Source: Bacteroidales bacterium (GTDB lineage Bacteria; Bacteroidota; Bacteroidia; Bacteroidales; WCHB1-69). Taken from it: a stretch of DNA of 64,000 bases. Position numbers and translations under genes: made by a program. The notes beneath the pieces were generated by a model. That model did not search any database and was not told where the DNA came from. It saw nothing but the letters and a program-made list of their open reading frames with translations. The stretch is taken from assembly GCA_045616665.1 (NCBI GenBank), contig JAZLHE010000057.1:1898-65897 (forward strand). Reading direction: 5' to 3'. How positions within the stretch are numbered: the stretch's first letter is position 1; each line of letters begins with the position of its first letter. Positions 1-64,000 of the stretch are shown here, one piece after another.

Positions 1-866
1 ATCTCAAGCACCACCTCTGCCTTGGGATGCCTTATGTAATAGAGGCAGGAGGCGTGCTCCGGCACCACGTTGGGGGCCTGGCCGCCGTTGTCTATTATAT
101 AATGTATGCGGCAGTCGGTGGGGACGTGCTCGCGCATCAGATTCATCATATAGTCGAACGCCTCCACGGCATCGAGCGCGGAACGTCCGTTCCAGGGCGA
201 AACCGAAGCGTGTGACGGCTTGCCGGTAAAAGAGAAGCGCACCCGCACGTTGGCAAGCCCGGTGGCCATACTCACCGAATTGTGATTGGAGGGATGCCAG
301 TCGAAGAATGCGTCGCAGCCGTCGAATACGCCCGCCTTGGTCATATAGGCCTTTCCTCCGCCACCCTCCTCGGCAGGGCATCCGAAATACTTCACCGTGC
401 CCTTATGCCCCTCGGCAAGCCATTTGGAGATGGCCACGGCAGCCGCAGCCGGGCCGGTAGCGATGAGATTGTGGCCGCAGCCGTGACCGGCAGCCCCCTC
501 CACACGCGGGCAGGGGTACGGCACCGTATCCTGCGACATCCCGGGCAGGGCGTCGAACTCGGCGAGCAGACCGATTACCGGAGAGCCTTCGCCGAAAGTG
601 GCCACAAATGCGGTGGGAATTTCGGCCACACCCATCTCAATTTTGAACCCGTTGGCCTCAAGATGGTCCGCAAGTGCCCTGGAACTTTTGTATTCCAGAT
701 AGCCAGGCTCGGCGAACTGATGAATCTGCTTGTGCAGAGCATCATAAACCTCAAAACTCTCATCAAGATATTTCATCCCGACGGTTTTGGTGAAATCGGT
801 TTTCTTTTTTGCCGTTGCGCTCAAGCAGACCGCCAGCGCAAGAATCGTGATTATCGTCTTCTTCAT
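1..866 (-). CDS. M20 family metallo-amidohydrolase/peptidase (AbgB-like), N-terminal ~288 aa only; continues beyond left edge
   Basis: Absent from the ORF track because no stop lies inside the window. My translation of the minus strand from ATG 866-864 gives MKKTIITILALAVCLSATAKKK (signal peptide), then GHGCGHNLIATG, KYFGCPAEEGGGGKAYM, DWHPSNHNSV, GRSALDAVEAF and RIHYIIDNGGQAPNVVPEHA. These are typical M20D/AbgB motifs. Track ORFs 282..914(+) and 4..381(-) are shadow frames. Confidence 0.8.
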   Translation of the reverse strand, partial: MKKTIITILALAVCLSATAKKKTDFTKTVGMKYLDESFEVYDALHKQIHQFAEPGYLEYKSSRALADHLEANGFKIEMGVAEIPTAFVATFGEGSPVIGLLAEFDALPGMSQDTVPYPCPRVEGAAGHGCGHNLIATGPAAAAVAISKWLAEGHKGTVKYFGCPAEEGGGGKAYMTKAGVFDGCDAFFDWHPSNHNSVSMATGLANVRVRFSFTGKPSHASVSPWNGRSALDAVEAFDYMMNLMREHVPTDCRIHYIIDNGGQAPNVVPEHASCLYYIRHPKAEVVLE

Positions 867-873
867 ACCATTC

Positions 874-906
874 AAAAAAAGGAGGGCGGCCGAACAGCCG
901 TCCTCC
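874..906 (-). terminator. Rho-independent terminator downstream of mutB
   Basis: The arms GGAGGGCGG (881-889) and CCGTCCTCC (898-906) form a 9-bp stem with one non-Watson-Crick position. The A-run 874-880 gives a U-run after the hairpin on the minus strand. Confidence 0.6.
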
Positions 907-939
907 AAATTTAGTAAATAATTCGAGAATCTGTACCGA

Positions 940-3093
940 TTATTCGAATCTCTGATTGAGGATTTCCATAATCTTGATAGCTGCGGTGGCAACGGGGGTA
1001 CCGGGGCCGAAGATTGCCATAGCGCCGTCACGGTAGAGTTCGTCGTAATCCTGTGCAGGGATAACTCCGCCAACAATCACTGCGATGTCCTCGCGGCCGA
1101 GCTTCTTGAGCTCTGCTATGATCTGCGGAACGAGTGTCTTGTGGCCTGCAGCAAGTGAAGATACGCCCACTACGTGAACGTCATTCTCCACAGCCTGCTT
1201 CGCAGCCTCTTCGGGAGTCTGGAACAGAGGTCCCATATCCACGTCGAAACCGCAGTCGGCGTAGCCGGTGGCTACAACCTTGGCTCCGCGGTCGTGACCG
1301 TCCTGGCCGAGTTTTGCAATCATAATACGAGGCTGGCGGCCTTCCTTCTTAGCGAATTCGGCAACCATCTTCCTGGCCTCTTCGAACTGTGCGTTGTTCT
1401 TGACTTCTGCAGAATATACACCTGTGTTCATACGGATAACTGCTTTATAACGTCCAACTACCTTTTCGCAAGCATAGGAGATTTCTCCGAGGGTTGCGCG
1501 AACCTTTGCAGCCTCAACTGCGAGTTCGAGCAGGTTGCCGCTCTTGGTTTCGACAGCCTTGGTGATTGCCTCGAGGGCAGCCTGAACCTTGGCCTCGTCG
1601 CGAGAAGCGCGCAGAGCCTTGAGACGTGCAATCTGGCTTTCGCGAACCTTGGTGTTGTCCACGTCGAGAATCTCGATGGGATCTTCGTGGTCAAGACGAT
1701 ATTCGTTGATACCGATAATCTTGTCGTTGCCCGAGTCGATGCGAGCCTGCTTGCGTGCAGCGGCCTCCTCGATGCGGAGCTTGGGGATGCCGGTTTCGAT
1801 GGCCTTTGCCATACCGCCGAGCTTCTCCACCTCCTCGATATGCTCCCACGCCTTGTGTGCGAGTTCGTTGGTCAGGCTCTCAACATAGTAGGAACCTGCC
1901 CAGGGGTCGATGCTCTTGCATACCTTGGTCTCTTCCTGGATGTAAATCTGGGTATTGCGGGCAATACGTGCGGAGAAGTCGGTAGGCAATGCAATGGCTT
2001 CGTCCAAAGCGTTGGTGTGCAATGACTGGGTATGTCCCAGTGCGGCACCCATTGCTTCAACGCAGGTACGGGTAACGTTGTTAAATGGATCTTGTTCAGT
2101 GAGAGACCAGCCGGAAGTCTGGCAGTGGGTTCTCAAAGCTAAAGATTTAGGATTTTTAGGATTGAATTGTTTAACAATCTTAGCCCAGAGCAAACGGGCA
2201 GCGCGCATCTTGGCGATTTCCATAAAGTGGTTCATGCCAATACCCCAGAAGAAGGACAAACGTGGTGCGAAGTCATCGATATTCATACCGGCATTGATAC
2301 CTGCGCGCAAATATTCCAAACCATCGGCCAAAGTGTAGGCTAATTCGATGTCGCAGGTGGCACCGGCTTCCTGCATGTGGTAACCCGAAATGGAAATGGA
2401 ATTGAATTTCGGCATATTCTTTGAAGTGAATTCAAAGATGTCGGCAATAATCTTCATAGAAGGAAGTGGCGGGTAAATATAGGTATTACGCACCATAAAT
2501 TCCTTCAAAATATCATTTTGGATAGTACCTGTCAATTGTTCCATAGGAACGCCCTGTTCTTCGGCGGCCACGATGTAGAAAGCCAGAATTGGCATCACGG
2601 CACCGTTCATCGTCATAGAGACGGACATTTTGTCCAATGGGATCTGATCGAACAGGATTTTCATATCTAAGATTGAATCTACGGCAACACCGGCTTTACC
2701 AACGTCACCGACGACTCTTGGATGGTCGGAGTCATAACCGCGGTGGGTCGCCAAGTCAAAAGCGATGGACAGACCTTTTTGACCGGCGGCCAAGTTGCGG
2801 CGGTAGAAGGCGTTAGACTCTTCGGCAGTAGAGAAACCCGCATATTGGCGGATGGTCCACGGCTTGTTGACATACATCGTTGAATAAGGTCCACGCAAAT
2901 AAGGCGGAATACCGGCGGCATAGTTCAAATGTTCCATACCGGCGAGGTCGTCTTTGCCATACACGGGCTTTACGGGAATCTGCTCGGCAGTCAGCCACGA
3001 GGTGTCAATATTGTTTTCTTTGGCCCATTCTTCAAAACTTTGTTGTTTTTCGGGCTTTTTCTTGAAATCTACTTTACTGAAATCAGGACGCAT
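940..3093 (-). CDS. mutB: Methylmalonyl-CoA mutase, large (catalytic, B12-binding) subunit
   Basis: 717 aa. The N-terminal mutase barrel carries [37 protein letters not shown]. The C-terminal cobalamin-binding domain carries [25 protein letters not shown] (DxHxxG type). Confidence 0.93.
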
Positions 3094-3127
3094 AATGCAG
3101 TTTTTTGTTATTGTTTATTTCAATCTG

Positions 3128-3135
3128 CAAAAGTA
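3128..3135 (-). promoter_or_regulatory. Bacteroidota -7 promoter box (TAnnTTTG) for mutB
   Basis: The minus strand reads TACTTTTG, about 35 nt upstream of the mutB ATG (3093). Confidence 0.5.
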
Positions 3136-3179
3136 ATATTTTTTTATGAAAAAAGAAAGAGAATAATTAGGAAGAGATT

Positions 3180-4271
3180 TTATTTTCCACTTTTCCGTCT
3201 ATTGCACTCGCGACATAGCATTTGGCAGTTGTCGGCCGTGGTTTTGCCTCCTTCGTGCCACGGCGTGATGTGGTCGGCCTCCATCTGATTCAGTTCGAAA
3301 TGTTCGTGGCACTCGGCGCAAATTCCCTCTTGTGCTTCATAAGCAGCCAATTTCTGAGCATCGGTAAAGGCACGGATGGAAAGGAATCTCTCCTTGCGCG
3401 TCAGAACGTAGGGATAGATGCCCGTTTTCTTCGTTACGTCATCGTCTAAAATCAGTTTCTTGACCTCCTCATCCACCGCATTGCTGTCGATAACGTTATC
3501 TTTGAATTCCTTGTACAGCGCGCCCCAGTCAATGCCCTTCATGATTTTCTTGCGTTCCTTGGTTGGCTGAAACGAGGTCTCTATCCACGTAACGACTGAC
3601 TGGAAAAACTGCCACAAAGCCGCGGCATTGGCGTCGTGCTGGTGATTGGACATATAAACTTCTATGTTGCCGTCCGAGATCCAAGAGATGGCCGTCTCCA
3701 GATAGTCCTGCCGGATGGCGGAGCCGTTGAGGTAGTCTGAGGCGATTTTGGCGGCCACGCAGCCGGGTTTGCTGAAGTAGCGCTTGGCATCGCTTACCCA
3801 AGCACCCGCATACACGGCGTTGCGCAGCTCCTGCTCCGTCAACTCTTCTCCCGCGATGTTGATGGTCTTGAACCACTTGAGTTTCTCGCTGTCGGTGCCG
3901 CTGCAGATATAGACTTGCAGCTCGTAGTCGAGAATCTGCTGTTGTTCGTCGGGTTGCAGGTTGTGAAAATAGCGGAACATATAGGCAAAGTCGCCATTCA
4001 CATACTGACAGATGCTGATGGTGCGCTGCTGTCCGTCGATGATTTCGTAAGTGCCGTCGTCGCGCACGGCCCAGTACATCACGTTGAGCGGAAAACCTTG
4101 CGTGAGCGTGTCGATGACGGCATCGCGCTGTTTTTCCTTATAGACAAACTCGCGTTGGTAAGGCGGGCGCACATCAAGTCGGCCGCCGTAGGCGCGTACG
4201 CCGTTTTCGGCATTGTCCTCGTAACCTTGCGTAAGGTCGCGGACGGTAATCTTGTGTAGTTCTATTTGCAT
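3180..4271 (-). CDS. DUF262 (ParB/GmrSD-N-like) domain fused to a C-terminal HNH endonuclease; candidate modification-sensing/type IV-like nuclease
   Basis: 363 aa. The N-terminal region has RPPYQREFVY and IIDGQQRTISI (the DGQQR motif of DUF262/GmrSD_N). The C-terminal region has CAECHEHF..ADHITPWHEGGKTTADNCQMLCRECNRRK (HNH with flanking Cys pairs). Confidence 0.8.
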   Translation of the reverse strand: MQIELHKITVRDLTQGYEDNAENGVRAYGGRLDVRPPYQREFVYKEKQRDAVIDTLTQGFPLNVMYWAVRDDGTYEIIDGQQRTISICQYVNGDFAYMFRYFHNLQPDEQQQILDYELQVYICSGTDSEKLKWFKTINIAGEELTEQELRNAVYAGAWVSDAKRYFSKPGCVAAKIASDYLNGSAIRQDYLETAISWISDGNIEVYMSNHQHDANAAALWQFFQSVVTWIETSFQPTKERKKIMKGIDWGALYKEFKDNVIDSNAVDEEVKKLILDDDVTKKTGIYPYVLTRKERFLSIRAFTDAQKLAAYEAQEGICAECHEHFELNQMEADHITPWHEGGKTTADNCQMLCRECNRRKSGK

Positions 4272-4309
4272 ATTGCTTGTTTGTTGTTTTTGATGATTTT
4301 TATTTCTTG

Positions 4310-4576
4310 GGCGGCCCGGCTCCTTACGTCGCCGTCACGCTTTCCAGGGGTTCCGTACAGGTAGAGACGCGGCACGCCACGCCTCTACCTGTACCGCCTC
4401 CGGCGCCCTTCCAATCGTTGCCGCGATGCTTCGTGGCAAGTTCTTCCGCGCTGCCACGGTCCTGCAGGCTGACTTGCAGCCATCCCCAGGTTGCGCCCTT
4501 CATTTCATTACGGGCTTACCTGGGGTTACTGAGGTTTTGTCCCTCTGGGACTGCTTAAGGTACGGCTTCGCCGTAA
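4310..4576 (-). ncRNA. Unclassified GC-rich structured element (candidate ncRNA / structured 5-prime leader of the DUF262-HNH gene)
   Basis: No credible CDS lies here. It carries six perfect local helices (4561-4575; 4539-4551; 4484-4491/4518-4525; 4467-4481; 4432-4438/4452-4458; 4355-4394). The 4355-4394 hairpin extends from 12 to 18 bp only on the minus strand, through two G-U pairs. A hand count gives 39/60 G+C at 4381-4440. Confidence 0.4.
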
Positions 4577-4610
4577 TATTTTTTATGAAGTACCACCATT
4601 TTTTTATTTC

Positions 4611-5663
4611 TTATTCTCTTAATTTCTTAATTGTTGTGTTGTATTCTATTTCGCCCTCTGCGGCCAACGGCAATGTCTCTTCCTGCCGTGCGTATTGAAT
4701 GGCTGGTTTGCGGCGGCGGATGAGGATACGGGAAAATTTTTCTTTCCCATTAAGTATAGGTTTCGCTAAATCATACTCGCTATCGCAACCATGATTCAAA
4801 ATTCCAATAATTTCAAATTGTTCGGGATTATATTTATCTAAAAATGTTACAGGAACGCCCATGAGTCCATCATAATCGTATGGAATATTTGCGGTAGGGC
4901 AACATTCTATAGCATCAAAATTATCGTATTTGGGATATTCTATAGGTGAATATGCCTTATACAAGACCAAATCTTCATGCCGTTTACTGATTTCCAAATT
5001 TGTAAACCAATTGACACCCGAAACACGAATCATTCCAGCCCGATGGTCACCAGCAGATGCCGTATCTTCATATTTGCTAATAAAATGTCCTGCCCCTCCT
5101 TTAAATCCATAGCCCAACCAAAGTTTGTTTTCCTTGACCAAAGGAAATATTTCTTTATAATGAATTGCGTTTTGATGTCCTATGATTATAAACTTCTTCT
5201 CATATTCAATCAATTGCGCCACATATTCCCTAAAGAGTGAAAACGGTGGATTAGTCACGACAACATCCGCTTGTTTGAGCAGTTCGATACATTCTTTTGA
5301 GCGAAAATCGCCGTCGCCTTCAAAATAGTTGATGCCGATTTCATCGGGATCGGGAACGCGGTTGTTGTTTTTATCGCCGTTGTACTCCAACCAAATGGCT
5401 CGTTCCGAATCATTCTGCGAAAACAAGTCCCGTTCCTGGTTCTTGTAGCAGGTGGTAATGAGTTTTTTTAGTCCTAATTTTTCAAAATTGTAGCTGAAGT
5501 AGTGAAAGAAATTGCTGATTCTTGGGTCGTCGCAGTTGCAAAGCACCACTTTGTCCTTGAAATGCTCCTTGTAGTGTTTCAGTTCGTTTTCAATATCCAC
5601 AAGCTGCGTGTAAAACTCGTCTTTTTTGGCGTTTTTTGCCTGATTTAGGTTTTTGTTGGCCAT
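4611..5663 (-). CDS. EcoRI-like (PF13651-type) N6-adenine DNA methyltransferase
   Basis: The N-terminus MANKNLNQAKNAKKDEFYTQLVDIENEL is characteristic of this family. The catalytic motif IV is VVTNPPFSLF (NPPF). I trimmed the start to ATG 5663 because the track start at 5693 is a TTG. Confidence 0.8.
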   Translation of the reverse strand: MANKNLNQAKNAKKDEFYTQLVDIENELKHYKEHFKDKVVLCNCDDPRISNFFHYFSYNFEKLGLKKLITTCYKNQERDLFSQNDSERAIWLEYNGDKNNNRVPDPDEIGINYFEGDGDFRSKECIELLKQADVVVTNPPFSLFREYVAQLIEYEKKFIIIGHQNAIHYKEIFPLVKENKLWLGYGFKGGAGHFISKYEDTASAGDHRAGMIRVSGVNWFTNLEISKRHEDLVLYKAYSPIEYPKYDNFDAIECCPTANIPYDYDGLMGVPVTFLDKYNPEQFEIIGILNHGCDSEYDLAKPILNGKEKFSRILIRRRKPAIQYARQEETLPLAAEGEIEYNTTIKKLRE

Positions 5664-5905
5664 ACGATTGATAGTTTTTTGCAATGCTATCAATCAGTGT
5701 TAACGGATAAAAAATACGTGGGCTTTCTTATCCGTTCGACAGGTGTCTACCAAACCCCCACAAAGAAATAAGCAGTGTCCACGTATACGTGAACATTAAC
5801 CTTATTAACTCTTTGTAGAAGGTTTGACACCTACTAAATTATTTCAGTAGTTCAAATGTTGTTTGGTAGACTTCGTCGAACGTGAAATAATAGCTAATGC
5901 GTTAA
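5664..5905 (-). promoter_or_regulatory. Long structured intercistronic leader upstream of the methyltransferase
   Basis: An outer bipartite helix 5733-5740/5875-5882 plus 5745-5754/5862-5871 encloses helix 5760-5765/5811-5816, hairpin 5777-5794 and hairpin 5831-5850. Next comes the 9-bp hairpin 5702-5710/5728-5736, which overlaps the outer helix. A 9-bp hairpin 5666-5674/5687-5695 ends 2 nt before the ATG. Two mismatches become G-U pairs only on the minus strand. Confidence 0.45.
5878..5902 (-). repeat. Copy A of a 21-24 nt direct repeat (GAAYGTGAA(A)TAATAGCTAATGCGT on the + strand)
   Basis: gaacgtgaaataatagctaatgcgt. It lies between the DUF1016 gene and the methyltransferase gene and matches 7139-7162 apart from one base change and one extra A. 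Confidence 0.7.
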
Positions 5906-5975
5906 GTTATAATATGTTATTTAAAATTTCTTTTTCCTGTTTTTCTGTTATTTTTGTTTTGTAAAGATAATATTT

Positions 5976-7067
5976 TTATGTGTGTTCTGTCAGATATTGT
6001 TGAGCAATACTAATGGCCTTGTTTAATTTATCGATAAACCACTGCTTATCGGGAAGATATGTCAGAAATTGAGCAACTTTGATGTTTTCTTCGTCAAGCA
6101 TCATCAGTTCAATATGTTCGGTGTTTCCTTCACTGCATAAAAGAAGCCCGATAGGTTTCTCTTCGCCAGATTGCATCTCATATCTCTGCAAATATTTGAG
6201 ATAAAGTTCCATCTGTCCTTTGTATTCAGGTTTGAATTTGCCCAATTTCAAGTCAATAGCAACCAGCCTTTTCAGTTTTCGATGATAAAAAAGAAGATCC
6301 AAATAATAATCAATACTGTCAATGGACATCCTTTTTTGACGTTCTAAGAAAGCAAAACCCTGGCCTAATTCCAAAATAAAGTTTTCCAACTGGCTGACAA
6401 TGGCATTTTCAAGTTCTTTTTCAGAGAAGATTCCTGAAAGTCCTAAAAAATCCAAGACGTACGAACTTTTGAATACAACATCCGGAGTTATGATTTCATC
6501 ATTAAGTTTCGTTAATTGCTCTGAAATTTCCGTTTCAGATTTTGTGGCAATCATAGAACGTTCGTAAAGCATAGTATCTTGCTTCTGTCGCAAAACTCTC
6601 AAACTCCAATGCTCCGTCAAACACATTTGCTGATAAAACAGTCGTTTTGTAGTCTCTTCAATGGAAGCTAATTCAACGAAATGACTCCAGCTCAATGTTT
6701 GCGACAGTGTTGCAAACATTGACACGTCGGGATATTCGCGGGCAACTTTTACCATTCTCGTCAGTGCGGAGTATGTATAGCCCTTCCCGAATTTTTCTGT
6801 TAATCTTTTCGACAATGTCGCAAGAATTTGCCCTCCATATTGAGAATAGGTTTCATAACGCACCTGCGTGGTAATATAGTTGCCGATACTCCAATAGAGA
6901 CGGCTTATTTCAGCGTTTAACGAAACAGCAACTTTATGGCTCGTTTGTGCAATCAATTGAACGATTCCTTGAAATAAAGAATCGCTGTTTGCCACATCCG
7001 ACCGCACTTTACTTGTTGCATCGCCCAATGCTTCTATATTTGTATTCTGTACCTTCATTGTCTTCAA
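5976..7067 (-). CDS. DUF1016 / YhcG-family PD-(D/E)XK nuclease
   Basis: 363 aa. It has the N-terminal DUF1016 helical region (LYWSIGNYI..YGGQILATLSKRL..GKGYTYSALTRM) and a C-terminal nuclease core (DLLFYHRKLKRLVAIDLKLGKFKPEYKGQMELYL, D..(D/E)xK-like). Confidence 0.8.
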   Translation of the reverse strand: MKTMKVQNTNIEALGDATSKVRSDVANSDSLFQGIVQLIAQTSHKVAVSLNAEISRLYWSIGNYITTQVRYETYSQYGGQILATLSKRLTEKFGKGYTYSALTRMVKVAREYPDVSMFATLSQTLSWSHFVELASIEETTKRLFYQQMCLTEHWSLRVLRQKQDTMLYERSMIATKSETEISEQLTKLNDEIITPDVVFKSSYVLDFLGLSGIFSEKELENAIVSQLENFILELGQGFAFLERQKRMSIDSIDYYLDLLFYHRKLKRLVAIDLKLGKFKPEYKGQMELYLKYLQRYEMQSGEEKPIGLLLCSEGNTEHIELMMLDEENIKVAQFLTYLPDKQWFIDKLNKAISIAQQYLTEHT

Positions 7068-7138
7068 GTTAGATGTTTAAACGTCAAATCTGTTTTATTA
7101 TCTCGTTAGTAATGTCCATTTCCGACGCTTTTTGTTTT

Positions 7139-7162
7139 GAATGTGAATAATAGCTAATGCGT
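7139..7162 (-). repeat. Copy B of the 21-24 nt direct repeat, in the 5-prime UTR of the DUF1016 gene
   Basis: gaatgtgaataatagctaatgcgt. It lies 72-95 nt upstream of the DUF1016 ATG and downstream of the -7 box at 7215-7222. Confidence 0.7.
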
Positions 7163-7214
7163 GATGTGATTTCCCTTTATGTTTTCAATTTTTATATGAA
7201 TGTCATTAATTCTG

Positions 7215-7222
7215 CAAATATA
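7215..7222 (-). promoter_or_regulatory. -7 promoter box (TATATTTG) for the DUF1016-MTase-DUF262/HNH cassette
   Basis: This is the only TAnnTTTG match I found on the minus strand between sufS and the cassette. I saw no such box in the two internal spacers, which suggests a single transcript. Confidence 0.45.
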
Positions 7223-7279
7223 CTTATTATTTCAATTATTGAGAGTATAATAATTCATTGATGAAAAATTCGAGAAATC

Positions 7280-8482
7280 TTACTCCAGCATCATTTTGGC
7301 ACGGCAGACGGCTTCGTACAGACTGTCGATTTCCTCTTTGGTGTTGTATAGGGCGAAGGAGGCGCGCACGGTTCCGGGAATGCCGAAGTGGTCCATAATG
7401 GGTTGGGTGCAGTGGTGCCCTGTACGCACGGCAATGCCCAATTTGTCGATGATGGCACCGATGTCTGACGGATGAATGTTGCCAATATTGAAGGAAATAA
7501 TGGCCGCCTTTTGTGCCGAAGTGCCATAGATTTTCAACCCTTGAATGGAAAAAAGTCGTTCCGTGGCGTACGACAGCAGTTCGTGTTCGTATTGGGCAAT
7601 GTTTTCAATTCCGATTTGCAAAATGTACTCAATGGCGCTTCGGAGTCCCATCACGTCGCCCACGCTGGGCGTTCCCGCTTCAAACTTGAAAGGGAGGTCG
7701 TTGTAAGTGGTTTTGGCGAAAGTAACCTGCTTGATCATCTCGCCGCCGCCCTGGTAAGGTTTCATTTGGTTGAGCCATTCCTCTTTGCCGTACATCACGC
7801 CAATGCCCATTGGCGCATACATTTTATGTCCTGAAAAGCAGTAAAAATCACAATCAAGGTCTTGAACATCTACTTTGCAGTGCGAAACGGCCTGGGCTCC
7901 GTCAACGAGTACGGGAATATGATGTTGGTGAGCCATCTCGATGACTTTCTTCACGGGATTGATAGTGCCGAGTGTGTTGGAAACGTGACTAATAGCAACG
8001 ATTTTGGTCTTATCGGATAGGAGCTCTGACATTTTATCTAAGCAGAGTTCGCCATTTTCGTCAAAAGGAATCACTTTCAATATACAACCCCGATCTTCAC
8101 ACAAAAACTGCCAAGGCACGATGTTGGCGTGATGTTCCATTTCGCTGATGACGATTTCGTCGCCTTCGTGCAAGAAAGTCCGACCAAAGGAAGAGGCCAC
8201 CAAGTTGATGGAATCAGTAGCGCCGCGAGTGAAAATCACTTCGTAGTGATGCTTGGCATTGATGAATTGCCGAACGCTCTCGCGAGCCACTTCAAATTCG
8301 TCGGTGGCTTTTTGGCTGAGGTAATGCACGCCGCGATGAATGTTGCTGTTGATTTGCGTATAGTAGTTGTTGAGGGCGTCAATCACTACCTGCGGTTTCT
8401 GCGTTGTGGCAGCATTGTCCAAATATACCAAAGGATGTTTGTATATTTGTTGATTTAGAATGCAAAAATCTTCTCTATTCAT
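7280..8482 (-). CDS. sufS: Cysteine desulfurase, SufS-type (class V aminotransferase)
   Basis: Motifs seen: VYLDNAATTQKP, SGHKMYAPMGIGVMYG (PLP lysine) and RTGHHCTQP (active-site Cys loop). I trimmed the start to ATG 8482 (MNREDF). It overlaps the upstream stop as ATGAATAG. Confidence 0.9.
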   Translation of the reverse strand: MNREDFCILNQQIYKHPLVYLDNAATTQKPQVVIDALNNYYTQINSNIHRGVHYLSQKATDEFEVARESVRQFINAKHHYEVIFTRGATDSINLVASSFGRTFLHEGDEIVISEMEHHANIVPWQFLCEDRGCILKVIPFDENGELCLDKMSELLSDKTKIVAISHVSNTLGTINPVKKVIEMAHQHHIPVLVDGAQAVSHCKVDVQDLDCDFYCFSGHKMYAPMGIGVMYGKEEWLNQMKPYQGGGEMIKQVTFAKTTYNDLPFKFEAGTPSVGDVMGLRSAIEYILQIGIENIAQYEHELLSYATERLFSIQGLKIYGTSAQKAAIISFNIGNIHPSDIGAIIDKLGIAVRTGHHCTQPIMDHFGIPGTVRASFALYNTKEEIDSLYEAVCRAKMMLE

Positions 8483-8990
8483 CGTCTTCTTCGTCTTGAT
8501 TATCAGTTGTTTCTTCGTAATCTGTGTAGGAGTTATTGTTTTTGTTGAACAAGGCATCCTTGAGCAGCATGCCGTATAAAACGATAATGATTACAGTGGT
8601 GAAGATGGCAAATCCGTTCATTGTCAAGGCGCCCTTAATGACGAGGTTGCACATAACGAATAATGCGATTTGGGCGATGGTATATAAATGAAAGCCGACT
8701 TTGTTGAGTTTCAGCATCAAGGCTGCTCCGATAATGGCCAAGGCGTAGCACAATGATAAAAGCAAGTATTGCCAAGAGGGAACTTCAAGCATTTGTTCAA
8801 TTTGGCCGATCACTTCCTGCGGCATTCCCATTGATTTGTATGTTTCAAGGGCTATCGGCATATAGCTGGCAGAAAAGGAAAGGGTAAAATAAGTCAAAAA
8901 GGAAAATCCTGAACCGATGAAAGTTAAGATGGCCAAAATTAAGAGCCAGGGGGATCTTTGCGGTCTTTCGTTTTCTTTAAATGGATTCAT
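8475..8990 (-). CDS. Small integral membrane protein with acidic C-terminal tail, function unknown
   Basis: 171 aa. I see about 4 hydrophobic helices and the tail YTDYEETTDNQDEEDDE. It is translationally coupled between tilS and sufS. Confidence 0.55.
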   Translation of the reverse strand: MNPFKENERPQRSPWLLILAILTFIGSGFSFLTYFTLSFSASYMPIALETYKSMGMPQEVIGQIEQMLEVPSWQYLLLSLCYALAIIGAALMLKLNKVGFHLYTIAQIALFVMCNLVIKGALTMNGFAIFTTVIIIVLYGMLLKDALFNKNNNSYTDYEETTDNQDEEDDE

Positions 8991-10296
8991 TGTATTTTAT
9001 TTTTATGTAATTAGTAGTTTTATGGTCGATTTTGAAGCGGTCGTCACTACGGAAGCCTACCACCCAAATTATTTTTTCTCCATCGCATAGCAGCCATATT
9101 TTGTCTTTTTTCAGAATGTCGATTTTTTGATTGGTGAAAAAATCGCTGATTTTTTTGCTTCCTTTCATTCCGAAGGGAAAGAAAACATCGCCTGGTTTCC
9201 AGTGTCGAAGGACAAGTGGAAAAGTTATTTTTGTTTCATCAACATAGATAATGTTGGGATTGTTTTCGAATATAGGTTTTTGACTGATAGAACATTGGCA
9301 AGTTTGAAATCCGTACCGACTTAACTCTTCCCAGGAATTAATTGTTATTGAATGATGAATATTTGAATTTAAATGACTAATAATCAAATTATTCCTGTCT
9401 TTAACCAGAATATGGGTCGGTGAAAGGAATTTTTTGCCGGACAAGCCCTGTTCGCAGTGAATAATTTGCCTTACAGTATCTTCATTAAAGTTATATTCGC
9501 GAAGTATTTCGTTCAAAATCAATACTTTATCGTCCAACAAAGATAATTTTTCTATCGGAATGATAATTTCATTGCCTTGAATTTGGATCAAATCCGCGTT
9601 AATTTTGTCAAGTTGGTGTTGATAGAATTGGTATTGACGCTGAAGGAGTTGGATATTATGGGAGAAAGTTTGAATGAGTTGAGGATTGACTTCTTCCAAT
9701 TTAGGAATGACAGACAGTCTGACTTTATTGCGGTGGAATGTGTCGGAGAAATTGCTGCTGTCGTTACGAAAGGCGATGTTTTTTTCAGTGGCGAACTGCC
9801 GAATTTGTCGGGCGGAAAAGGGTAGGAGCGGGCGGAGGATTTTTCCGTTTTTTTCAGGAATTCCGCATAGACCTTTTAATCCGGTTCCGCGTGACAAATT
9901 GAGGAGAACGGTTTCGGCATTGTCGTTGGCGTGGTGTGCGGTAACGAGGTAGTCGTAGTCGGAGCCGATTTCCTGAAACCAGGCGTATCTGAGGTTTCTT
10001 GCCACCATTTCTATGGACTCGCCTGTTTTTTCTTGTTCTTCGATGGTGTTGAATTCTTTCTCAAAGTAAGTTACACCATAAGTTTTTGCCATTTTCCTGA
10101 CGAACACCATATCTTGATTGGATTCTTCTCCGCGGAGATGAAAATTGCAGTGGGCGATGGCAAAATGGAGTCGGCAATGGGCGAATAAATAGGCCAATAC
10201 GGAAGAATCTGCACCTCCACTTACTGCGAGCAAGAAAGTTTTGGATGGTGCGGTTTCAACTAATTCGCTGATATGCCGTTTGAATAACTCTTCCAT
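8977..10296 (-). CDS. tilS: tRNA(Ile)-lysidine synthetase
   Basis: 439 aa. PP-loop AVSGGADSSVLAYL is present, together with the family-typical length and C-terminal domain. Confidence 0.9.
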   Translation of the reverse strand: MEELFKRHISELVETAPSKTFLLAVSGGADSSVLAYLFAHCRLHFAIAHCNFHLRGEESNQDMVFVRKMAKTYGVTYFEKEFNTIEEQEKTGESIEMVARNLRYAWFQEIGSDYDYLVTAHHANDNAETVLLNLSRGTGLKGLCGIPEKNGKILRPLLPFSARQIRQFATEKNIAFRNDSSNFSDTFHRNKVRLSVIPKLEEVNPQLIQTFSHNIQLLQRQYQFYQHQLDKINADLIQIQGNEIIIPIEKLSLLDDKVLILNEILREYNFNEDTVRQIIHCEQGLSGKKFLSPTHILVKDRNNLIISHLNSNIHHSITINSWEELSRYGFQTCQCSISQKPIFENNPNIIYVDETKITFPLVLRHWKPGDVFFPFGMKGSKKISDFFTNQKIDILKKDKIWLLCDGEKIIWVVGFRSDDRFKIDHKTTNYIKIKYNESI

Positions 10297-10336
10297 AATA
10301 CGGCTACAAAATTACAAAATTATCTGCTTGATGAAT

Positions 10337-10374
10337 AAAAAAAGGATGACTAAAACTTCAGCCATCCTTTTTTT
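10337..10374 (-). terminator. Bidirectional-looking hairpin terminator downstream of nrdJ
   Basis: AAAAAAAGGATG..loop..CATCCTTTTTTT. The A-run gives a U-run on the minus strand. Confidence 0.55.
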
Positions 10375-10403
10375 CATTAACCCTAATACAAATTATGAAA
10401 TCA

Positions 10404-13136
10404 TCAGGAGCCACATTTTGAGTAACCGCAGTTAGAGCAGCAAAGGCAGCCTTCCTTGAATTCCATCGTGTTTTCCTGTCCGCATTTAGGACAGATGGCA
10501 CCCTTGGCCTTTGTTCCGTCTTTAATGAATTTTTTCAAGGCACGGATTACGCCGTTTTTCCAAGAGTTGATGGATTCTTCTCTAAAGTTCAGTCCTGAGA
10601 TGATATTGATAATGCTTTCCATAGGAATTTCGTGTCTTAACAAGGCAGAAATCATTTTAGCATAGTTCCAAAATTCTGGATTAAAAGTACGGGACAAACC
10701 TGCCATAAGAACTTCATAACCATCTTTATCGTAGTATTGGAAGTCGTATGTCTTTGTTCCGTCTTCGTGACGTCTTTTGATGATGTTTCCGTTTTCAACC
10801 CATTTAGGAATCACGAAGCGGTCGTTTTCGGTTTTACCGGTAAAGATTTCGTAAGGGCGATTGTCACGCAAGCCGACGAAGGCGATCCAGTCTTCGCTGT
10901 TGTTTTTGAATCTGACGATTTCGGCGGGCAATACGGTTGGACGTTTGTAGTTTTTAGGCTTTTCGCTTGGTTTATTTTCGCTTTTTTTGTCTGAAATGGT
11001 ATTGAGGACGCCATCACGAGAACCTTCGCGATAAACCGTCATACCTTTGCACCCCACTTCCCAAGCTTTAACGTATAAACCGGCTACGGTTTCCTCACTG
11101 GTATTTTCAGGGAGGTTGATGGTAACGGAAATGGAGTGATCTACCCATTTTTGTACGGCCCCCTGCAGTTCAACCTTTTTGAGGTAATCGGTGTCGGCGG
11201 CGGTAGATTTGTAGTAAGGAGACTTTTGTACCAAAGTCATAATGTCATCTTTGCTCATTGATGTCAATTGTTCTTTGCTGATACCTTGAACGGCAGCCCA
11301 ATCAATGAATTTCGGATGGAATACCATATATTCTTCAAAGAGGTCACCCACCACGTCGTGAACCGTTTTACGTTGGTTCATATCGTTGGGGTTGACTTTT
11401 CTTCTTCTCATATAAACCACGTTGAATGCGGGTTCGATACCGGAAGTGGTTTGAGTACAGATACTTACGCTTCCAGTAGGAGCGATGGTGAGCAAAGCGA
11501 TATTTCTACGGCCGTAACGAATCATATCTTCGTAAAGTTTGCCGTCGGCTTCTTTTAAGCGCAGTACGAAAGGATTGTGGCTTTCCTTAATGCAACTGTA
11601 AACAGGAAAAGCACCTCTTTCGCGAGCCATCGTTACGGAAGAACGGTAGGCAGCCAAAGCCAGTTGTTTGTGGACTTCGGTAGAGAAGGCATTGCCGTGT
11701 TCGGAACCGTATTGAATGTTGAGGGCGGCCAGCATATCGCCTTCAGCGGTGATGCCGAGACCGGTGCGGCGGCCTTTCAAGGATTGGCGTTTGATTTTAT
11801 TCCATAATTCCAATTCCACGCGTTTTACTTCATCGGTTTCGGGATCGCTTTTAACCTTTTCGATGATTTTGTCGATTTTTTCCAATTCCAAATCGATAAT
11901 GTCGTCCATAAGGCGTTGGGCATATTGGACGTGCTGTCTGAAGCGGGGCATATTGAAACTTGCCTGTTCGGTGAAAGGATTGTCCACGTAGCTGTACAGG
12001 TTCATGGCAATGAGTCGGCAGCTGTCGTAAGGGCAGAGTGGAATTTCACCGCAGGGATTGGTGGAAACGGTTTTGAATCCTTCGTCTGCATAGCAATCTG
12101 GAATGGCTTCTTTATGAATGGTATCCCAGAAAAGAACACCAGGTTCAGCCGATTTCCAAGCATTGTGGGTGATTTTCTGCCACAATTTGGAAGCATCAAT
12201 TTCCTGTTTGAATTTTGGATTAGGAGAATCGATAGGGTATTGTTGGACGTAAGGTTTGCCGCTTTTCACGCATTCCATAAATTCGTCATCGATTTTTACG
12301 GAAACATTGGCTCCGGTGATTTTGCCTTCTGTCATTTTGGCGTCGATGAATTTTTCTGCGTCTGGGTGTTTGATGGAGATAGAGAGCATCAAGGCACCGC
12401 GGCGACCGTCCTGAGCCACTTCGCGGGTCGAGTTGGAATATCTTTCCATAAAGGGCACCACGCCTGTGGAGGAGATGGCACAGTTTTGCACTTTGCTTCC
12501 CGAAGGACGGATGTGTGACAAGTCGTGTCCCACGCCACCACGACGCTTCATAAGCTGGACTTGCTCTTCGTCCATCTTCATAATGCCACCGTATGAATCG
12601 GAACGGGCATCGTTGCCAATGACAAAGCAGTTGGACAAAGATGAGATTTGAAAGTCGTTACCGATGCCTGCCATAGGACTTCCCTGGGGAATAATATATT
12701 TGAAGTGTTCGAACAAAGAATAGATCAATTCTTCGCTCATTGGGTTTGCATATTTTTTCTCAATGCGGGCAAACTCACGTGCCAGACGACGGTGCATTTC
12801 GTCCGGATTGCTTTCCAATAATTTTCCCGCATCGTTTTTCAGTGCGTATTTGTCAATCCATACGCCTGCGGCCAATTCGTCGCCATCGAAATAGTCAACT
12901 ACTTCCGGAAAAATTTCATTTTTCTCGTAAGTGGTCATTGCGTGCTCCTCCTGAGGAGCCATAACTTCATTTTTTTCGTCAGTCATATTTTCCATAACAA
13001 GCTCCGCCAAATCATCAAATTGTATTTCGTCTAACTGATTTTCGCGAGATTTCAGCAATTCCTGTTGCTGAGAAATGTTTTGACTTTCAGTCTCCGAAAT
13101 TTTTAATTCATCAAACAGCGATAAATTTTTGTCCAT
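10404..13136 (-). CDS. nrdJ: Class II (adenosylcobalamin-dependent) ribonucleotide reductase
   Basis: 910 aa. Motifs seen: NPCGEIPL (active-site Cys loop), TIAPTGS and the C-terminal zinc ribbon CPKCGQ..CCSNCGYSKC. It has an acidic ~65-aa N-terminal extension. A -7 box lies at 13166-13173. Confidence 0.9.
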   Translation of the reverse strand: MDKNLSLFDELKISETESQNISQQQELLKSRENQLDEIQFDDLAELVMENMTDEKNEVMAPQEEHAMTTYEKNEIFPEVVDYFDGDELAAGVWIDKYALKNDAGKLLESNPDEMHRRLAREFARIEKKYANPMSEELIYSLFEHFKYIIPQGSPMAGIGNDFQISSLSNCFVIGNDARSDSYGGIMKMDEEQVQLMKRRGGVGHDLSHIRPSGSKVQNCAISSTGVVPFMERYSNSTREVAQDGRRGALMLSISIKHPDAEKFIDAKMTEGKITGANVSVKIDDEFMECVKSGKPYVQQYPIDSPNPKFKQEIDASKLWQKITHNAWKSAEPGVLFWDTIHKEAIPDCYADEGFKTVSTNPCGEIPLCPYDSCRLIAMNLYSYVDNPFTEQASFNMPRFRQHVQYAQRLMDDIIDLELEKIDKIIEKVKSDPETDEVKRVELELWNKIKRQSLKGRRTGLGITAEGDMLAALNIQYGSEHGNAFSTEVHKQLALAAYRSSVTMARERGAFPVYSCIKESHNPFVLRLKEADGKLYEDMIRYGRRNIALLTIAPTGSVSICTQTTSGIEPAFNVVYMRRRKVNPNDMNQRKTVHDVVGDLFEEYMVFHPKFIDWAAVQGISKEQLTSMSKDDIMTLVQKSPYYKSTAADTDYLKKVELQGAVQKWVDHSISVTINLPENTSEETVAGLYVKAWEVGCKGMTVYREGSRDGVLNTISDKKSENKPSEKPKNYKRPTVLPAEIVRFKNNSEDWIAFVGLRDNRPYEIFTGKTENDRFVIPKWVENGNIIKRRHEDGTKTYDFQYYDKDGYEVLMAGLSRTFNPEFWNYAKMISALLRHEIPMESIINIISGLNFREESINSWKNGVIRALKKFIKDGTKAKGAICPKCGQENTMEFKEGCLCCSNCGYSKCGS

Positions 13137-13165
13137 AGGTTCGAATAATTGAGGTTGACAATAAT

Positions 13166-13173
13166 CAAATTTA
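13166..13173 (-). promoter_or_regulatory. -7 promoter box (TAAATTTG) for nrdJ
   Basis: It lies 30 nt upstream of ATG 13136. This supports the long ORF start. Confidence 0.45.
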
Positions 13174-13472
13174 CGCCCACTTCCGCAAAATTACGCATTG
13201 TTTCTCTAAATTTTTTTTGTAATTTGTTGATAGAAAAACATTTGTGACTTTCTTTGTTGAACGAAAACTCATTTGCTAAAATAAATAGTTTCCTATAATT
13301 CTAATGTTAAAATTCACACTTATTATTAACAAAATGTAGTTAATATTTTTTGTGTTTGATTATTAGATAATTAAGAAAAAAAGTCAAAAAAAATGCCATA
13401 CTTGAATTTTTATGTTGTTTTTCTGATGAAAAAATGCGACATTTTACCGCCTGATTTTTGACCCTTAGACAT

Positions 13473-13502
13473 AAAAAAAACGACCTGGCAAAGGTCGTTT
13501 TT
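13473..13502 (-). terminator. Rho-independent terminator downstream of the T9SS protease gene
   Basis: A8-ACGACC-tggcaaa-GGTCGT-T5. The flanking A and T runs make it potentially bidirectional. Confidence 0.7.
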
Positions 13503-13528
13503 ATATAAAAAAGTTAGGGTAAAATCAG

Positions 13529-15514
13529 TTAGTTTTTCGTGAATTTCTTATATACAATATTATTATTGTCTGTAGTAATACGAATAATGTACATTGCGTT
13601 TTCCAATTGGCTGACAGGCAGAATTAAAGAATTGGCGCCGGCGTTGTTATAACTATAGACCACTTTGCCCAACATATCCACGATTTCTACTTCCTTGATG
13701 AAGTAGTTGATGGCATCAATATGAATTTGGTCGTGAGCGGGGTTAGGATAGATATTGAATTCTCTGTCGTCGATTGTGGCGATGCCTGTGCCATTAGATT
13801 CTTGTTTTACATACATATTGAAAGAGGTTCCGTCGGCCTTGGTAACGCGGAGGTTGGCCTTACGAGCGGTACCCGTGTTGTTGGCATCGCAGGTAATTTT
13901 AATGTTGCCGTTTCCGCTGCCGGATTCGTGATTGGCTGTAAACCAATCGTGTTCATTCAGGTATTCCAAAGTCCAGGCTTGATCGCAGTAAACGGAGAAA
14001 GTGAAATTGCCGCCGTTTCCTGTGAAAATCTTGGCTGCCGGTAAAATATAGAATGAGGAGTTGAGGTCAAGGACGTCGCAAGTGGTTTGTGAAAGTGGAA
14101 TAGGATCCAACCAGGGTTTTAAGCGTTTGTCATCGGTAGAACCGGCAGATTGCCAATGGTATGAAAGTTTGCCGTAATATTCGGCAGCATCGTAATTGCA
14201 TGATGAACTTCCGCCTGTCAAGGTTCCAACCACCAGGCCGTTGTTGTTGAAGATGGGTGAACCGGAAGAACCTTGTTCGGTAACGCTGTGATGTGCGGAA
14301 CCTTGGTCGTACGTGGTGGCCCATGGAACAACCCAGTATGCGTTGGAAGCACCGATTTCACCTTGAGTAATAAACGTGCCGCTGGTAAGGGTAGTGTTAT
14401 AAGTGGAGATTTTTTTGACGTCGGCGGCAGGATGGTGGATGCTGACACCCGAAGGACTACCTGTCGTACTTTTGCTCCATCCGTTCAATACAATGTCTTT
14501 AGATTTGAGAGTATTCCACGAGACATTCTTTATTTTTAATAGTAAAAAGTCGGAACCGCCATTGATAGGACTGTTGGCAATTTTGGTGCAACCATTACTG
14601 AATAATGTGTATCCGGGTTCGATATGGTAGCAGTCGCAGTATGGGCATTCGTAGTGAAAATAAAATTGAAACCAACCCCAATAGGAAGAAGGAGTGTTTT
14701 CGGCACAGTGGTTGGCTGTTAAAAAGTAGGGTGTTCCATCGCCCATCGTGTTGTTGACGATGGTACCAGAACACCATCCCGAATATTGTTGGCCACCTTC
14801 AAGAAAGTATGCAAGCATTCTTGCCACACCTTTCTGTTCTGTTCTCCAGTTGTTGCCTTCTGGGCAGTTGACATTAACCATACAGGATTGTGAAGCTTCA
14901 AAACCGGTTTCATCACTTTTGATGACCTTCATCTCTGGAAGACCTTCAGAACGGAAAAAGAAATTATAGCCGAATAATGAAATTTCCTGATGTCCGTATT
15001 GATTTAATTGATGTTTTGGAGAAATGTATTCCAAAATGACATCGCCTTTGCCAAAAACACCCGTGCTGAATTGTTCGCCTGATACATCTTCAGAAGTATA
15101 TGGACCATAAATCAATGACATATCTTCATTGTAGCAGAAAAATGTAGAACCTTCAGGTAAATAAAATTTGTCAAACAGCACGCAACATCCTTTGGCATCG
15201 CCATTGTGCAATTTCAAACGCCAAATGTCATAACCGTCGTCCGTCGTTTCCCATATTCCGGAATTTTGAGCATTCATATTTGCTAAAGGAACAACAACAC
15301 CTACACTCAAGGGCTTTCCGTCCTTGATGGATAAATCCTGGTCTTGTTTGATTTTGTCGAAGTTTGGCGTTGGCACGTCAAATTGTGGTACTGTAGCCGA
15401 AGAAAGTTGTGATACAGCACTCTGAGGAAGCTTGCCTGTATTGATTTGCGCAGATAGCGTTTGGCAGAAAGCCAATACTATGATAAACAGGCTGAATGAA
15501 ACTAATTTTTTCAT
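13529..15514 (-). CDS. Secreted trypsin-fold (S1, lysyl-endopeptidase-like) serine protease with T9SS type A C-terminal sorting domain
   Basis: Signal peptide MKKLVSFSLFIIVLAFCQTLSAQ. Catalytic His in FLTANHC and catalytic Ser in EQGSSGSPIF. The C-terminal ~80 aa (FNIYPNPAHDQIHIDA...IIRITTDNN) looks like a Por/T9SS CTD. I trimmed the start from 15667 to ATG 15514. Confidence 0.8.
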   Translation of the reverse strand: MKKLVSFSLFIIVLAFCQTLSAQINTGKLPQSAVSQLSSATVPQFDVPTPNFDKIKQDQDLSIKDGKPLSVGVVVPLANMNAQNSGIWETTDDGYDIWRLKLHNGDAKGCCVLFDKFYLPEGSTFFCYNEDMSLIYGPYTSEDVSGEQFSTGVFGKGDVILEYISPKHQLNQYGHQEISLFGYNFFFRSEGLPEMKVIKSDETGFEASQSCMVNVNCPEGNNWRTEQKGVARMLAYFLEGGQQYSGWCSGTIVNNTMGDGTPYFLTANHCAENTPSSYWGWFQFYFHYECPYCDCYHIEPGYTLFSNGCTKIANSPINGGSDFLLLKIKNVSWNTLKSKDIVLNGWSKSTTGSPSGVSIHHPAADVKKISTYNTTLTSGTFITQGEIGASNAYWVVPWATTYDQGSAHHSVTEQGSSGSPIFNNNGLVVGTLTGGSSSCNYDAAEYYGKLSYHWQSAGSTDDKRLKPWLDPIPLSQTTCDVLDLNSSFYILPAAKIFTGNGGNFTFSVYCDQAWTLEYLNEHDWFTANHESGSGNGNIKITCDANNTGTARKANLRVTKADGTSFNMYVKQESNGTGIATIDDREFNIYPNPAHDQIHIDAINYFIKEVEIVDMLGKVVYSYNNAGANSLILPVSQLENAMYIIRITTDNNNIVYKKFTKN

Positions 15515-15557
15515 AGGATGGTAATTAATTAGTGACTTTACTTTTTTTTTGAGAATG

Positions 15558-15565
15558 CAAAAGTA
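15558..15565 (-). promoter_or_regulatory. -7 promoter box (TACTTTTG) for the protease gene
   Basis: It lies 44 nt upstream of ATG 15514. Confidence 0.45.
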
Positions 15566-15618
15566 TAATTTTTTTTTGAATTTTTGACCAAGAATGGGCA
15601 AGTGAACAATTTTTTTTG

Positions 15619-15626
15619 TATTTTTG
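15619..15626 (+). promoter_or_regulatory. -7 promoter box (TATTTTTG) for rho, inside a 24-nt block repeated at 39346-39369
   Basis: tttttttgtatttttgccacgttg. It lies about 100 nt upstream of the rho ATG. A 6-bp hairpin (acgttg/caacgt) follows immediately. Confidence 0.45.
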
Positions 15627-15726
15627 CCACGTTGTTTTGTGCAACGTATAATCATTATTCGGAACAAATCACTTATGACAAAGGTGTTTGTTCTAAAATC
15701 AAAATCATCATCATTTACTTTGAGTT

Positions 15727-17538
15727 ATGGACAACTCTCTTGAAAAAAAATCTAAAAGAAAACGCATTTCTGTAGCTGGAAATGTTCCAATTGCGACTTC
15801 AAACGAGAAAAAAATCTCTTCCGGTTTGGTAACGGTTACCAAAAAGAAAAACAATAAAGCCAAAAAAGAATCGGAAAAAGAAGAAAATCTGCAGTCCATT
15901 TTTACAGAAATCACGACTGAACCTACTTTAACTGATGTTATATTTCCAAGTGTGCCGAAAGATATCCAATCTCCAATGCCGGTGGAAATTCTTGGCGCAG
16001 ACGCTCAGCAAGAGTTGCCTTTGGATGTGGATTTGATTGACGATAATGTGGGTATGCCTGAAAAAGCGAAAAAGGAAACTTCAAAAAACAAGGAAACCGC
16101 AAGTCCAAAGGTGAAGAAACCGAAACAAACCAATAAGAAAAATACGTCTTCTTCGAAAAAAGTTTCCTCTGAAATTTCAGCCATCAATGATATCTTGCTG
16201 GATGACGACTCTTTCGTTGAAGGCGAAATCAATGACGAGCTGGCCGGAACAATGCAAAGTCTGGAACTCAGGGCAGATCTGCAGCCCAAAGAGACAGTGC
16301 CATCAACCCAATCCGAAGATAAGGAAGAGGTTGCTGCCGAAGCAATATCAGAAACTGCGGAAACAAAATCCAATTCTGTTTATGAAGAACAATGGGGACT
16401 CGTGGCCGATGCCAATTTTGACGGTTCCGTTGTTTCTGAAGGTGTCTTGGAAATTAATGCGGACAATTCCTGCGGTTTTTTGCGTTCGTCAGACTATAAT
16501 TATCTATCCTCTCCTGATGATATTTATGTATCTAATTCTCAAATCAAACTCTTTGGATTAAAAAATGGTGATACAATCAAAGGCGTTATCCGACCTCCCA
16601 AAAGTGGGGAGAAGTTTTTCCCGCTTACGAAAATCGAAAAAATCAATGGTCGTAATCCGGAAGAAATTCGCGATAGAATACCGTTTGATTATTTAACGCC
16701 GATGTTTCCCAATGAAAAGATCAAGTTGACGGGACATCCCGGTGAAACATTGAGCACAAGGGTAATAGATTTGTTTGCTCCTATCGGCAAAGGTCAGCGT
16801 GGATTGATCGTGGCGCAGCCCAAGACGGGAAAAACGGTTTTGTTGAAATCCGTTGCCAATGCCATCGCAGCCAATCACCCGGAAATTTATTTGATTATTT
16901 TGTTGATTGATGAACGTCCTGAAGAAGTGACCGATATGCAGCGTAGTGTAAATGCGGAAGTCATTTCTTCTACTTTTGATGAACCTGCCGAACGCCACGT
17001 GCGCATTGCCAATATGGTGCTTGAAAAAGCGAAACGAATGGTGGAATGTGGTCACGATGTTTGTATTTTGCTGGACTCCATCACTCGTTTGGCGCGTGCG
17101 TTCAACACGATGGCTCCGGCTTCCGGCAAGGTCCTGTCTGGTGGTGTGGAAGCCAACGCCCTGCAGAAACCCAAACGTTTCTTCGGCGCGGCACGAAATA
17201 TCGAAAACGGTGGTTCCTTGACGATTATCTCAACGGCATTGATTGAAACCGGTTCCCGTATGGACGAGGTTATTTTTGAGGAATTTAAAGGTACCGGCAA
17301 TATGGAACTGCAGCTGGATAGAAAGATCTCCAACAAGAGAATCTATCCTGCCGTGGATATCGTCGCTTCAAGTACCCGTCGTGATGATTTACTGCAGTCT
17401 CAAGAAGTGATGCAGAAAGTGTGGATTTTGCGTAATCATTTGGCCGACATGACCCCTCTGGAAGCAATGACCTTCATCAGAGACAAAATGAACCTGACCA
17501 AAACTAATGAGGAATTTTTGGTATCGATGAATAGCTGA
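15727..17538 (+). CDS. rho: Transcription termination factor Rho with ~235-aa K/S/E-rich N-terminal extension
   Basis: CSD-like RNA-binding domain [15 protein letters not shown]. Walker A is AQPKTGKT and the ATPase core includes [11 protein letters not shown]. Long low-complexity Rho N-termini are known in Bacteroidota. Confidence 0.93.
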
Positions 17539-17556
17539 TGCTTGAAGGTATAAGTT

Positions 17557-17594
17557 AAAAAAGGGAACATCACTGGCAGGTGTTCCCTTTTTTT
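17557..17594. terminator. Bidirectional terminator between convergent rho and gldA-like genes
   Basis: A6-GGGAACA-loop-TGTTCCC-T7. Confidence 0.75.
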
Positions 17595-17616
17595 GTATCA
17601 GAAATAAATAATATCG

Positions 17617-18360
17617 TTATCTTGTCAGTTGGTGGAATAATTCCTCCATCTCCAAATTCGTGGTCCGTTCTTCTTGTCGTTTGAATCCCATCTGTTCAGT
17701 CATTTTTCGTATTTCTTCAATTTTGGCATCGGCAACAATTTTACCTTTGTTGATGATGATGATACGGTCGCAAACGGCTTCCACTTCCTGCATAATATGG
17801 GTGGAAAGCAAAACGGTTTTAGTCTTGCCGTATTTCTTTATTAATTCTCGAATTTCTACCAGTTGATTGGGATCCAAGCCGGTGGTCGGTTCATCCAAAA
17901 TCAAGACTTCCGGGTCGTGGATGAGGGCTTGTGCCAAACCCACACGCTGTTTGTAGCCACGTGACAACGCGCCAATCTTTTTGTGCATTTCCGGCTCCAA
18001 TCCTGTCATTTTGATGACTTTTTCCACTTGTTCCTTTTTGTCTTTCAACTGATGGACGCCGGCAATGAATTCTAAAAATTCCCGAACATACATATCATAA
18101 TATAATGGGTTTGCTTCGGAAAGGTATCCGACTTTTTTACGCAATGCCAACGAATCATTCCAAATGTCACAACCACACACCGACACGTCGCCTTTAGTGG
18201 GCGGAATATATGAAGTGATGATTTTCATCATGGTCGATTTTCCCGCGCCATTTGGGCCTAAAAAGCCGACGATTTCTCCCTTGCCGATTTCAAAACTCAC
18301 GTTGTCAAGGGCATATTGTGTGCCAAAAACCTTACTTACATTATGAACGGAAATGGACAT
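17617..18360 (-). CDS. gldA: ABC transporter ATP-binding protein, GldA-like (gliding-motility-associated ABC ATPase family)
   Basis: Walker A GPNGAGKST, signature LSRGYKQRV and Walker B VLILDEPTTGLD. By recollection it closely resembles Flavobacterium GldA (HKKIG.LS+GY+QRVGLA.AL). No permease gene is adjacent. Confidence 0.6.
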   Translation of the reverse strand: MSISVHNVSKVFGTQYALDNVSFEIGKGEIVGFLGPNGAGKSTMMKIITSYIPPTKGDVSVCGCDIWNDSLALRKKVGYLSEANPLYYDMYVREFLEFIAGVHQLKDKKEQVEKVIKMTGLEPEMHKKIGALSRGYKQRVGLAQALIHDPEVLILDEPTTGLDPNQLVEIRELIKKYGKTKTVLLSTHIMQEVEAVCDRIIIINKGKIVADAKIEEIRKMTEQMGFKRQEERTTNLEMEELFHQLTR

Positions 18361-18499
18361 TTTGCTTAATTTTGGATTTTCAACTATAAAAAAGCAAAAT
18401 TACAGAAAAATTTTGAATTATCGTTTTTTCTTAGATAGAAATACAAAAAACAATTCATAATTTTTGATTCAGGAATTAGCTGTTCAATAGTTTAAACGA

Positions 18500-19825
18500 T
18501 TATTTGTTCGTTTTTGTTGTGTCGGAAGAATTTTTGACTTTGCTGCTTTTTGAAGAAGTTTTAGGCTTTGTCGTTTCTTGAATTTTCTCAGTTGCACTGT
18601 TTTTGCCTTCGGGATCTCCACTGCTGATTTGCATCTCGAAGCCGTTATCCTTGTTTGCCTTTATGCTGATGTTGACGTTATTGTCTTTATCTTCCAATAC
18701 TTCGTAAATTTTATCTACCGCTTCATTGATATTTTCGTCATTCATTGGTTCGCTGCTTTGGTAAGAATAACTTTTGTATCCGTTTTCATCAGTGATCCAT
18801 GCATCATCTTCATAATCGTCGTTCCAATCATAATTTGTGTAGTTTGACTTGTTATAGTTATTGCCAAATTGGTCGATACTATGTTGAATCCGGTAGTCAG
18901 TATCAAAATTTTTACCTTCCATAATGCCGAAAAAAATGATGGCGAATAAACTGATAATCCAGATAGCCAATAAAGTCCAACCCACCCATTTATGTTTGCG
19001 ACCTTGGTTTCTAAAGGCGCGAACGCAAAGTACGATGATGCCAATGACCGGGCAGAGGCAAAATACGGCAACACTTGTCAGCAGAAGGATGTCGGTCAAA
19101 TCGCCAAACCCCCCAGGAGTGTATGTGATTAATCCAACGAAAACGGCAATAACGCAACCTAAAAAGCAAATGCCAAAGATGATTCCAATGACAATGCCAA
19201 GGCAGATAAGCAAAAACTTGAAGATATTGCCTGCTGTGCTCTTGCTTTTAATGTAGTCGCCTGAATTTGTGTGAAAATTGTTGATATTCTCCAAGGAAGG
19301 CTCGATGCCTCGCATTTCCAACAATTGAGCCGTCGTTTTGGCTTCCGGCATGGCTATGAGAAAAATCAGGTAAATGAGTAGTCCCCAGCCAAGACTAATC
19401 AAAATCAGTATGATGAACAAAATGCGCATCAGCACGCGGTCTATGCCGAAGTAGGCGGCGATGCCGCTAGCGACGCCCCCTATGACTTTATTTTCCGGAT
19501 CGCGGTACAGTTTTCTGTATTTCTTGTCTTGGCGCTGTGGTTCCGAAAAATCGTTTTTCTCTTCGGTACTTTCGCCAAACTCTTCAGGTTTTCCAATCAC
19601 TCCGATGACGTCTTCTATGTCGGAGATTTCAACGACATTCCGGTTTTTGAGTTGAGAGTTGAGCAATTCTGCCATTCTGCACTCGATGTCTCTCAAAATC
19701 TCTTCTCTCTCTTCAGCAGAAAAGCGTTTTCCTAATTCTGTCAAGTAGTTGCTCAATGCCTGGTAGGCATCTTCGTCAATGTTAAAGACAAATCCTCCTA
19801 AGTTGATATTGGTGGTCTTTTTCAT
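18500..19825 (-). CDS. PspC-domain membrane protein
   Basis: PspC motif KVIGGVASGIAAYFGIDRVLMRILFIILIL. Several TM helices follow, then a polar C-terminal region. It sits immediately downstream of a PadR regulator. Confidence 0.75.
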   Translation of the reverse strand: MKKTTNINLGGFVFNIDEDAYQALSNYLTELGKRFSAEEREEILRDIECRMAELLNSQLKNRNVVEISDIEDVIGVIGKPEEFGESTEEKNDFSEPQRQDKKYRKLYRDPENKVIGGVASGIAAYFGIDRVLMRILFIILILISLGWGLLIYLIFLIAMPEAKTTAQLLEMRGIEPSLENINNFHTNSGDYIKSKSTAGNIFKFLLICLGIVIGIIFGICFLGCVIAVFVGLITYTPGGFGDLTDILLLTSVAVFCLCPVIGIIVLCVRAFRNQGRKHKWVGWTLLAIWIISLFAIIFFGIMEGKNFDTDYRIQHSIDQFGNNYNKSNYTNYDWNDDYEDDAWITDENGYKSYSYQSSEPMNDENINEAVDKIYEVLEDKDNNVNISIKANKDNGFEMQISSGDPEGKNSATEKIQETTKPKTSSKSSKVKNSSDTTKTNK

Positions 19826-19829
19826 AGGG

Positions 19830-20168
19830 CTATATGTTTTTGTTTTTTAATAATTCAACGCCTTGGGTGATTTCAATCCAGCTTTCTTCCAATTCATTCA
19901 AGAATTGAAAGCCCTCCGTGGTGAGTTCATAATATTTGCGTGGGGGACCTTGCAGCGATTCTTGCCACTGATAGCTGAGTATGCCGCTGCTTTTTAAGCG
20001 GGAAAGCAGTGGATACAAAGTTCCTTCAACGACGATGAGGTGCGCTTTTTTTAATTCGGTAATGATATCCGAAACATAGACGGGTTTTTGGGCAATGATC
20101 AGAAGAATGCAATATTCTAAATAACCTTTGCGCATTTGAGATTTAACGTTTTCCGCATTGATGGGCAT
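19830..20168 (-). CDS. PadR family transcriptional regulator
   Basis: Winged helix YLEYCILLIIAQKPVYVSDIITEL...EGTLYPLLSRLKSSGIL...PRKYYELT. I trimmed the start to ATG 20168, which lies behind the -7 box at 20192-20199. Confidence 0.85.
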   Translation of the reverse strand: MPINAENVKSQMRKGYLEYCILLIIAQKPVYVSDIITELKKAHLIVVEGTLYPLLSRLKSSGILSYQWQESLQGPPRKYYELTTEGFQFLNELEESWIEITQGVELLKNKNI

Positions 20169-20191
20169 AGTTTTCTTGTTTAAATTCGTGG

Positions 20192-20199
20192 CAAAAATA
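20192..20199 (-). promoter_or_regulatory. -7 promoter box (TATTTTTG) for padR-pspC
   Basis: It lies 24 nt upstream of ATG 20168. Confidence 0.45.
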
Positions 20200-20228
20200 T
20201 GCGTTTTTACAATACCTTGCAATGCAAG

Positions 20229-20262
20229 ATACTAAATATTAACATTTTTTAACATTTAGTAT
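20229..20262. promoter_or_regulatory. Perfect 9-bp inverted repeat (ATACTAAAT-N16-ATTTAGTAT), candidate PadR operator
   Basis: It lies 30-65 nt upstream of the padR -7 box. A neighbouring TTGCA-a-TGCAA palindrome sits at about 20213-20223. Confidence 0.3.
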
Positions 20263-20289
20263 TGTCAAAATTAAATTTCCGATTTCAAA

Positions 20290-20640
20290 ATTTGACGGGG
20301 TGTGTCGTCATAGTCGAGGGTTTGTGCCTCATTTCATTCGTCCCACTCTGGATTATAAAAATTGGATTATCCTGTATAATCTTGTTGGGATCCCTTCACT
20401 CCGTTGCGCTCCACTCGGGATGACGGGTGCATTCGGAGAACATAGTGAGCAGCTGCGCAAAGTTGTCGATCAGGGTCGGTGTGTGATGCCGCCGCAATCG
20501 CGATTACTGCGGCGACACCACGACAATATTGTTGCGTTATTACTTTCCGTTGCCGCCATTTCTTGCCCAAAGACTTGTCGTCATTCCGACGAAGCATGGC
20601 GAAGTCGGAATCTCGTTACAAGACGAAAAGTGCTAATCCC
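20290..20640. repeat. GC-rich block of hairpin/REP-like units (GTCATyCCGA..TCGGrAT type) in an otherwise AT-rich intergenic region
   Basis: Hairpin 20583-20590/20604-20611 (ATTCCGAC/GTCGGAAT). About 20-bp imperfect hairpin at 20475-20524. An inverted unit ccgtcatcccgag..gggatcc lies on the minus strand at ~20385-20427. A partial unit gtcgtcatagtcgagg lies at ~20304. A hand count gives 36/60 G+C at 20461-20520. Confidence 0.5.
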
Positions 20641-20752
20641 TTAAAAAGATATTTTTTTACAAGACTAAAGGAAACAATCTCATTTTTATTGCTAAAAAAT
20701 GTTATTTTTGCAAAATAAAAACGAATATGAATCATCAAAAAATATAGAAGCT

Positions 20753-21556
20753 ATGCAAAGAAGAATGTTTGCAATTATGTCGATGGCCTTTGCCATCGTA
20801 GTGGTAATGGGTTCCTGCAAGAAGGAAAAAGTAACTACGCAGAGTGGTGATAACCCTTCTGAGGGGAACGTGGAAATACCTTCCGGAGACGAGATAATAA
20901 AGAATGCGGTGACGGACATTGACGGTAACACCTACGATGCGGTGAAGTTGGGAGATCAGGTGTGGATGGCGGAAAACCTGCGCACGACGAAATACGCTGA
21001 CGGCACTACAATACCGATGGGGAGCACCGAGTCGGATGTTGTCGCTTATCGTTATTGTCCCAATAATAACAGTGACAATGTGAGCACCTACGGTTACCTG
21101 TACAACTGGCCGGCGGTGATGCACAACTCTTACGGCAGCGAAGACAACCCCAGCGGGGTGCAGGGCATCTGCCCCAATGGCTGGCACGTACCGAGTGATG
21201 CGGAGTGGACGCAGCTGACCGACTATGTGGGCAGCCAGAGCGAGTATGTGTGTGGTGGCGACAACAGATACATCGCCAAGGCGTTGGCCTCCACCACGGG
21301 GTGGAGCAGCAGTTCAAGCACTTGTTACCCCGGCAACAATCCTTCTGCCAACAATGCCACGGGCTTTTCTGCTGTTCCTGCGGGCAACTACAACGGCACC
21401 TACGACTATTTCTGCGACTTCGCGATCTTTTGGTCGGCTACGCAGGGCTATAGCAACTACGCCTACTACCGCTACGTGAGCTCCTACGACGCCATAGTGG
21501 ACAGGTTAAGCGGCAATAAGAACAACGGGTTTAGCGTCCGGTGTCTTCGGGACTAA
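20753..21556 (+). CDS. FISUMP-domain (Fibrobacter succinogenes major paralogous domain) lipoprotein
   Basis: Lipoprotein signal MQRRMFAIMSMAFAIVVVMGSC. Domain motifs: DIDGNTYDAVKLGDQVWMAENL, CPNGWHVPSDAEWTQL, GFSAVPAG, FWSAT and GFSVRCLRD. The gene is GC-rich (36/60 at 21241-21300). I trimmed the start to ATG 20753. Confidence 0.8.
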   Translation: MQRRMFAIMSMAFAIVVVMGSCKKEKVTTQSGDNPSEGNVEIPSGDEIIKNAVTDIDGNTYDAVKLGDQVWMAENLRTTKYADGTTIPMGSTESDVVAYRYCPNNNSDNVSTYGYLYNWPAVMHNSYGSEDNPSGVQGICPNGWHVPSDAEWTQLTDYVGSQSEYVCGGDNRYIAKALASTTGWSSSSSTCYPGNNPSANNATGFSAVPAGNYNGTYDYFCDFAIFWSATQGYSNYAYYRYVSSYDAIVDRLSGNKNNGFSVRCLRD

Positions 21557-21560
21557 GTTA

Positions 21561-21584
21561 GGGTATAGGGTGTAGGGATTTGGG
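21561..21584 (+). other. Canonical G-quadruplex motif G3N4G3N4G3N4G3
   Basis: GGGtataGGGtgtaGGGatttGGG, starting 5 nt after the FISUMP gene stop codon. Confidence 0.6.
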
Positions 21585-21787
21585 CTTAGAATTGCTTTTA
21601 GGTCACATACGGCTAATATATCCTGCGCAGCGGGCGGCGAGAGGCAAGCGCGAAGGTGCTTTAGTCAAAATGTCTTAAGACTCGCGTGCTCTTTTAATGC
21701 ATTTGCTAATTCTTATTCGCACAATGGAAGCCATTGCTGCGGGAAAGGATGTGGCAGTGCGGTAACTAATTTCGTATAGGAATGTCA

Positions 21788-22873
21788 TTAACTATGAAGC
21801 TGTGCTTCAGATTTGCTGATATTGAGCAGAACACCTGTGGCTAAGCCTGCAAATAGAAGAGAGGAACCGCCGCGACTGATGAAGGGTAGGGTTTGTCCCG
21901 TTGCCGGTATGAGTCCGCAGTTAACGCCAATATGCACAAGGCCCTGACAGCAAAACCAAAAACCAATTCCCACTGCCAGCAGCGTTCCGAATGGTCCTTC
22001 GCTCTTCTTTGCAATTTGAACGGAACGGTAAAAAATTATCATATAGCACAATAAAATAACAATGCCTACTAATGCACCCAATTCTTCGGTTACACTTGTA
22101 AAAACGTAGTCGGTGTCTTTTTCGGGAAGATTTTTGTTGATGACACCTTGTCCCGGACCGGCAGGAAGCAGCCCAGAGCGGGCAATGGCGGCTTTGGATT
22201 TGATCATTTGGTCTCCATAACCTTCGCTGTTGTCGTTGGTAATGTAAAAGTCGCAGCGGTGCCTAAATGTGCTGGAACGACCAGAGTCGGTGCCAAAAAG
22301 GTAGATGGAACCGCAGATGGCGGTGACGGCGCAAAATAAAAGCAGGTATTTGCCAGGGACTTTGCCCAAAAACATCACGACCAGACTCGTGCTGAAAAAG
22401 ATAATGGCGGTTGACATATTGCTGAGAGCCATTCCTCCCGTAAACATCAGTACGATTCCAAATAAAATAATGAGTCCATTGCGTGACATTTCAATGCCAG
22501 AGTTAATATATGCAGTCAAGTATTTGGAAATGAAAAAGATAACTAAAAAACCGATAATGTAAAATGTTTGAAATTCGAAAGAACCTACTTGGATGCCTCT
22601 TCGTTCTTCATTGCCGAACAGGAGCGTGACGACAAGCAGTATAAAGGCGAGCAAGGCAAAGGCAGGAGCTAATTTCGACAGGGTTTTGTAGCTAATAATG
22701 TAGGTGATGAACATACTGAGAAAACATAAGCCTATAAACATCAGGTGACGAATAAAGGCGCCTACCGATTCGGCAGAACTCAATACTGCCAAAATCGAAA
22801 TCAAACTTAAGAGGATGGTAATCCCCAAAATGACTTTGTCGCCCTTGAATTTAAATTTCTCTAATATGTTCAT
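21788..22873 (-). CDS. ftsW: SEDS-family protein (FtsW/RodA-like), short and apparently degenerate
   Basis: 361 aa, multi-TM. Conserved LPEKDTDYVFTSVTEELG and GQTLPFISRGGSSLL are present. Where SEDS proteins carry FQP[SA]E..K, the sequence reads FEFQTFYIIG. Its position after murD in the dcw cluster fits ftsW. Confidence 0.7.
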   Translation of the reverse strand: MNILEKFKFKGDKVILGITILLSLISILAVLSSAESVGAFIRHLMFIGLCFLSMFITYIISYKTLSKLAPAFALLAFILLVVTLLFGNEERRGIQVGSFEFQTFYIIGFLVIFFISKYLTAYINSGIEMSRNGLIILFGIVLMFTGGMALSNMSTAIIFFSTSLVVMFLGKVPGKYLLLFCAVTAICGSIYLFGTDSGRSSTFRHRCDFYITNDNSEGYGDQMIKSKAAIARSGLLPAGPGQGVINKNLPEKDTDYVFTSVTEELGALVGIVILLCYMIIFYRSVQIAKKSEGPFGTLLAVGIGFWFCCQGLVHIGVNCGLIPATGQTLPFISRGGSSLLFAGLATGVLLNISKSEAQLHS

Positions 22874-22887
22874 ATCGAAGATGAGTA

Positions 22888-23445
22888 TTACAGTTGAGCA
22901 ACGGCTTCTTTGAATTTGTCGCCTCTTTCACGATAAGTGCGGTACATCCCGAAACTGGTAGTTCCAGGAGCAAAGAGAACTGCGTCTCCGCCTGCGGAAG
23001 CATAAAATGAAGTGCGGACGGCGTCTTCCATATTCATTGAAAAATCGACTTCTTTCCCCAAATCAGCAAAAAAATCATATATTTCAGGATTATAAACACC
23101 TAAAATGATAATGTGCTTCACTTTTTCATTTACAATATCAATCAACTCGTCGTTGATAACTTCACGATTTTCAATACTCATAATCCACGTCGTGGGTTTG
23201 GTCATACTTTCTAAGGCGAACCAAACGGCGTTGGCATTGGTTGAGCGTGAGTCGTTGATGAAGTCAATGTCGTTGATGGTTTTTACCAATTCCAAGTGAT
23301 TGGCACTGCCTTCAAAGTCGGACATTGATTCGTTTAAGCTTTCATTACGGGCGTGAAGCAATTTTCCTGCCAAGGCGGCAGCCATGCTGGTCCTGTTGTC
23401 TGTGGTTGGAAAGTTGTTGTAACCGATGTTTTTGTTTGCTCCCAT
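22888..23445 (-). CDS. murD: MurD C-terminal-domain-only remnant (truncated, degenerate UDP-N-acetylmuramoylalanine--D-glutamate ligase); possible pseudogene
   Basis: 185 aa, against roughly 440 aa for MurD. It retains FINDSRSTN (NDSKATN) and ERGDKF (the C-terminal RG..F). It lacks the Rossmann domain and the GxxGTNGKT ATP-binding domain. The mraY stop lies 2 nt upstream, so there is no room for the missing part. Confidence 0.65.
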   Translation of the reverse strand: MGANKNIGYNNFPTTDNRTSMAAALAGKLLHARNESLNESMSDFEGSANHLELVKTINDIDFINDSRSTNANAVWFALESMTKPTTWIMSIENREVINDELIDIVNEKVKHIIILGVYNPEIYDFFADLGKEVDFSMNMEDAVRTSFYASAGGDAVLFAPGTTSFGMYRTYRERGDKFKEAVAQL

Positions 23446-23447
23446 TT

Positions 23448-24707
23448 TTATCTTACTTTTAATGTTACTACTGTCAAAACTGCCAACATAATGCCAATGA
23501 CGATGAATCGTTGGACGATTTTGGCTTCGTGAAGGCCTTTTTTCTGATAATGATGATGAATAGGCGTCATCAGGAAAATGCGGCGGCCTTCGCCATATTT
23601 CTTTTTGGTATATTTGAAATAACTAACCTGGATGATGACGGACAAAGATTCAACCAAATATAGTCCGCACAAAATAGGCAGTAATAATTCTTTTCTAATA
23701 ATGATGCACGATACGGCGATGATGCCGCCCAAGGTTAAACTTCCGGTGTCACCCATAAATACCTGTGCGGGAAAGCAGTTCCACCAATAGAAACCGATGC
23801 AGGCGCCGATGAGTGCGGCAATGAAAACAACCAGTTCGCCAATATTTGGGATGTACATAATGTTGAGGTAATCCGCAAAAATGGAGTTGCCGGAAACGTA
23901 GGCCAGGACGGCAATGCCTATGGCGATGACCGCTGCGGTGCCCACGGCCAATCCGTCCAAACCATCCGTAAGGTTTGCTCCATTGGATACGGCGGCAATG
24001 ATAAAGATGATAATCGCAATGTAAACGATCATACCGACAATGCCCGATGAATCACCGATCCAATTGGTCAGCCAGGCATAGTCAAATTCGTTGTTTTTCA
24101 CAAAGGGAATGGTGGTTTTGGTGGAGTGCTCGGCGGGACTGTTCGTGAAGGCCGTAGTGGTTCGGTTGACATTGTCGAATTTAAAGACTTCGTTGGTTTC
24201 GACATATTGGCGTTCTGCCGTGCTTTTTTCCTTAATTACAACATCAGGATGAATGCACATAATCAATCCCACCACTAAACCTAAAATTAATTGACCCAGC
24301 AGTTTCTTTTTTCCGGAAAGGCCTTCTTTGTTTTTCCTGAAGACTTTAATATAATCATCAGTGAAGCCTATAAATCCTAACCACAGCGTGGTGAAAATCA
24401 TCAGCAGGATATAAATGTTGTCTAATTTCGTTAATAAGAGAACAGGTATCAAAATGGAGGCAATGATGATGATTCCGCCCATTGTCGGCGTGCCTTTTTT
24501 CTGAATCTGACCTTCCAGACCCAAATCACGAATTGTTTCACCAATTTGCTTTTTTTGTAGCATTCTGATGACACTTTTGCCAATGATTAAAGAGATAAAC
24601 AGCGATAATACGATGGCAAAGGCGGCTCGGAAGGAGATGTATTGAAATACGCCTGCTCCAGGAACGTGTAAATCGTTTTTTAACCAATCAAAAAAATAAT
24701 ATAGCAT
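23448..24707 (-). CDS. mraY: Phospho-N-acetylmuramoyl-pentapeptide transferase
   Basis: 419 aa. Motifs seen: [31 protein letters not shown] and PIHHH. Confidence 0.93.
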
Positions 24708-24719
24708 AGTTGATGTATT

Positions 24720-26183
24720 TTAGATGTTGAAATTAGCTTTGATTTCTTCTGTGTCGTCAAAATGGTGTTTGACGTGATTGATTTCCTGATAGTTTTCGTG
24801 ACCTTTACCGGCCACTAACAGCACGTCGCCAGCTTGCAAGAGCATACAGCCTGTCTTGATGGCTTCGCGGCGGTTTTCGATGACCAGAACTTTGCGTTTT
24901 TGGTCAGCCGTTACGCCTTGCTGCATATCATTGAGAATATCTTCGGGTTTTTCGGTTCGAGGATTATCAGAAGTTAGGATGACTTTGTCGCTGTATTCGC
25001 AGGCAATGGCTGCCATTTCGGGACGTTTGAGCTTGTCTCGGTCGCCGCCGCAGCCTACAACGGTGATAACCTGAACACTGTGCTGCGTAATATCACTGAT
25101 GGTGGTCAAAACATTCTTGAGTGCGTCGGGTGTATGCGCGTAATCCACAATGGCTGATGCTCCTTCGTTGTTTCTTATCAACTGGAAACGACCCGCTGCA
25201 CTGCCCAATCCGCTCATCTGCTGCAAAACTTCGTCGGTGTTCATACCCAGTAACACGGCCGTGCCATAGATGGCCAATAGATTGTATGCGTTGAATTTGC
25301 CGCAGAGGTTGAAGAAAACTTCCTTGCCGTTGATGGTCATCTGTAATCCGGTAAAGTCATTGTCTAATATGACGCCTTTGAAATCGGCTGCTTTTTGCAA
25401 ACTGTAAGTGTGTACTTTGGCTTTGCAGTTTTGTACCATTACCAAACCGTTTTTGTCATCGAGATTGGTAAGGGCGAAAGCGTCTTCCGGCAGTTCGTCG
25501 AAGAACATCTTTTTGGCCTTGATATATTCGGCAAAGGTTTTATGGTAATCCAAATGGTCGTGGGTGATGTTGCTGAACAGTCCTCCCGTAAATTGCAAGC
25601 CCGCAATGCGGTGTTGGCAAATGGAGTGTGAACTCACTTCCATAAAGCAGTATTGGCAACCGGCTTCCACCATACGATGCAGCAATTCGTTGAGCTCTAC
25701 GGCATCTGGGGTGGTGTGTGTGGATGGGACAACCGTTTCTTCAATTCGATTTTCAATGGTTGAGAGCAGGCCGGTTGGAAATCCCATTTTTCTAAATAAA
25801 CGATACAAAAGTGTAACGGTCGTGGTTTTGCCATTGGTTCCGGTAATGCCTACCAAACGGAGTTTCTGACTGGGAAAATCGAAAAATGCACTGGCCAAAT
25901 TACCCAAGGCGATGTCACTGTTAGGTACTTGAATGTAAGTAACCTGGTCATTGATTTCTTCAGGAAGCTTTTCACAAACAATGATTTCTCCGCCTTGTTC
26001 TATGACTTTGCCGATAAAATTGTGTCCGTCCACGCTTGTTCCACGCTGGGCGACAAACAAGGTGTCGGGATGTTCGGCATTGACTTTTCGCGAATCGAAA
26101 GTGATGTGCTCAACAATGCGTTCAGCAGTTCCAATTAGTTCGTGAGGACCAATATGTTGTAGTAGAAATGATAAATTTTTCAC
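24720..26183 (-). CDS. murE: UDP-N-acetylmuramoyl-L-alanyl-D-glutamate--2,6-diaminopimelate ligase
   Basis: Motifs seen: GITGTNGKTT, DYAHTPDAL, GCGGDRDKLKRP and TSDNPR (the DNPR motif of meso-DAP-adding enzymes). Confidence 0.92.
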   Translation of the reverse strand: MKNLSFLLQHIGPHELIGTAERIVEHITFDSRKVNAEHPDTLFVAQRGTSVDGHNFIGKVIEQGGEIIVCEKLPEEINDQVTYIQVPNSDIALGNLASAFFDFPSQKLRLVGITGTNGKTTTVTLLYRLFRKMGFPTGLLSTIENRIEETVVPSTHTTPDAVELNELLHRMVEAGCQYCFMEVSSHSICQHRIAGLQFTGGLFSNITHDHLDYHKTFAEYIKAKKMFFDELPEDAFALTNLDDKNGLVMVQNCKAKVHTYSLQKAADFKGVILDNDFTGLQMTINGKEVFFNLCGKFNAYNLLAIYGTAVLLGMNTDEVLQQMSGLGSAAGRFQLIRNNEGASAIVDYAHTPDALKNVLTTISDITQHSVQVITVVGCGGDRDKLKRPEMAAIACEYSDKVILTSDNPRTEKPEDILNDMQQGVTADQKRKVLVIENRREAIKTGCMLLQAGDVLLVAGKGHENYQEINHVKHHFDDTEEIKANFNI

Positions 26184-26195
26184 GGCAGATGTTTT

Positions 26196-28433
26196 TTAAT
26201 GTTCCAAATACAGGGTCATTGTATTTGTGTTGATATCATATTCTTGGCGGCGGACCACACCATATCCGACGATTTTTACTTTATAGCCCGAACGCGTCAG
26301 TTCGCTGACGGCATCAGCGGCAATCATTTCTTCAACACAAGGATATTTATCCTTGCTGTTGAATTTTGGTTTTTTTATGATTACTTGATAATTGTCAGAC
26401 CATCCTGAAGTAATGTAAGGCGTCGTTATTTGCTCTTTGGCGTAGTTAATGCCCAACGATTCCATAATGAAAGCATACTGCTTGGCATTTACGACGTGTG
26501 TGCGCGGCAGTTGCGGACCCTTTTCGGTATTGATGTTTTGCAGTGCCGCGTAGTTGGTCGTGTTCATAATGTTTTTGGCGATGCGGGCAAAAACATCTAC
26601 GGCGATGGAACTCTTGCGGGCAACATTATACATAAATACCAGACAGGTGTATTTCGGGTTTTCTGCAGGGAAATAGCCGCAGAAGGAAATGCTGTTTTTG
26701 CTGTAGTTGTAGGCGTGAATTTTTTCATCCCAAATGTCGCGCGTACCTGTTTTCCCGGCAAAATTGAAATTTGGATTACGGTAGTAGCGACCTGTACCGT
26801 GTTCTCCCGTAATAACGGCTTCCATATACGATTTTACCTTGTCAATGTTTTGTTGACTGCAGATTCGTTCATTGATTACTTCGGCTTTGAAACTTTTGAG
26901 CGTGTCTGTTTCGTGGGCTTTGGTGATGTATTTGACAAATAGCGGGGCGAGCATTTTGCCATTGTTGGCAATGGCATTGTAATACACCAAGGTCTGTATC
27001 GGCGTCATCGTGAAGCCGGCACCGTAACAAGTGTTGTAATAGGTGTGAAAGTCGCTGGCCTTGCGCTTGATGTTGGGTGCTTGAACTTTGCCCAGTTGAG
27101 TGGAAAAAGAGGTCGTGATGAACAATTGGTCAATTTTTTTCAAATAGGTCTGATAGCTGTCAATGCCGAAGGCATCGAAAATCATAGATGCTATGCCGAC
27201 ATTGGAAGAACGCTGAATAATGTCCACTGGTTTTCCTGTGGAAGGAGCGTCACCGTGGTGGTCGAATTTCGCATAGCGGAAAGTCTTGCTGCCGTCTTTG
27301 CTCTTGCGCTCAAACGTGTGGGCTAAAATCGGATAGACGTGGTCGTCATCTCCATTTTTCTGTTCAAGATAAGCCAAAGCCGAAGCAACTTTGAAAGTGG
27401 AACCCGGTTCAACCATTTTATGTAGGGCATATTCATCACTTTCGGTGTACTGTGTTCCTTCAGCATTGGCTCTGCGAAGATTGCAGATGGCCTTTACCTC
27501 GCCCGTTTGCGTTTCCATTACGATGGCGCAACCCCATTCCGCATTTTGTTCAATTAATTTGGTCTGAAGTTCATTATGAACGATATTCTGGATTTCCAGA
27601 TTCAGGGTAGTGTGAAGGTCATATCCGTCAATGGGTTCGACGCGTTCATCTAAAGGAAGTCGTGCCTTGTTGACATACAGGTATTTACGTGAACCTTCCA
27701 CACCGGCCAATTCTTTGTCGAAATAATATTCCATACCGTAGTTGCGGCCGTTGAGGTTCTTGCCAAGTGTTCTTTTGGCTAAATCTCCGTAAGGATTAAT
27801 ACGGACCGTACGGAATGTGTAATTAACGCAGCGATTGCACGGTCTTTCGGAAAACATTGGCAAATGGTTGATGAAAGCAGTGTCTTCCGAAGTAATCCAA
27901 TGTCGTTCATTGCTTTCATTCGATTGCAAAATCAAGGCGTTTTTATGATTTGCCAAGGCAATCGTGAACTTGTTGTGATAATATTTTTCGTTGCGATTCG
28001 GAAATTTATCTTTGAAATGATGATAAAATTCCGCACTTAATTTGTCGATAAGTTGATTAAGTGCTGTCGCAGAACGACTGTACAAAGTGTCTTTGCTGGC
28101 AAAGGTCCGTCCGTCTATGGTGAGGTCGAATACGGTTACATTGCTTACCAGTACCCGATTTTGATCGTCATAGATTTCTCCTCTGACGGGACGTACATTG
28201 TTGGCCACGACGTAGCAGTCGCAGTCTTCGTTTTGGGCAAGTGGGCTGTTTTCCCATCCTTCAACGGTTTTGTCCAAGCATTTGCTTGATTTGCCGGTAT
28301 AGAGACCTCTTTGAAAAGTAATCAAATATAGTATTTTAAACAGACAAAGTATGCCCAGGACCATAATGATGAGTAAAATAACCCCCATTCTGGTCTTAGT
28401 TTGTTTATCCAGCATTTTGTCGTTATTCGGCAT
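26196..28433 (-). CDS. ftsI: Penicillin-binding protein (class B transpeptidase, FtsI-like)
   Basis: N-terminal TM anchor. Transpeptidase motifs STFK (GSTFKV), SSN (RSSNVG) and KTGT (AGKTGTRD) are present. Confidence 0.85.
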   Translation of the reverse strand: MPNNDKMLDKQTKTRMGVILLIIMVLGILCLFKILYLITFQRGLYTGKSSKCLDKTVEGWENSPLAQNEDCDCYVVANNVRPVRGEIYDDQNRVLVSNVTVFDLTIDGRTFASKDTLYSRSATALNQLIDKLSAEFYHHFKDKFPNRNEKYYHNKFTIALANHKNALILQSNESNERHWITSEDTAFINHLPMFSERPCNRCVNYTFRTVRINPYGDLAKRTLGKNLNGRNYGMEYYFDKELAGVEGSRKYLYVNKARLPLDERVEPIDGYDLHTTLNLEIQNIVHNELQTKLIEQNAEWGCAIVMETQTGEVKAICNLRRANAEGTQYTESDEYALHKMVEPGSTFKVASALAYLEQKNGDDDHVYPILAHTFERKSKDGSKTFRYAKFDHHGDAPSTGKPVDIIQRSSNVGIASMIFDAFGIDSYQTYLKKIDQLFITTSFSTQLGKVQAPNIKRKASDFHTYYNTCYGAGFTMTPIQTLVYYNAIANNGKMLAPLFVKYITKAHETDTLKSFKAEVINERICSQQNIDKVKSYMEAVITGEHGTGRYYRNPNFNFAGKTGTRDIWDEKIHAYNYSKNSISFCGYFPAENPKYTCLVFMYNVARKSSIAVDVFARIAKNIMNTTNYAALQNINTEKGPQLPRTHVVNAKQYAFIMESLGINYAKEQITTPYITSGWSDNYQVIIKKPKFNSKDKYPCVEEMIAADAVSELTRSGYKVKIVGYGVVRRQEYDINTNTMTLYLEH

Positions 28434-28791
28434 CTTCGTCTAATTTTTCAACTACTATTTTATAAATATGTTTCTCGTTTTTTTCAAATCCCTTTTCATT
28501 CAATAGGTTAATCAATTTCTGATTTTCATCATAGAGAATGTAGCGGTTGTTGTGTTTGAGTTGTCCGATGGTAAGTTTGTATTCGGTTTCCAACTCTTTT
28601 ATTTTTTGTCTTTTATTGGCGATGGAGTGTTCGTTGATGACGACAAGCAACATTAAAATGAAGATATATAGGCAGAAAGGGTACCATTTCCTGGCACGCG
28701 AATTAAACAGAAAATCACCGGAAAGCACTTGCTTCCACAGACTGTCTTTTTTCTGTCCTTTGTTTTCTTCTGTCTTTTGCGTCGTTATCAT
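28423..28791 (-). CDS. FtsL-like small bitopic cell-division protein
   Basis: 122 aa with a single TM helix (WYPFCLYIFILMLLVVI) followed by a coiled-coil-like segment. It lies between rsmH and ftsI. Confidence 0.6.
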   Translation of the reverse strand: MITTQKTEENKGQKKDSLWKQVLSGDFLFNSRARKWYPFCLYIFILMLLVVINEHSIANKRQKIKELETEYKLTIGQLKHNNRYILYDENQKLINLLNEKGFEKNEKHIYKIVVEKLDEDAE

Positions 28792-28797
28792 AGATGA

Positions 28798-29697
28798 TCA
28801 TATTTTTTCTGCCACGCGTAATTTGGCACTTCTGGCTCTTGGGTTGATGGAGATTTCTTCTTCGTCTGGAATGATGGCTTTGTGGGTGAGAACCTTAAAT
28901 GGTGTGATGGGATTTCCGAAAAAGTCTTTTTCCACTTCGCCTTCAAATTTTCCTGAACGCATAAAGTTTTTGACCAAGCGGTCTTCTAATGAATGATAGG
29001 CGATGATGACTAATTTTCCGCCCGGGCGCAGACATTCTGCGGATTGGCTCAAAAATTCTTTCAAAACGGTCATTTCGTCGTTGACTTCAATTCTGATGGC
29101 CTGAAAAAGTTGGGACAGGATTTTGTTTTCTTTCCCTTTCGGTAGCAACGGTGTAATGGCTGCTACCAATTGTCCCGTGGTGGCGATTTCGTGTTTTTCC
29201 CTTTCGCTTACAATCTGCTGGGCCATTCGACGGCCGTTGTTCAATTCGCCGTAAGTGTAAAACAATTCGGCAAGTCTTTCCGGGGCATAGCCGTTGATGA
29301 TTTCGCGTGCCGAAATACCTTTCTGCTTATTCATTCGCATATCTAATTCACCATCAAAACGATGGGAAAAACCACGTTCTGCCGTGTCGAATTGGTAGGA
29401 AGAAACGCCCAGGTCGGCCAAGATGCCGTCTGCTGGAATGCCATTATAATATTGTAAGAATTTTTTCAGATGCCGAAAATTATTCGGAACAAACTGGAAA
29501 CGTTCGTCAGTGATGCTGTCTTTGAGAGCGTCCGGATCTTGATCGAAAGCGATAAGGCGACCTTGGGCGTCCAATGTTTCCAAAATTTTCCGAGAATGCC
29601 CGCCGCCGCCAAAGGTGACGTCAACGTAGGTACCGGAAGGGGTGGAAATAAGTTGTTCAATCGATTCTTTGAGGAGGACGGGATTATGGTAACTCAT
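28798..29697 (-). CDS. rsmH: 16S rRNA (cytosine1402-N4)-methyltransferase
   Basis: Motifs seen: MSYHNPVLL, VDVTFGGGGHS, ADLGVSSYQ and SYHSLEDR-type (IAYHSLEDRLVK). I trimmed the start to ATG 29697. Confidence 0.92.
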   Translation of the reverse strand: MSYHNPVLLKESIEQLISTPSGTYVDVTFGGGGHSRKILETLDAQGRLIAFDQDPDALKDSITDERFQFVPNNFRHLKKFLQYYNGIPADGILADLGVSSYQFDTAERGFSHRFDGELDMRMNKQKGISAREIINGYAPERLAELFYTYGELNNGRRMAQQIVSEREKHEIATTGQLVAAITPLLPKGKENKILSQLFQAIRIEVNDEMTVLKEFLSQSAECLRPGGKLVIIAYHSLEDRLVKNFMRSGKFEGEVEKDFFGNPITPFKVLTHKAIIPDEEEISINPRARSAKLRVAEKI

Positions 29698-30172
29698 TGC
29701 CTTCCTCCTTTCGCGCAGAATTAAATTGGCCACTATGGATGGCTTCGTTCAGTTCGTTCAGTTCTTCAGGAGTCATGTCGAACTCTTTGTGGTATTCTTC
29801 GCTGTTCCACATTTCAATCTTCCCGTTATCTAACAACAGAACCACTTCCCGGTCAATATTATATAATTCCATGAAGGGCTTGGGGATGACGATGCGGTCT
29901 TGAGCGTCACATTCCACAAAGGTATTGCGCGTAAGAAATGCGTTACGGTATTTCTTGATGGCGATGATGTTTCTATCTAATGAGTTAAGATAGTCCATTT
30001 GAGCTTTGTAGGATTTCATGGTCCACAGCATAACGTGTTTGCCAAAGCCGGGTGTGACCACGAAATTCTTACGGTCATCTTCATCCAATGCCTTCAAAAG
30101 CGCGGTTGGCAACTTGATGCGCCCGTGCTTCTCTATGGCAACTTCCCAATAACCGTATTCAAATGGTGACAT
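29684..30172 (-). CDS. mraZ: Division/cell wall cluster transcriptional regulator MraZ
   Basis: 162 aa with two SpoVT/AbrB-like halves (GRIKLPTALLKAL.. and DRIVIPKPFMELY..). It is the first gene of the dcw cluster. Confidence 0.85.
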   Translation of the reverse strand: MSPFEYGYWEVAIEKHGRIKLPTALLKALDEDDRKNFVVTPGFGKHVMLWTMKSYKAQMDYLNSLDRNIIAIKKYRNAFLTRNTFVECDAQDRIVIPKPFMELYNIDREVVLLLDNGKIEMWNSEEYHKEFDMTPEELNELNEAIHSGQFNSARKEEGNELP

Positions 30173-30198
30173 ATTACTTTTTATGAATTTTTACACCG

Positions 30199-30206
30199 CA
30201 AAAATA
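30199..30206 (-). promoter_or_regulatory. -7 promoter box (TATTTTTG) for mraZ/dcw operon
   Basis: It lies 27 nt upstream of ATG 30172. Confidence 0.45.
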
Positions 30207-30428
30207 AACAATATTTGTTTTCAATTTCCACTATTCTGTATATTTTGTCAAAAAAAATGTCTTTTTAATTATAATTTACTGATAATCAATATGGAAAAAA
30301 ATGGAATAAATTAATTTTATTTTTAAGGAATGACTTAAAATATTGATTTTCAAACACTAAATCGTATGCGTTTGATTTGTGTATAAATAATTACAAATCA
30401 GTAAATTATAATAACTATTCAGAATTTG

Positions 30429-30505
30429 TTCCAAAATTTTCCACAATTTTTTGTTGATTTTTGGAGTTTTGTGGAAAAAAATGGAAGAAAATGGGAAAAT
30501 TGGGA
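30429..30505. promoter_or_regulatory. Seven 10-bp-phased TGGRA/TTCCA pentamers (candidate MraZ boxes or phased A-tract curvature)
   Basis: TTCCA at 30429 and 30439. TGGAG at 30462, TGGAA at 30472 and 30482, TGGGA at 30492 and 30501. Further TGGAA pentamers lie at 30292 and 30302, and a TTCCA at 30226. Confidence 0.35.
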
Positions 30506-30513
30506 CTTATCAA

Positions 30514-30536
30514 CAAAAAAACGACCCGAAGGTCGT
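30514..30536 (-). terminator. Rho-independent terminator downstream of mnmA
   Basis: ACGACC-cgaa-GGTCGT, with the A-run 30514-30521 giving a U-run on the minus strand. Confidence 0.7.
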
Positions 30537-30562
30537 TAAGCTATGCACAGTCAAATGTTGAT

Positions 30563-31654
30563 TTAATAAATGATTCCTCCTCCGATGACCAAGCCGTCTT
30601 GGTAGAGTACGAGCGACTGACCCGGTGTGACGCCCCATACGGGATTTTCAAATGTCAATTTGATACTGAAGAGTTCGTCTTGACCTTCTTCGGTTTCAAT
30701 TTGGATATTGGCGGGGGTGGCTGCGCTGCGATAGCGAATGCGGGCCAGGCAGTGAGGATTTTTTGAGATTTGCTCCCTGTCGGTGAGCTTGCATTGACGT
30801 GCCCGAACTTCTAATGCCTCGAGATCTTCCCGATCGCCTAAAGTTACAGTGTTCTTTTCGGCATCAATGTGAACTACGTATTTTGGAACGCCAAATGCTA
30901 CTTTTAGTCCCTTTCGCTGTCCTATGGTGTAGTTGGGAAATCCTTCGTGTTGTCCTATCTTTTCGCCGGTGATGTCCAAAAAGTCGCCGGCTTGGCAGCG
31001 ATCCTCGAAATCGCTGACGTGTTGGGCCAAGAATTGACGGTAGTCGTTGTCGGGGATAAAGCAGATTTCCTGGCTTTCTTCCTTTTTCGACAATCTCTCA
31101 AAGCCTCGTTGTGCCGCCATAGTCCTGACTTCTGTCTTGGTGAAGTCGCCTAAGGGAAAGATGGTGTGTTTGAGGTTGTCTTCTGTGAGCATCCATAAAA
31201 AGTAGGTCTGATCCTTGAGCGTATCTGCGGCGGTGGCCAAATACCAATGTCCGTTTAATTCCTTGACACGGGCATAGTGTCCCGTGGCGATATATTCGCA
31301 GCCAAGCTTTTGCGCCTGTTCCCATAAAAATCCCCACTTGATGGACGAATTGCATAAAACGCAAGGATTGGGCGTGCGTCCGTGCATATATTCGTCAATG
31401 AAATTGTTGACGACGTGCTCTTTGAAAACTTGCCTGAAATCGGCGACGTGATGCTCAATGCCTAATTTGGCAGCCAAGTTGGCAGCTTCGCTGACGGCAT
31501 CAATGCTGCAGCAGCCGCTGGTGAGCTGACTGTCGTAGGTGCGGAATGTAACGCCAATCAGTTCGTAACCTTGTTCCAAGAGCAACATGGCAGCCACGCT
31601 GCTGTCAATTCCGCCACTCAGGGCCATTAATACTTTTCCTTTTATATGGGACAT
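30563..31654 (-). CDS. mnmA: tRNA 2-thiouridine(34) synthase
   Basis: PP-loop ALSGGIDSSVAA. Motifs TPNPCVLCN and IATGHYAR are present. I trimmed the start to ATG 31654 (MSHIKGK). Confidence 0.92.
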   Translation of the reverse strand: MSHIKGKVLMALSGGIDSSVAAMLLLEQGYELIGVTFRTYDSQLTSGCCSIDAVSEAANLAAKLGIEHHVADFRQVFKEHVVNNFIDEYMHGRTPNPCVLCNSSIKWGFLWEQAQKLGCEYIATGHYARVKELNGHWYLATAADTLKDQTYFLWMLTEDNLKHTIFPLGDFTKTEVRTMAAQRGFERLSKKEESQEICFIPDNDYRQFLAQHVSDFEDRCQAGDFLDITGEKIGQHEGFPNYTIGQRKGLKVAFGVPKYVVHIDAEKNTVTLGDREDLEALEVRARQCKLTDREQISKNPHCLARIRYRSAATPANIQIETEEGQDELFSIKLTFENPVWGVTPGQSLVLYQDGLVIGGGIIY

Positions 31655-31668
31655 ATTGCGATGTTTAA

Positions 31669-31998
31669 TCAGTGAAGAATATTTGAGCCGACAATCAGTT
31701 CGGTAAGTACGGCGGCGGCAACCGCCCCGATGGCTACGACCAGTAAATCTCTTTTCCGCCAAGACATGATGAGGGCTACCACGGTGGCGACTATGCCCGA
31801 AGTTAGACTAAGAGTTGAATAAATGACGTCGGGGAAGGTCATAGCGGATAAGACACAGAAGGGAATGTAGAACATAAAGTCCTTGAACCAGCGGTTTTCA
31901 ATCTTCCGATGGAATAGGGCCATAGGCGTTACCCTGATAAGATAAGTGGTTATGGCCATTACCGCCAACATAATTCCTGCAGCACCAAAACTTATCAT
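31669..31998 (-). CDS. azlD: AzlD family branched-chain amino acid transport protein
   Basis: 109 aa with 3-4 TM helices. It overlaps the stop of the upstream AzlC-like gene by 4 nt. Confidence 0.7.
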   Translation of the reverse strand: MISFGAAGIMLAVMAITTYLIRVTPMALFHRKIENRWFKDFMFYIPFCVLSAMTFPDVIYSTLSLTSGIVATVVALIMSWRKRDLLVVAIGAVAAAVLTELIVGSNILH

Positions 31999-32912
31999 TT
32001 CAGCACCTCCTTTCTATTTTCTTCTTTTTCTTCCACACGCAAAAAGGTCGCACAAAGAGCTGCTGCGCCAACGGCTGAGATAATGAGTGACCATCCACCA
32101 CCGTTTTGTGAAATCTGATTAATGAAAGGAACATATTTGAAAATACAGGAAATGGCTGCCGCAATGAGAACGGCGTAAAATATGTTCTTATTGGTGCGAG
32201 ACGGTGGGACGATGATGGCAATAAACATGCAGTATAAGGCAATACCCATGCACGATTGAATCAGAGGTGGCATCAATTCTGCGGCAAAGGCCCCCAAAAC
32301 CGTCCCCAACGTCCACCCGACAATGGGACAGGTCATCAGTCCGCCGAAAAACGGAAACGTGACATCGTCTTTTTCCATCGCTGCCAAGGCGAATATCTCG
32401 TCGGTAACGCTAAATGCCATAATGCAGCGCTTGTAGGTGGGCATCTTGTTGTCTATTTTCTGCGTGAGCGATAAACTCATCAGAAAATAACGGATGTTGA
32501 CCACCAGCGTAGTCATAGCCAGTTCAATGGCGGAAGCTCCACCCGCAATCATTCTAATACCGGCAAATTGTCCCGCCGATGCTAAATTGGTCAACGAAAT
32601 GAAGACCGCCACCCACGGGTCAAATCCCATTTGTACGGCAACCAACCCAAATGTAAACGAAACGGGAACATACCCTAATCCAATGGATTTGCCTAAAAGC
32701 AAACCTCTTACATAATCTCCGCGAGAAACACCTGTCGTGACCTTGGGTGAGTGCAATTGGGGCAGACGACGAACAATGGCAAGGTCGTGTACCATATTGT
32801 GGAGTCGTGCGTTGAGTTTATCCTGCTTCCACTTGATGGCGCGTACGGTAACTTTCCTGCGATGATTACGCTGGGAATGAAATTTCCGATATTTGTCAAG
32901 TTGTTCGTTCAC
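31995..32912 (-). CDS. azlC: AzlC family branched-chain amino acid permease component
   Basis: Multi-TM protein with an AzlC-like GLGYVPVSFTFGLVAVQMG region. It uses a GTG start at 32912, which lies 41-48 nt behind the -7 box at 32953-32960. The basic ~60-aa N-terminal extension is uncertain, and ATG 32795 is an alternative start. Confidence 0.7.
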   Translation of the reverse strand: MNEQLDKYRKFHSQRNHRRKVTVRAIKWKQDKLNARLHNMVHDLAIVRRLPQLHSPKVTTGVSRGDYVRGLLLGKSIGLGYVPVSFTFGLVAVQMGFDPWVAVFISLTNLASAGQFAGIRMIAGGASAIELAMTTLVVNIRYFLMSLSLTQKIDNKMPTYKRCIMAFSVTDEIFALAAMEKDDVTFPFFGGLMTCPIVGWTLGTVLGAFAAELMPPLIQSCMGIALYCMFIAIIVPPSRTNKNIFYAVLIAAAISCIFKYVPFINQISQNGGGWSLIISAVGAAALCATFLRVEEKEENRKEVLK

Positions 32913-33230
32913 AGGTGTTTATGAAATATTATCACGTTGAATTTTGAATTTGCAAAGATAAAAAATTTAGCGATGAAAAATTTGTTGTTGAGTCAATCGT
33001 TTTTCTCAACTTCTTATATCTTCAGATTTCAAGATAATGGTGTGACAAATAGAGGCGAGTTTCAGCTGTAGGTAGTTAACTGCACATCGGACCGTTGAAG
33101 TTCATCCAGTGATATTCTGAAAATGTCACGGTCAACATTAACATTTTAAAGTGTATAAATATTAGTAATCAATAAAAATAATGCGGAAATTTACTCGTAT
33201 TTTTGTAAGTTGTTGTAAATAGGAACAATT

Positions 33231-34544
33231 ATGAAGTGTTTTTTCGCAAAATTCCATAAATATCTGCTTTTGCTTTTCGCTTTTGCGATGCTTGTCGGTC
33301 AGCTTGACCTCTCCGCACAGTCCAAAAGTGCAAAGTTGAAAAATGATAAAAAGAAAATTGAAAACGAGATTGCCAATACCCAAAAACTGCTTAAGCAAAC
33401 GGAAAAAAATAAAAATGCTTCCTTGCAGCAGATCAGTGTGCTTCGTCAGCAAATCTCTAATCGGGAAGCATTGATTACCAATTTGAATTCTGAAATTTTT
33501 GCTTTAGAGGAAGAACTTGCGCTCAACGAAAAATTGTCGCAGGACCTGACGAAAAAATTGGAATATATGAAGTCTGACTACTCTCGGGTGGTTTATCTGG
33601 CATATAAAAACAGAAATTTAATCGACAAAGTTACTTTTTTGCTTTCTGCGGATAATTTTTCCCAAATGTTCCGTCGTATCAAGTATTATTCTGTGTTTGC
33701 CGACAATGTCAAACGTCAAGTGGAGTTGATTGAAAAGACACAGGCGGAGATCAAGGCAAAAAATGAAGAGATTTTAAGAATTAAAGATGAAAAACAGACT
33801 TTGCTTGAAGGCAAGGAAGTGGAAATCAAGCGTTTGGAGAAAGATCGTACGGCTACTACGCAGAAAGCGCAGGAATTGAAGAAAAAAGAGAAACAGTTGG
33901 CAGCTACTTTGAAGGAAAAACAAAAGAAAAGAAAAGAACTGGATGTGGCGATCAAGAAGGCCATTGAAGCTGAAATCGTAGCAGCAAATAAGAAAAAAGC
34001 CGCCGAAGCCGCCAAAAATTCCGCTAAGAATTCAGGAAAAACAGGTTCGGGTTCTGGAGACAAATCTGCCACCCCGGCGAAACCTGCTTCCAAAAATGAA
34101 ATTATGCTGACCCCAGAAGAACAGCTGATCAGCAATTCATTTGAAAGTAATAAGGGTAAGTTGCCCTGGCCTGTGGTCAAAGGTGCCAAAGTGGGCGACT
34201 TCGGCAGTTATCCGCATCCTGATGTGCCTTCCGTAATGATAGAAAACCGTGGTATCGATATTCTGGTGGAACCCAATACCGCTGTGCGTGCCGTGTTCCA
34301 AGGGGAGGTCACCGGAATCCTTGATGTAATGGGAACCAAGGTGCTGATGATTCGTCACGGCGAATACCTGACGGTTTATCAGAATCTGGCTTCCGTCAGT
34401 GTGAGAAAGGGAGATAAGGTGTCAACCAAGCAAACCATTGGAACCGTTGGAAAATCTACGAGCAACAACACTTACGAACTGCATTTCGAAGTCTGGAAAA
34501 ACAGTTCTTATCTAAATCCAAACGGTTGGTTGTCAAGAAAATAG
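33231..34544 (+). CDS. Murein hydrolase activator / M23 peptidase-domain protein with long coiled coil (EnvC-like)
   Basis: Signal peptide, then about 250 aa of coiled coil and a K/A-rich linker. The C-terminal LytM/M23 domain carries GIDILVEP..VRAVFQGEV..HGEYLTVYQNL..YELHFEVW. Confidence 0.8.
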   Translation: MKCFFAKFHKYLLLLFAFAMLVGQLDLSAQSKSAKLKNDKKKIENEIANTQKLLKQTEKNKNASLQQISVLRQQISNREALITNLNSEIFALEEELALNEKLSQDLTKKLEYMKSDYSRVVYLAYKNRNLIDKVTFLLSADNFSQMFRRIKYYSVFADNVKRQVELIEKTQAEIKAKNEEILRIKDEKQTLLEGKEVEIKRLEKDRTATTQKAQELKKKEKQLAATLKEKQKKRKELDVAIKKAIEAEIVAANKKKAAEAAKNSAKNSGKTGSGSGDKSATPAKPASKNEIMLTPEEQLISNSFESNKGKLPWPVVKGAKVGDFGSYPHPDVPSVMIENRGIDILVEPNTAVRAVFQGEVTGILDVMGTKVLMIRHGEYLTVYQNLASVSVRKGDKVSTKQTIGTVGKSTSNNTYELHFEVWKNSSYLNPNGWLSRK

Positions 34545-34553
34545 AGTTTTCTT

Positions 34554-35363
34554 ATGCAGATTTCCGTTGCACAAGCCATCAAGGATAAAAATCCCAAGTT
34601 GTATCAAAAATTGCCGAAGTTTTTGATACGCTTGGTGGAGCGCATTGTTTGTCAAGATGAAATGAATAGTCTGTTGCGTCAATATGACCAATTGCCTTCA
34701 CTGGAATTTACCAATGCTATTATTCGTTACCTGGATAATGAATTGGTGATTCATCATGAAGAAAGAATTCCTCAAACTGGACGTTATATCGTGGTGAGCA
34801 ATCACCCTTTGGGTGGTCTTGATGGAATGACTTTGATAAGCATTTGTGGAAAATATCGCCCCGACATAAAGTTTCCGGTCAATGACCTGTTGTGTTATGT
34901 GGAACCGATGCGCGATATTTTTATCCCAATCAACAAACACGGTAAAATGGGTGCAGAAGCTTATAAAACGTTGAATGACGCTTTTGAATCAGATGATTTG
35001 ATTTTGTATTTTCCCGCCGGTTTATGCTCTCGCCGTCAGCAAGGCGAAATTCGGGATTTGGATTGGAAGAAGACGATTGTCGCCAAGGCAAAGCAAACAA
35101 AACGCGATATTATTCCGTGTTTTTTCGATGGAAAAAATTCAAACTTTTTTTATAATTTTGCTAATCTTAGAAAGAAGTTGGGAGTGAAATTCAATTTGGA
35201 AATGATGCTTTTGCCTCGGGAATTGCTGAAACAGAAAAAGTCTCACTTTGAAATCACTTTCGGCAATCCTATCTCATATCATCAATTTGACCAATCAAAA
35301 AACGACTGTGAGTGGGCACAATGGTTGAAAGAACAAGTGTATTTATTAAAAGATAGAGTATGA
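34554..35363 (+). CDS. Lysophospholipid/O-acyltransferase (PlsC family), OlsA/GlsA-like
   Basis: The acyltransferase motif VVSNHPLGGLDG is present and the gene is paired with a downstream OlsB-like N-acyltransferase. The FPAG motif (YFPAGLCSRR) is also present. Confidence 0.65.
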   Translation: MQISVAQAIKDKNPKLYQKLPKFLIRLVERIVCQDEMNSLLRQYDQLPSLEFTNAIIRYLDNELVIHHEERIPQTGRYIVVSNHPLGGLDGMTLISICGKYRPDIKFPVNDLLCYVEPMRDIFIPINKHGKMGAEAYKTLNDAFESDDLILYFPAGLCSRRQQGEIRDLDWKKTIVAKAKQTKRDIIPCFFDGKNSNFFYNFANLRKKLGVKFNLEMMLLPRELLKQKKSHFEITFGNPISYHQFDQSKNDCEWAQWLKEQVYLLKDRV

Positions 35364-36310
35364 AAAAGATTATTCCTCCAGTGGATGTCGAATTGCTCAA
35401 GCAGGAACTTACCGATGATAAAATATTGCGTAAAACTACGGCTTTGAATAATGTCATTTATTTGGTGGATGCGTCGTCGGCTCCCAATGTGTTGCGAGAA
35501 ATCGGCAGATTGAGGGAACTTACTTTCAGAGCGGCAAGCGGAGGAACGGGTAAGGAACTCGATTTGGATGAATTTGATGTGGAACCGATGGCTTGGAAAC
35601 AACTGATTGTGTGGAATCCCGAACAAGAGGAAATTGTCAGTGCTTATCGCTTTATCTTGGGCAAAGATGCCCCTGTTGATGAAAATGGCTACCCCCATAC
35701 CGCTACTTCAGAGTTGTTTAGATTCTCCGAAGAGTTTATTAAAAACCAATGGCAGCGCACCATTGAATTGGGGCGGAGCTTTGTCCAACCAAAATATCAG
35801 GCATCGGCAGATCCTCGCAAGGGCTTGTTCGCTTTGGACAATATTTGGGACGGTCTGGGCGCCCTGACGGTGAAATATCCAGAAATCGAATATTTCTTCG
35901 GCAAAATGACAATGTACAATACCTATAGCCGTTTGGCTCGTAAACTCATACTAGATTTCTTAAAACGCTATTTCCAGGGGGATGAAAATCTGGTGAAACC
36001 GTTCCATCCTTCAGACAAAACTCGCGTGAGTAAGAAAAATTCGGAAATTTTTAAGGGCAATAGCGTGAGCGACAATTTGTCTTTATTGAAAAAGAAGATT
36101 CGCGCAATGGGGACGATGATTCCTCCGTTGATAAAGTCCTATATGTCTATCTCTCCATCATTGAAGTATTTCGGAATATCTGATAATCCCTCCTTTGGCG
36201 AAGTGGAGGAATTGGCTATTATGATTCATATTCCGGATATTTACGAAAATAAGCGCGAAAGATATATGAATTCTATTTTTAAGAAAAATCAAGATGGATT
36301 ATCAGATTAA
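35360..36310 (+). CDS. GNAT-fold N-acyltransferase (OlsB/GlsB-like, hemolysin-like) for N-acyl amino-acid lipid synthesis
   Basis: Motifs EIGRLRELTFRAASGGTGKELDLDEFD and ELGRSFVQPKYQ resemble the OlsB/Acetyltransf_5 family. It overlaps the upstream acyltransferase gene by 4 nt. Confidence 0.6.
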   Translation: MKKIIPPVDVELLKQELTDDKILRKTTALNNVIYLVDASSAPNVLREIGRLRELTFRAASGGTGKELDLDEFDVEPMAWKQLIVWNPEQEEIVSAYRFILGKDAPVDENGYPHTATSELFRFSEEFIKNQWQRTIELGRSFVQPKYQASADPRKGLFALDNIWDGLGALTVKYPEIEYFFGKMTMYNTYSRLARKLILDFLKRYFQGDENLVKPFHPSDKTRVSKKNSEIFKGNSVSDNLSLLKKKIRAMGTMIPPLIKSYMSISPSLKYFGISDNPSFGEVEELAIMIHIPDIYENKRERYMNSIFKKNQDGLSD

Positions 36311-36923
36311 AAATATCAAATTTGTCCAGTCGGAAGCCGATTGGCGGAAGTGTCCGGCGGAAAATTATCCCGAATTTGCCTTCATCGGCCGCTCCAATGT
36401 GGGTAAATCGTCGTTAATTAATATGTTGGCTAATCAGAAGTCATTGGCCAAAACTTCGTCAAAACCAGGCAAAACGCAGACTATCAATCACTTTTCCGTG
36501 GATAATCGTTGGTTTTTAGTCGATTTGCCGGGTTATGGTTATGCGTCTATATCAAAGACTATGCGCGAGAAATGGGTTAAAATGATTGATAATTATTTGA
36601 AATTCAGAGAAAATCTGCAGCTTGTTTTTGTACTGGTGGATATTCGCTTGGAACCGCAGCAGATTGATATCGATTTTATTAATAAATTGGGAGAAATGGG
36701 ACTTCCTTTTTCTTTGATTTTCACCAAGGCCGACAAAGTCGGTAAGTTGCGTGGTGTCGAGAATGTTAAGCAGTTTTGCAAAAAATTACTGCAAACTTGG
36801 GAAGAACTTCCTCCATATTTCGTCTGTTCCGCGGTTGATGGTCGTGGAAAAGTCGAATTATTAAATTATATCGAGCAAATCAATGAAGTATTTTATAATT
36901 CAATAAATCCTGTTCAAGAATGA
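36294..36923 (+). CDS. engB: Ribosome biogenesis GTP-binding protein YihA/YsxC/EngB
   Basis: G1 motif GRSNVGKSSLIN, G3 motif DLPGYG and G4 motif TKADK. Confidence 0.9.
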   Translation: MDYQIKNIKFVQSEADWRKCPAENYPEFAFIGRSNVGKSSLINMLANQKSLAKTSSKPGKTQTINHFSVDNRWFLVDLPGYGYASISKTMREKWVKMIDNYLKFRENLQLVFVLVDIRLEPQQIDIDFINKLGEMGLPFSLIFTKADKVGKLRGVENVKQFCKKLLQTWEELPPYFVCSAVDGRGKVELLNYIEQINEVFYNSINPVQE

Positions 36924-37396
36924 AAAATGAAAAAATCTCTCATCTGTTAGTCGGCGTGTTTGCGTTTGGCATAATCGTGGTCTTGCTGGCTTCTTGTATG
37001 ACGGCAAAAAAGAAGGCGGAACTCGCCAATAACAAGCCCTTGGTGGATACGTATTGGATTCTGGTTTCCGTTAAGGGGGAACCTGTTCCGCAAGATTTTA
37101 TTCAACCTACGATGACTTTCGGAATTGATGGAAAATATTATGGCAATTTGGGTTGCAATTCCTTTTTCGGCACTTACTTTAAAAAAGGTAAAAATGGAAT
37201 AAAAATGGAATATGCCGGAGCAACGAAACGTTTATGTCAAAATATGAAAACAGAGAAAATGTATCTCAATGGTCTTCATAATGACTTTAAAACCTATGAA
37301 ATTCATAGCGACACCTTGATTTTAAAAGATAAACAGGGTGAGGTGATGCGTTTTCTAGCTGGAACGAAGCCTGAAGTCCAAAAAGATGAAGAATAG
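36920..37396 (+). CDS. META-domain lipoprotein (HslJ-like)
   Basis: Lipobox LLASC. The repeat-like region DTYWILVSVKGEPV...GCNSFFGTY is typical of META domains. Confidence 0.65.
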   Translation: MKNEKISHLLVGVFAFGIIVVLLASCMTAKKKAELANNKPLVDTYWILVSVKGEPVPQDFIQPTMTFGIDGKYYGNLGCNSFFGTYFKKGKNGIKMEYAGATKRLCQNMKTEKMYLNGLHNDFKTYEIHSDTLILKDKQGEVMRFLAGTKPEVQKDEE

Positions 37397-37406
37397 TCTG
37401 CGACGG

Positions 37407-38999
37407 CTATTCTTCGTTGTCGGATTCTGAAATATTTTTGCGGCCGGGATAGTCAAGAGAATAGTGCAGTCCTCGGCTTTCGTGGCGACTCATCGCGTGT
37501 TTGATGATTAGGTAGCCTATGTTGATCATATTTCGTAATTCACAAATTTCAGGAATCAATACGGATTTCTTATATAGTTCCTCGGTTTCTCTGTATAGAA
37601 TTTCCAAGCGGTCAAAGGCGCGCTGCAGGCGGATGTTGGAACGGACAATGCCGACGTAATTGCACATAATGGTCTGCAATTCCTTTCTGGATTGCGTAAT
37701 CAGTACCATCTCCTCGTTTAATACGGTGCCTTCAGTGTTCCATTCTGGAACGTCATCGCAAAATTGGATGTTCTCGAAACGTTCCACAGCCTTTAGACAA
37801 GCCCGGTGAGAAAATACCAATGCCTCTAATAATGAGTTGGATGCCAATCTGTTAGCTCCGTGAAGACCAGTGGAAGAGCATTCTCCGGAACTAAAGAGGT
37901 TGATGATGGAACTTTCTCCCCATTCGTTGACTTTGATGCCGCCACACGAGTAATGGGCGGCGGGTACAACGGGAATCATATCTTTCGTGATATCTACGCC
38001 GATGCTGAGACATTTGGCGTAAATATTTGGAAAATGGTTGAAAATCTCTTCTTGATTGATGTGGGTGGCATCCAAATATACGTGGTCGCAGCCTTTTTGC
38101 TTCATTTCGTTGTCGATGGCTCTGGCCACGATGTCGCGTGGCGCAAGCGAACCCCGTGGGTCATATTTGCTCATAAATTCCACCCCGTTTTCGTCTTTGA
38201 GAATGGCACCCGCACCACGAAGGGCCTCAGTAATCAAAAACGAAGGCGATTCTTTGGGATTATAGAGTGAAGTAGGGTGGAATTGCACGAATTCCATACC
38301 GTTTACGGCTCCTTTGGCACGATATACCATCGCTATGCCGTCGCCTGTGGCAATGGTGGGATTCGTGGTGTTGCCATATACTGTGCCGATGCCGCCTGTA
38401 CACATCATCGTAATGCGTGACAAAATGGTCTCTACTTTATTGGTGTTGGGATTATAAATGTAGGCGCCATAGCAGGTGATGTCGGGCGTGCGGCGACTGA
38501 CTTCTACTCCCAAATGATGTTGCGTGATGATTTCTATGGCCAGGTGATTTTCTAAAATCTCTATGTTTTCGTGATTTTTGGCAGCTTTGATGAGCTTTTC
38601 TTCAATTTCAAGGCCGGTCACGTCTTTGTGATGCAAGATGCGAAACTCCGAATGCCCCCCTTCTTTTGCCAAGGCAAATTTTCCTGATGTGGTTTTGTCA
38701 AAATCAACTCCCCATTCAACCAATTCCATCACCCGTGCTGTGGATTCACGAATGGTTAATTCTACGACGTGACGGTCCGACAACTCATCACCAGCAATCA
38801 TCGTGTCTTCAATATGTTTCTCGCAGGAGTCCGGCTGATAAACAACGGCCGCAATGCCACCTTGGGCAAATTTAGTTGAGGTGTCGTCGACTTTGGCTTT
38901 AGTTACTATGCAAACTTTGCCGTAGTTGGCGGCCTTCAAGGCGAAGCACAATCCTGCTACACCAGAACCGATAACTAAAAAATCTACTTTTTTCCTCAT
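37407..38999 (-). CDS. nadB: L-aspartate oxidase
   Basis: FAD motif VIGSGVAGL. Motifs FAQGGIAA, GGIKVN and GANRLASNSLLE are present. I trimmed the start to ATG 38999 (MRKKVDF). Confidence 0.9.
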   Translation of the reverse strand: MRKKVDFLVIGSGVAGLCFALKAANYGKVCIVTKAKVDDTSTKFAQGGIAAVVYQPDSCEKHIEDTMIAGDELSDRHVVELTIRESTARVMELVEWGVDFDKTTSGKFALAKEGGHSEFRILHHKDVTGLEIEEKLIKAAKNHENIEILENHLAIEIITQHHLGVEVSRRTPDITCYGAYIYNPNTNKVETILSRITMMCTGGIGTVYGNTTNPTIATGDGIAMVYRAKGAVNGMEFVQFHPTSLYNPKESPSFLITEALRGAGAILKDENGVEFMSKYDPRGSLAPRDIVARAIDNEMKQKGCDHVYLDATHINQEEIFNHFPNIYAKCLSIGVDITKDMIPVVPAAHYSCGGIKVNEWGESSIINLFSSGECSSTGLHGANRLASNSLLEALVFSHRACLKAVERFENIQFCDDVPEWNTEGTVLNEEMVLITQSRKELQTIMCNYVGIVRSNIRLQRAFDRLEILYRETEELYKKSVLIPEICELRNMINIGYLIIKHAMSRHESRGLHYSLDYPGRKNISESDNEE

Positions 39000-39396
39000 A
39001 ATATTAGCACTTGCTTTTAATACAGCAAAAATACAATATTTATTAATGACACGGCAGTTTTTTTTCAAAAATCTACGCAAAAACTTATTTTTTTACTCCT
39101 TTCCCCCTTGCACACTTTGTCTTTCTGAATGATGTGTCCGACAATTTCCGCTAATTTTCGATTTCTTTTGTTACCCTTATGACTTTTGTGTTTATTTCTG
39201 AAAGAGAACTCGCATTTCAGTCTTCTTAAATTCTGCTGTAAACATATTGACAATTAGATTGTTATCTTGATTTTTATCGGTTGCATAGTATGGGTGGTTT
39301 TTATTTAATTATAGAAAAAATATATAATTATTGTTTTATATAATATTTTTTTGTATTTTTGCCACCTTGATTTATAGAAGACTTCAATCAAAAAAT

Positions 39397-39537
39397 ATGA
39401 AATTAATGAAACTGTTTTTCGGGACAAAAAAGTGTGCAACTTGTTTTGCTTTAGGATATCTTGATAAAACAAAAAATTACCCTATTAATCATAAAATATT
39501 GAAAATTAGAAAGATAATTGAAAAATGCGGTAGATAA
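39397..39537 (+). CDS. Possible 46-aa basic small protein with CxxC (very tentative)
   Basis: The ATG lies 36 nt behind a -7 box (39354-39361) embedded in the same 24-nt block that precedes rho. Sequence: MKLMKLFFGTKKCATCFALGYLDKTKNYPINHKILKIRKIIEKCGR. I recognised no homology. Confidence 0.2.
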   Translation: MKLMKLFFGTKKCATCFALGYLDKTKNYPINHKILKIRKIIEKCGR

Positions 39538-39570
39538 TTTATTCTTTGTAATAAAGTCAAAAAAAAAATG

Positions 39571-39578
39571 TATTTTTG
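39571..39578 (+). promoter_or_regulatory. -7 promoter box (TATTTTTG) for topA
   Basis: It lies 41 nt upstream of ATG 39619. Confidence 0.45.
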
Positions 39579-39618
39579 CCGCCGCAAAATTAGACTATAT
39601 ATATACATATACAATAAA

Positions 39619-42111
39619 ATGAGTAAAGATTTAATCATCGTGGAGTCTCCGGCAAAGGCCAAGACTATCCAAAAGTTTATCGGGAAGGATTTTACGGTTA
39701 TTTCCAGTAAAGGTCACGTAAGAGATCTTCCTCAAAAAGATCTTGGTATTGATATCCCTATGGGATTCAAGCCTAAATATGAAATCCTTGAAGAAAAGAA
39801 AAAGCTGATACAAAATATAAAGAAGTTGGCGAACGAGGCAGATACGGTCTGGCTCGCAACCGATGATGATCGTGAGGGTGAAGCTATTTCCTGGCATTTG
39901 ATGGAAGTTGCCGATATTGCGCCATCAAAAACAAAACGTATCGTATTCCACGAAATTACGAAAAACGCTATAGAGAATGCGTTGGCCAATCCACGTCAGT
40001 TGGATGTTGATTTGGTGAATGCCCAGCAGGCACGTCGTATTTTGGATCGACTGGTAGGTTTTGAGCTGTCACCCGTGCTTTGGCGAAAGGTGAAACCACA
40101 ACTTTCTGCCGGACGTGTGCAGTCCGTGGCAGTAAAACTGATTGTGGAACGCGAACATGAAATCAAGGCGTTCAAAACCACTTCTTCGTATAGAGTGGTC
40201 GGTAATTTTTTGTCGGAAAAGGATGCAAAAAATGAAATTGAAGCGGAATTAGATATGCGTTTTGCCGATAAAGAGCAAACCAATGCGTTTTTGGAAGATT
40301 GCAAATCAGCCAAGTATTCAATTAGTGCGGTGGAAAAAAATCCGGGAAAGAAATCTCCGGCGGCTCCGTTTACAACTTCTACCTTGCAACAGGAAGCTTC
40401 TCGCAAATTGGGCTTCTCTGTGAGTAAGACGATGGTTATCGCACAGCAGTTGTATGAACAAGGTTACATTACTTATATGAGAACGGACTCCGTGAATTTG
40501 TCGGAATTCGCCATCAGTGATGCCAAGGATGAGATTGTAAAGCAGTATGGTGCCGAATATTCACATCCTCGCCGTTATGCTACTAAAATCAAAGGTGCAC
40601 AAGAAGCCCACGAAGCTATTCGTCCTACCGTGATGAGTAATCACACGATTCCTGGCGATACGTTTGCCAAACGTTTGTATGAATTGATTTGGAAACGAAC
40701 TATCGCTTCTCAAATGAGTGACGCCCAAACCGAAAAAACGGTCATTACGATTCCTATTTCCAATCGTTCCGAAAAGTTTGTGACCACCGGTGAGGTGATT
40801 TTGTTCCACGGGTTCTTGAAAGTTTATATTGAATCTAAAGACGAAGAAGATGAAGAAGTTAAGGGGTGGTTGCCTCCAGTGGCTGTCGGCGAAACGGTGA
40901 ACGCTTCTGAAATCGTTGCTACGCAACGTTATTCTCAACCCCCCGTGCGTTATACGGAAGCCAGTTTGGTTAAGAAATTGGAAGAGTTGGGAATCGGTCG
41001 TCCTTCAACCTTCGCGCCTACCATTTCCACGATTCAAAAACGTGAATATGTGGTGAAGGAAACCCGTCCAGGATCCGAAAGAGAGTATGTTCAGTTAAAA
41101 TTGAAAAATAATACGATCCACGAATCTGTCAAGAAGGAAAAATATGGCTACGAAAAAGATAAGATTTTCCCTACAGATATAGGTATTGTGGTCAACGATT
41201 ACTTGCAGGATAATTTCGATGGAATTATGGATTATGGTTTTACTGCCAATGTCGAAAAAGAATTTGATGATATTGCTGAAGGAAAAGTCAAATGGCAGGA
41301 AATGATCAATAATTTCTATGGCGATTTTCATCATTCTATTGAAGATGCCATTACGTATTCTACAAAGGCAAGTGGAGAAAGACTGCTGGGTTCGGATCCT
41401 AAAACCAATGCCAATGTGTATGCCAAGTTGGGTAAATACGGTCCGATGGTACAAATCGGTGAAAATTATGAGGACGAAAAACCTCGTTATGCCCGTATGA
41501 AAGCTACCCAGTCTATTGAAAGCATTACTTTGGAAGAAGCCCTCGACTTGTTCAAATTGCCCAAAACACTAGGTGAATATGAAGGCGACGCTTTGGTTAT
41601 CGGTATCGGTCGTTTCGGCCCATACGTTAAATACCATAATAGTTTTGTATCTATTCCCAAAGGCGAAGAACCAACTGAAATTACCTACGAGCGTGCTATC
41701 GAATTAATTGAATTGAAGAAAAAGGCGGATCAAGATCATGCACCACGACTTTTGGGTGAACACGAAGGTAAAGAGGTCTATGTGGCAGTGGGCAAATATG
41801 GTCCATATCTTAAATATGACGGCAAAAACATCACTTTGAATAAAGGAACGGTTGTGGCGGAAATGGTTTTGGAAGATGCTGTTCAGGTGATTACTGGAGC
41901 ACAATCCAATAACGTGTTGGCTTCTTTTAAGGAAAATCCCGACATTAAAGTGATGAATGGTCGTTATGGCGCTTATCTGACGGATGGAACCAATAATTAC
42001 AAACTTCCGAAAGGCCGTGTTCCTGAAAACCTGACCTACGACGATTGTATGGAAATTATTTCCAATACTACGCCGACGGCAAAAAAAACAAGTTACAGAA
42101 GAAAAAAATAA
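39619..42111 (+). CDS. topA: DNA topoisomerase I
   Basis: The TOPRIM domain starts at LIIVESPAKAKTIQKF and includes DDDREGEAISWH. The active-site region is GYITYMRTDS. C-terminal repeats of the form GRFGPYVKY / GKYGPYLKY / GRYGAYL are present. I trimmed the start to ATG 39619. Confidence 0.93.
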   Translation: MSKDLIIVESPAKAKTIQKFIGKDFTVISSKGHVRDLPQKDLGIDIPMGFKPKYEILEEKKKLIQNIKKLANEADTVWLATDDDREGEAISWHLMEVADIAPSKTKRIVFHEITKNAIENALANPRQLDVDLVNAQQARRILDRLVGFELSPVLWRKVKPQLSAGRVQSVAVKLIVEREHEIKAFKTTSSYRVVGNFLSEKDAKNEIEAELDMRFADKEQTNAFLEDCKSAKYSISAVEKNPGKKSPAAPFTTSTLQQEASRKLGFSVSKTMVIAQQLYEQGYITYMRTDSVNLSEFAISDAKDEIVKQYGAEYSHPRRYATKIKGAQEAHEAIRPTVMSNHTIPGDTFAKRLYELIWKRTIASQMSDAQTEKTVITIPISNRSEKFVTTGEVILFHGFLKVYIESKDEEDEEVKGWLPPVAVGETVNASEIVATQRYSQPPVRYTEASLVKKLEELGIGRPSTFAPTISTIQKREYVVKETRPGSEREYVQLKLKNNTIHESVKKEKYGYEKDKIFPTDIGIVVNDYLQDNFDGIMDYGFTANVEKEFDDIAEGKVKWQEMINNFYGDFHHSIEDAITYSTKASGERLLGSDPKTNANVYAKLGKYGPMVQIGENYEDEKPRYARMKATQSIESITLEEALDLFKLPKTLGEYEGDALVIGIGRFGPYVKYHNSFVSIPKGEEPTEITYERAIELIELKKKADQDHAPRLLGEHEGKEVYVAVGKYGPYLKYDGKNITLNKGTVVAEMVLEDAVQVITGAQSNNVLASFKENPDIKVMNGRYGAYLTDGTNNYKLPKGRVPENLTYDDCMEIISNTTPTAKKTSYRRKK

Positions 42112-42112
42112 T

Positions 42113-43288
42113 ATGGATATTGCTCCCTATTTTAATCCGGTTGACTTTGACGCCATAGGTTTTACGGAAAAAAGTTACGACCCGTCGTTACTTATCAGTA
42201 ATGTGTGCTTCTATCATCCTGACGGAGCTTTGGATTTGACTGGTGTTGAGTTCGCCATTGTGGGAATCCCGGAATCGCGAAATGCAGTCGGCAATAGCTC
42301 TTGTGCTCTCGCTCCTGATGAAATCAGAAGACAACTGTATCAATTGTATAAGTGGGAAACCCCTGTACAAATAGTGGATTTGGGAAACCTCGTCATTGGG
42401 GAGACCGTTGCCGACACTTACGAGGTCGTTTCCGATATTTTGTCGTTCCTCATTGATAACAATGTCATCCCGATCGTTTTAGGCGGAAGTAATGATTTGG
42501 CTTACGCGAATTATCGGGCTTACGAGAAACTTGAAAAAGTGGTGAATATCGTTGCCGTGGATTCGCGCTTCGATTTGGGTAATGACGAAGGTGATATACG
42601 TTCCGATTGCTATCTGAACAAAATCGTATTGCAACAGCCTAATTATCTTTTAAATTATGCCAATATTGGTTATCAAACCTATATGAATAGTCCTGAAAGT
42701 ATCCAATTGATGAATCAATTGTTCTTCGAAACTTATCGCGTGGGTGTGATGCGTAAGGATATGGAGGATGTTGAACCAATTGTGCGCAATGCGGAAATGA
42801 TGAGTATTGATATTTCTGCTGTTCGCCGTTCTGATGCTCCAGGCAATCCCAAAGGTTCTGCCAACGGTTTCTATGGTGAAGAAATTTGTCAAGTGGCTCG
42901 TTATGCCGGCATTAGCGATAAATTGTCTTCTTTTGGTATTTATGAATACGACCCGACTTTGGATGTGGAATCCCAAACAGCTCAGCTGATAGGTCATATT
43001 ATTTGGTACTTCATTGAGGGCTATACATATCGCCAAGGCGATATATTTTTCAAGGATAAAAATACGTACACCCGACATAGTGTAACAGTATCTGAAGCTA
43101 TTGACGAGCTTGATTTTTATTGCAGCAAGAAAACCGGACGATGGTGGGTGGTCGTTCCTGTAATCAATATTAAGAAAGATTTGGAGCAAAAGTATTTTCT
43201 GCCCTGTTCAAAAAAAGATTATGAAACTGCCTGCCACGATAAAATTCCTGAACGTTGGTGGCGTGCTTATCATAAAATGAATCGTTAA
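42113..43288 (+). CDS. Ureohydrolase-fold (arginase/formiminoglutamase family) protein with degenerate metal-binding motifs
   Basis: The overall layout resembles formimidoylglutamase. Where the family has GGDHS, DAHxD and SxDxDxxDP, the sequence reads LGGSNDL, AVDSRFD and SIDISAVRRSDAPG. Confidence 0.6.
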   Translation: MDIAPYFNPVDFDAIGFTEKSYDPSLLISNVCFYHPDGALDLTGVEFAIVGIPESRNAVGNSSCALAPDEIRRQLYQLYKWETPVQIVDLGNLVIGETVADTYEVVSDILSFLIDNNVIPIVLGGSNDLAYANYRAYEKLEKVVNIVAVDSRFDLGNDEGDIRSDCYLNKIVLQQPNYLLNYANIGYQTYMNSPESIQLMNQLFFETYRVGVMRKDMEDVEPIVRNAEMMSIDISAVRRSDAPGNPKGSANGFYGEEICQVARYAGISDKLSSFGIYEYDPTLDVESQTAQLIGHIIWYFIEGYTYRQGDIFFKDKNTYTRHSVTVSEAIDELDFYCSKKTGRWWVVVPVINIKKDLEQKYFLPCSKKDYETACHDKIPERWWRAYHKMNR

Positions 43289-43303
43289 ATTAAATTTTAT
43301 ACT

Positions 43304-44332
43304 ATGAAGAAAATTTTATTATTGACTAGTTGTTTGGTGTTGTCAGTATTGATGTTACACGCAACTGAAATTGGAAACCCAATTCAAGCAAAACAAATTG
43401 AACAATTGTTCAAAAAGAAAAATGTTGACCCCAATGTTCCCAAAGATTCAACGGATTGGGATAGATACTGGACTCTCACCGGTGTAGTTGGCTTGAATGT
43501 CACACAAACTTCTTTCACCAATTGGGCAGCTGGTGGTCAAAACAATGCGAACGGCGTTTTGTTTGCCAACCTGAATCTGGCCTATCAAAAGGGCAATCAC
43601 TTGTGGGAAGCGCATCTCCAAACTGAAATTGGTATGATGTTCTCTATGGCTGCTCGTGATATCGTTAATGAAGATGGGATTGTGGAAGGCAAGACAAGAT
43701 GGAGAAAATCAAGCGATAAAATCGATTTCAGCACGAAATATGGTTTCGAGTTCAAGAAAACTTGGTTCGTAACGGCTATGGCCAGCTTCAAATCTCAATA
43801 TGCCAGAGGTTATGACTATGAAAAATTTGATAAGTTGGAAACCTATCGTCCAGCTTACGTTTCTAATTGGCTTTCTCCTTCTTATTCAGATTTCTCTGTC
43901 GGTATCGACTGGAAACCAAAGACATTCTTGTCATTCTACCTCTCCCCGATAGCCGGTCGTATCACCACCTGTACCGTTCCTGACAATGTGATGAGAAATT
44001 CTTATGGTATTGATACCTTGTCTGGTAAACCTTTCAAAGCCGACTTCGGTTTGACTTTCAAGGCGCAAGTCAATTATACTTATAAAAATTTGAACGTGAT
44101 GTCAAGTTTGGTTCTCTTCACCCCTTATACGTCCAAGGCCCAACCATTCGGCAATTTCGATGTTGACTGGGATTTCGCCATTTCCTATCAATTCTTGAAA
44201 GTGTTGAATGTTAGCTTGATGACTTCCTTGAAATATTATGACCAAGTTAAAATCACTGACGCAAAGGGTAATGTTGGCCCTCGTGTACAGTTTAAGGAAG
44301 TCTTGGGTGTAGGTATTGGTTATAGCTTCTAA
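43304..44332 (+). CDS. DUF3078-like outer-membrane beta-barrel protein
   Basis: Signal peptide. The region GLNVTQTSFTNWAAGGQNN is typical of DUF3078. Alternating beta-strand pattern and a C-terminal aromatic residue (GYSF). Confidence 0.6.
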   Translation: MKKILLLTSCLVLSVLMLHATEIGNPIQAKQIEQLFKKKNVDPNVPKDSTDWDRYWTLTGVVGLNVTQTSFTNWAAGGQNNANGVLFANLNLAYQKGNHLWEAHLQTEIGMMFSMAARDIVNEDGIVEGKTRWRKSSDKIDFSTKYGFEFKKTWFVTAMASFKSQYARGYDYEKFDKLETYRPAYVSNWLSPSYSDFSVGIDWKPKTFLSFYLSPIAGRITTCTVPDNVMRNSYGIDTLSGKPFKADFGLTFKAQVNYTYKNLNVMSSLVLFTPYTSKAQPFGNFDVDWDFAISYQFLKVLNVSLMTSLKYYDQVKITDAKGNVGPRVQFKEVLGVGIGYSF

Positions 44333-44757
44333 TATCTTCTACGATGAACGTCCGAAGAATCCCACGATTGAAATAAAAGAATGTCGTGGATTCTTTGGAT
44401 GATCATAATAAAGAGCTTTAAGTCGTTTTCGGCGAACCAGCGTATGGCTTCGTCGTCTTTTTGACAGGCAAGTGCGAATTTCAAGAGAAAGTCGCACTTG
44501 TATTTTTTTAACCAGGCAATGGCATTTTCTTCCCCATCAATGGCATTGCTTAAGACGCCAAATTCTGGATAATTGCTTTGTTTTAACAGCCAATCCAAAG
44601 CGTCGGTGTCGGAATTGATGGCATTAGCCAAGGCTGCCAATTCGGCAAAATTGTTGGCAATCAGAAAATCCAAAAACTTTTTGTCTCCTTTCAATCCTTC
44701 TAAAAAGGCAAGGAGAAGTTTGGTGTCGTAGTCGGTGAGGCAATGCAATTCGGCCAC
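44329..44757 (-). CDS. Hypothetical small helical-repeat protein, coupled to glnS
   Basis: 142 aa. A motif recurs three times (DALDWLLKQ / NAIAWLKKY / EAIRWFAEN) at roughly 27-32 aa spacing. The start lies 3 nt after the glnS stop. I recognised no family. Confidence 0.45.
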   Translation of the reverse strand: MAELHCLTDYDTKLLLAFLEGLKGDKKFLDFLIANNFAELAALANAINSDTDALDWLLKQSNYPEFGVLSNAIDGEENAIAWLKKYKCDFLLKFALACQKDDEAIRWFAENDLKLFIMIIQRIHDILLFQSWDSSDVHRRRY

Positions 44758-44760
44758 AGT

Positions 44761-46386
44761 TTATTGCTTTAAGCTGACGGTCTTGTTGAAAACCAAGTGC
44801 CCGTCTGTAGAATCTTTGTCGATGCAGAAATAACCGGTTCTTTCAAATTGATAGTAATCGGCTTTGTTTTGCAAATTCAAACCTTCTTCTACATATCCAT
44901 TGATGATATGCAAAGAATCGGGATTAAGGTTGTCTATGAACGTTTTCCCTTCCTCGCACACATCTGGTGCCGGAACGTTGAAAAGGCGCTCAAACAGGCG
45001 AATTTCGGTCTTTTGGGCGTGATTCACGTCAACCCAGTGAATGGTGGCTTTTACTTTGCGGTTGCTGAGTGGCATTCCGCTTTTGGTTTCAGGGTCGTAA
45101 GTGACGTGGATGGCGGTAATGTTACCTTCCGAATCTTTGTCAATATGCGTACATTTGACGATATAGCCATATTTCAAACGGACTTCTCCGCCAATGGTCA
45201 AACGGTAGAATTTCTTATCCGCATTTTCTCTGAAATCGGCACGTTCAATCCACAATTCTTTGCCAAATGGAATCTTACGGGTGCCTGCATTGGGATTTTC
45301 AGGATTATTGACTGCGTCTAATTCTTCCGTTTGTCCTTCCGGATAATTATCAATAATCAACTTTACCGGATCCAGCACGGCCATTGTACGGGTAGCGACT
45401 TTGTTCAGATCTTCGCGGGCGCAAAATTCCAATAGGGAAACATCAATGATGTTGTCTCTTTTGGCCACGCCTACGGTTTCTGCAAAATTGCGGATGGATT
45501 GTGGCGTATAACCGCGACGGCGCAATCCGCAAATCGTCGGCATTCGCGGATCATCCCAGCCCATAACGTGCTTTTCCTGTACCAGCTGCATCAGTTTACG
45601 CTTGCTCATAATGGTATAACTGATGTTCAAGCGTGCAAATTCGATCTGGCGAGGATGGTGAATTTGCAAAGCTTCACAGAACCAGTCATATAGCGGACGA
45701 TGGATTTCAAACTCTAAAGTGCAGATAGAGTGGGTGATACCTTCAATGGAATCACTTTGTCCGTGTGCGAAGTCGTACATAGGATAGATGCACCATTTAT
45801 CGCCCGTGCGGTGATGATGAGCGTGAAGAATACGGTACATAATAGGATCACGCATGTGCATATTGGGTGAATCCATATCTATCTTGGCACGCAAAACCTT
45901 GCTTCCGTCAGGAAATTCACCGGCACGCATACGGCGGAAAAGTTCAAGATTTTCTTCTACGCTACGATCTCTGTAAGGACTCTTAATACCTGGTTTGGTG
46001 GGCACTCCACGCATTTCGCTGATTTCTTCCTGCGTGCAATCATCCACGTAAGCCAGTCCTTTTTCAATCAGCTGCTCAGCCCATTTGTATAATTGTTCGA
46101 AATAATCGGAGGCATAATGTTCTTCGGTCCACTGATATCCCAACCATTTGATGTCTTCTCGGATGGAGTCAACATATTCAACGTCCTCTTTCACAGGATT
46201 GGTATCATCAAATCGAAGATTGGTGAGACCGCCGTATTTTTGTGCCATTCCAAAGTCAATGCAGATGGCTTTGGCGTGGCCTATATGTAAATAACCGTTG
46301 GGTTCTGGGGGAAATCGAGTATGAACTTTTGCGTCATTCTTGTTGTTCCGTAGGTCTTCCTCGATAATTTCTTCAATAAAATTCAT
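44761..46386 (-). CDS. glnS: Glutamine--tRNA ligase
   Basis: Motifs seen: [16 protein letters not shown] (HIGH) and IMSKRKL (KMSKS-like). The C-terminal anticodon-binding beta-barrels are present. Confidence 0.92.
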
Positions 46387-46443
46387 AGTGTCAGTAATTT
46401 ATAATTACGGCAAATACAAAATTTTGCCATTTTATTTCATTCG

Positions 46444-46451
46444 CAAAAATA
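46444..46451 (-). promoter_or_regulatory. -7 promoter box (TATTTTTG) for glnS
   Basis: It lies 58 nt upstream of ATG 46386. Confidence 0.4.
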
Positions 46452-46655
46452 ATATTTTTTCAGTTATGATGATGAAGTTGTTGTCATTTTTTTCAATTTA
46501 AATTTAACTTGTGTATCATCTTTCTGAAAAATGAAAATTTGTGTCGTGATTTTATCTCATTTTAGTATTTCTTCTTGATATTGGTGGAAAATGATACTGC
46601 TAATTCTGTACAACTATCGAAAAAAAACAAATAAAAATCGTGAACTCCACTTGTA

Positions 46656-46768
46656 TGTAACTGAGGCTCTCGACTACCTGCTATACCACAAGAAAGTCCA
46701 CGATAAACGATGGACATTTCTCTTTTCTTTCTGTATAGCATTTTGAAATTGTCGAGATTTCAGTTACA
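46656..46768. other. 113-nt extended imperfect hairpin (nested helices) in the uvrC-glnS spacer
   Basis: The helix TGTAACTGA..CTCGAC (46656-46674) pairs with GTCGAG..TCAGTTACA (46751-46768). Inside it, GCTATAC..AGAAAG (46680-46696) pairs with CTTTCTGTATAGC (46727-46739). A separate 10-bp perfect hairpin lies at about 46774-46800. Confidence 0.45.
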
Positions 46769-46959
46769 TCGAGAAAAGAAAATGTTTTATATTTTCTTTT
46801 ATGTTTTTCTGTCGCAAAAATAAGAAATTTTTCTTTGTTTGAGAATATCTTGAAGTTTTTTTCGAAAAAAATATTATTATGCGAAAAAAGTGTCATTTAT
46901 TTTGAATAAAGATCCTTTTTTTAATCTATAATAGATAAAAAAATAAGAGGTAGAAAATT

Positions 46960-48741
46960 TTAGTTTTGGGGATGGAAAAATTGAAAAACATTGTGGGCTT
47001 TGCCGGGTCCTATTACAGCCGCCAGATCGGCTTCGCTGGCTTCCTCAATTTTTTTGACACTTTTAAAATGGCTAAGCAGTTTTGTCTTGAGCACTTCTCC
47101 AATGCCTGGAATTTCATCTAAACGGGAAGCAATGCTCTTCTTGGATCTTCGCTGGCGGTGGTGTGTTATGCCAAAGCGGTGGGCTTCGTCGCGAACATAC
47201 TGCAGCAGTTTTTGGGCTTCCGATTTTTTATCAATATAAGTCGGCAATTCATCTCCGAGTTTGTATATATCCTCTAATCTTTCGGCGATGCCAATCATCA
47301 TCATTTTGTCTTCAATGTGAAGGGCCTTCAGTGCACGGTAGCCTGCGTTGAGTTGGCCTTTCCCGCCATCAACCATAAGCAGGTCCGGAAGTTCTTTGCC
47401 TTCTTCCAAAATGCGATGATAGCGACGATAAACCACTTCTTCCATTGAGCTGAAGTCGTCGGGACCAACTACGGTCTTGATGAGAAAATGCCGGTATTCG
47501 CTTTTGGCAGGTTTGCCGTTAAGAAAACAAACCATTGCCGCAACGGGTTCGTCGCCTTGGGTATTGGAATTGTCAAAACATTCAATGCGTCGTGGCAACC
47601 GATCCATATTGAGCGCTTGCTGCAAGGCTGCCAAAACCCGCTGGTGACGTCTTTCGGGATTGACCAGATCCTGGCGCTTTTTCTTTTCTAAGCGATAGTA
47701 TTTGGCGTTTTTTTGAGATAATTCCAGAAGCTTGTATTTGTCGCCACGTTGTGGAACGATAAAATGGATTCCCTCGGCCTCAATTTGGGGCATAAAGGGA
47801 ACAATGACTTCTGAGAACAATGAACCGAAACGTTCCTGAACGGCTATGATTCCCATTAAAAGCAAATCTTCCTCGCTTTTGTCCAATTTATTGCCGATTT
47901 CAAAGGTATATGACTGAACGATGGCACCGTTCATAATGCGGAGAAAATTGATATATGCGCTTTCTTCATCCGTGTCAATGGAAAAAACGTCCATTTCGCT
48001 GATGTCGGGATTGACAACGACAGATTTCCCGATGAAATTGTCTAATACGGCTATTTTTTGTTTGATAACTTGTGCCTTTTCGAACTTCCACGCTTCCGCA
48101 TATCGCATCATCTGTTCTTTGAGTTTCTGCTGAACCAGTTTGCTGTTTCCCTTGATGATTTCAATGATGGATTTAATCTCTTCCTGATATTCTTCTTTGC
48201 TGATGAACTGGGCACACGGAGCGGGGCATTTGCCAATCTGGTATTGGATGCACGGACGGCTGCTTTTGACCAGTCGGCGGCAAGTGCGCAAAGGAAACAG
48301 CTCCCGTATGGTTTCCAACAAGGTGCTTAAATAATGGGCAGAAGCGTAGGGCCCAAAAAGTTGCATCTGTTCTTTATCGGGATGTCTGGTGGAAAAAATG
48401 CGGGGAAAATCTTCTCTTGAGATGGCTAACCAAGGGTAGGTTTTGTCATCTTTTAACAGAATGTTGTAACGGGGCTTGTATTTTTTAATCATACTGTTTT
48501 CCAACAGTAGCGCTTCCCATTCTGTATTGACAACCGTGGTTTGGATATCTCTGATTTTGGAAACCAAAATCCTTACTTTTTTGTTGTCGTGCTGCTTGTT
48601 GAAATAGGAAGAAACACGACGTTTGAGTTTTTTTGCCTTGCCAACATAGATAATAGTGCCTTCGTCATCATAAAAACGATACACTCCCGGCTTTTCCGGC
48701 AGGCTTCGCAGAATCAGAGATATCTTTTCACAATGGTCCAT
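46960..48741 (-). CDS. uvrC: Excinuclease ABC subunit C
   Basis: GIY-YIG domain GVYRFYDDEGTIIYVGKAK. The UvrBC domain, endonuclease V-like region and C-terminal (HhH)2 (IPGIGEVLKTKLLSHF) are present. Confidence 0.92.
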   Translation of the reverse strand: MDHCEKISLILRSLPEKPGVYRFYDDEGTIIYVGKAKKLKRRVSSYFNKQHDNKKVRILVSKIRDIQTTVVNTEWEALLLENSMIKKYKPRYNILLKDDKTYPWLAISREDFPRIFSTRHPDKEQMQLFGPYASAHYLSTLLETIRELFPLRTCRRLVKSSRPCIQYQIGKCPAPCAQFISKEEYQEEIKSIIEIIKGNSKLVQQKLKEQMMRYAEAWKFEKAQVIKQKIAVLDNFIGKSVVVNPDISEMDVFSIDTDEESAYINFLRIMNGAIVQSYTFEIGNKLDKSEEDLLLMGIIAVQERFGSLFSEVIVPFMPQIEAEGIHFIVPQRGDKYKLLELSQKNAKYYRLEKKKRQDLVNPERRHQRVLAALQQALNMDRLPRRIECFDNSNTQGDEPVAAMVCFLNGKPAKSEYRHFLIKTVVGPDDFSSMEEVVYRRYHRILEEGKELPDLLMVDGGKGQLNAGYRALKALHIEDKMMMIGIAERLEDIYKLGDELPTYIDKKSEAQKLLQYVRDEAHRFGITHHRQRRSKKSIASRLDEIPGIGEVLKTKLLSHFKSVKKIEEASEADLAAVIGPGKAHNVFQFFHPQN

Positions 48742-48764
48742 TTTTGACGATATTATCGCCTAAA

Positions 48765-50033
48765 TTATGCGTTTAATTCGTGAATAACCAAACCTGATCT
48801 CAATTTCGGTTCAAACCAAGTGGTTTTTGGAGGCATAATGTTGCCGCTGTCGGCAATGTCGATAATCTGTTGCATTGAAACAGGATACAAAGCAAAAGCC
48901 ACTTTCATTTCGCCATTGTCAACACGACGTTTCAGTTCGCCTAACCCGCGAATACCGCCAACGAAGTCAATACGTTTGTCGGTACGAAGGTCTTTAATGC
49001 CCAAAATTTTATCCAAAACGTGGTCACTTAAAATCTTCACATCCAAGACGCCAATAGGATCATTGTCGTCGTAAGTGCCGGCTTTGGCTGTCATTTTGTA
49101 CCATTTGCCATCCAGGTACATGCTGAATTCGTGTAATTTGCTTGGTTTGTAAATGTCAGCACCCATTTCCTGAACGTCGTATGCCACGGTCAGTGCTTTC
49201 AGGAATTCGTCTTTGCTCAGACCGTTGAGGTCTTTTACAACGCGGTTGTAGTCAATAACTTTCAACTGGTTATCTGGGAAGATAACGGTCATAAAATAGT
49301 TGTATTCTTCTTTACCGGTATGATGGGTGTTGTGTTCTTTCTTTTCCTGTCCTACCAATGCGGCGGCAGCACTGCGGTGGTGACCGTCAGCAATGTACAT
49401 GGCAGGAACCTTGGTGGCGAAGAGTTCAACGAGGCGGGCAATGGTGGCCTTGTCGTCAATTACCCAAAAACGATGACCGAAACCGTCTTCCTTGGCGATG
49501 AAGTCGTAAATAGGAGCCGTGCTCGTAATCTTGCTAACGATAGCATCGATTTCTGCTACTGCCGGATAGGCAAAGAAAACGGGTTCAACGTTGGCATTCG
49601 TGATGCGAACGTGTTTCATACGGTCTTCTTCTTTGTCTTTACGAGTCAATTCGTGTTTCTTGATAATTTTGTTGATATAGTCTTCGCTGTATGCGCAAGC
49701 AACGATACCATACTGCCAGTGAGCATTGGCTTCTGTAGGGTTCATGCTTTGTGCGTAAATGTATAATTTTTCTTCTTCATCACGAACCAACCAACCGAAA
49801 TCTTTGAAATTGTTGAAATTCTTGACTACTTGAAGATATACTTCAGGAGAATGTTCGTCGGTGCCTGCGGGAAGGTCGATTTCGGCCTTGGTAACGTGCA
49901 GTAAACTGTAGGGGTTGCCTTCAGCTTCTTTGCGAGCTTCTTCTGAATTTAAAACGTCGTATGGACGAGATGCTAATTTTTCTACGATTTCTTTTGGAGG
50001 ACGTAATCCTTTGAAAGCTTTGATAACTGACAT
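48765..50033 (-). CDS. DUF1015 domain-containing protein
   Basis: 422 aa. The N-terminus VIKAFKGLRPPKEIVEKLASRPYDVLNSEEAR and the motif IADGHHR are typical of DUF1015. Confidence 0.75.
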   Translation of the reverse strand: MSVIKAFKGLRPPKEIVEKLASRPYDVLNSEEARKEAEGNPYSLLHVTKAEIDLPAGTDEHSPEVYLQVVKNFNNFKDFGWLVRDEEEKLYIYAQSMNPTEANAHWQYGIVACAYSEDYINKIIKKHELTRKDKEEDRMKHVRITNANVEPVFFAYPAVAEIDAIVSKITSTAPIYDFIAKEDGFGHRFWVIDDKATIARLVELFATKVPAMYIADGHHRSAAAALVGQEKKEHNTHHTGKEEYNYFMTVIFPDNQLKVIDYNRVVKDLNGLSKDEFLKALTVAYDVQEMGADIYKPSKLHEFSMYLDGKWYKMTAKAGTYDDNDPIGVLDVKILSDHVLDKILGIKDLRTDKRIDFVGGIRGLGELKRRVDNGEMKVAFALYPVSMQQIIDIADSGNIMPPKTTWFEPKLRSGLVIHELNA

Positions 50034-50128
50034 AATAATTATATTTTAAGTTGATAATTTTCGTTGGCAAATATACAAAAAATATCGGCTGGTTGTTGAA
50101 TTGTTTCCTCAAAATCTGTATGCCGAAA

Positions 50129-50770
50129 TTAAATGATGATTTGTTCTAATTTCACCTTTGGGACAAAATGCGTGCCGTCTTGGCGGTAATAGTTGTGATT
50201 GTCATCCTCGTCAATTTCTGTCAATTGAATTTTTTCCTTGCCTTTCCCAATGGCAATAATGAGCAGGGGCTCGTAGGGAAGATCCAATTCCTTTTTGATG
50301 TTTTCTTTATTGAAGGCGGCAATGATAATGCCGTTTAATCCCATCTCAGTAGCCTTTAGCAACATACTTTGTGCCGAAATGCCTGAATCAATATCAACAA
50401 TCTTGTTTTCGCCAACTTTGCTGCATACAATGATAAAGGCTTCTGGCTCGGTTCCTGCAAAGGGTAGGTGCAATTCGGGTAATGCTCCTCCCAATTTGAT
50501 GTTACTCAATACTTTGCCGCTGTTGTCGCCTTTGGTTACCATTTTGAATCGCAAAACTTGCTGGTTGCGTCCCGATGGAATTTTAGTGTTGACACTGATG
50601 ATTTTTTGTAATTCTTCTGTCGTGACTATACGATTTTGATCGTAACCGCGGTAACTTCTGTTTTTGGTCAACAAACTGTCCAAACTTTGTCCAACGTGCT
50701 TTACAACGACTTTTTTCTTTCCGGAACCGAATAATTCATCGTATCGGCTTTCTAAGTAGTTATCTGCCAT
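50129..50770 (-). CDS. Nitroreductase family protein
   Basis: The start MADNYLESRYDELF lies 20 nt behind the -7 box at 50790-50797. NRSYRGY and PSGRNQQ motifs are present. I trimmed the start from 51040 to 50770. Confidence 0.8.
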   Translation of the reverse strand: MADNYLESRYDELFGSGKKKVVVKHVGQSLDSLLTKNRSYRGYDQNRIVTTEELQKIISVNTKIPSGRNQQVLRFKMVTKGDNSGKVLSNIKLGGALPELHLPFAGTEPEAFIIVCSKVGENKIVDIDSGISAQSMLLKATEMGLNGIIIAAFNKENIKKELDLPYEPLLIIAIGKGKEKIQLTEIDEDDNHNYYRQDGTHFVPKVKLEQIII

Positions 50771-50886
50771 TTCCTTTTTTTTAGAACCGCAAATATACGT
50801 TATTTTACTTTTGAAAATATTCATTGCAAATATATTTTCAAAAAATAATATTAAATCGTATTTTTGCAGTGAAAATGTTTTTGCAG

Positions 50887-52491
50887 ATGAAAAAATTTTT
50901 TTTCTTGTCAATGTTGGCAGTCTTATTGCTTTCTCTGTTGAATGCCGAAGCGCAAGAAAATAGGCGAATAGTATCAGATAAGGCACCAGGTGAAAAAAAC
51001 TGTGTTCCGGCACCGGCACCTTTTGGCCCGGTTCCGACACCTGCCCAAGTAGAATGGCAGCGGATGGAGATGAATATGTTCTGCCATTTTGGCCCCAATA
51101 CTTTTACGGGTAAGGAATGGGGAGAGGGTACCGAGATTGAAGATGTTTTCAATCCTACGCAACTCAATTGTCATCAATGGGTTGACATTGCCAAAAATGC
51201 AGGTTTTAAAGGTGTCATCATTACGGCAAAGCATCATGACGGCTTTTGCCTTTGGCCTAATCCTGTCAGTAATCATACTGTTAAACAGTCTTCGTGGCGA
51301 AAAGGAAAGGGAGATGTATTGAAAGATTTGTCGGAGGCTTGCCGCCAGAAGGGGATGAAGTTCGGCATTTATATTTCTCCATGGGATAGAAATGCTCCTG
51401 CCTACGGAACGCCGGCATACAATAAGGTTTTCCTTGCAACGTTGAAGAATGCCTTGTCAAAATACGGACCGGTTTTTGAACAATGGTTTGATGGTGCTTG
51501 CGGTGAAGGTCCTAATGGACGCCGTCAGGAGTATGACTGGCCTGCTTTCAATGCGCAGGTCTATAAACTTCAGCCTGCCGCCATGATTTTTAGTGATGTG
51601 GGACCCGGTTGCCGTTGGGTCGGCAATGAACAGGGTAGGGCTGGGCAAACGTGTTGGTCACGCCTCGACACTGATGGCTTTGCACCGGGAGCTGATGCCC
51701 CTTCCCAGGATACGCTGACAACGGGTAATTACAATGGTAAATATTGGATTCCGGTTGAAACAGATGTCTCGATCCGTCCCGGTTGGTTTTACCGCAGCAC
51801 GGAGCATCCAAAGACTTTGCAGGAATTATTGTCAATCTATTATACCAGTGTAGGTCGCAACTCATTGCTGTTGCTTAATGTCCCTCCTGATGAACGAGGC
51901 CTTATTGCTGCTGAAGATTCCGCACGGCTTATGGAATTCCGTGCTGCCATTGACAAGATTTTTTCGCATAATCTTGCTGACAATGCTGAATATATCATTG
52001 CTTCTAATGTCAGAGGTACGGAGGCTCGCCAATATGGATATTGGAGAAGCGTACGTAACAGTTATCTTCCTGTTCATGATTATTACAGTGTGAATAATTT
52101 GCTGGATGCAGCATATTGTGATTGGTCAAAAGAAGTTGAATCACTTTATGTCATTGAATTAGATCCATACTATGCATATTGGGCCACCGATGACAGTGTA
52201 ACGACGGCTTGGGTGAAACTGATATTTGATACTGTTCAGACTTTCAATCGAGTGTTGTTGCAGGAATATATCCCCTTGGGACAGCGCGTCGAGAAATTTC
52301 ATATTGATTTTATGAATGAAAACGGTGATTGGGAAACCATAGCAGAGGAAACGACTATCGGGTACAAACGAATCGTACTGCTTCCGACCTGTACTGCTAA
52401 GCAGGTACGCGTTACTATCGATAATGCGCGGGCTTGTCCTGTCTTGAATCGTTTAGGCTTGTTTTATGATGACATATATCAAATAAAATGA
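50887..52491 (+). CDS. Alpha-L-fucosidase (GH29) with C-terminal F5/8 type C (discoidin) domain
   Basis: Signal peptide MKKFFFLSMLAVLLLSLLNAEAQ. GH29 motifs HFGPNTFTGKEWGEG and ITAKHHDGFCLWP are present. The -7 box lies at 50859-50866. Starts at 50875 or 50887 are both possible. Confidence 0.8.
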   Translation: MKKFFFLSMLAVLLLSLLNAEAQENRRIVSDKAPGEKNCVPAPAPFGPVPTPAQVEWQRMEMNMFCHFGPNTFTGKEWGEGTEIEDVFNPTQLNCHQWVDIAKNAGFKGVIITAKHHDGFCLWPNPVSNHTVKQSSWRKGKGDVLKDLSEACRQKGMKFGIYISPWDRNAPAYGTPAYNKVFLATLKNALSKYGPVFEQWFDGACGEGPNGRRQEYDWPAFNAQVYKLQPAAMIFSDVGPGCRWVGNEQGRAGQTCWSRLDTDGFAPGADAPSQDTLTTGNYNGKYWIPVETDVSIRPGWFYRSTEHPKTLQELLSIYYTSVGRNSLLLLNVPPDERGLIAAEDSARLMEFRAAIDKIFSHNLADNAEYIIASNVRGTEARQYGYWRSVRNSYLPVHDYYSVNNLLDAAYCDWSKEVESLYVIELDPYYAYWATDDSVTTAWVKLIFDTVQTFNRVLLQEYIPLGQRVEKFHIDFMNENGDWETIAEETTIGYKRIVLLPTCTAKQVRVTIDNARACPVLNRLGLFYDDIYQIK

Positions 52492-52524
52492 GTAAGTTTG
52501 CCGCCCGAAAAATCAATCTCATAC

Positions 52525-53445
52525 ATGACAAAATATCGTAGTTTCGTACTCCCGTTAGCTATTGTTTTAGGACTGCTGTTCCATCATTTGTGGGCAGCTG
52601 TCAACTTTTTGGTGCCGTATCTGATTTTTATGATTCTCTTGCTGAATTTTGTCGCGGTGGATGTGAAAAAAATGCGGTTTGGTTGGTTGGATTTTTGGTT
52701 GATGTTGTTCCAAATCGTGGTGAGTCTGGCGTGTTATCTGCTCTTGAAGTGTTTTCACGTTAATGATATTATTGCCGAAGGAGTTTTGGTCGGGGTTTTG
52801 TGCCCGGTGGCGTCTTCGGTAGTGGTCATCGCCTGTATGTTGGGCGCCAACCGCGAAACTGTGACTACCTATACCATTTGGGGCAATTTGATGGTGGCTG
52901 TTGTTGCTCCTATCTACTTTTCTTTTATAGGAATGCATCAGGATATGCCTTTTTTTGATTCTTTTTTCCTGATCTTGAAAAAGATAAGTCCCGTGATTGT
53001 TTTTCCTTTTTTCCTGGCTTTGCTTCTGCAGTTCTTTTTACCTAAAGTAAATGATTTTATAAGCAGGTATAAGGGACTCTCGTTTTATTTTTGGGCTTGC
53101 GCCTTGTTGCTGGTCTTGGGCCGTACGTTCGATTTTGTCTTTTTGCACGGGAAAGGAAATGAAAGAAGTATTGTTGTGCTGGGTGTCGTTTCAATCGTCT
53201 TTTGTGCTATCCAGTTTGCTTTTGGAAAATGGCTGGGCAGTAAATATGGAGATGCTATGGCCGGAGGACAGCTGCTGGGACAAAAAAATACGGCTTTCGG
53301 TATTTGGATGTCCAATATGTATCTGAATCCGTTGGCGTCAATTTTTATGGCTTTTTATTCAATCTGGCAGAATGTTTTTAACAGTTGGCAATTATGGCAA
53401 AAGGACCATACTCCAGCTGAAACCAAGACTAATTCAGCCGATTAA
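52525..53445 (+). CDS. Multi-pass membrane transporter (possibly bile acid:Na+ symporter/BASS-like)
   Basis: About 9-10 TM helices, with VGVLCPVASSVVVIACMLGAN resembling BASS-family segments. I trimmed the start to ATG 52525 because the track start is a TTG. The family call is weak. Confidence 0.45.
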   Translation: MTKYRSFVLPLAIVLGLLFHHLWAAVNFLVPYLIFMILLLNFVAVDVKKMRFGWLDFWLMLFQIVVSLACYLLLKCFHVNDIIAEGVLVGVLCPVASSVVVIACMLGANRETVTTYTIWGNLMVAVVAPIYFSFIGMHQDMPFFDSFFLILKKISPVIVFPFFLALLLQFFLPKVNDFISRYKGLSFYFWACALLLVLGRTFDFVFLHGKGNERSIVVLGVVSIVFCAIQFAFGKWLGSKYGDAMAGGQLLGQKNTAFGIWMSNMYLNPLASIFMAFYSIWQNVFNSWQLWQKDHTPAETKTNSAD

Positions 53446-54314
53446 CACAGAATTTCCAAATACTCTCTTTTAAACCAGGTAATCTGACGTTTGGCATAAC
53501 GTCGGGTATTGACTTTGATTTTCTCAACGGCTTCATCTAAATTTATTTGATGGTCAAGAAAAGCAAAAAGTTCTTTGTAACCAACAGTATTTAACGAATT
53601 TAGATGTTTGTAAGGATAAAGAGACCTGGCTTCGTCCAATAAGCCTTGTTCCATCATCTGATCCACTCTGCGGTTGATGCGGTCAAACAGAATTTCGCGT
53701 GGACGGTTCAGATAATATTTCTGAATGTCAAAATTGCGCTTTTTGGATGCTTGAGTGAGCCATTCAGAATAAGGTTTTCCTGTTTGCAGGGAAACTTCTA
53801 ATGCCCGCATCATTCGCTTGTGGTTGGCAAGGTCGTTCTTCTCGCAAAAAGCAGGATCCAATCGCCGTAATCGCATTCGTAATGCTTCAATTCCTTCTTT
53901 TTCGTATAACTCAATCACTTGTTGACGAATGTCTAAATCCGGGTCAGGGAGATCGTCAATGCCTTTGCAGACAGCATCAAGATATAAACCGCTGCCGCCG
54001 GTCATAATCACGATGTTGTTTTGTGAAAAAAGGGTTGGAAGTAGCTTTAAAACATCTTGCTCAAACTTGGAAACACTGTAGTAATCGTTAATGGATAGGT
54101 GCCCGACAAAATAATGCGGTGCTGCTGCCAATTCTTCTTCCGTGGGAAAAGAAGTGCCGATTCGCATCTCTTTGTAAAATTGACGTGAATCGGCAGATAT
54201 AATGCTTGTTTTGTATTCTTTTGCTATTTCAATGGCATAACTCGTTTTTCCTACGGCAGTAGGTCCACCAATGACTATGAGCGTTGGCTTGTTAATAGCT
54301 TCCAAATTCATCAA
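53442..54314 (-). CDS. miaA: tRNA dimethylallyltransferase
   Basis: P-loop GGPTAVGKTS, followed by a typical MiaA core (ISADSRQFYKEMRIGT and YAKRQITWFK). Confidence 0.92.
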   Translation of the reverse strand: MMNLEAINKPTLIVIGGPTAVGKTSYAIEIAKEYKTSIISADSRQFYKEMRIGTSFPTEEELAAAPHYFVGHLSINDYYSVSKFEQDVLKLLPTLFSQNNIVIMTGGSGLYLDAVCKGIDDLPDPDLDIRQQVIELYEKEGIEALRMRLRRLDPAFCEKNDLANHKRMMRALEVSLQTGKPYSEWLTQASKKRNFDIQKYYLNRPREILFDRINRRVDQMMEQGLLDEARSLYPYKHLNSLNTVGYKELFAFLDHQINLDEAVEKIKVNTRRYAKRQITWFKREYLEILC

Positions 54315-54888
54315 TGCTTCCTAAATCAAGTTGGTCTTCTTCGTTAAAACCGTCTTCAAATTCATCAAATAAATCATCATTGTTGAGGTCTTCCAAAAGT
54401 TCATCAGGATCAGGAAGATGACCGTTCTTTATGGATTTTGGCAGCTCTTGCTCTTTATGCGTACAACGCGGATAAACCGTGTCGTCATCTGCCTTGGCCA
54501 CTTTCATCAATTCGATATAGAAAACTTTCGGGTTCAGAAAATCATACTCATAAAGAATATGTTGGTGAGGATCTGAAATCATTTTGTTCAGTATGCTATC
54601 CTTCATGATGAATTTCGGAAGATGCGTTTTGGTAGCGTAGCCGTCTTCTTCATCATATTCCGGAGTATCTGCAACTTCATCATCCTTCATATCAATCAAG
54701 GTGATTTCATTTTGCTTGTTCCATTTGGAATCACAAAGTGAGAAGGATGCTAATTCATTGCCTTCCAATCCAATAGACTGATACAGAATTTGATGGAGCG
54801 ATTCAAAATTGTCGTTGGATAAAATTTCAATATCACGAACGAAATCCTCAACCTCGTCAAAATAAACTCTGAACTTATAATAAAACAT
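54292..54888 (-). CDS. Conserved hypothetical protein (possibly pRiA4b ORF-3-like/PF07929 fold) with acidic C-terminus
   Basis: 198 aa. The N-terminus YYKFRVYFDEVEDFVRDIEILSNDNFESLHQILYQSIG resembles the plasmid pRiA4b ORF-3 family pattern. It overlaps the miaA start by 23 nt. Confidence 0.4.
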   Translation of the reverse strand: MFYYKFRVYFDEVEDFVRDIEILSNDNFESLHQILYQSIGLEGNELASFSLCDSKWNKQNEITLIDMKDDEVADTPEYDEEDGYATKTHLPKFIMKDSILNKMISDPHQHILYEYDFLNPKVFYIELMKVAKADDDTVYPRCTHKEQELPKSIKNGHLPDPDELLEDLNNDDLFDEFEDGFNEEDQLDLGSIDEFGSY

Positions 54889-54906
54889 GACGAATTTTTT
54901 TTAGGG

Positions 54907-55623
54907 TTATTCCATAATCATATTGTGGAAAACGTTGGTGACGTCTTCGTCTTCTTCAATTTTTTCCAACAATTTTTCAACTTCTTCTTGTTCTTCAGGA
55001 GCCAATTTCTTCATATCGTTTGGAATTCTTTCAAATTTGAATTCCTTGATTTCAAACTTGTTGTCTTCCAAATATTTCTGAATCGGTCCAAAGTTCTGGA
55101 ATTCGGCATAGATTACGATTTCGTCCTCGTCCTCAAATAATTCGTCAATACCGTAATCAATGAGTTCCAACTCCAATTCTTCCAAATTGACATCGTCTTT
55201 TTTTACAACGGTAAAACGGCATTTTCTGTCAAAAAGGAAATCCAACATACCTGAAGTACCCAAAGCACCACCCAATTTGTTGAAATAACTTCTGATATTG
55301 GCAACCGTACGCATGTGGTTATCTGTTGCGGTTTCAATATAAATGGCGATGCCGTGAGGTCCGTAACCTTCGTAAAATACTTCCTTGTAATCGCTTGTGT
55401 CTTTTTCAAGGGCTTTTTTTATGGCTCTTTCCACATTTTCCTTAGGCATGTTTTCTGACTTGGCATTCTGCATCAGAAGACGAAGCCTCGGATTCATACC
55501 AGGGTCAGGTCCGCCAGCCTTAACGGCCATTGTGATTTCTTTTCCCAGTCGGGTAAAGGTTCTTGCCATATTACCCCAACGTTTAAATTTTCTTGCTTTT
55601 CTAAATTCAAATGCTCTTCCCAT
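54907..55623 (-). CDS. YebC/PmpR family DNA-binding regulatory protein
   Basis: Motifs MGRAFEFRKARKFKRW and AGGPDPGMNPRL are present. I trimmed the start to ATG 55623. Confidence 0.9.
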   Translation of the reverse strand: MGRAFEFRKARKFKRWGNMARTFTRLGKEITMAVKAGGPDPGMNPRLRLLMQNAKSENMPKENVERAIKKALEKDTSDYKEVFYEGYGPHGIAIYIETATDNHMRTVANIRSYFNKLGGALGTSGMLDFLFDRKCRFTVVKKDDVNLEELELELIDYGIDELFEDEDEIVIYAEFQNFGPIQKYLEDNKFEIKEFKFERIPNDMKKLAPEEQEEVEKLLEKIEEDEDVTNVFHNMIME

Positions 55624-55831
55624 AGTATGTATTTTTTGGAAATTATACTTTATATTTTTTTGAGCTGCAAATATACAAATTTTTCCCACAAAATTTTTGG
55701 AAAATTTTCATGCAGGATGAAATTTCAAAATTTGCCGCTCATGAAGAATCTTTTATGGCAACTGATGTGAAATTTTTTCCAAAAAAAAATTATTTTTATC
55801 GTTAGTGATTTTTTTATTTGAAAATAATTCG

Positions 55832-55839
55832 TATCTTTG
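55832..55839 (+). promoter_or_regulatory. -7 promoter box (TATCTTTG) for the Fur-family regulator/rubrerythrin pair
   Basis: It lies 32 nt upstream of ATG 55871. Confidence 0.45.
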
Positions 55840-55870
55840 CAATGAATTTAAATTTGTAATCAATACAAAA

Positions 55871-56299
55871 ATGAGAAAGGGAAAAACTATTCCGCAGTAT
55901 CTTGAGAAATTCGGCATCAGGCCCTCTGTGCAAAGAATTGCGATAGCTGAGTACCTTATGAAATATCGAACTCATCCTACCGCTGATGAGATTTTTGCGG
56001 CGCTTTCTTCGCAAATACCTACATTGTCAAAGACTACCGTGTATAATACCTTGAAAATATTCGCCGAGAGTGGGGTGGCTACTATGCTCGTTATTGATGA
56101 GAAAAATATTCGTTTTGATGGGGAAACTAAACAACACGCTCATCTGAAATGCAAAAAATGCGGTAAGATAATGGATGTGATGGACTGTCGTTTGCCAAGA
56201 TACCGGCGAAAGGATTTTTTCGTGCTTGAAACGCAGGTGTTTTTTCTCGGTTTTTGTGAAGATTGTATGTCAAGTATAAGTCAAAATATCAATAACTAA
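55871..56299 (+). CDS. Fur family transcriptional repressor (PerR-like by context)
   Basis: Motifs seen: [21 protein letters not shown], and CxxC pairs CKKCGK and FCEDC. It lies directly upstream of rubrerythrin. Confidence 0.8.
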
Positions 56300-56327
56300 A
56301 TTTATCATTAACTTAAAATCAAAAAAA

Positions 56328-56876
56328 ATGAAGAAAAAATTTGTATGCCCTATTTGCGGCTATGTTCACGAAGGAACTGAAGCTCCTGAAAGATGTCCTC
56401 AATGTAAACAAATTGTTGAATGGAAAGTATTGGATAACGAAGCTGGTTTAAATTTCGTTACTGAACACGTTATCGGCATCGCTAAAGATACTGATGACCA
56501 AATGAAGAAAGATTTGAATGCTCATTTTATGGGTGAAGCTACCGAAGTGGGTATGTATTTGGCAATGAGTCGTCAAGCTGATCGTGAAGGTTATCCGGAA
56601 ATTGCGGAAGCCTTCAAACGCTATGCTTTCGAAGAAGCTGAACATTGCGCTAAATTTGCCGAATTATTGGGTGAAGTGGTTTGGGATACCAAAACCAATC
56701 TCGAAAAACGTATGGTGGCAGAATGTGGCGCTTGCGAAGACAAAATGCGCATTGCTAAACGTGCCAAAGATTTAAATTTAGATGCTATTCACGATACCGT
56801 TCATGAAATGGCTAAGGATGAAGCACGTCACGGAAAAGGTTTCGAAGGCCTTTTCAACCGTTATTTCAAGAAATAG
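56328..56876 (+). CDS. rbr: Rubrerythrin with N-terminal rubredoxin-like domain (reverse domain order)
   Basis: N-terminal [10 protein letters not shown]...CPQC, followed by a ferritin-like di-iron domain ([28 protein letters not shown]). Confidence 0.85.
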
Positions 56877-56896
56877 TCTTTGCTTTTCTGAATATG

Positions 56897-56929
56897 AAAA
56901 CGGGACACCTGCTGGAGCCCCGTTTTTTT
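56897..56929. terminator. Bidirectional terminator between convergent rbr and pgk
   Basis: AAAACGGG..loop..CCCCGTTTTTTT. Confidence 0.65.
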
Positions 56930-56942
56930 ATGCTTGAATTGA

Positions 56943-58139
56943 TTATTCGTCTTCGTTTAGCACTTTAATGCCTGGAAGGGCTTTCCCTTCGAGATATTCC
57001 AACATAGCGCCGCCACCAGTGCTGATGTAGGAAATGTAATCGTTCAAATCAAATTTTGTGATAGCCGCAATAGAATCACCACCTCCGATAAGAGAATAGG
57101 CACCAGAAATGGTCGTTGTGGCAACGGTCAAAGCGATGGCGTGGGTGCCGTTTGAAAAACGCTTCATTTCAAAAACGCCCAACGGACCATTCCATAAAAT
57201 GGTTCTTGAATTTTTGATAATGTCGGCAAACATTCGGATGGTTTTGGGACCAATGTCCATTCCTTCCCAACCATCTGGAATATGGTTTTGTGTGGTCGTA
57301 TAAGTGTTTGCGTCTTCAGCATATTTGTCTGCACAAATATTGTCAATCGGCAGATACAGGTTGATGCCTCTTAAGTGTGCTTTTTTAACAATTTCTTTGG
57401 CGACGGGAACCATTTCGGGTTCAAATAAAGAATTGCCAATTTTAACACCAAGGGCATTCAAAAAAGTATAAGCCATTCCGCCACCAATAATCAAGTTGTC
57501 AACTTTATCTAATAAATTGTTCAGGATATTGAGTTTGCTTGACACTTTTGAACCACCGATAATGGCAGTAAAAGGTGTAATAGGATTTTGAAGTACGTGG
57601 TCAAGATTGGCTGCTTCATTATATAGTAAATAGCCGGCATAACTCTTGCCAGGAAAACATTTGACGATGGTGGCAGTGGAAGCGTGCTCGCGGTGGGCAG
57701 TGCCAAAAGCATCGTTGACATAGCAATCGCCAAGACTGGCAATGGCTTTGGCAAATTCCATATCACCTTTTTCTTCTTCCGCGTGAAAACGCAGGTTTTC
57801 TAATAAGCCAATATCTCCGGGTTTCATAGAGGCAATCCTGTTTTTGGTTTCAGGATCTAAAACATCTCCTAAGAAAATAACGGTTTGACCTAAAATTTCA
57901 GAAGCTTTGCCTACAATGTGCTTAAGCGAAAATTTGTCGTTGACTTCGCCTTTCGGACGACCAAGGTGGGACATCAAAATGGCAATGCCGTCTTCTTCGG
58001 TAATGGTATTGATGGTTTCTTTTGTCCTTTCAATACGGGTTGTGTCGGTAACTTCAAATTGTTCGTTCAAGGGAACATTGTAATCTACACGGATTAAAAC
58101 CTTTTTCCCATTAAAGTTGGTTTGGTCAATTGATTTCAT
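56943..58139 (-). CDS. pgk: Phosphoglycerate kinase
   Basis: Motifs seen: KVLIRVDYNVPL, MSHLGRPKG and STGGGAMLEYLEGK. Confidence 0.95.
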   Translation of the reverse strand: MKSIDQTNFNGKKVLIRVDYNVPLNEQFEVTDTTRIERTKETINTITEEDGIAILMSHLGRPKGEVNDKFSLKHIVGKASEILGQTVIFLGDVLDPETKNRIASMKPGDIGLLENLRFHAEEEKGDMEFAKAIASLGDCYVNDAFGTAHREHASTATIVKCFPGKSYAGYLLYNEAANLDHVLQNPITPFTAIIGGSKVSSKLNILNNLLDKVDNLIIGGGMAYTFLNALGVKIGNSLFEPEMVPVAKEIVKKAHLRGINLYLPIDNICADKYAEDANTYTTTQNHIPDGWEGMDIGPKTIRMFADIIKNSRTILWNGPLGVFEMKRFSNGTHAIALTVATTTISGAYSLIGGGDSIAAITKFDLNDYISYISTGGGAMLEYLEGKALPGIKVLNEDE

Positions 58140-58177
58140 AACTATTCGTATTAAATTTTTACTATAATAATCAAATG

Positions 58178-59479
58178 TTATTTTTTGTCTATAATTAATG
58201 CGTCTGCCACGACTTCTGCCACAGATTTGATTTCCACATTGAGTTTGTAGTGGTGATTGATTTGGATAAGCTGGTCAACGCAGTTGTGACAAGGAGTGAT
58301 GACGACGTTGGCGCCGGTAGCTTTAATTTGTTCGGCCTTGATTTCTCCGACTTTGAGTCTTCGGTCGTTATACTCACTCATAGCCAACATTCCGCCGCCG
58401 CCGCCGCAACAGAAATTGTCGTTTCCGTATGGATTCATCTCAATCAGTTCTGGAATCACGCTTTTGACGACATAGCGCAGCGAATGGAATAATCCGCCAT
58501 TACGTGTGATGTTGCAGGGGTCGTGAATGGTGTATTTTTTTGTGTTAAGATTTTTATCTACTTTGATAATACCTTTTTTTAAGTATTCTTCAATGAGCTC
58601 AACCAGGGTAATCATCTTAAAATCAGGATGTTGTTGTAAGTAGTTGGGTGCTTCCCAACGAAGTGCGCGCGATCCGTGTCCGCATTCGCCCAAAACCAAA
58701 GTCTTGCAACCCAATTTCTCCATTTCGTTGAACATATTTTTCGCAATTTGAGTCGCTTCCTGATCATTCCCGGAAAAATAGCCATAGTTTGTTACATCAT
58801 ACATCTTTGAAGATAAGGTCCAGTTGGCTTTGGCTGCGTATAAAATCTTGGCGGCAGCAGCAATAGAAAGCGGGAAAAATTTAGGTTCGCGGGGATTGAG
58901 CGTGTAAAGCATTTCCTTCCCGCTTTCATTCAATGGAATTTTCGCATTCTCGTCCTCTACATCATCTTGCAAATCTTCTTCCATCCATTGGATGGTGTCA
59001 ACATATTCTTCCTCCGGAATGCCCATATTATTGCCTGTGTTAATGGCTGCATCAACAGTGGCTTGCAAGGTCTTGGGAACATAGCCCATAGCTGCCAGCA
59101 TCCTGCGACCTGTGCGGACAATAAAGGGAATGTCAACGCCAATGGAACAATGTTTGACACAACGTCCACACATCGTACAAGCTCCATATAACGAATCGAC
59201 CATTTCTTCAATCATCTTGTCGTCCAAATCTCTCGCATTGACCAGAGCCGGTGCGGTTTTCCCGATGAAAGTACAGTATCTGCGGTAAATGGAAGCAACG
59301 AGATCAACTTTTTTCCCGGGAATGAATTTGGGATCATTAAAAGTTTTGTAGAACATACAGCTTGTTCCGCATAAACCACAGTGAACACAAGCATTAAGAT
59401 GTGTAACTAATTTGCTATCAACCTTCGGTGATAAAAATTTTTTTGCTATTTGTATATTATTTGGGTCAATAGTATTCAT
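58178..59479 (-). CDS. (Fe-S)-binding oxidoreductase with two 4Fe-4S motifs and two CCG domains (HdrD/GlpC/LutA-like)
   Basis: Motifs seen: CVHCGLCGTSC, CTMCGRCVKHC, and the CCG motifs DPCNITRNGG and FCCGGGGG...TPCHNC. I trimmed the start to ATG 59479. Confidence 0.75.
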   Translation of the reverse strand: MNTIDPNNIQIAKKFLSPKVDSKLVTHLNACVHCGLCGTSCMFYKTFNDPKFIPGKKVDLVASIYRRYCTFIGKTAPALVNARDLDDKMIEEMVDSLYGACTMCGRCVKHCSIGVDIPFIVRTGRRMLAAMGYVPKTLQATVDAAINTGNNMGIPEEEYVDTIQWMEEDLQDDVEDENAKIPLNESGKEMLYTLNPREPKFFPLSIAAAAKILYAAKANWTLSSKMYDVTNYGYFSGNDQEATQIAKNMFNEMEKLGCKTLVLGECGHGSRALRWEAPNYLQQHPDFKMITLVELIEEYLKKGIIKVDKNLNTKKYTIHDPCNITRNGGLFHSLRYVVKSVIPELIEMNPYGNDNFCCGGGGGMLAMSEYNDRRLKVGEIKAEQIKATGANVVITPCHNCVDQLIQINHHYKLNVEIKSVAEVVADALIIDKK

Positions 59480-59543
59480 AAATGAATATTTTTTTGCAAA
59501 GATAACTAAAACTTTGATATTATGCAAATAATATCTTTGAAAT

Positions 59544-59574
59544 AAAAAAACGCCGTCGAAATGTCGGCGGCGTT
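59544..59574 (-). terminator. Rho-independent terminator downstream of 59629..60549
   Basis: An AACGCCGTCGA / TCGGCGGCGTT imperfect stem, with the A-run 59544-59550 giving a U-run on the minus strand. Confidence 0.65.
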
Positions 59575-59628
59575 TCTATGAGAGAGAAGAAATTTTTTAT
59601 AAAAGTGAATCTTCAAAGTCTGAAAGCT

Positions 59629-60549
59629 TTATTTTAAAGTAATATAACTTTCTCCCAAATAAGTATTGTCTGTAAATACTTGAACAATATATTTCCCTTT
59701 GATTGCCTTGTCATTTTCTCTGATATTCCACACCAAAGAAACATTTTGGGCTTTGTTATCATAATTGATTGTGGTTTTTGCGGTGTATTGCAAACGCTGG
59801 CCGTTATTGACAAAAGTATAGAAATCTCCAGCCCCTGGAGTTAATACTCTGCCGGTTTCTGGAAGGGCAATACGGCAATAAAGATTAACTGGACCTGCTG
59901 GCAAAAGTGAGTTCTCAGCCAATGTTAACGTGGTTTTTAACGCTTTGGCACGACCGGCTCTGTCAGTTTCAACTTCAGTTCCTTTGGCTTTGTAAAATAC
60001 GGCACGGCTATGAATATTATATGCTTTGTGAACTGCGGCACCGGAAATGCGAGTGTTCAAACTGTCTTTGTGTCTTTGAAGAAGGTTCTTCTCTTCACGC
60101 GTTTGTGCTAAAGTTTCTTTAACTTGAGAATTTTCTTCTTTCAAAGCCTGGTTTTCAGCATATAATTGGTCAATTTCGGTAACATATTCTTGGGCAATAT
60201 TCTGTAAACGCTGAAGTTGTCTCTTGATTTTATTGTAGTCGCCTTGAGAAGCAATCAACTTCTGAATTTCGGCGGCATTGGCCATAATGGTACTGTCTTT
60301 TTCACTGAGTAAATCGGACAATTCGCCGTATTCGCTTTTAATTTTTTCATGTTCTGCCAATAATGAATCCAATTCGGCTTGCAGATTCTCGTTCTCTGTG
60401 GTTACCTCAGTGTATTCTTGGTTGAAAACGGGTTTTGCAAAAAATCCGAAGTATAGTGTTGTAAATAAAAGAATTGCGCATAATGCTCCTAAAATAATAA
60501 CCCATTTTTTTAATGGATTTTGTTCGTTTCTTTCGTGTGTGGTTTCCAT
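59629..60549 (-). CDS. Membrane-anchored coiled-coil protein with C-terminal beta-rich domain, function unknown
   Basis: A TM helix (WVIILGALCAILLFTTLYFGFF), then about 130 aa of heptad-like sequence (ELDSLLAEHEKIKSEYGELSDLL...) and a C-terminal globular region. ATG 60549 lies behind the -7 box at 60586-60593. The track start at 60573 is a TTG. Confidence 0.5.
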   Translation of the reverse strand: METTHERNEQNPLKKWVIILGALCAILLFTTLYFGFFAKPVFNQEYTEVTTENENLQAELDSLLAEHEKIKSEYGELSDLLSEKDSTIMANAAEIQKLIASQGDYNKIKRQLQRLQNIAQEYVTEIDQLYAENQALKEENSQVKETLAQTREEKNLLQRHKDSLNTRISGAAVHKAYNIHSRAVFYKAKGTEVETDRAGRAKALKTTLTLAENSLLPAGPVNLYCRIALPETGRVLTPGAGDFYTFVNNGQRLQYTAKTTINYDNKAQNVSLVWNIRENDKAIKGKYIVQVFTDNTYLGESYITLK

Positions 60550-60610
60550 TTTTTTTGTATTTTTGAATCTCAAAAGTTAGAACTGCAAAGATACTAATTT
60601 ATTATGCTAT

Positions 60611-61309
60611 ATGAACAAATTTGATGAACTTTTAAAAAATTTTATTGCTTTTTTCTATCCTCGTTCTTGCATCGCTTGTGGTGATGCGTTGCAAAAAAAT
60701 GAACAACACTTCTGTTTGTCTTGCTTGATGCACTTGCCTGAAACCAATTTTCATCTAATGGAACAGTCTCCCTTGGATTTAATTTTTTCGGGACGTGTGC
60801 CAGTGGAAAAGGTATCCTCAATGCTTTTTTATAAAAAAGGAAATCCGGTTCAGCATATTTTGCACGCCTTGAAATATAAAGGAAATAAAGAAATCGGCGC
60901 TTTTTTAGGAGAAATATATGGACAGCAATTGATAAAAAGTGAATATTATCAATCAGTTGATTGCATTCTTCCGATTCCGTTGCATCCCAAGAAATATAAA
61001 ATCCGTGGCTATAATCAAAGCGAATGCATTGCTATGGGATTAAGCAAAAGTATGAATATACCATATTATAATAATGTGTTGTTGAGAACGGAATATACAG
61101 AAACGCAAACAAAAAAGAGTCGTTTTAACCGTTGGGAAAATGTTAAGGATGTGTTTGTCGTGGATGATGCGGAACCAATTAAAGGAAAACACGTGCTTGT
61201 TTGTGATGACGTGTTGACTACGGGGGCTACGATGGAAGCTGCCATTATGAAAATCAAACAGGTGGAAAATGTGCGCGTCAGTGTTGTAACTTTGGCCTGT
61301 GCCAACTAA
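60611..61309 (+). CDS. comF: ComF family protein (phosphoribosyltransferase domain)
   Basis: N-terminal zinc-finger-like CIACGD...CLSC. The C-terminal PRTase motif is VLVCDDVLTTGATMEAA. Confidence 0.85.
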   Translation: MNKFDELLKNFIAFFYPRSCIACGDALQKNEQHFCLSCLMHLPETNFHLMEQSPLDLIFSGRVPVEKVSSMLFYKKGNPVQHILHALKYKGNKEIGAFLGEIYGQQLIKSEYYQSVDCILPIPLHPKKYKIRGYNQSECIAMGLSKSMNIPYYNNVLLRTEYTETQTKKSRFNRWENVKDVFVVDDAEPIKGKHVLVCDDVLTTGATMEAAIMKIKQVENVRVSVVTLACAN

Positions 61310-61310
61310 T

Positions 61311-63902
61311 TTATCTGTTGGTGACAATGGTAATGGTGCCGTGTAAGGGATGAATGATGGATCCCTGCAAAGAGTATAAGTAAACGTCGCAACTGTAAAA
61401 ATAGGTGCCGTCCGAGCATTTTTCCTTGCTCAGATAGTCTCGGCCATCCCAATTGATGTCGGCATCATTCGTATGAAAAACTTTTCTGCCCCAACGATTG
61501 TAAATCGTCATATCGATTTTTTCAACATTATGATAAGGCTGATACGGTTGGAATAAGTCGTTAATTCCATCATTATTGGGCGTAAAAGTATTGGGTAACC
61601 GATAATCCATACATTCGTCAACGTCAATGCAGATTTCGGCTGTGCGTCCAGATAAATTGTAGTTGGAATCAATGGCTGCCAACGAAAAACATCCGGTAAC
61701 ATACGGAAGATTGCTTAGAGTATATTCACAATGACGTCCGTCACAAAAACTTCCGTCGATGGAATCAATGATGGAAAATTCATCATTGATTTGCCTTTTA
61801 AAATATATGTAAAAGGTTTTAACCTCTGCTGCCGCTTCAGAAGTGGAAAAATCCCACTTGAAAAATACAGACTCACAATCTGTAGTAATGTCAATGGTTG
61901 GTATTTCAGGAGGAATATTGTCAATGGGAATGGCACAAAGTCTTTGAGAACGATTGTATAACGGATAAATGCTGTCTGGCGCAAAATAACCGCCAACAGA
62001 TTGAACGTAATAACAATATTCTTTTTTGTTTTCGAGATTTTGATCAATATAGTATTGATTGCTTGTTTCGCCAATGGAATCCCACGAATGTAAATCTTCA
62101 TTTAATCTATGTACAATATATTTAGTATTATTCCACGAAACATCTTCGTTCCAGGACAACTTGAGTTGCCTGTCCATTGATTCAATATAAAGGTAAATAG
62201 ATGAACTGGGGTCGGAACTTTCTATATATTGCATACTGTTGTTTGCCATTCCATAAAAATCAATCCGATAATAATAATCACTGTCAATGGTATTAATATT
62301 GTAATCAGTATAACTGGTGTCGAAAATAGAAAAATTGGTGTCAATGACCATAAAATTTCCTTCATTTTGCCTTGAACAACGGAATATGCGGTATTGAAAT
62401 TCAGGGCCAAATTGCAGACTGTCAAATTCTGTAGGTCGAAGCCATTGAATATGGATAATGCCATCGTTTTGATCGGTTTCCTCCACATCAACATTAGTCA
62501 GAATGGGAGCATCTTTGGCTAAGTGAGCGCAGGTTTCATTAGAAACATAACTTTCCGCTCCATCATCAAAAAATGCCACGATGCGATAACAATATTCATT
62601 ACCGTGCAATAGTGGAACCGTGCTTCCGTCATCAATAAAGGAAGTTTCCATTATATTATTAATGGTGTGGATAAGATAATAACCGGCATCATCAGGCATT
62701 CCAACTTCACATTCTCCCGGTTCAAAAGGATTGCTTCCGTTACGACGGTATATTTTAAATCCCTTACCATTGGTGCAATTGTAAAAATCCCAATTTAAAT
62801 GGATTTCATTTCCGACGGCTTCCGCTTCGAGGCTTTCGGGTTCCGGCGCGACGATTCTAATTGAAATCGTCTTAAAAGTGCTTAATTCAACTTGAGGTCC
62901 ATTGTCTTTTGCCTTCAAATGCACGCTGTAAGGAGACGCGCTGATATGATGACATTGCGTGTTCCACATAAAGTTTGAACTGGCAGGAGAATGACCATCT
63001 ACGATATCGTGGAAGATAGCAGCGGATGGAGACGCGTAAAAACAAGAACCTGTTGCACTCAAGGATACTAAGCCGTTGTCGGGATCGCTCACTGTAATGG
63101 GCATATCAATTCTTTGTCCAGCTGTCACACAAGTGTCGTGGGCAGTAATGACTGGAGGACGATTGTCGCACGCCACAATCGTGATTTGCATATCGCGAAC
63201 CACACTGCCTATCAGTATGCCACTTCTCCATTCTTGAATAAGTATAGCGATGTTATATTCACCCACCATAGTTGGACTATCCCATACCAAATCACCGGTA
63301 ATAGGATCAATGCTGATGGAATGAGTGGCATTGGGCAAAGTGTATCCTGGAATGTCTTCGCCTTCATAACCTCTACAAGTAATTAAACTGAACGACAGAC
63401 TGTCTCCGTCGGTATCATACGCACCAGGATTGTGGCAATAGGGAGTATTTAAACAGCCATTGTCAATAGGCGGAAACAACAATTGCGGTGAATTATCCGC
63501 ACCCAAAAACGGATTAATGATAAGTGTTGTTTCAATATAAAAAGGGATATTTACAGAATTCGGAATGTTGACAATACCTGCATTTCGGTTGGGATCTTCG
63601 AAAAAAATGGAATAAACTCCATTTCCCGCATAAGTATGATCGGATATATATATGTTTTGACTTATATCGTTTCCCAGATTATTTTTTACTGCTCTGATGA
63701 TGACAGAAGAACTTCCATCTCCCCAAAACACTTCTATTTCTGGTCGGTCGGCAGGACTCGGAGTATAGGTGTAGGTAACAATGGTAAATCTATAGGTTAA
63801 TCCCGAAATGTGTTCGTAAGTAATTTCTCCCGACCGCTGATGGGTTGCCCAAAGAGGTATAGTTAAAATAGACAATATAGTATATAGGAGAAATTTTTGC
63901 AC
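61311..63902 (-). CDS. Large secreted multi-domain (Ig/FN3-like) protein with T9SS type B (gliding-motility CHU_C) C-terminal sorting domain
   Basis: The C-terminus PNTFTPNNDGINDLFQPY...IYNRWGRKVFHTND..WDGRD is the signature of the T9SS type B CTD. A signal peptide is present at the N-terminus. It uses a GTG start at 63902, behind the -7 box at 63926-63933 (TACCTTTG). Confidence 0.8.
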   Translation of the reverse strand: MQKFLLYTILSILTIPLWATHQRSGEITYEHISGLTYRFTIVTYTYTPSPADRPEIEVFWGDGSSSVIIRAVKNNLGNDISQNIYISDHTYAGNGVYSIFFEDPNRNAGIVNIPNSVNIPFYIETTLIINPFLGADNSPQLLFPPIDNGCLNTPYCHNPGAYDTDGDSLSFSLITCRGYEGEDIPGYTLPNATHSISIDPITGDLVWDSPTMVGEYNIAILIQEWRSGILIGSVVRDMQITIVACDNRPPVITAHDTCVTAGQRIDMPITVSDPDNGLVSLSATGSCFYASPSAAIFHDIVDGHSPASSNFMWNTQCHHISASPYSVHLKAKDNGPQVELSTFKTISIRIVAPEPESLEAEAVGNEIHLNWDFYNCTNGKGFKIYRRNGSNPFEPGECEVGMPDDAGYYLIHTINNIMETSFIDDGSTVPLLHGNEYCYRIVAFFDDGAESYVSNETCAHLAKDAPILTNVDVEETDQNDGIIHIQWLRPTEFDSLQFGPEFQYRIFRCSRQNEGNFMVIDTNFSIFDTSYTDYNINTIDSDYYYRIDFYGMANNSMQYIESSDPSSSIYLYIESMDRQLKLSWNEDVSWNNTKYIVHRLNEDLHSWDSIGETSNQYYIDQNLENKKEYCYYVQSVGGYFAPDSIYPLYNRSQRLCAIPIDNIPPEIPTIDITTDCESVFFKWDFSTSEAAAEVKTFYIYFKRQINDEFSIIDSIDGSFCDGRHCEYTLSNLPYVTGCFSLAAIDSNYNLSGRTAEICIDVDECMDYRLPNTFTPNNDGINDLFQPYQPYHNVEKIDMTIYNRWGRKVFHTNDADINWDGRDYLSKEKCSDGTYFYSCDVYLYSLQGSIIHPLHGTITIVTNR

Positions 63903-64000
63903 TTTATTGATGATTTTTGAGTTTGCAAAGGTACAATTTTTTTAAATATCGAAGAAATGATAGAATAAGTATTCTGAAAGATGCATTTTTTACCTTCAAA

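Follow-up and report, generated by a model that had tools for sequence, protein, structure and literature searches.

A probable mobile restriction-modification operon with a structured leader RNA and a DUF1016 passenger gene in a Bacteroidales genome

Three minus-strand genes of a Bacteroidales contig, flanked by genes that Pfam assigns to a class-V aminotransferase (sufS-like) and a methylmalonyl-CoA mutase, probably constitute a mobile restriction-modification (R-M) operon. Its core is an m6A methylase and a DUF262-HNH nuclease, a structured leader RNA precedes the methylase gene and a DUF1016 gene is carried as a passenger. The window is the whole 64,000-nucleotide stretch that was analysed, and coordinates refer to it. 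The proposal is built on the observed linkage of the gene pair, the domains of the encoded proteins, the covariation in the RNA and the boundaries of the cassette. A sequence-only reading had presented the trio as a candidate defense module. Its three ORFs (3180-4271, 363 aa; 4611-5693; 5976-7067, 363 aa) and two long spacers were re-found in the ORF list, Pfam agrees with all of its domain calls (DUF262, HNH, PF13651 and DUF1016) and, as it had stated, no integrase or transposase is encoded among the ORFs within 3180-7279. The trio as a conserved unit did not hold up: an EcoRI-family methylase gene immediately precedes the DUF262-HNH gene, in the same orientation, in about 77 of 80 related loci, the others being cut by contig ends, and a DUF1016 gene is found in only six of the 80. 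Since the pair is conserved and the DUF1016 gene is a facultative cassette, the trio is read as an R-M operon plus a passenger. In the proposed mechanism, a promoter at 7222-7215 would drive one transcript encoding the methylase and then the nuclease, the methylase would mark and presumably protect host DNA, and the nuclease would attack unmarked incoming DNA.

The methylase and the DUF262-HNH nuclease

The methylase gene (4611..5663, minus strand) encodes an EcoRI-family N6-adenine DNA methyltransferase of 350 aa, counted from the conserved ATG at 5663 that had also been chosen in the sequence-only reading; a TTG start gives the longer ORF 4611-5693. The protein matches Pfam EcoRI_methylase (PF13651) over profile positions 1-343 of 345 (E 3.1e-134) and the PADLOC profile MTase_II PDLC03297 (1.1e-119). 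It carries the NPPF motif, which is invariant in the family, and column identity is 0.92 over residues 136-150, which hold the motif. Genuine M.EcoRI shares 50% identity with the window methylase and 45-59% with the partner methylases of this nuclease family, which puts it within the range of divergence of the latter among themselves (43-99%). The pair resembles the EcoRI system (Type IIP) in its methylase family, PF13651, and also in forming a two-gene module on small plasmids. However, R.EcoRI, annotated as an EcoRI-family Type II endonuclease, is encoded upstream of M.EcoRI, whereas here a DUF262 plus HNH protein is encoded downstream. R.EcoRI is a PD-(D/E)XK enzyme.

The nuclease gene (3180..4271, minus strand) encodes a protein of 363 aa, in which a DUF262 domain is followed by a helical middle region and, at the C-terminus, by a zinc-ribbon HNH domain. 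GmrSD_N/DUF262 (PF03235) matches residues 34-154 (E 4.8e-19) and HNH (PF01844) residues 318-361 (1.2e-13). The DGQQR motif of the N-terminal, ParB/Srx-like DUF262 domain occupies codons 79-83 (4037-4023), and across 40 diverse family members D79 and G80 are at least 90% conserved and Q81, Q82 and R83 invariant. The pattern CxxC...DH...N...CxxCN, formed by C318/C321, D333-H334 (3275-3270), N348, C353/C356 and N357, is invariant family-wide. Foldseek searches with the AF2 model (pLDDT 86) relate the N-terminus to ParB/Noc, a CTP-binding fold, and weakly to BrxU, and the C-terminus to Gme HNH/McrA. In this architecture, nucleotide binding is predicted to fall to the ParB/Srx-type domain and catalysis to the zinc-ribbon HNH domain, with the helical region between them. 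The PADLOC profile REase_II PDLC03418 aligns with the protein from end to end (residues 1-363 on profile 1-372 of 372, E 8.8e-137); this profile is REBASE-derived, and the entries underlying it may be tested or merely putative, a point on which the two PADLOC papers are silent. The family is very large, its members below E 1e-30 forming 520 clusters at 50% identity, and ranges from rumen Bacteroidales to Ruminococcus bromii and to plasmids of several phyla; the assembly index holds no record of the window's own nuclease sequence. A literature search retrieved no characterized DUF262-HNH Type II enzyme, and an NTP-binding domain such as DUF262 is, to our knowledge, foreign to Type II enzymes. 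The suggestion that a restriction enzyme of this architecture would be unusual is supported.

The pair has the features expected of a Type II R-M system, namely adjacent, separate genes, a complete methylase with NPPF and a nuclease matching a REBASE-derived REase_II profile. Through PDLC03418 and PDLC03297 it already has a name in PADLOC and is not the uncharacterized module that had been proposed. Judged by these matches and its distribution, it appears to be a very common, mobile R-M pair that standard tools detect as Type II. The nuclease could instead be a Type IV or mark-sensing enzyme that is merely co-located with a methylase and is not protected by it. DUF262 with DGQQR is common to GmrSD, BrxU and SspE, which likewise combine an N-terminal ParB/Srx-like DUF262 domain with a C-terminal His-Me-type nuclease, and PADLOC gives weak secondary matches to NsnA, PD-T4-2_A and mREase_IV. 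Such an arrangement is nevertheless very improbable: the near-obligate operonic linkage and the overlapping ORFs across phyla are unexpected for a stand-alone enzyme, Pfam finds no DUF1524 (PF07510) in the nuclease, whose C-terminus is instead the PF01844 HNH domain with CxxC...CxxC, and with 363 aa the nuclease is roughly half as long as these enzymes (587 residues in BrxU chain 7p9k_A). GmrSD and BrxU stand alone and SspE partners with phosphorothioation genes, whereas this nuclease is tied to a methylase gene, and no ssp or dnd gene was identified among the recurrent neighbors of the pair.

Linkage, allele exchange and possible dependence on the methylase

The genes flanking the pair in the 80 loci fall into 233 unrelated clusters, with recurrent TA/defense genes such as DUF3990, Fic, HepT, HigB/HigA and ParE. 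The pair is also found in R. bromii and on plasmids from several phyla, and is the sole cargo of a 7.5-kb Ligilactobacillus plasmid. In many loci its two ORFs either overlap, as they do by 4 bp in Gordonia, or are separated by 1-30 nt. A 22-mer scan for the leader recovered 55 loci with leader and methylase, 50 of which also have the nuclease gene; four are truncated and one is without it.

The nuclease is the more conserved partner, with a median pairwise identity of 86% compared to 66% for the methylase; autonomous Type II enzymes usually show the opposite. Column identity of the nuclease is uniform (0.75-0.99) with no variable block, whereas the methylases share a conserved scaffold and diverge mainly at residues ~181-210 and ~286-300. 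Among locus pairs with nucleases at least 85% identical, 19% have methylases less than 55% identical, and at one locus (L074) an orphaned methylase 3' end remains. A mosaic origin had been proposed from the GC contrast between the two genes. This contrast (0.53 for the nuclease and 0.40 for the methylase gene) is family-wide, with means of 0.51 and 0.39 over 75 loci, and does not indicate a local mosaic; the part that stands is the mosaicism created by swapping of methylase alleles against a near-constant nuclease. In R. bromii, the methylase gene contains an (ACAG)n tract, and out-of-frame (OFF) alleles are found beside an identical, intact nuclease gene. A classical R-M pair should not tolerate such alleles.

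These features raise a rival explanation of Type III-like character, in which the target would be recognized by the methylase and the DUF262-HNH protein would be brought in by it as an NTP-gated cutter, so that a methylase switched off also disarms the nuclease. The uniform nuclease beside a methylase diverging in two confined regions, the swapped alleles with the orphaned 3' end, the OFF alleles, the ParB/Noc-like CTP-binding fold with its weak BrxU resemblance and a single methylase-DUF262-HNH fusion protein all speak for it. Type III mod-res systems also have the methylase gene first, overlapping ORFs and a nuclease with a nucleotide-binding domain, and a further likeness is the repeat tract that one lineage, R. 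bromii, has in its methylase gene. Here, in contrast, there is no helicase-type Res subunit, and the methylase is of the EcoRI family, not a Type III Mod. M.EcoRI-family methylases act as independent monomers alongside the autonomous R.EcoRI. In addition, the OFF alleles could reflect misassembly of the repeat or could silence the nuclease through lost translational coupling, given that the R. bromii ORFs overlap by 11 nt, and the lone fusion could be a frameshift artefact. Methylase and nuclease identities correlate only weakly (r 0.31) and hence give no co-evolution signal. Nuclease conservation, allele swapping and the R. bromii tract fit a methylase-dependent nuclease without proving it, and we consider this explanation rather unlikely overall, the R-M operon with leader and passenger being preferred.

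Site-avoidance statistics singled out no single target hexamer. CATATG is absent from the window (16 expected) and is the most differentially depleted hexamer (O/E 0.23 versus 0.59 in 80 control loci), but was rejected as an NdeI-like target because habitat-matched herbivore-gut controls are equally depleted (0.29). GAATTC is mildly depleted (O/E 0.66-0.76 versus 0.93-0.96; z -2.1 to -2.9) and ranks 13-34 among about 2000 hexamers.

Promoter, leader RNA and intercistronic spacer

A Bacteroidetes-type -7 promoter box, TATATTTG (7215..7222, minus strand), is the probable promoter of the whole operon. As the sequence-only reading had reported, it is the lone TAnnTTTG box upstream of the genes, and the scan of the gene strand gave zero copies in either spacer; further copies lie inside the methylase ORF (4923-4916) and at 3135-3128 (mutB promoter). 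The proposed single transcript from 7222-7215 is likely, because in 44 of 68 related loci the module promoter precedes the leader motif by 44-91 nt (52 nt from box to first motif copy in the window) and because the loci without a promoter there are the ones that carry upstream accessory genes on the same strand. An invertible promoter before the leader was considered and rejected: flanking inverted repeats are absent, and there are only back-to-back divergent -7 boxes.

The two spacers had been described as structured, and both outdo shuffled sequence in folding by a wide margin. The one upstream of the methylase gene (5664-5975, 312 nt; z -7.5) contains a structured leader RNA of about 239 nt (5664..5902, minus strand), delineated by this z-score and an alignment of 53 leaders. 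The leader opens with a 5' motif (5902-5886), followed by a long helix in which UCACGUUCGA (5885-5876) pairs with UCGAACGGA (5739-5731), and has a central hairpin at ~5794-5773. Helices 18-24/205-211 and 132-140/149-157 each have six pairs with double-sided changes in the 53 leaders, and 98% of cells in the leader helices are paired, compared to 28-44% with the partners slid. A start-codon hairpin (5666..5695, minus strand), formed by GAUUGAUAG (5695-5687) and CUAUCAAUC (5674-5666), ends 3 nt before the AUG at 5663, and its 5' arm can alternatively pair with the 5' motif (GCUAUUA..UC). Both pairings are conserved, with 96.4% and 98.5% of cells paired and with compensatory changes. The strong covariation of the leader thus includes two predicted helices at the methylase start codon that are mutually exclusive. 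Expression is probably graded, with the ~240 nt leader sequestering or freeing the region just upstream of the start codon.

The same leader also precedes other methylases, drawn from R-M systems of several types, and surface acyltransferases. Rfam searches gave no relevant match at E<=1 in window positions 1-12000, nothing at gathering score in the whole window and nothing at E<=0.1 for four loci representing other leader classes, and a literature search did not find an RNA motif linked to EcoRI-family methylases. A small ORF was rejected as the identity of the leader, as frames from the conserved AUG span 1-42 codons and encode unrelated peptides. A scan of viral contigs with the 15-nt motif (at least 120 matches) gave an extended leader or the genes nearby in none of the 80 loci analysed, and these viral matches therefore look like chance hits.

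The intercistronic spacer between methylase and nuclease genes (4272..4610, minus strand, 339 nt; z -6.8) consists of a shared element of ~105 nt (4587-4483) and then an insertion of ~190 nt, the last 158 nt of which (4429-4272) match another locus (L001) at 99%. Positions 4394-4355 form a 19-bp stem with 89% complementarity. The corresponding gaps in related loci range from -100 to 1247 nt and are filled with variable numbers of GC-rich hairpins. Generic REP-like repeats were rejected, as the hairpins occur solely in these gaps, and the spacer appears to be a variable hairpin array specific to this module. It sets the nuclease gene apart from the methylase gene and is probably a second way of grading expression; leader and spacer together would be ways to keep the methylase ahead of the nuclease.

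The DUF1016 cassette

The third gene (5976..7067, minus strand) encodes a 363-aa protein of the PD-(D/E)XK nuclease family with DUF1016_N (6e-36) and YhcG_C (6.1e-46) domains (Pfam), and matches the PADLOC single-gene candidate PDC-S02 (PDLC04807; E 1.4e-112, residues 25-358 on profile 10-345 of 351). It lies in a cassette (5888..7170, minus strand) made up of a junction repeat, the gene and the next junction repeat, the limits of which are defined by DNA identity to a horse-gut MAG locus (L368). Window 7010-5888 is 94.8% identical to L368 731-1849 and window 7170-7093 is 92.5% identical to L368 654-733, and the homology stops at the motif copies. The first copy of the junction/leader motif, ACGCATTAGCTATTATT (7162-7146), begins a segment (7119..7162, minus strand) that corresponds to the opening ~44 nt of leaders of another class. 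Over these 44 nt it is 100% identical to positions 6376-6419 of locus L005, where the same sequence opens a full leader. The segment is the truncated start of a leader that stayed behind on the upstream side of the inserted cassette. A search via mutB relatives found no sufS-mutB synteny in 80 relatives, and hence no empty site for comparison.

The DUF1016 gene adjoins the pair in 6/80 loci and in 0/80 controls (p 0.028), its products are 29-48% identical, and sometimes two or three divergent copies occur in tandem. DUF1016 genes are enriched beside and inside R-M loci, and in Type I and Type IIG loci they lie immediately upstream of, and are co-transcribed with, the R-M unit (PMC9881135). The arrangement described here is alike in this respect, and differs in that the insertion point and junction repeats are exactly definable and the host is a Type II-like pair. 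The shared strand, the apparently single promoter and this enrichment, seen beside the pair and beside R-M loci generally (PMC9881135), could also suggest that DUF1016, methylase and DUF262-HNH form one obligate three-component defense system of a new type. We regard this as highly unlikely, as the DUF1016 gene is missing from about 92% of loci with the pair, its products diverge to the extent given above, its boundaries are cassette junction repeats and it is replaceable: RhuM-like, AlbA_2-type, DUF3791/DUF3990 and HepT genes occupy the same position in other loci. The gene is thus best interpreted as an optional passenger, inserted between promoter and leader of the R-M operon, and not as a core component. 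We propose that the repeat-bounded cassette landed there and is now co-transcribed.

At four loci (L003, L073, L363 and L368), arrays of promoterless genes, each bounded by a copy of a conserved ~60-nt element, lie downstream of one promoter, as in integron gene-cassette arrays. Unlike in integrons, no integrase is encoded nearby, and the element is a direct repeat 5' of each gene with no attC-like palindrome; the motif-bounded cassettes may arise by plain homologous recombination. A more speculative reading, which we think improbable as a whole, joins two proposals. The nuclease would be methylase-dependent and nucleotide-gated, giving a distinct, Type III-like R-M class with Type II-like parts; and the leader would be a new riboregulator of gut-Bacteroidales contingency genes (Type I, II and III methylases and surface acyltransferases), its ~60-nt 5' junction element then being the recombination/expression site of an integron-like array capturing DUF1016, RhuM-like and toxin genes.

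As far as defense is concerned the locus is unremarkable, and DUF1016 genes are already known to accompany R-M loci. Less ordinary is the long structured leader RNA, which lies outside the catalogued RNA families. Its presence before several types of R-M methylase and before surface-modifying acyltransferases points to a shared, undescribed control element of variable genes in gut Bacteroidales. The ParB-like plus HNH nucleases form a very large family, the conservation pattern of which questions their status as autonomous Type II enzymes. Finally, the motif-bounded cassettes offer a concrete structural account of how DUF1016 and RhuM-like genes are embedded in R-M operons.

A methylase-nuclease pair of a catalogued kind

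The locus is a restriction-modification operon of a widespread, catalogued and apparently uncharacterized kind, accompanied by a facultative DUF1016 cassette. Three minus-strand ORFs, flanked by a sufS-like aminotransferase gene and the methylmalonyl-CoA mutase gene mutB, encode a DUF262-HNH nuclease (3180-4271; Pfam GmrSD_N/DUF262 and HNH), an EcoRI-family methylase (4611-5663, extended to a TTG at 5693 in the ORF listing; Pfam EcoRI_methylase over nearly its full length, E 3.1e-134) and a DUF1016 protein (5976-7067; DUF1016_N and YhcG_C). The gene positions and the DUF262, HNH, EcoRI-type methylase and DUF1016 domains proposed in a sequence-only reading are borne out by the ORF listing and Pfam, respectively. 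Just downstream of mutB, window positions 1-900 have a GC content of 59-65%, compared with 32-57% across the remainder of the first 12 kb; the ORFs there are all compositionally odd, and neither an Rfam family nor a tRNA was found in this segment.

A scan for nuclease relatives, with one genome per species, yielded 393 relatives, and 80 loci were kept with their flanks. In about 77 of the 80, the gene immediately upstream, on the same strand, encodes an EcoRI-family methylase; the others are interrupted by contig ends. The pair moves as a module, since the genes flanking it fall into 233 unrelated clusters. The gap between the two genes ranges from -100 to 1247 nt, and the ORFs often overlap or lie 1-30 nt apart. 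Pairs are also found on plasmids of Chryseobacterium, Macrococcoides, Aeromonas, Gordonia (where the ORFs overlap by 4 bp), Variovorax, Enterococcus and Ligilactobacillus, under no more specific annotation than 'DUF262 domain-containing protein' and 'adenine-specific methyltransferase EcoRI family protein'; one 7.5-kb Ligilactobacillus plasmid carries no cargo other than the pair, rep and a MerR regulator. Ruminococcus bromii carries the same pairing at a fixed chromosomal site. Among the PADLOC defence-gene models, REase_II model PDLC03418, whose underlying REBASE entries may be tested or only putative, spans the whole nuclease (E 8.8e-137), and MTase_II model PDLC03297 hits the window methylase. 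Because both proteins are matched, which the sequence-only reading itself took as the mark of a known system, the pair belongs to an already catalogued kind, and the proposal of a new module falls for it. A literature search found no characterized member.

The window methylase is 50% identical to genuine M.EcoRI, which is encoded beside annotated R.EcoRI on small E. coli plasmids. M.EcoRI is 45-59% identical to the partner methylases, inside their own divergence range of 43-99%, and homology predicts GAATTC, or else a related site with an AATT core, as the likeliest target. Depletion of GAATTC is confined to loci that carry the system (O/E 0.66-0.76 vs 0.93-0.96) but is mild, ranking 13th-34th among about 2000 words. 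CATATG is absent from the window (16 expected) and stood out most among hexamers in the comparison with 80 control loci, but it was rejected as a target: in herbivore-gut controls matched for habitat it is likewise depleted (O/E 0.29 vs 0.23), and the depletion is therefore a lineage effect. Across the whole window (1-64000), CATG (O/E 0.18), CTAG (0.08), GATC (0.42), GTATAC and GTCGAC (each 1 observed vs 7 expected) are strongly avoided as well. Avoidance of CATATG is common to herbivore-gut Bacteroidales, which points to other widespread restriction systems in that habitat.

The nuclease family comprises 520 clusters at 50% identity below E 1e-30 and retains the motifs PPYQRxFVY and DGQQRT and a zinc-ribbon HNH of the form CxxC...DH...N...CxxCN. 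An AlphaFold model (pLDDT 86, pTM 0.62) found no whole-chain match among solved structures. Its N-terminal domain was likened to the ParB/Noc CTP-binding domain and weakly to BrxU, and its C-terminus to the HNH domains of Gme, McrA and Cas9, all with E>1e-3.

Departures from a textbook Type II pair

Median pairwise identity is 86% for the nuclease vs 66% for the methylase, and 19% of the locus pairs with nucleases >=85% identical have methylases <55% identical. The methylases diverge mainly at residues ~181-210 and ~286-300, within a scaffold that is otherwise conserved, and the nuclease is without a variable block. In Fibrobacter intestinalis ATCC 43854 (locus L074, 7644-8000), the gap between methylase and nuclease holds the orphaned 3' end of a second methylase (...NGKSKYARILVRRRQF), the footprint of an allele replacement; an in-frame G10 tract lies within the methylase gene of the same locus (7590-7599). 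The GC contrast between the two genes, previously read as a sign of mosaic origin, is instead family-wide (methylase 0.39 vs nuclease 0.51).

The methylase ORF of R. bromii bears an (ACAG)n tract (about 3560-3640 in L287-L292), whose length varies across six assemblies, with differences of 0, 8, 28, 80 and 132 nt, so that some alleles are in frame and others out of frame; intact and split methylase ORFs thus adjoin an identical, intact DUF262-HNH gene. One R. bromii assembly is broken at this tract. Protein P0263 (688 aa, from a 50%-identity library) carries EcoRI_methylase, DUF262 and HNH on one chain and could be either a genuine fusion of methylase and nuclease or the product of a frameshift across overlapping stop and start codons. 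Allele exchange against a near-constant nuclease, split methylase ORFs beside an intact nuclease gene and a single fusion protein are all consistent with a nuclease dependent on its methylase, in the manner of Type III systems. However, the R. bromii variants are also compatible with loss of translational coupling or with assembly error at the repeat, and the fusion with a frameshift artefact, and we regard such dependence as rather unlikely.

A structured leader upstream of the methylase

Both internal spacers of the operon are long and structured, as the sequence-only reading had it (312 and 339 nt; folding z -7.5 and -6.8 vs shuffled sequences). The spacer upstream of the methylase consists of a leader of about 240 nt (5664-5902), with an architecture kept in roughly 65 loci. 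RNAalifold and explicit pair counts identify covarying helices at alignment columns 18-24/205-211 and 132-140/149-157, with six double-sided-change pairs each; 98% of cells are paired, compared with 28-44% when the partners are slid. The abundance of G-U pairs assigns the RNA to the gene strand. The 5' motif of the leader (GCUAUUA..UC) pairs with GA.UGAUAGC directly before the start codon (GAUUGAUAGC helix), and the same segment can alternatively pair with CUAUCAAUC as a local hairpin, GAUUGAUAG:CUAUCAAUC, whose end lies 3-8 nt short of the AUG. Each pairing is conserved and shows compensatory changes; because the two helices at the start codon exclude one another, they suggest a translational switch. 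A small ORF was rejected, as frames from the conserved internal AUG are unconserved. No Rfam family matched any leader class, and no inverted repeats indicating an invertible promoter were found near the leader.

A 22-nt leader-specific scan recovered 80 further loci, of which 50 have leader, methylase and nuclease, four are truncated and one retains the methylase but lacks the nuclease. In this sole locus (L358, 3502-8000) the methylase is 69% identical and no DUF262-HNH gene lies in >3 kb downstream; the methylase may be an orphan derived from the module. In 19 loci the leader precedes other genes, encoding a Type I HsdM, a Type III Mod (Bacteroides rodentium JCM 16496), a Dam-class methylase, five acyltransferase-3 proteins, MBOAT, GNAT and DUF4268 (among these loci L294, L336, L349, L299, L332, L295, L370, L318, L351, L372, L300, L365, L307, L303). 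Leaders before unrelated genes span ~200-290 nt with the 5' motif GCATTAGCTATTATTTCGCGTT, and about half have a GATTGATAG hairpin before the AUG. Since it precedes these genes, we consider the leader to be common to variable genes of 'contingency type' in Bacteroidales; rather than being specific to the methylase-nuclease system, it looks like a shared, undescribed regulatory leader.

Cassettes and insertion sites around the pair

Only 6 of the 80 nuclease loci have DUF1016 homologs upstream of the methylase, 29-48% identical to the window copy and sometimes two in tandem, leaving a three-gene defence module unsupported. This nevertheless exceeds chance, with 0 of 80 control loci carrying one (Fisher p 0.028), consistent with the reported enrichment of DUF1016 next to restriction-modification loci (odds ratio 17.4), including copies within a Type I operon and ahead of a Type IIG gene (PMC9881135). 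In other loci DUF3990, HepT, RhuM-like or AlbA_2-type genes replace DUF1016 at the same position, and Fic, ParE, HigBA, a DUF4160-type pair, an IS200-like transposase or lipoproteins occur downstream or between methylase and nuclease.

As proposed earlier, a TAnnTTTG promoter box lies upstream of the first gene (7222-7215) and none on the gene strand of either spacer; the gene strand has two further boxes, one within the methylase ORF (4923-4916) and one at the mutB promoter (3135-3128). The motif (A/C)GCATTAGCTATTATT occurs twice in the window, before DUF1016 (7162-7146) and before the methylase leader (5902-5886). A promoter box is located 44-91 nt upstream of this motif in 44 of 68 related loci, and the loci without one are those carrying same-strand accessory genes upstream. 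The first copy in the window has normal promoter spacing (52 nt), followed by just 44 nt of an other-class leader, 100% identical to related locus L005. Window positions 7010-5888 share 94.8% DNA identity with a cassette in a horse-gut MAG (L368), and homology ends at the motif copies. DUF1016 is thus inserted between promoter and leader and probably co-transcribed, so the single transcript of the sequence-only reading stands and the single system does not. Arrays of two to four cassettes (DUF1016, RhuM-like, AlbA_2/ATPase-type), closing in a full leader, occur in L368 (664-3929), L363 (3627-7135), L003 (2255-4540) and L073 (3823-6107). A direct repeat of ~60 nt (...gaaaaagaaatttaaaataacatattataaNNtaacGCATTAGCTATTATtcacattcaaaacaaaaa...ATG) forms the junction 20-40 nt ahead of every array gene, an integron-like organization with no integrase in view.

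The methylase-nuclease spacer (4272-4610) differs in kind from the leader and its conserved architecture, being across loci a variable array of GC-rich hairpins confined to this position; in the window it consists of a 105-nt shared element and a ~190-nt insertion 99% identical to locus L001. The hairpins could have an attenuator role, or one in decoupling and stabilization. In some loci whole genes are inserted in the gap, which makes it a second insertion hotspot: Fic proteins, small lipoproteins and, judging by eye, a probable DUF4160/DUF2442-type pair and IS200-like transposase (L007/L009 6878-7987; L031 3123-4064; L008 7415-7986; L044 7292-7978; L051, L054, L060 and L073). The parts worth following up are the new leader RNA and the cassette junctions, together with the unusual architecture and conservation pattern of the nuclease.

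Follow-up and report, generated by a model that had tools for sequence, protein, structure and literature searches.

The 339-nt spacer that separates the stop codon of an EcoRI-like methylase gene from the start of a DUF262-HNH nuclease gene (positions 4272-4610 of the window, as we call the whole 64-kb stretch of Bacteroidales DNA that was analysed) is very probably a mosaic of dispersed hairpin repeats. It would be put together from a cassette that recurs in many rumen Bacteroidales operons (AT-rich tandem repeats carrying stop codons, and then a two-hairpin element of ~80 nt), from orphan hairpins, and from a REP-like GTAG...CTAC palindrome (4361-4388) within a longer stem. The explanation that we favour overall, with moderate confidence, is that of a BIME-like, lineage-specific hairpin mosaic that is co-transcribed with its neighbours and acts at the level of RNA. 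The particular role suggested for it below, which comprises co-transcription, mRNA stability and the ratio of methylase to nuclease, is offered as a tentative proposal. The components are listed in Table 1.

Table 1. Features of the methylase-nuclease spacer and its flanking genes (window coordinates).
Feature	Position	Strand	Basis
EcoRI-like N6-adenine methyltransferase gene, upstream cistron	4611-5693	-	Pfam PF13651, E=3e-134
AT-rich tandem repeat TAAGAAAT, 4.4 copies, period 8 or 7	4598-4632	-	Tandem Repeats Finder
Hairpin H0, UACGGC-GAA-GCCGUA, 6 bp	4561-4575	-	Fold; closest relatives only
Core two-hairpin element, Acido-Lenti-1-like 'rumen type'	4483-4562	-	Model R2
Flank CCUUAAGCA	4552-4560	-	Part of core
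H1, GUCCC-AGA-GGGAC, 5 bp	4539-4551	-	Part of core
Linker, 13 nt	4526-4538	-	Part of core
H2, 8-bp outer stem CCCCAGGU/ACCUGGGG with inner GCCC/GGGC hairpin	4484-4525	-	Part of core
Orphan GC-rich segment with hairpins 4467-4481 (5 bp) and 4432-4458 (7 bp)	4430-4482	-	Folds
Module B, GC-rich, contains the 18-bp hairpin 4355-4394	4310-4429	-	BLASTN vs L001
REP-like palindrome core GTAGAGRCG-N10-CGYCTCTAC, centre of the 18-bp hairpin	4361-4388	.	Dispersed family
A-rich unstructured leader directly before the nuclease ATG	4272-4309	-	Sequence; unpaired in MFE fold
DUF262 (GmrSD_N) + HNH nuclease gene, downstream cistron	3180-4271	-	Pfam PF03235, E=5e-19; PF01844, E=1e-13

An earlier note on this DNA had drawn attention to 4310-4576 (G+C 166/267, or 62%) as a structured, non-coding segment of foreign composition. 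Its hand counts of G+C are exact on recounting (39/60 at 4381-4440 and 22/60 at 4741-4800), and the segment is indeed GC-rich beside the methylase gene (39%) and the window mean (42%), but the DUF262-HNH gene itself stands at 53%. The wealth of structure is real: against dinucleotide shuffles, the spacer has a z-score of -6.8 when folded as minus-strand RNA and of -4.5 as plus-strand RNA, and all six helices that had been proposed fold as described (those of H0, H1 and H2, the two of the orphan segment, and that at 4355-4394). The last of these forms 18 bp with a 4-nt loop (-32.4 kcal/mol) only as minus-strand RNA; on the plus strand it is an interrupted 12-bp stem (-24.4 kcal/mol). In a set of 29 spacers, raw folding energies show no consistent strand preference (10 vs 19, p=0.21) while z-scores favour the gene strand (-3.0 vs -1.7), and these energies are not relied on here for choosing a strand. 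An Rfam search of window positions 3000-6500 at E<=10 yields no match in 4310-4576, in keeping with the earlier failure to recognise a known RNA family, and a tRNA/tmRNA scan found none. The Bacteroidetes-type -7 box TAnnTTTG is absent from both strands of the spacer, which is compatible with co-transcription without proving it. Terminator-like patterns are confined to the plus strand (4561-4575 and 4475-4495), with none on the minus (gene) strand within 4272-4610. No further copy of the spacer element is present elsewhere in the 64-kb window.

Comparison with related loci, whose nucleases are 75-92% identical to that of the window, takes the spacer apart. Of 80 such loci, 78 have an EcoRI-like methylase homologue ahead of the nuclease gene and in the same orientation, and the distance between the two genes is extremely variable: from 0 to ~1250 nt over 77 homologous loci, with 32 of them at 53 nt or less, and from 16 to 163 nt even among relatives at 91-92% protein identity. 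Hairpin modules are present or absent between near-identical loci. The whole element was not found in any other homologous locus, and its parts match different loci, which disposes of the single RNA of ~270 nt that had been envisaged: positions 24-128 of the element have matches in L002-L004 only (~92% identity), positions 182-339 in L001 only (99%), and the middle nowhere. Three further close nuclease homologues carry the core element only. Since many homologous loci lack the spacer element, it is dispensable for the system. Nor can it be a conserved companion of DUF262-HNH, given those short spacers and the occurrence of the core between unrelated genes; the earlier note had itself named lack of conservation beside homologous DUF262-HNH genes as the outcome that would count against its proposal.

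By sequence and predicted fold, the core is a single member of a family of two-hairpin elements dispersed between cistrons. Model R2, which was built from 42 metagenome copies in unrelated operons, with the window and its relatives left out, matches 4483-4562(-) over model positions 1-79 of 79 (53.9 bits, E=2e-13), and this is its sole significant match in 64 kb; model R1 matches the same segment. The window copy lacks the small middle hairpin, H1b, that is found in typical copies. At least 120 metagenome stretches match the 18-mer GCAGTCCCRGAGGGACAA, and among the matches listed none codes for the nuclease or the methylase (the sample was picked by this exact 18-mer, which inflates the apparent conservation of that part of the element). 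Three exact matches of the 18-mer lie in viral contigs. Genes flanking the metagenome copies fall into 40 and 42 clusters. CoA enzymes, ABC permeases and efflux pumps are among them, with AcrB/OEP, MacB/FtsX, CoA-transferase/acyl-CoA dehydrogenase, CreD and a sigma-54 activator as examples of the range. The element is plentiful (125 R2 matches in 581 kb, up to five in a 14-kb contig) and the copies that share one contig are diverged. Across homologous loci it is also concentrated in the spacer under study: of 61 R1 matches, about 45 fall in the ~10 kb that the methylase-nuclease spacers make up, as compared with ~680 kb of flanks. In four loci, two-hairpin units also follow directly on the nuclease gene. 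A literature search found nothing on the element's sequences or on REP-like repeats in Prevotella.

The two-hairpin element keeps a distinctive relationship to the gene that precedes it. In rumen metagenomes, the upstream gene is co-directional with it in 54 of 56 cases and the downstream gene in 46 of 54, counts in which orientation to transcription is confounded with orientation to replication. The contigs of soil-type Acido-Lenti-1 copies are too short and GC-rich for gene calling. The median distance from the upstream stop codon is 52 nt; the distance to the downstream start ranges, in other operons, from 60 to 708 nt, and position there follows the upstream stop instead. The window copy conforms to the family layout, beginning 49 nt past the methylase stop and being preceded by the AT-rich tandem repeat, within which the stop codon (4611-4613) and the last ~6 codons of the methylase gene fall. 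That repeat is similar to the stop-containing heptamer repeats that come before the element in other operons, and period-7 repeats lie upstream of it at 34 of 66 distinct metagenome loci. In the family alignment, pairing holds in 97.7% of the cells and both sides vary in 13 of 17 pairs, far above shuffled and slid controls. Gene-strand pairs in 102 distinct relatives include 43 G-U against 13 A-C, figures that count sequences rather than independent events and come from alignments partly fitted to the model. Taken with the co-orientation, this bears out, for the conserved core, the strand that the earlier note had preferred: it is the gene strand that maintains structure.

The remainder of the spacer is more restricted in its distribution, with one exception. 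Hairpin H0 is present in L002-L004, L081-L083 and L217-L219 and is missing from the two-hairpin copies in other operons; on the plus strand a T-run comes after the hairpin and gives it the look of a terminator. The orphan segment has no relatives by BLASTN among 213 loci. Module B is common only to L001, where the 99% identity extends through the leader into the beginning of the nuclease gene, and it too has no relatives in the rest of the 213 loci; for the ~170 nt of 4310-4482 minus the palindrome, none were identified beyond L001. Module B may be a degenerate two-hairpin unit: its 3' part holds GGCGACGUAAG, which other methylase-nuclease loci have as the conserved loop of their gene-proximal unit (GGCGACGTAAG is found in L010, L012, L019, L032, L033, L046, L067 and others). 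Model R1 does not detect it. Leaders comparable to the A-rich one precede the ATG in other loci. The exception is the palindrome at the core of the 18-bp hairpin (GTAGAGACG...CGTCTCTAC), of which there are 38 copies in 777 kb of related loci drawn from many genomes, at varied positions; the inner palindromes of these copies show compensatory changes. The 64-kb window has a single copy. It starts with GTAG on both strands, and in L095, L130, L204 and L207 it is nested inside the two-hairpin element. The hairpin belongs to this dispersed palindrome family, which gives no support to a dedicated RNA.

Mobile DNA and the hairpin mosaic that we favour are in agreement on the identity of the region; they differ on why its structure is conserved. 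The modules might be REP/REPIN- or MITE-like, miniature, non-autonomous and spread by a ssDNA-hairpin transposase, in which case structure would be kept for transposition and not for the host, and the spacer would be a tolerated landing site. Presence/absence polymorphism among near-identical loci, the spread of copies over unrelated operons, and the nesting of one repeat in another all fit such selfish or neutral DNA, as do the GTAG starts (the tag of REPs associated with RAYT, an IS200/IS605-like tyrosine transposase), the very few G-U pairs in the two-hairpin units of the methylase-nuclease spacer, and the location of methylase stop codons within the AT-rich repeats or the first hairpin, which insertion at a gene 3' end would lead one to expect. 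We nevertheless consider it unlikely: 96% co-orientation with the upstream gene exceeds the expected replication-strand bias, the excess of G-U over A-C is on the transcribed strand, no terminal inverted repeats or target duplications are seen when filled and empty loci are compared, and the divergence of same-contig copies speaks against a recent burst. A decayed protein-coding gene is barely worth entertaining. The 93-aa plus-strand and 59-aa minus-strand ORFs that run across the region are what might suggest it, but neither has a Pfam match or, among 5.8 billion proteins, any homologue besides the window's own ORF call (the protein-homology check ran clean, which upholds the earlier view of the region as non-coding), neither is kept in L001-L004, which have parts of the region, and hairpin repeats account for the sequence.

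Two readings assign the segment an RNA of its own. A large new RNA working with, or regulating, an HNH nuclease as a structured leader or guide, in the manner of HEARO or of omegaRNA with IscB, would be striking if true, and the placement of the element directly ahead of the nuclease gene, whose strand it shares, like the strong enrichment of two-hairpin units in this particular spacer, would be in its favour. The comparative data speak against it and largely refute it, leaving it with very little probability: the spacer is essentially missing in 32 of 77 loci, the whole element exists in the window locus alone, the core is also found in unrelated operons (and is placed there by the upstream stop, not the downstream start), and shared ancestry of the cassette can explain the enrichment. 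The HEARO analogy is left unsupported because the core recurs between unrelated genes and the hairpin comes from a dispersed palindrome family; neither HEARO nor any other Rfam family matches, and the protein, as had been correctly noted, has no RuvC domain and no IscB features. Somewhat less improbable, yet still very unlikely, is a plus-strand antisense small RNA in the Acido-Lenti-1 orientation that would end at 4561-4575 and its T-run and repress the nuclease leader. (The model for this proposal is the antisense RNAs of some restriction-modification systems.) The terminator-like hairpin with its tail ATATTTTTTA recurs, T-rich tail included, in the closest relatives, and Rfam annotates Acido-Lenti-1 on what would be the plus-strand orientation. 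On the other side of the argument, there is no TAnnTTTG promoter box near the element on the plus strand, both the G-U count and the energies of the 18-bp hairpin favour the minus strand, the Acido-Lenti-1 seed itself has more A-C than G-U on its Rfam strand (see below), and H0 is not part of the other-operon copies.

If the spacer is a hairpin mosaic of the kind that we favour, the cluster would most likely be transcribed within the methylase-nuclease mRNA and would act, if at all, as RNA. Translation would come to a halt on reaching the AT-rich repeats or within them; the stable hairpins that follow might protect the 3' end of the methylase message, or mark a point of processing or attenuation, and would separate the methylase cistron from the A-rich leader that precedes the nuclease ATG. 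The outcome would be to favour methylase over nuclease expression. A bolder generalisation, which we regard as speculative and rather doubtful, is that the cassette is a widespread and hitherto undescribed form of operon punctuation in rumen and gut Bacteroidales, with the two-hairpin RNA as a recognition site. If so, the tandem repeats, mostly heptamers, would supply stops in all three frames, the two-hairpin RNA would be specifically recognised by a factor, either an RNase or some RNA-binding protein, by which the relative expression levels of neighbouring cistrons are set, the real strand of the Acido-Lenti-1 relative would be the reverse of the Rfam annotation, and 0-4 units would tune or delay the nuclease relative to the methylase, as an RNA alternative to controller proteins. 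The Bacteroidales belong to a phylum that is not known to use Shine-Dalgarno-based initiation and in which the balancing of expression within operons is poorly understood. On a more practical level, GC-rich intergenic 'islands' that sequence scans might otherwise mistake for novel RNA genes now have an explanation.

The closest known relative of the core is the Acido-Lenti-1 RNA motif (RF01687; Weinberg et al. 2010, PMC2864571), an uncharacterised Rfam motif of which the rumen-type element is, as far as sequence comparison can tell, an expanded, reverse-strand version. RF01687 does not match window positions 3000-6500 even at E<=10; the antisense-strand scores of related units are 23.6 bits in L046 and 22.2 bits in L021, below the gathering score of 37, and these sub-threshold matches fall on methylase-nuclease spacer units. 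Soil loci that share the 18-mer pass the gathering score (37.9-54.7 bits), also on the opposite strand. Acido-Lenti-1 soil sequences and the window have an identical 18-mer, GCAGTCCCGGAGGGACAA, and H1 of the window is identical to H1 of published seed members. The two types appear to have in common a 5-bp triloop hairpin, a linker of 12-13 nt (GACA...UAG/UAA) and an 8-bp covarying second hairpin, as well as a multi-copy habit, often in tandem arrays; reverse-complemented, the window element shows the Acido-Lenti-1 order and sizes (5 bp and triloop, 13 nt, 8 bp), but its H2 holds a 26-nt insert with an inner hairpin where a tetraloop would be expected. The rumen type differs in that an inner hairpin replaces the tetraloop of H2, in having one more small hairpin, which the window copy lacks, within the linker, in a conserved 5' flank, UUCCUURAGCA, in its hosts (Bacteroidales, as opposed to Acidobacteria or Lentisphaerae) and in a defined context, ~50 nt past a co-directional gene. 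The strand given by Rfam does not agree with this context, since it is the other strand on which the Bacteroidales relatives run in the same direction as the genes; in the Rfam orientation the published seed has 8 G-U against 38 A-C. A motif whose function has been unexplained since 2010 thereby acquires a context and a probable strand, and a divergent version of it, missed by Rfam, turns out to be a high-copy intercistronic element of rumen Bacteroidales. The GUCCY-hairpin motif (Weinberg 2010), a hairpin flanked by GUC and CY, was considered on account of the GUCCC with which H1 starts, and was rejected because its layout differs.

Likeness to HEARO and the IscB omegaRNA is limited to a structured non-coding stretch beside an HNH-domain gene: the HEARO covariance model finds no match in window positions 3000-6500, and IscB combines RuvC with HNH, whereas Pfam shows only GmrSD_N and HNH in the window protein. 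Pneumococcal BOX, enterobacterial ERIC and Neisseria Correia elements are intergenic repeats of modular build, transcribed together with genes. They resemble the present mosaic in their modularity, in variable numbers of sub-units, in lying beside or between genes, in their stable RNA structures and in presence/absence polymorphism among strains. Their sequences are not known to be related to the two-hairpin element, in which terminal inverted repeats are not seen, and we know of no counterpart in them of the stop-containing AT-rich tandem repeats in front. The REP/BIME family appears to share with the mosaic its short GC-rich palindromes of 26-30 bp, dispersed and assembled into mosaics with other repeats, and its transcripts have been proposed to stabilise or attenuate mRNA. 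Most REPs occupy positions downstream of genes, where the neighbouring ORFs are unidirectional or convergent, and they have been proposed to be RNA elements (Di Nocera et al. 2013, PMC3733652). Their GTAG/CGTC tag is unpaired and at one end (PMC3733652); in the window, GTAG is present on both strands and forms the base of the stem by pairing with CTAC. The two-hairpin element departs further from the REP pattern: it is not palindromic overall and it has a fixed orientation to genes.

The spacer between the EcoRI-like methylase gene and the gene for the DUF262-HNH protein (the nuclease) downstream of it (4272-4610, with the minus strand as gene strand) is made up, mosaic-like, of dispersed hairpin repeats, and the element within it is dispensable for the pair of genes that it separates. 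Relatives of the nuclease number in the thousands, many of them 75-92% identical, in Bacteroidales MAGs of rumen and gut. The methylase gene lies directly upstream and on the same strand in 78 of 80 genome loci, so that the two make up a conserved two-gene module. Spacer length varies between 0 and about 1250 nt, with 32 of 77 loci at 53 nt or less; nucleases 91-92% identical to that of the window are accompanied by spacers of 16, 111-134 or 163 nt. The window's spacer is itself composite: by BLASTN, gene-strand positions 24-128 (window 4483-4587) are common to loci L002-L004 (about 92% identity) and positions 182-339 (window 4272-4429) only to locus L001 (99%), the piece between positions 128 and 182 has no match, and about 170 nt of the region have no relatives beyond L001. 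The structured RNA of about 270 nt that the earlier note proposed at 4310-4576, naming want of conservation next to homologous nuclease genes as what would count against it, is thus not conserved there.

Coordinates of the flanking genes and of two repeat features of the spacer
Feature	Position	Strand	Remark
EcoRI-like N6-adenine methyltransferase	4611-5693	minus	flanking gene, Pfam
GmrSD_N(DUF262)+HNH protein	3180-4271	minus	flanking gene, Pfam
(TAAGAAAT)x4.4 tandem repeat	4598-4632		spans methylase stop codon
Palindrome core GTAGAGRCG-N10-CGYCTCTAC	4361-4388		centre of 18-bp hairpin

The two genes of the module may differ in history. Comparison of 3180-5693 with loci L001-L093 shows much stronger conservation of the nuclease (75-92% amino acid identity) than of the methylase (42-84%). 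G+C is also higher in the nuclease gene, by about 10-15 points (about 53% as against 35-44%). The window's nuclease gene is 99% identical to that of L001 at the 5' end, declining to 74% at the 3' end; recombination has therefore shuffled the region, and these sequence comparisons suggest that the nuclease gene has been swapped between methylase backgrounds. Such exchange would be odd if the nuclease were a site-matched restriction enzyme. A YhcG/DUF1016 PD-(D/E)XK nuclease gene (5976-7067, minus) lies directly upstream of the methylase gene in the window, as it does in several relatives (L082-L084), and the three genes may constitute a small defence island. Downstream synteny varies: the window has methylmalonyl-CoA mutase there, relatives have other genes. 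The interval between the YhcG and methylase genes holds a hairpin with a T-rich tail (5776-5795, minus) that resembles a terminator and also yields an Rfam match to mir-1277 at chance level; from there to the methylase start no TAnnTTTG promoter box was found.

The features read from the sequence alone largely stand. The hand-counted G+C is exact on recount (39/60 at 4381-4440, 22/60 at 4741-4800), and 4310-4576 is 62% G+C; the composition is foreign, as had been claimed, when set against the methylase gene (39%) or the window mean (42%), but not against the nuclease gene (53%). All six proposed helices refold, and 4355-4394 can form an unbroken stem of 18 bp (loop, 4 nt) only when read as minus-strand RNA (-32.4 kcal/mol, as against -24.4 for the plus strand). 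The spacer folds far better than its dinucleotide shuffles (z = -6.8 for the minus strand, -4.5 for the plus strand). Over 29 spacers, raw folding energies do not tell the strands apart. What is predicted for the window's spacer is a row of local hairpins, with compact long-range architecture absent.

Those hairpins have relatives. In about one third of homologous loci the spacer is GC-rich and made of a recurring two-hairpin unit: H1 (GYCCC-NNN-GGGRC), a 12-14-nt linker (GAcA...UAAG) and H2, of variable stem. R1, the covariance model built from methylase-nuclease spacers, has 61 matches in 747 kb, mostly on the gene strand and within such spacers (about 45 of the 61), in 1-4 copies, with a few just past the nuclease gene; 98.5% of cells are paired, both sides change in 8 of 10 pairs, and the sole match in the 64-kb window is at 4519-4551 (minus). 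In many loci (L024 and L032, for example) the loop of the first hairpin supplies the methylase stop, a UAG (GUC CCG UAG GGAC). Loci L012, L019, L033 and L046 (3660-3985) carry up to three copies of a 138-nt tandem repeat consisting of one unit and a long GCAGCCAUG...CAUGGCUGC hairpin. Four loci have units directly past the nuclease gene as well: L018 and L031 (5096-5440), L022 (5113-5159) and L039 (5161-5207). L018 and L031 each have one such unit reversed, placing a hairpin and T-run on the gene strand.

The core element is not confined to this module. Exact scanning of metagenome contigs with the 18-mer GCAGTCCCRGAGGGACAA finds at least 120 stretches, with no nuclease or methylase gene on any among the matches listed; 80 of those listed, mostly from rumen samples, carry one conserved element, UUCCUURAGCA - H1 (GUCCC-GGA-GGGAC) - AA - small hairpin (GCRC-GNA-GYGC) - AAUUAA - H2, in which H2 (CCCCACAY ... 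RUGUGGGG) encloses a small hairpin. R2, a model built solely from 42 such metagenome copies, matches the window at 4483-4562 (minus) over its full length (53.9 bits, E=2e-13) and nowhere else significantly; in the window copy the small middle hairpin is missing and the insert in H2 is longer. The 581 kb of contigs drawn by the exact 18-mer hold 125 copies by R2, with up to five on a single 14-kb contig. In a set of 102 distinct copies, 97.7% of positions in stems pair and both sides change in 13 of 17 pairs (sequences counted, not events, in alignments partly fitted by the model), values far above those of shuffled and slid controls. Copies without the exact 18-mer keep the flanks of the element, and their H1 covaries (GUCCC/GGGAC, GCCCC/GGGGC, GCCUC/GAGGC, GUCUC/GAGAC). 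The 18-mer is also present in three IMG/VR viral contigs (L214-L216).

This family sits behind co-directional genes and its structure is kept on the transcribed strand. The genes on either side are of many kinds (59 downstream proteins in 40 clusters, 69 upstream proteins in 42): AcrB then OEP, MacB/FtsX paralogues, CoA-transferase then acyl-CoA dehydrogenase, HTH then CreD, a sigma-54 activator. Of 56 upstream genes, 54 are co-directional, and the median gap between gene end and element is 52 nt; 46 of 54 downstream genes are co-directional, with starts 60-708 nt past the element. On the gene strand G-U pairs outnumber A-C pairs by 43 to 13 (again counting sequences, not events). Since the window copy begins 49 nt past the methylase stop, its natural partner is the upstream methylase cistron and not the nuclease.

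In 34 of 66 distinct rumen loci (e.g. L184 at about 7370-7418, L185, L137) the 80 nt preceding the element contain at least three tandem heptamers, of the types (GTTAGYA)n, (GAATKAA)n, (AGGCAAT)n, (GTGATTT)n and (GACGTAA)n; the same test at periods of 5, 6 and 9 gives no locus, and at 8 one. Each type of these AT-rich repeats holds a stop trinucleotide, so that three copies provide stops in all three frames, and the upstream ORF often terminates at the first repeat. To our knowledge, no earlier work describes repeats with stops in three frames that are coupled to a structured element.

The palindrome core, present once in the window, has 38 relatives in 777 kb of related loci, at many positions and with compensatory changes in the inner palindrome. 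The palindrome and two-hairpin families are nested: in L095 and L130 (about 2600) and in L204 and L207 (about 1545 and about 705) a GTAGAGACG...CGTCTCTAC palindrome occupies the linker of the two-hairpin element, replacing the small middle hairpin. The palindrome resembles REP elements, which are located chiefly downstream of genes and have been proposed to work as RNA elements (PMC3733652), but the GTAG tag that is unpaired in REP is here base-paired.

As to the likeliest function, the element would be co-transcribed with its operon (a TAnnTTTG box is absent from both strands of the spacer), translation would stop at or within the AT-rich repeats, and the hairpins might shield the 3' end of the methylase segment or act as a mark there, setting that segment apart from the A-rich nuclease leader. 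By analogy with what has been proposed for REP/BIME clusters, the outcome could be to favour the methylase over the nuclease. That the repeats are purely selfish or neutral is compatible with most of the data and fits less well with 96% co-orientation and the G-U excess. The strand evidence points away from a plus-strand antisense RNA ending at the hairpin at 4561-4575, where the plus strand does have a terminator-like pattern.

A large RNA dedicated to, and working with, the HNH nuclease, an analogy that the earlier note raised as speculative, is refuted by the comparison across loci. The note's reading of the region as non-coding is borne out, and a gene remnant is unlikely: the 93-aa plus-strand and 59-aa minus-strand ORFs have no Pfam match and, in 5.8 billion proteins, no homologue beyond the window's own ORF call. 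Nor, as it had judged, is a known RNA family recognizable: Rfam gives no match in the element at E<=10, and tRNA and tmRNA scans find none.

There is nevertheless a published relative. Acido-Lenti-1 (RF01687), found in Acidobacteria and Lentisphaerae and in the latter sometimes near group II introns (PMC2864571), matches the units of L046 (23.6 bits) and L021 (22.2 bits) in antisense, below its gathering score of 37. The reverse complement of its published seed has the unit's parts in the same order and of like size (PMC2864571), except that H2 of the window copy carries a 26-nt insert with an inner hairpin where the motif has a tetraloop, and H1 of some seed members is identical to H1 here (GUCCCGUAGGGAC; Weinberg et al. 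2010, PMC2864571). Rumen copies of the element have no Rfam match; soil contigs with GCAGTCCCRGAGGGACAA score above the gathering score, at 37.9-54.7 bits, on the opposite strand. By sequence and layout the two-hairpin unit is related to Acido-Lenti-1, in reverse-strand orientation. In Rfam's orientation the seed (PMC2864571, supplementary file 183) has 8 G-U against 38 A-C pairs (sequences counted, many from a single genome), which makes the opposite strand, the gene strand in methylase-nuclease loci, the better RNA strand. Given these counts and the gene-co-oriented Bacteroidales relatives, Acido-Lenti-1 (the seed; loci L104, L115 and L143) may have been annotated on the wrong strand.
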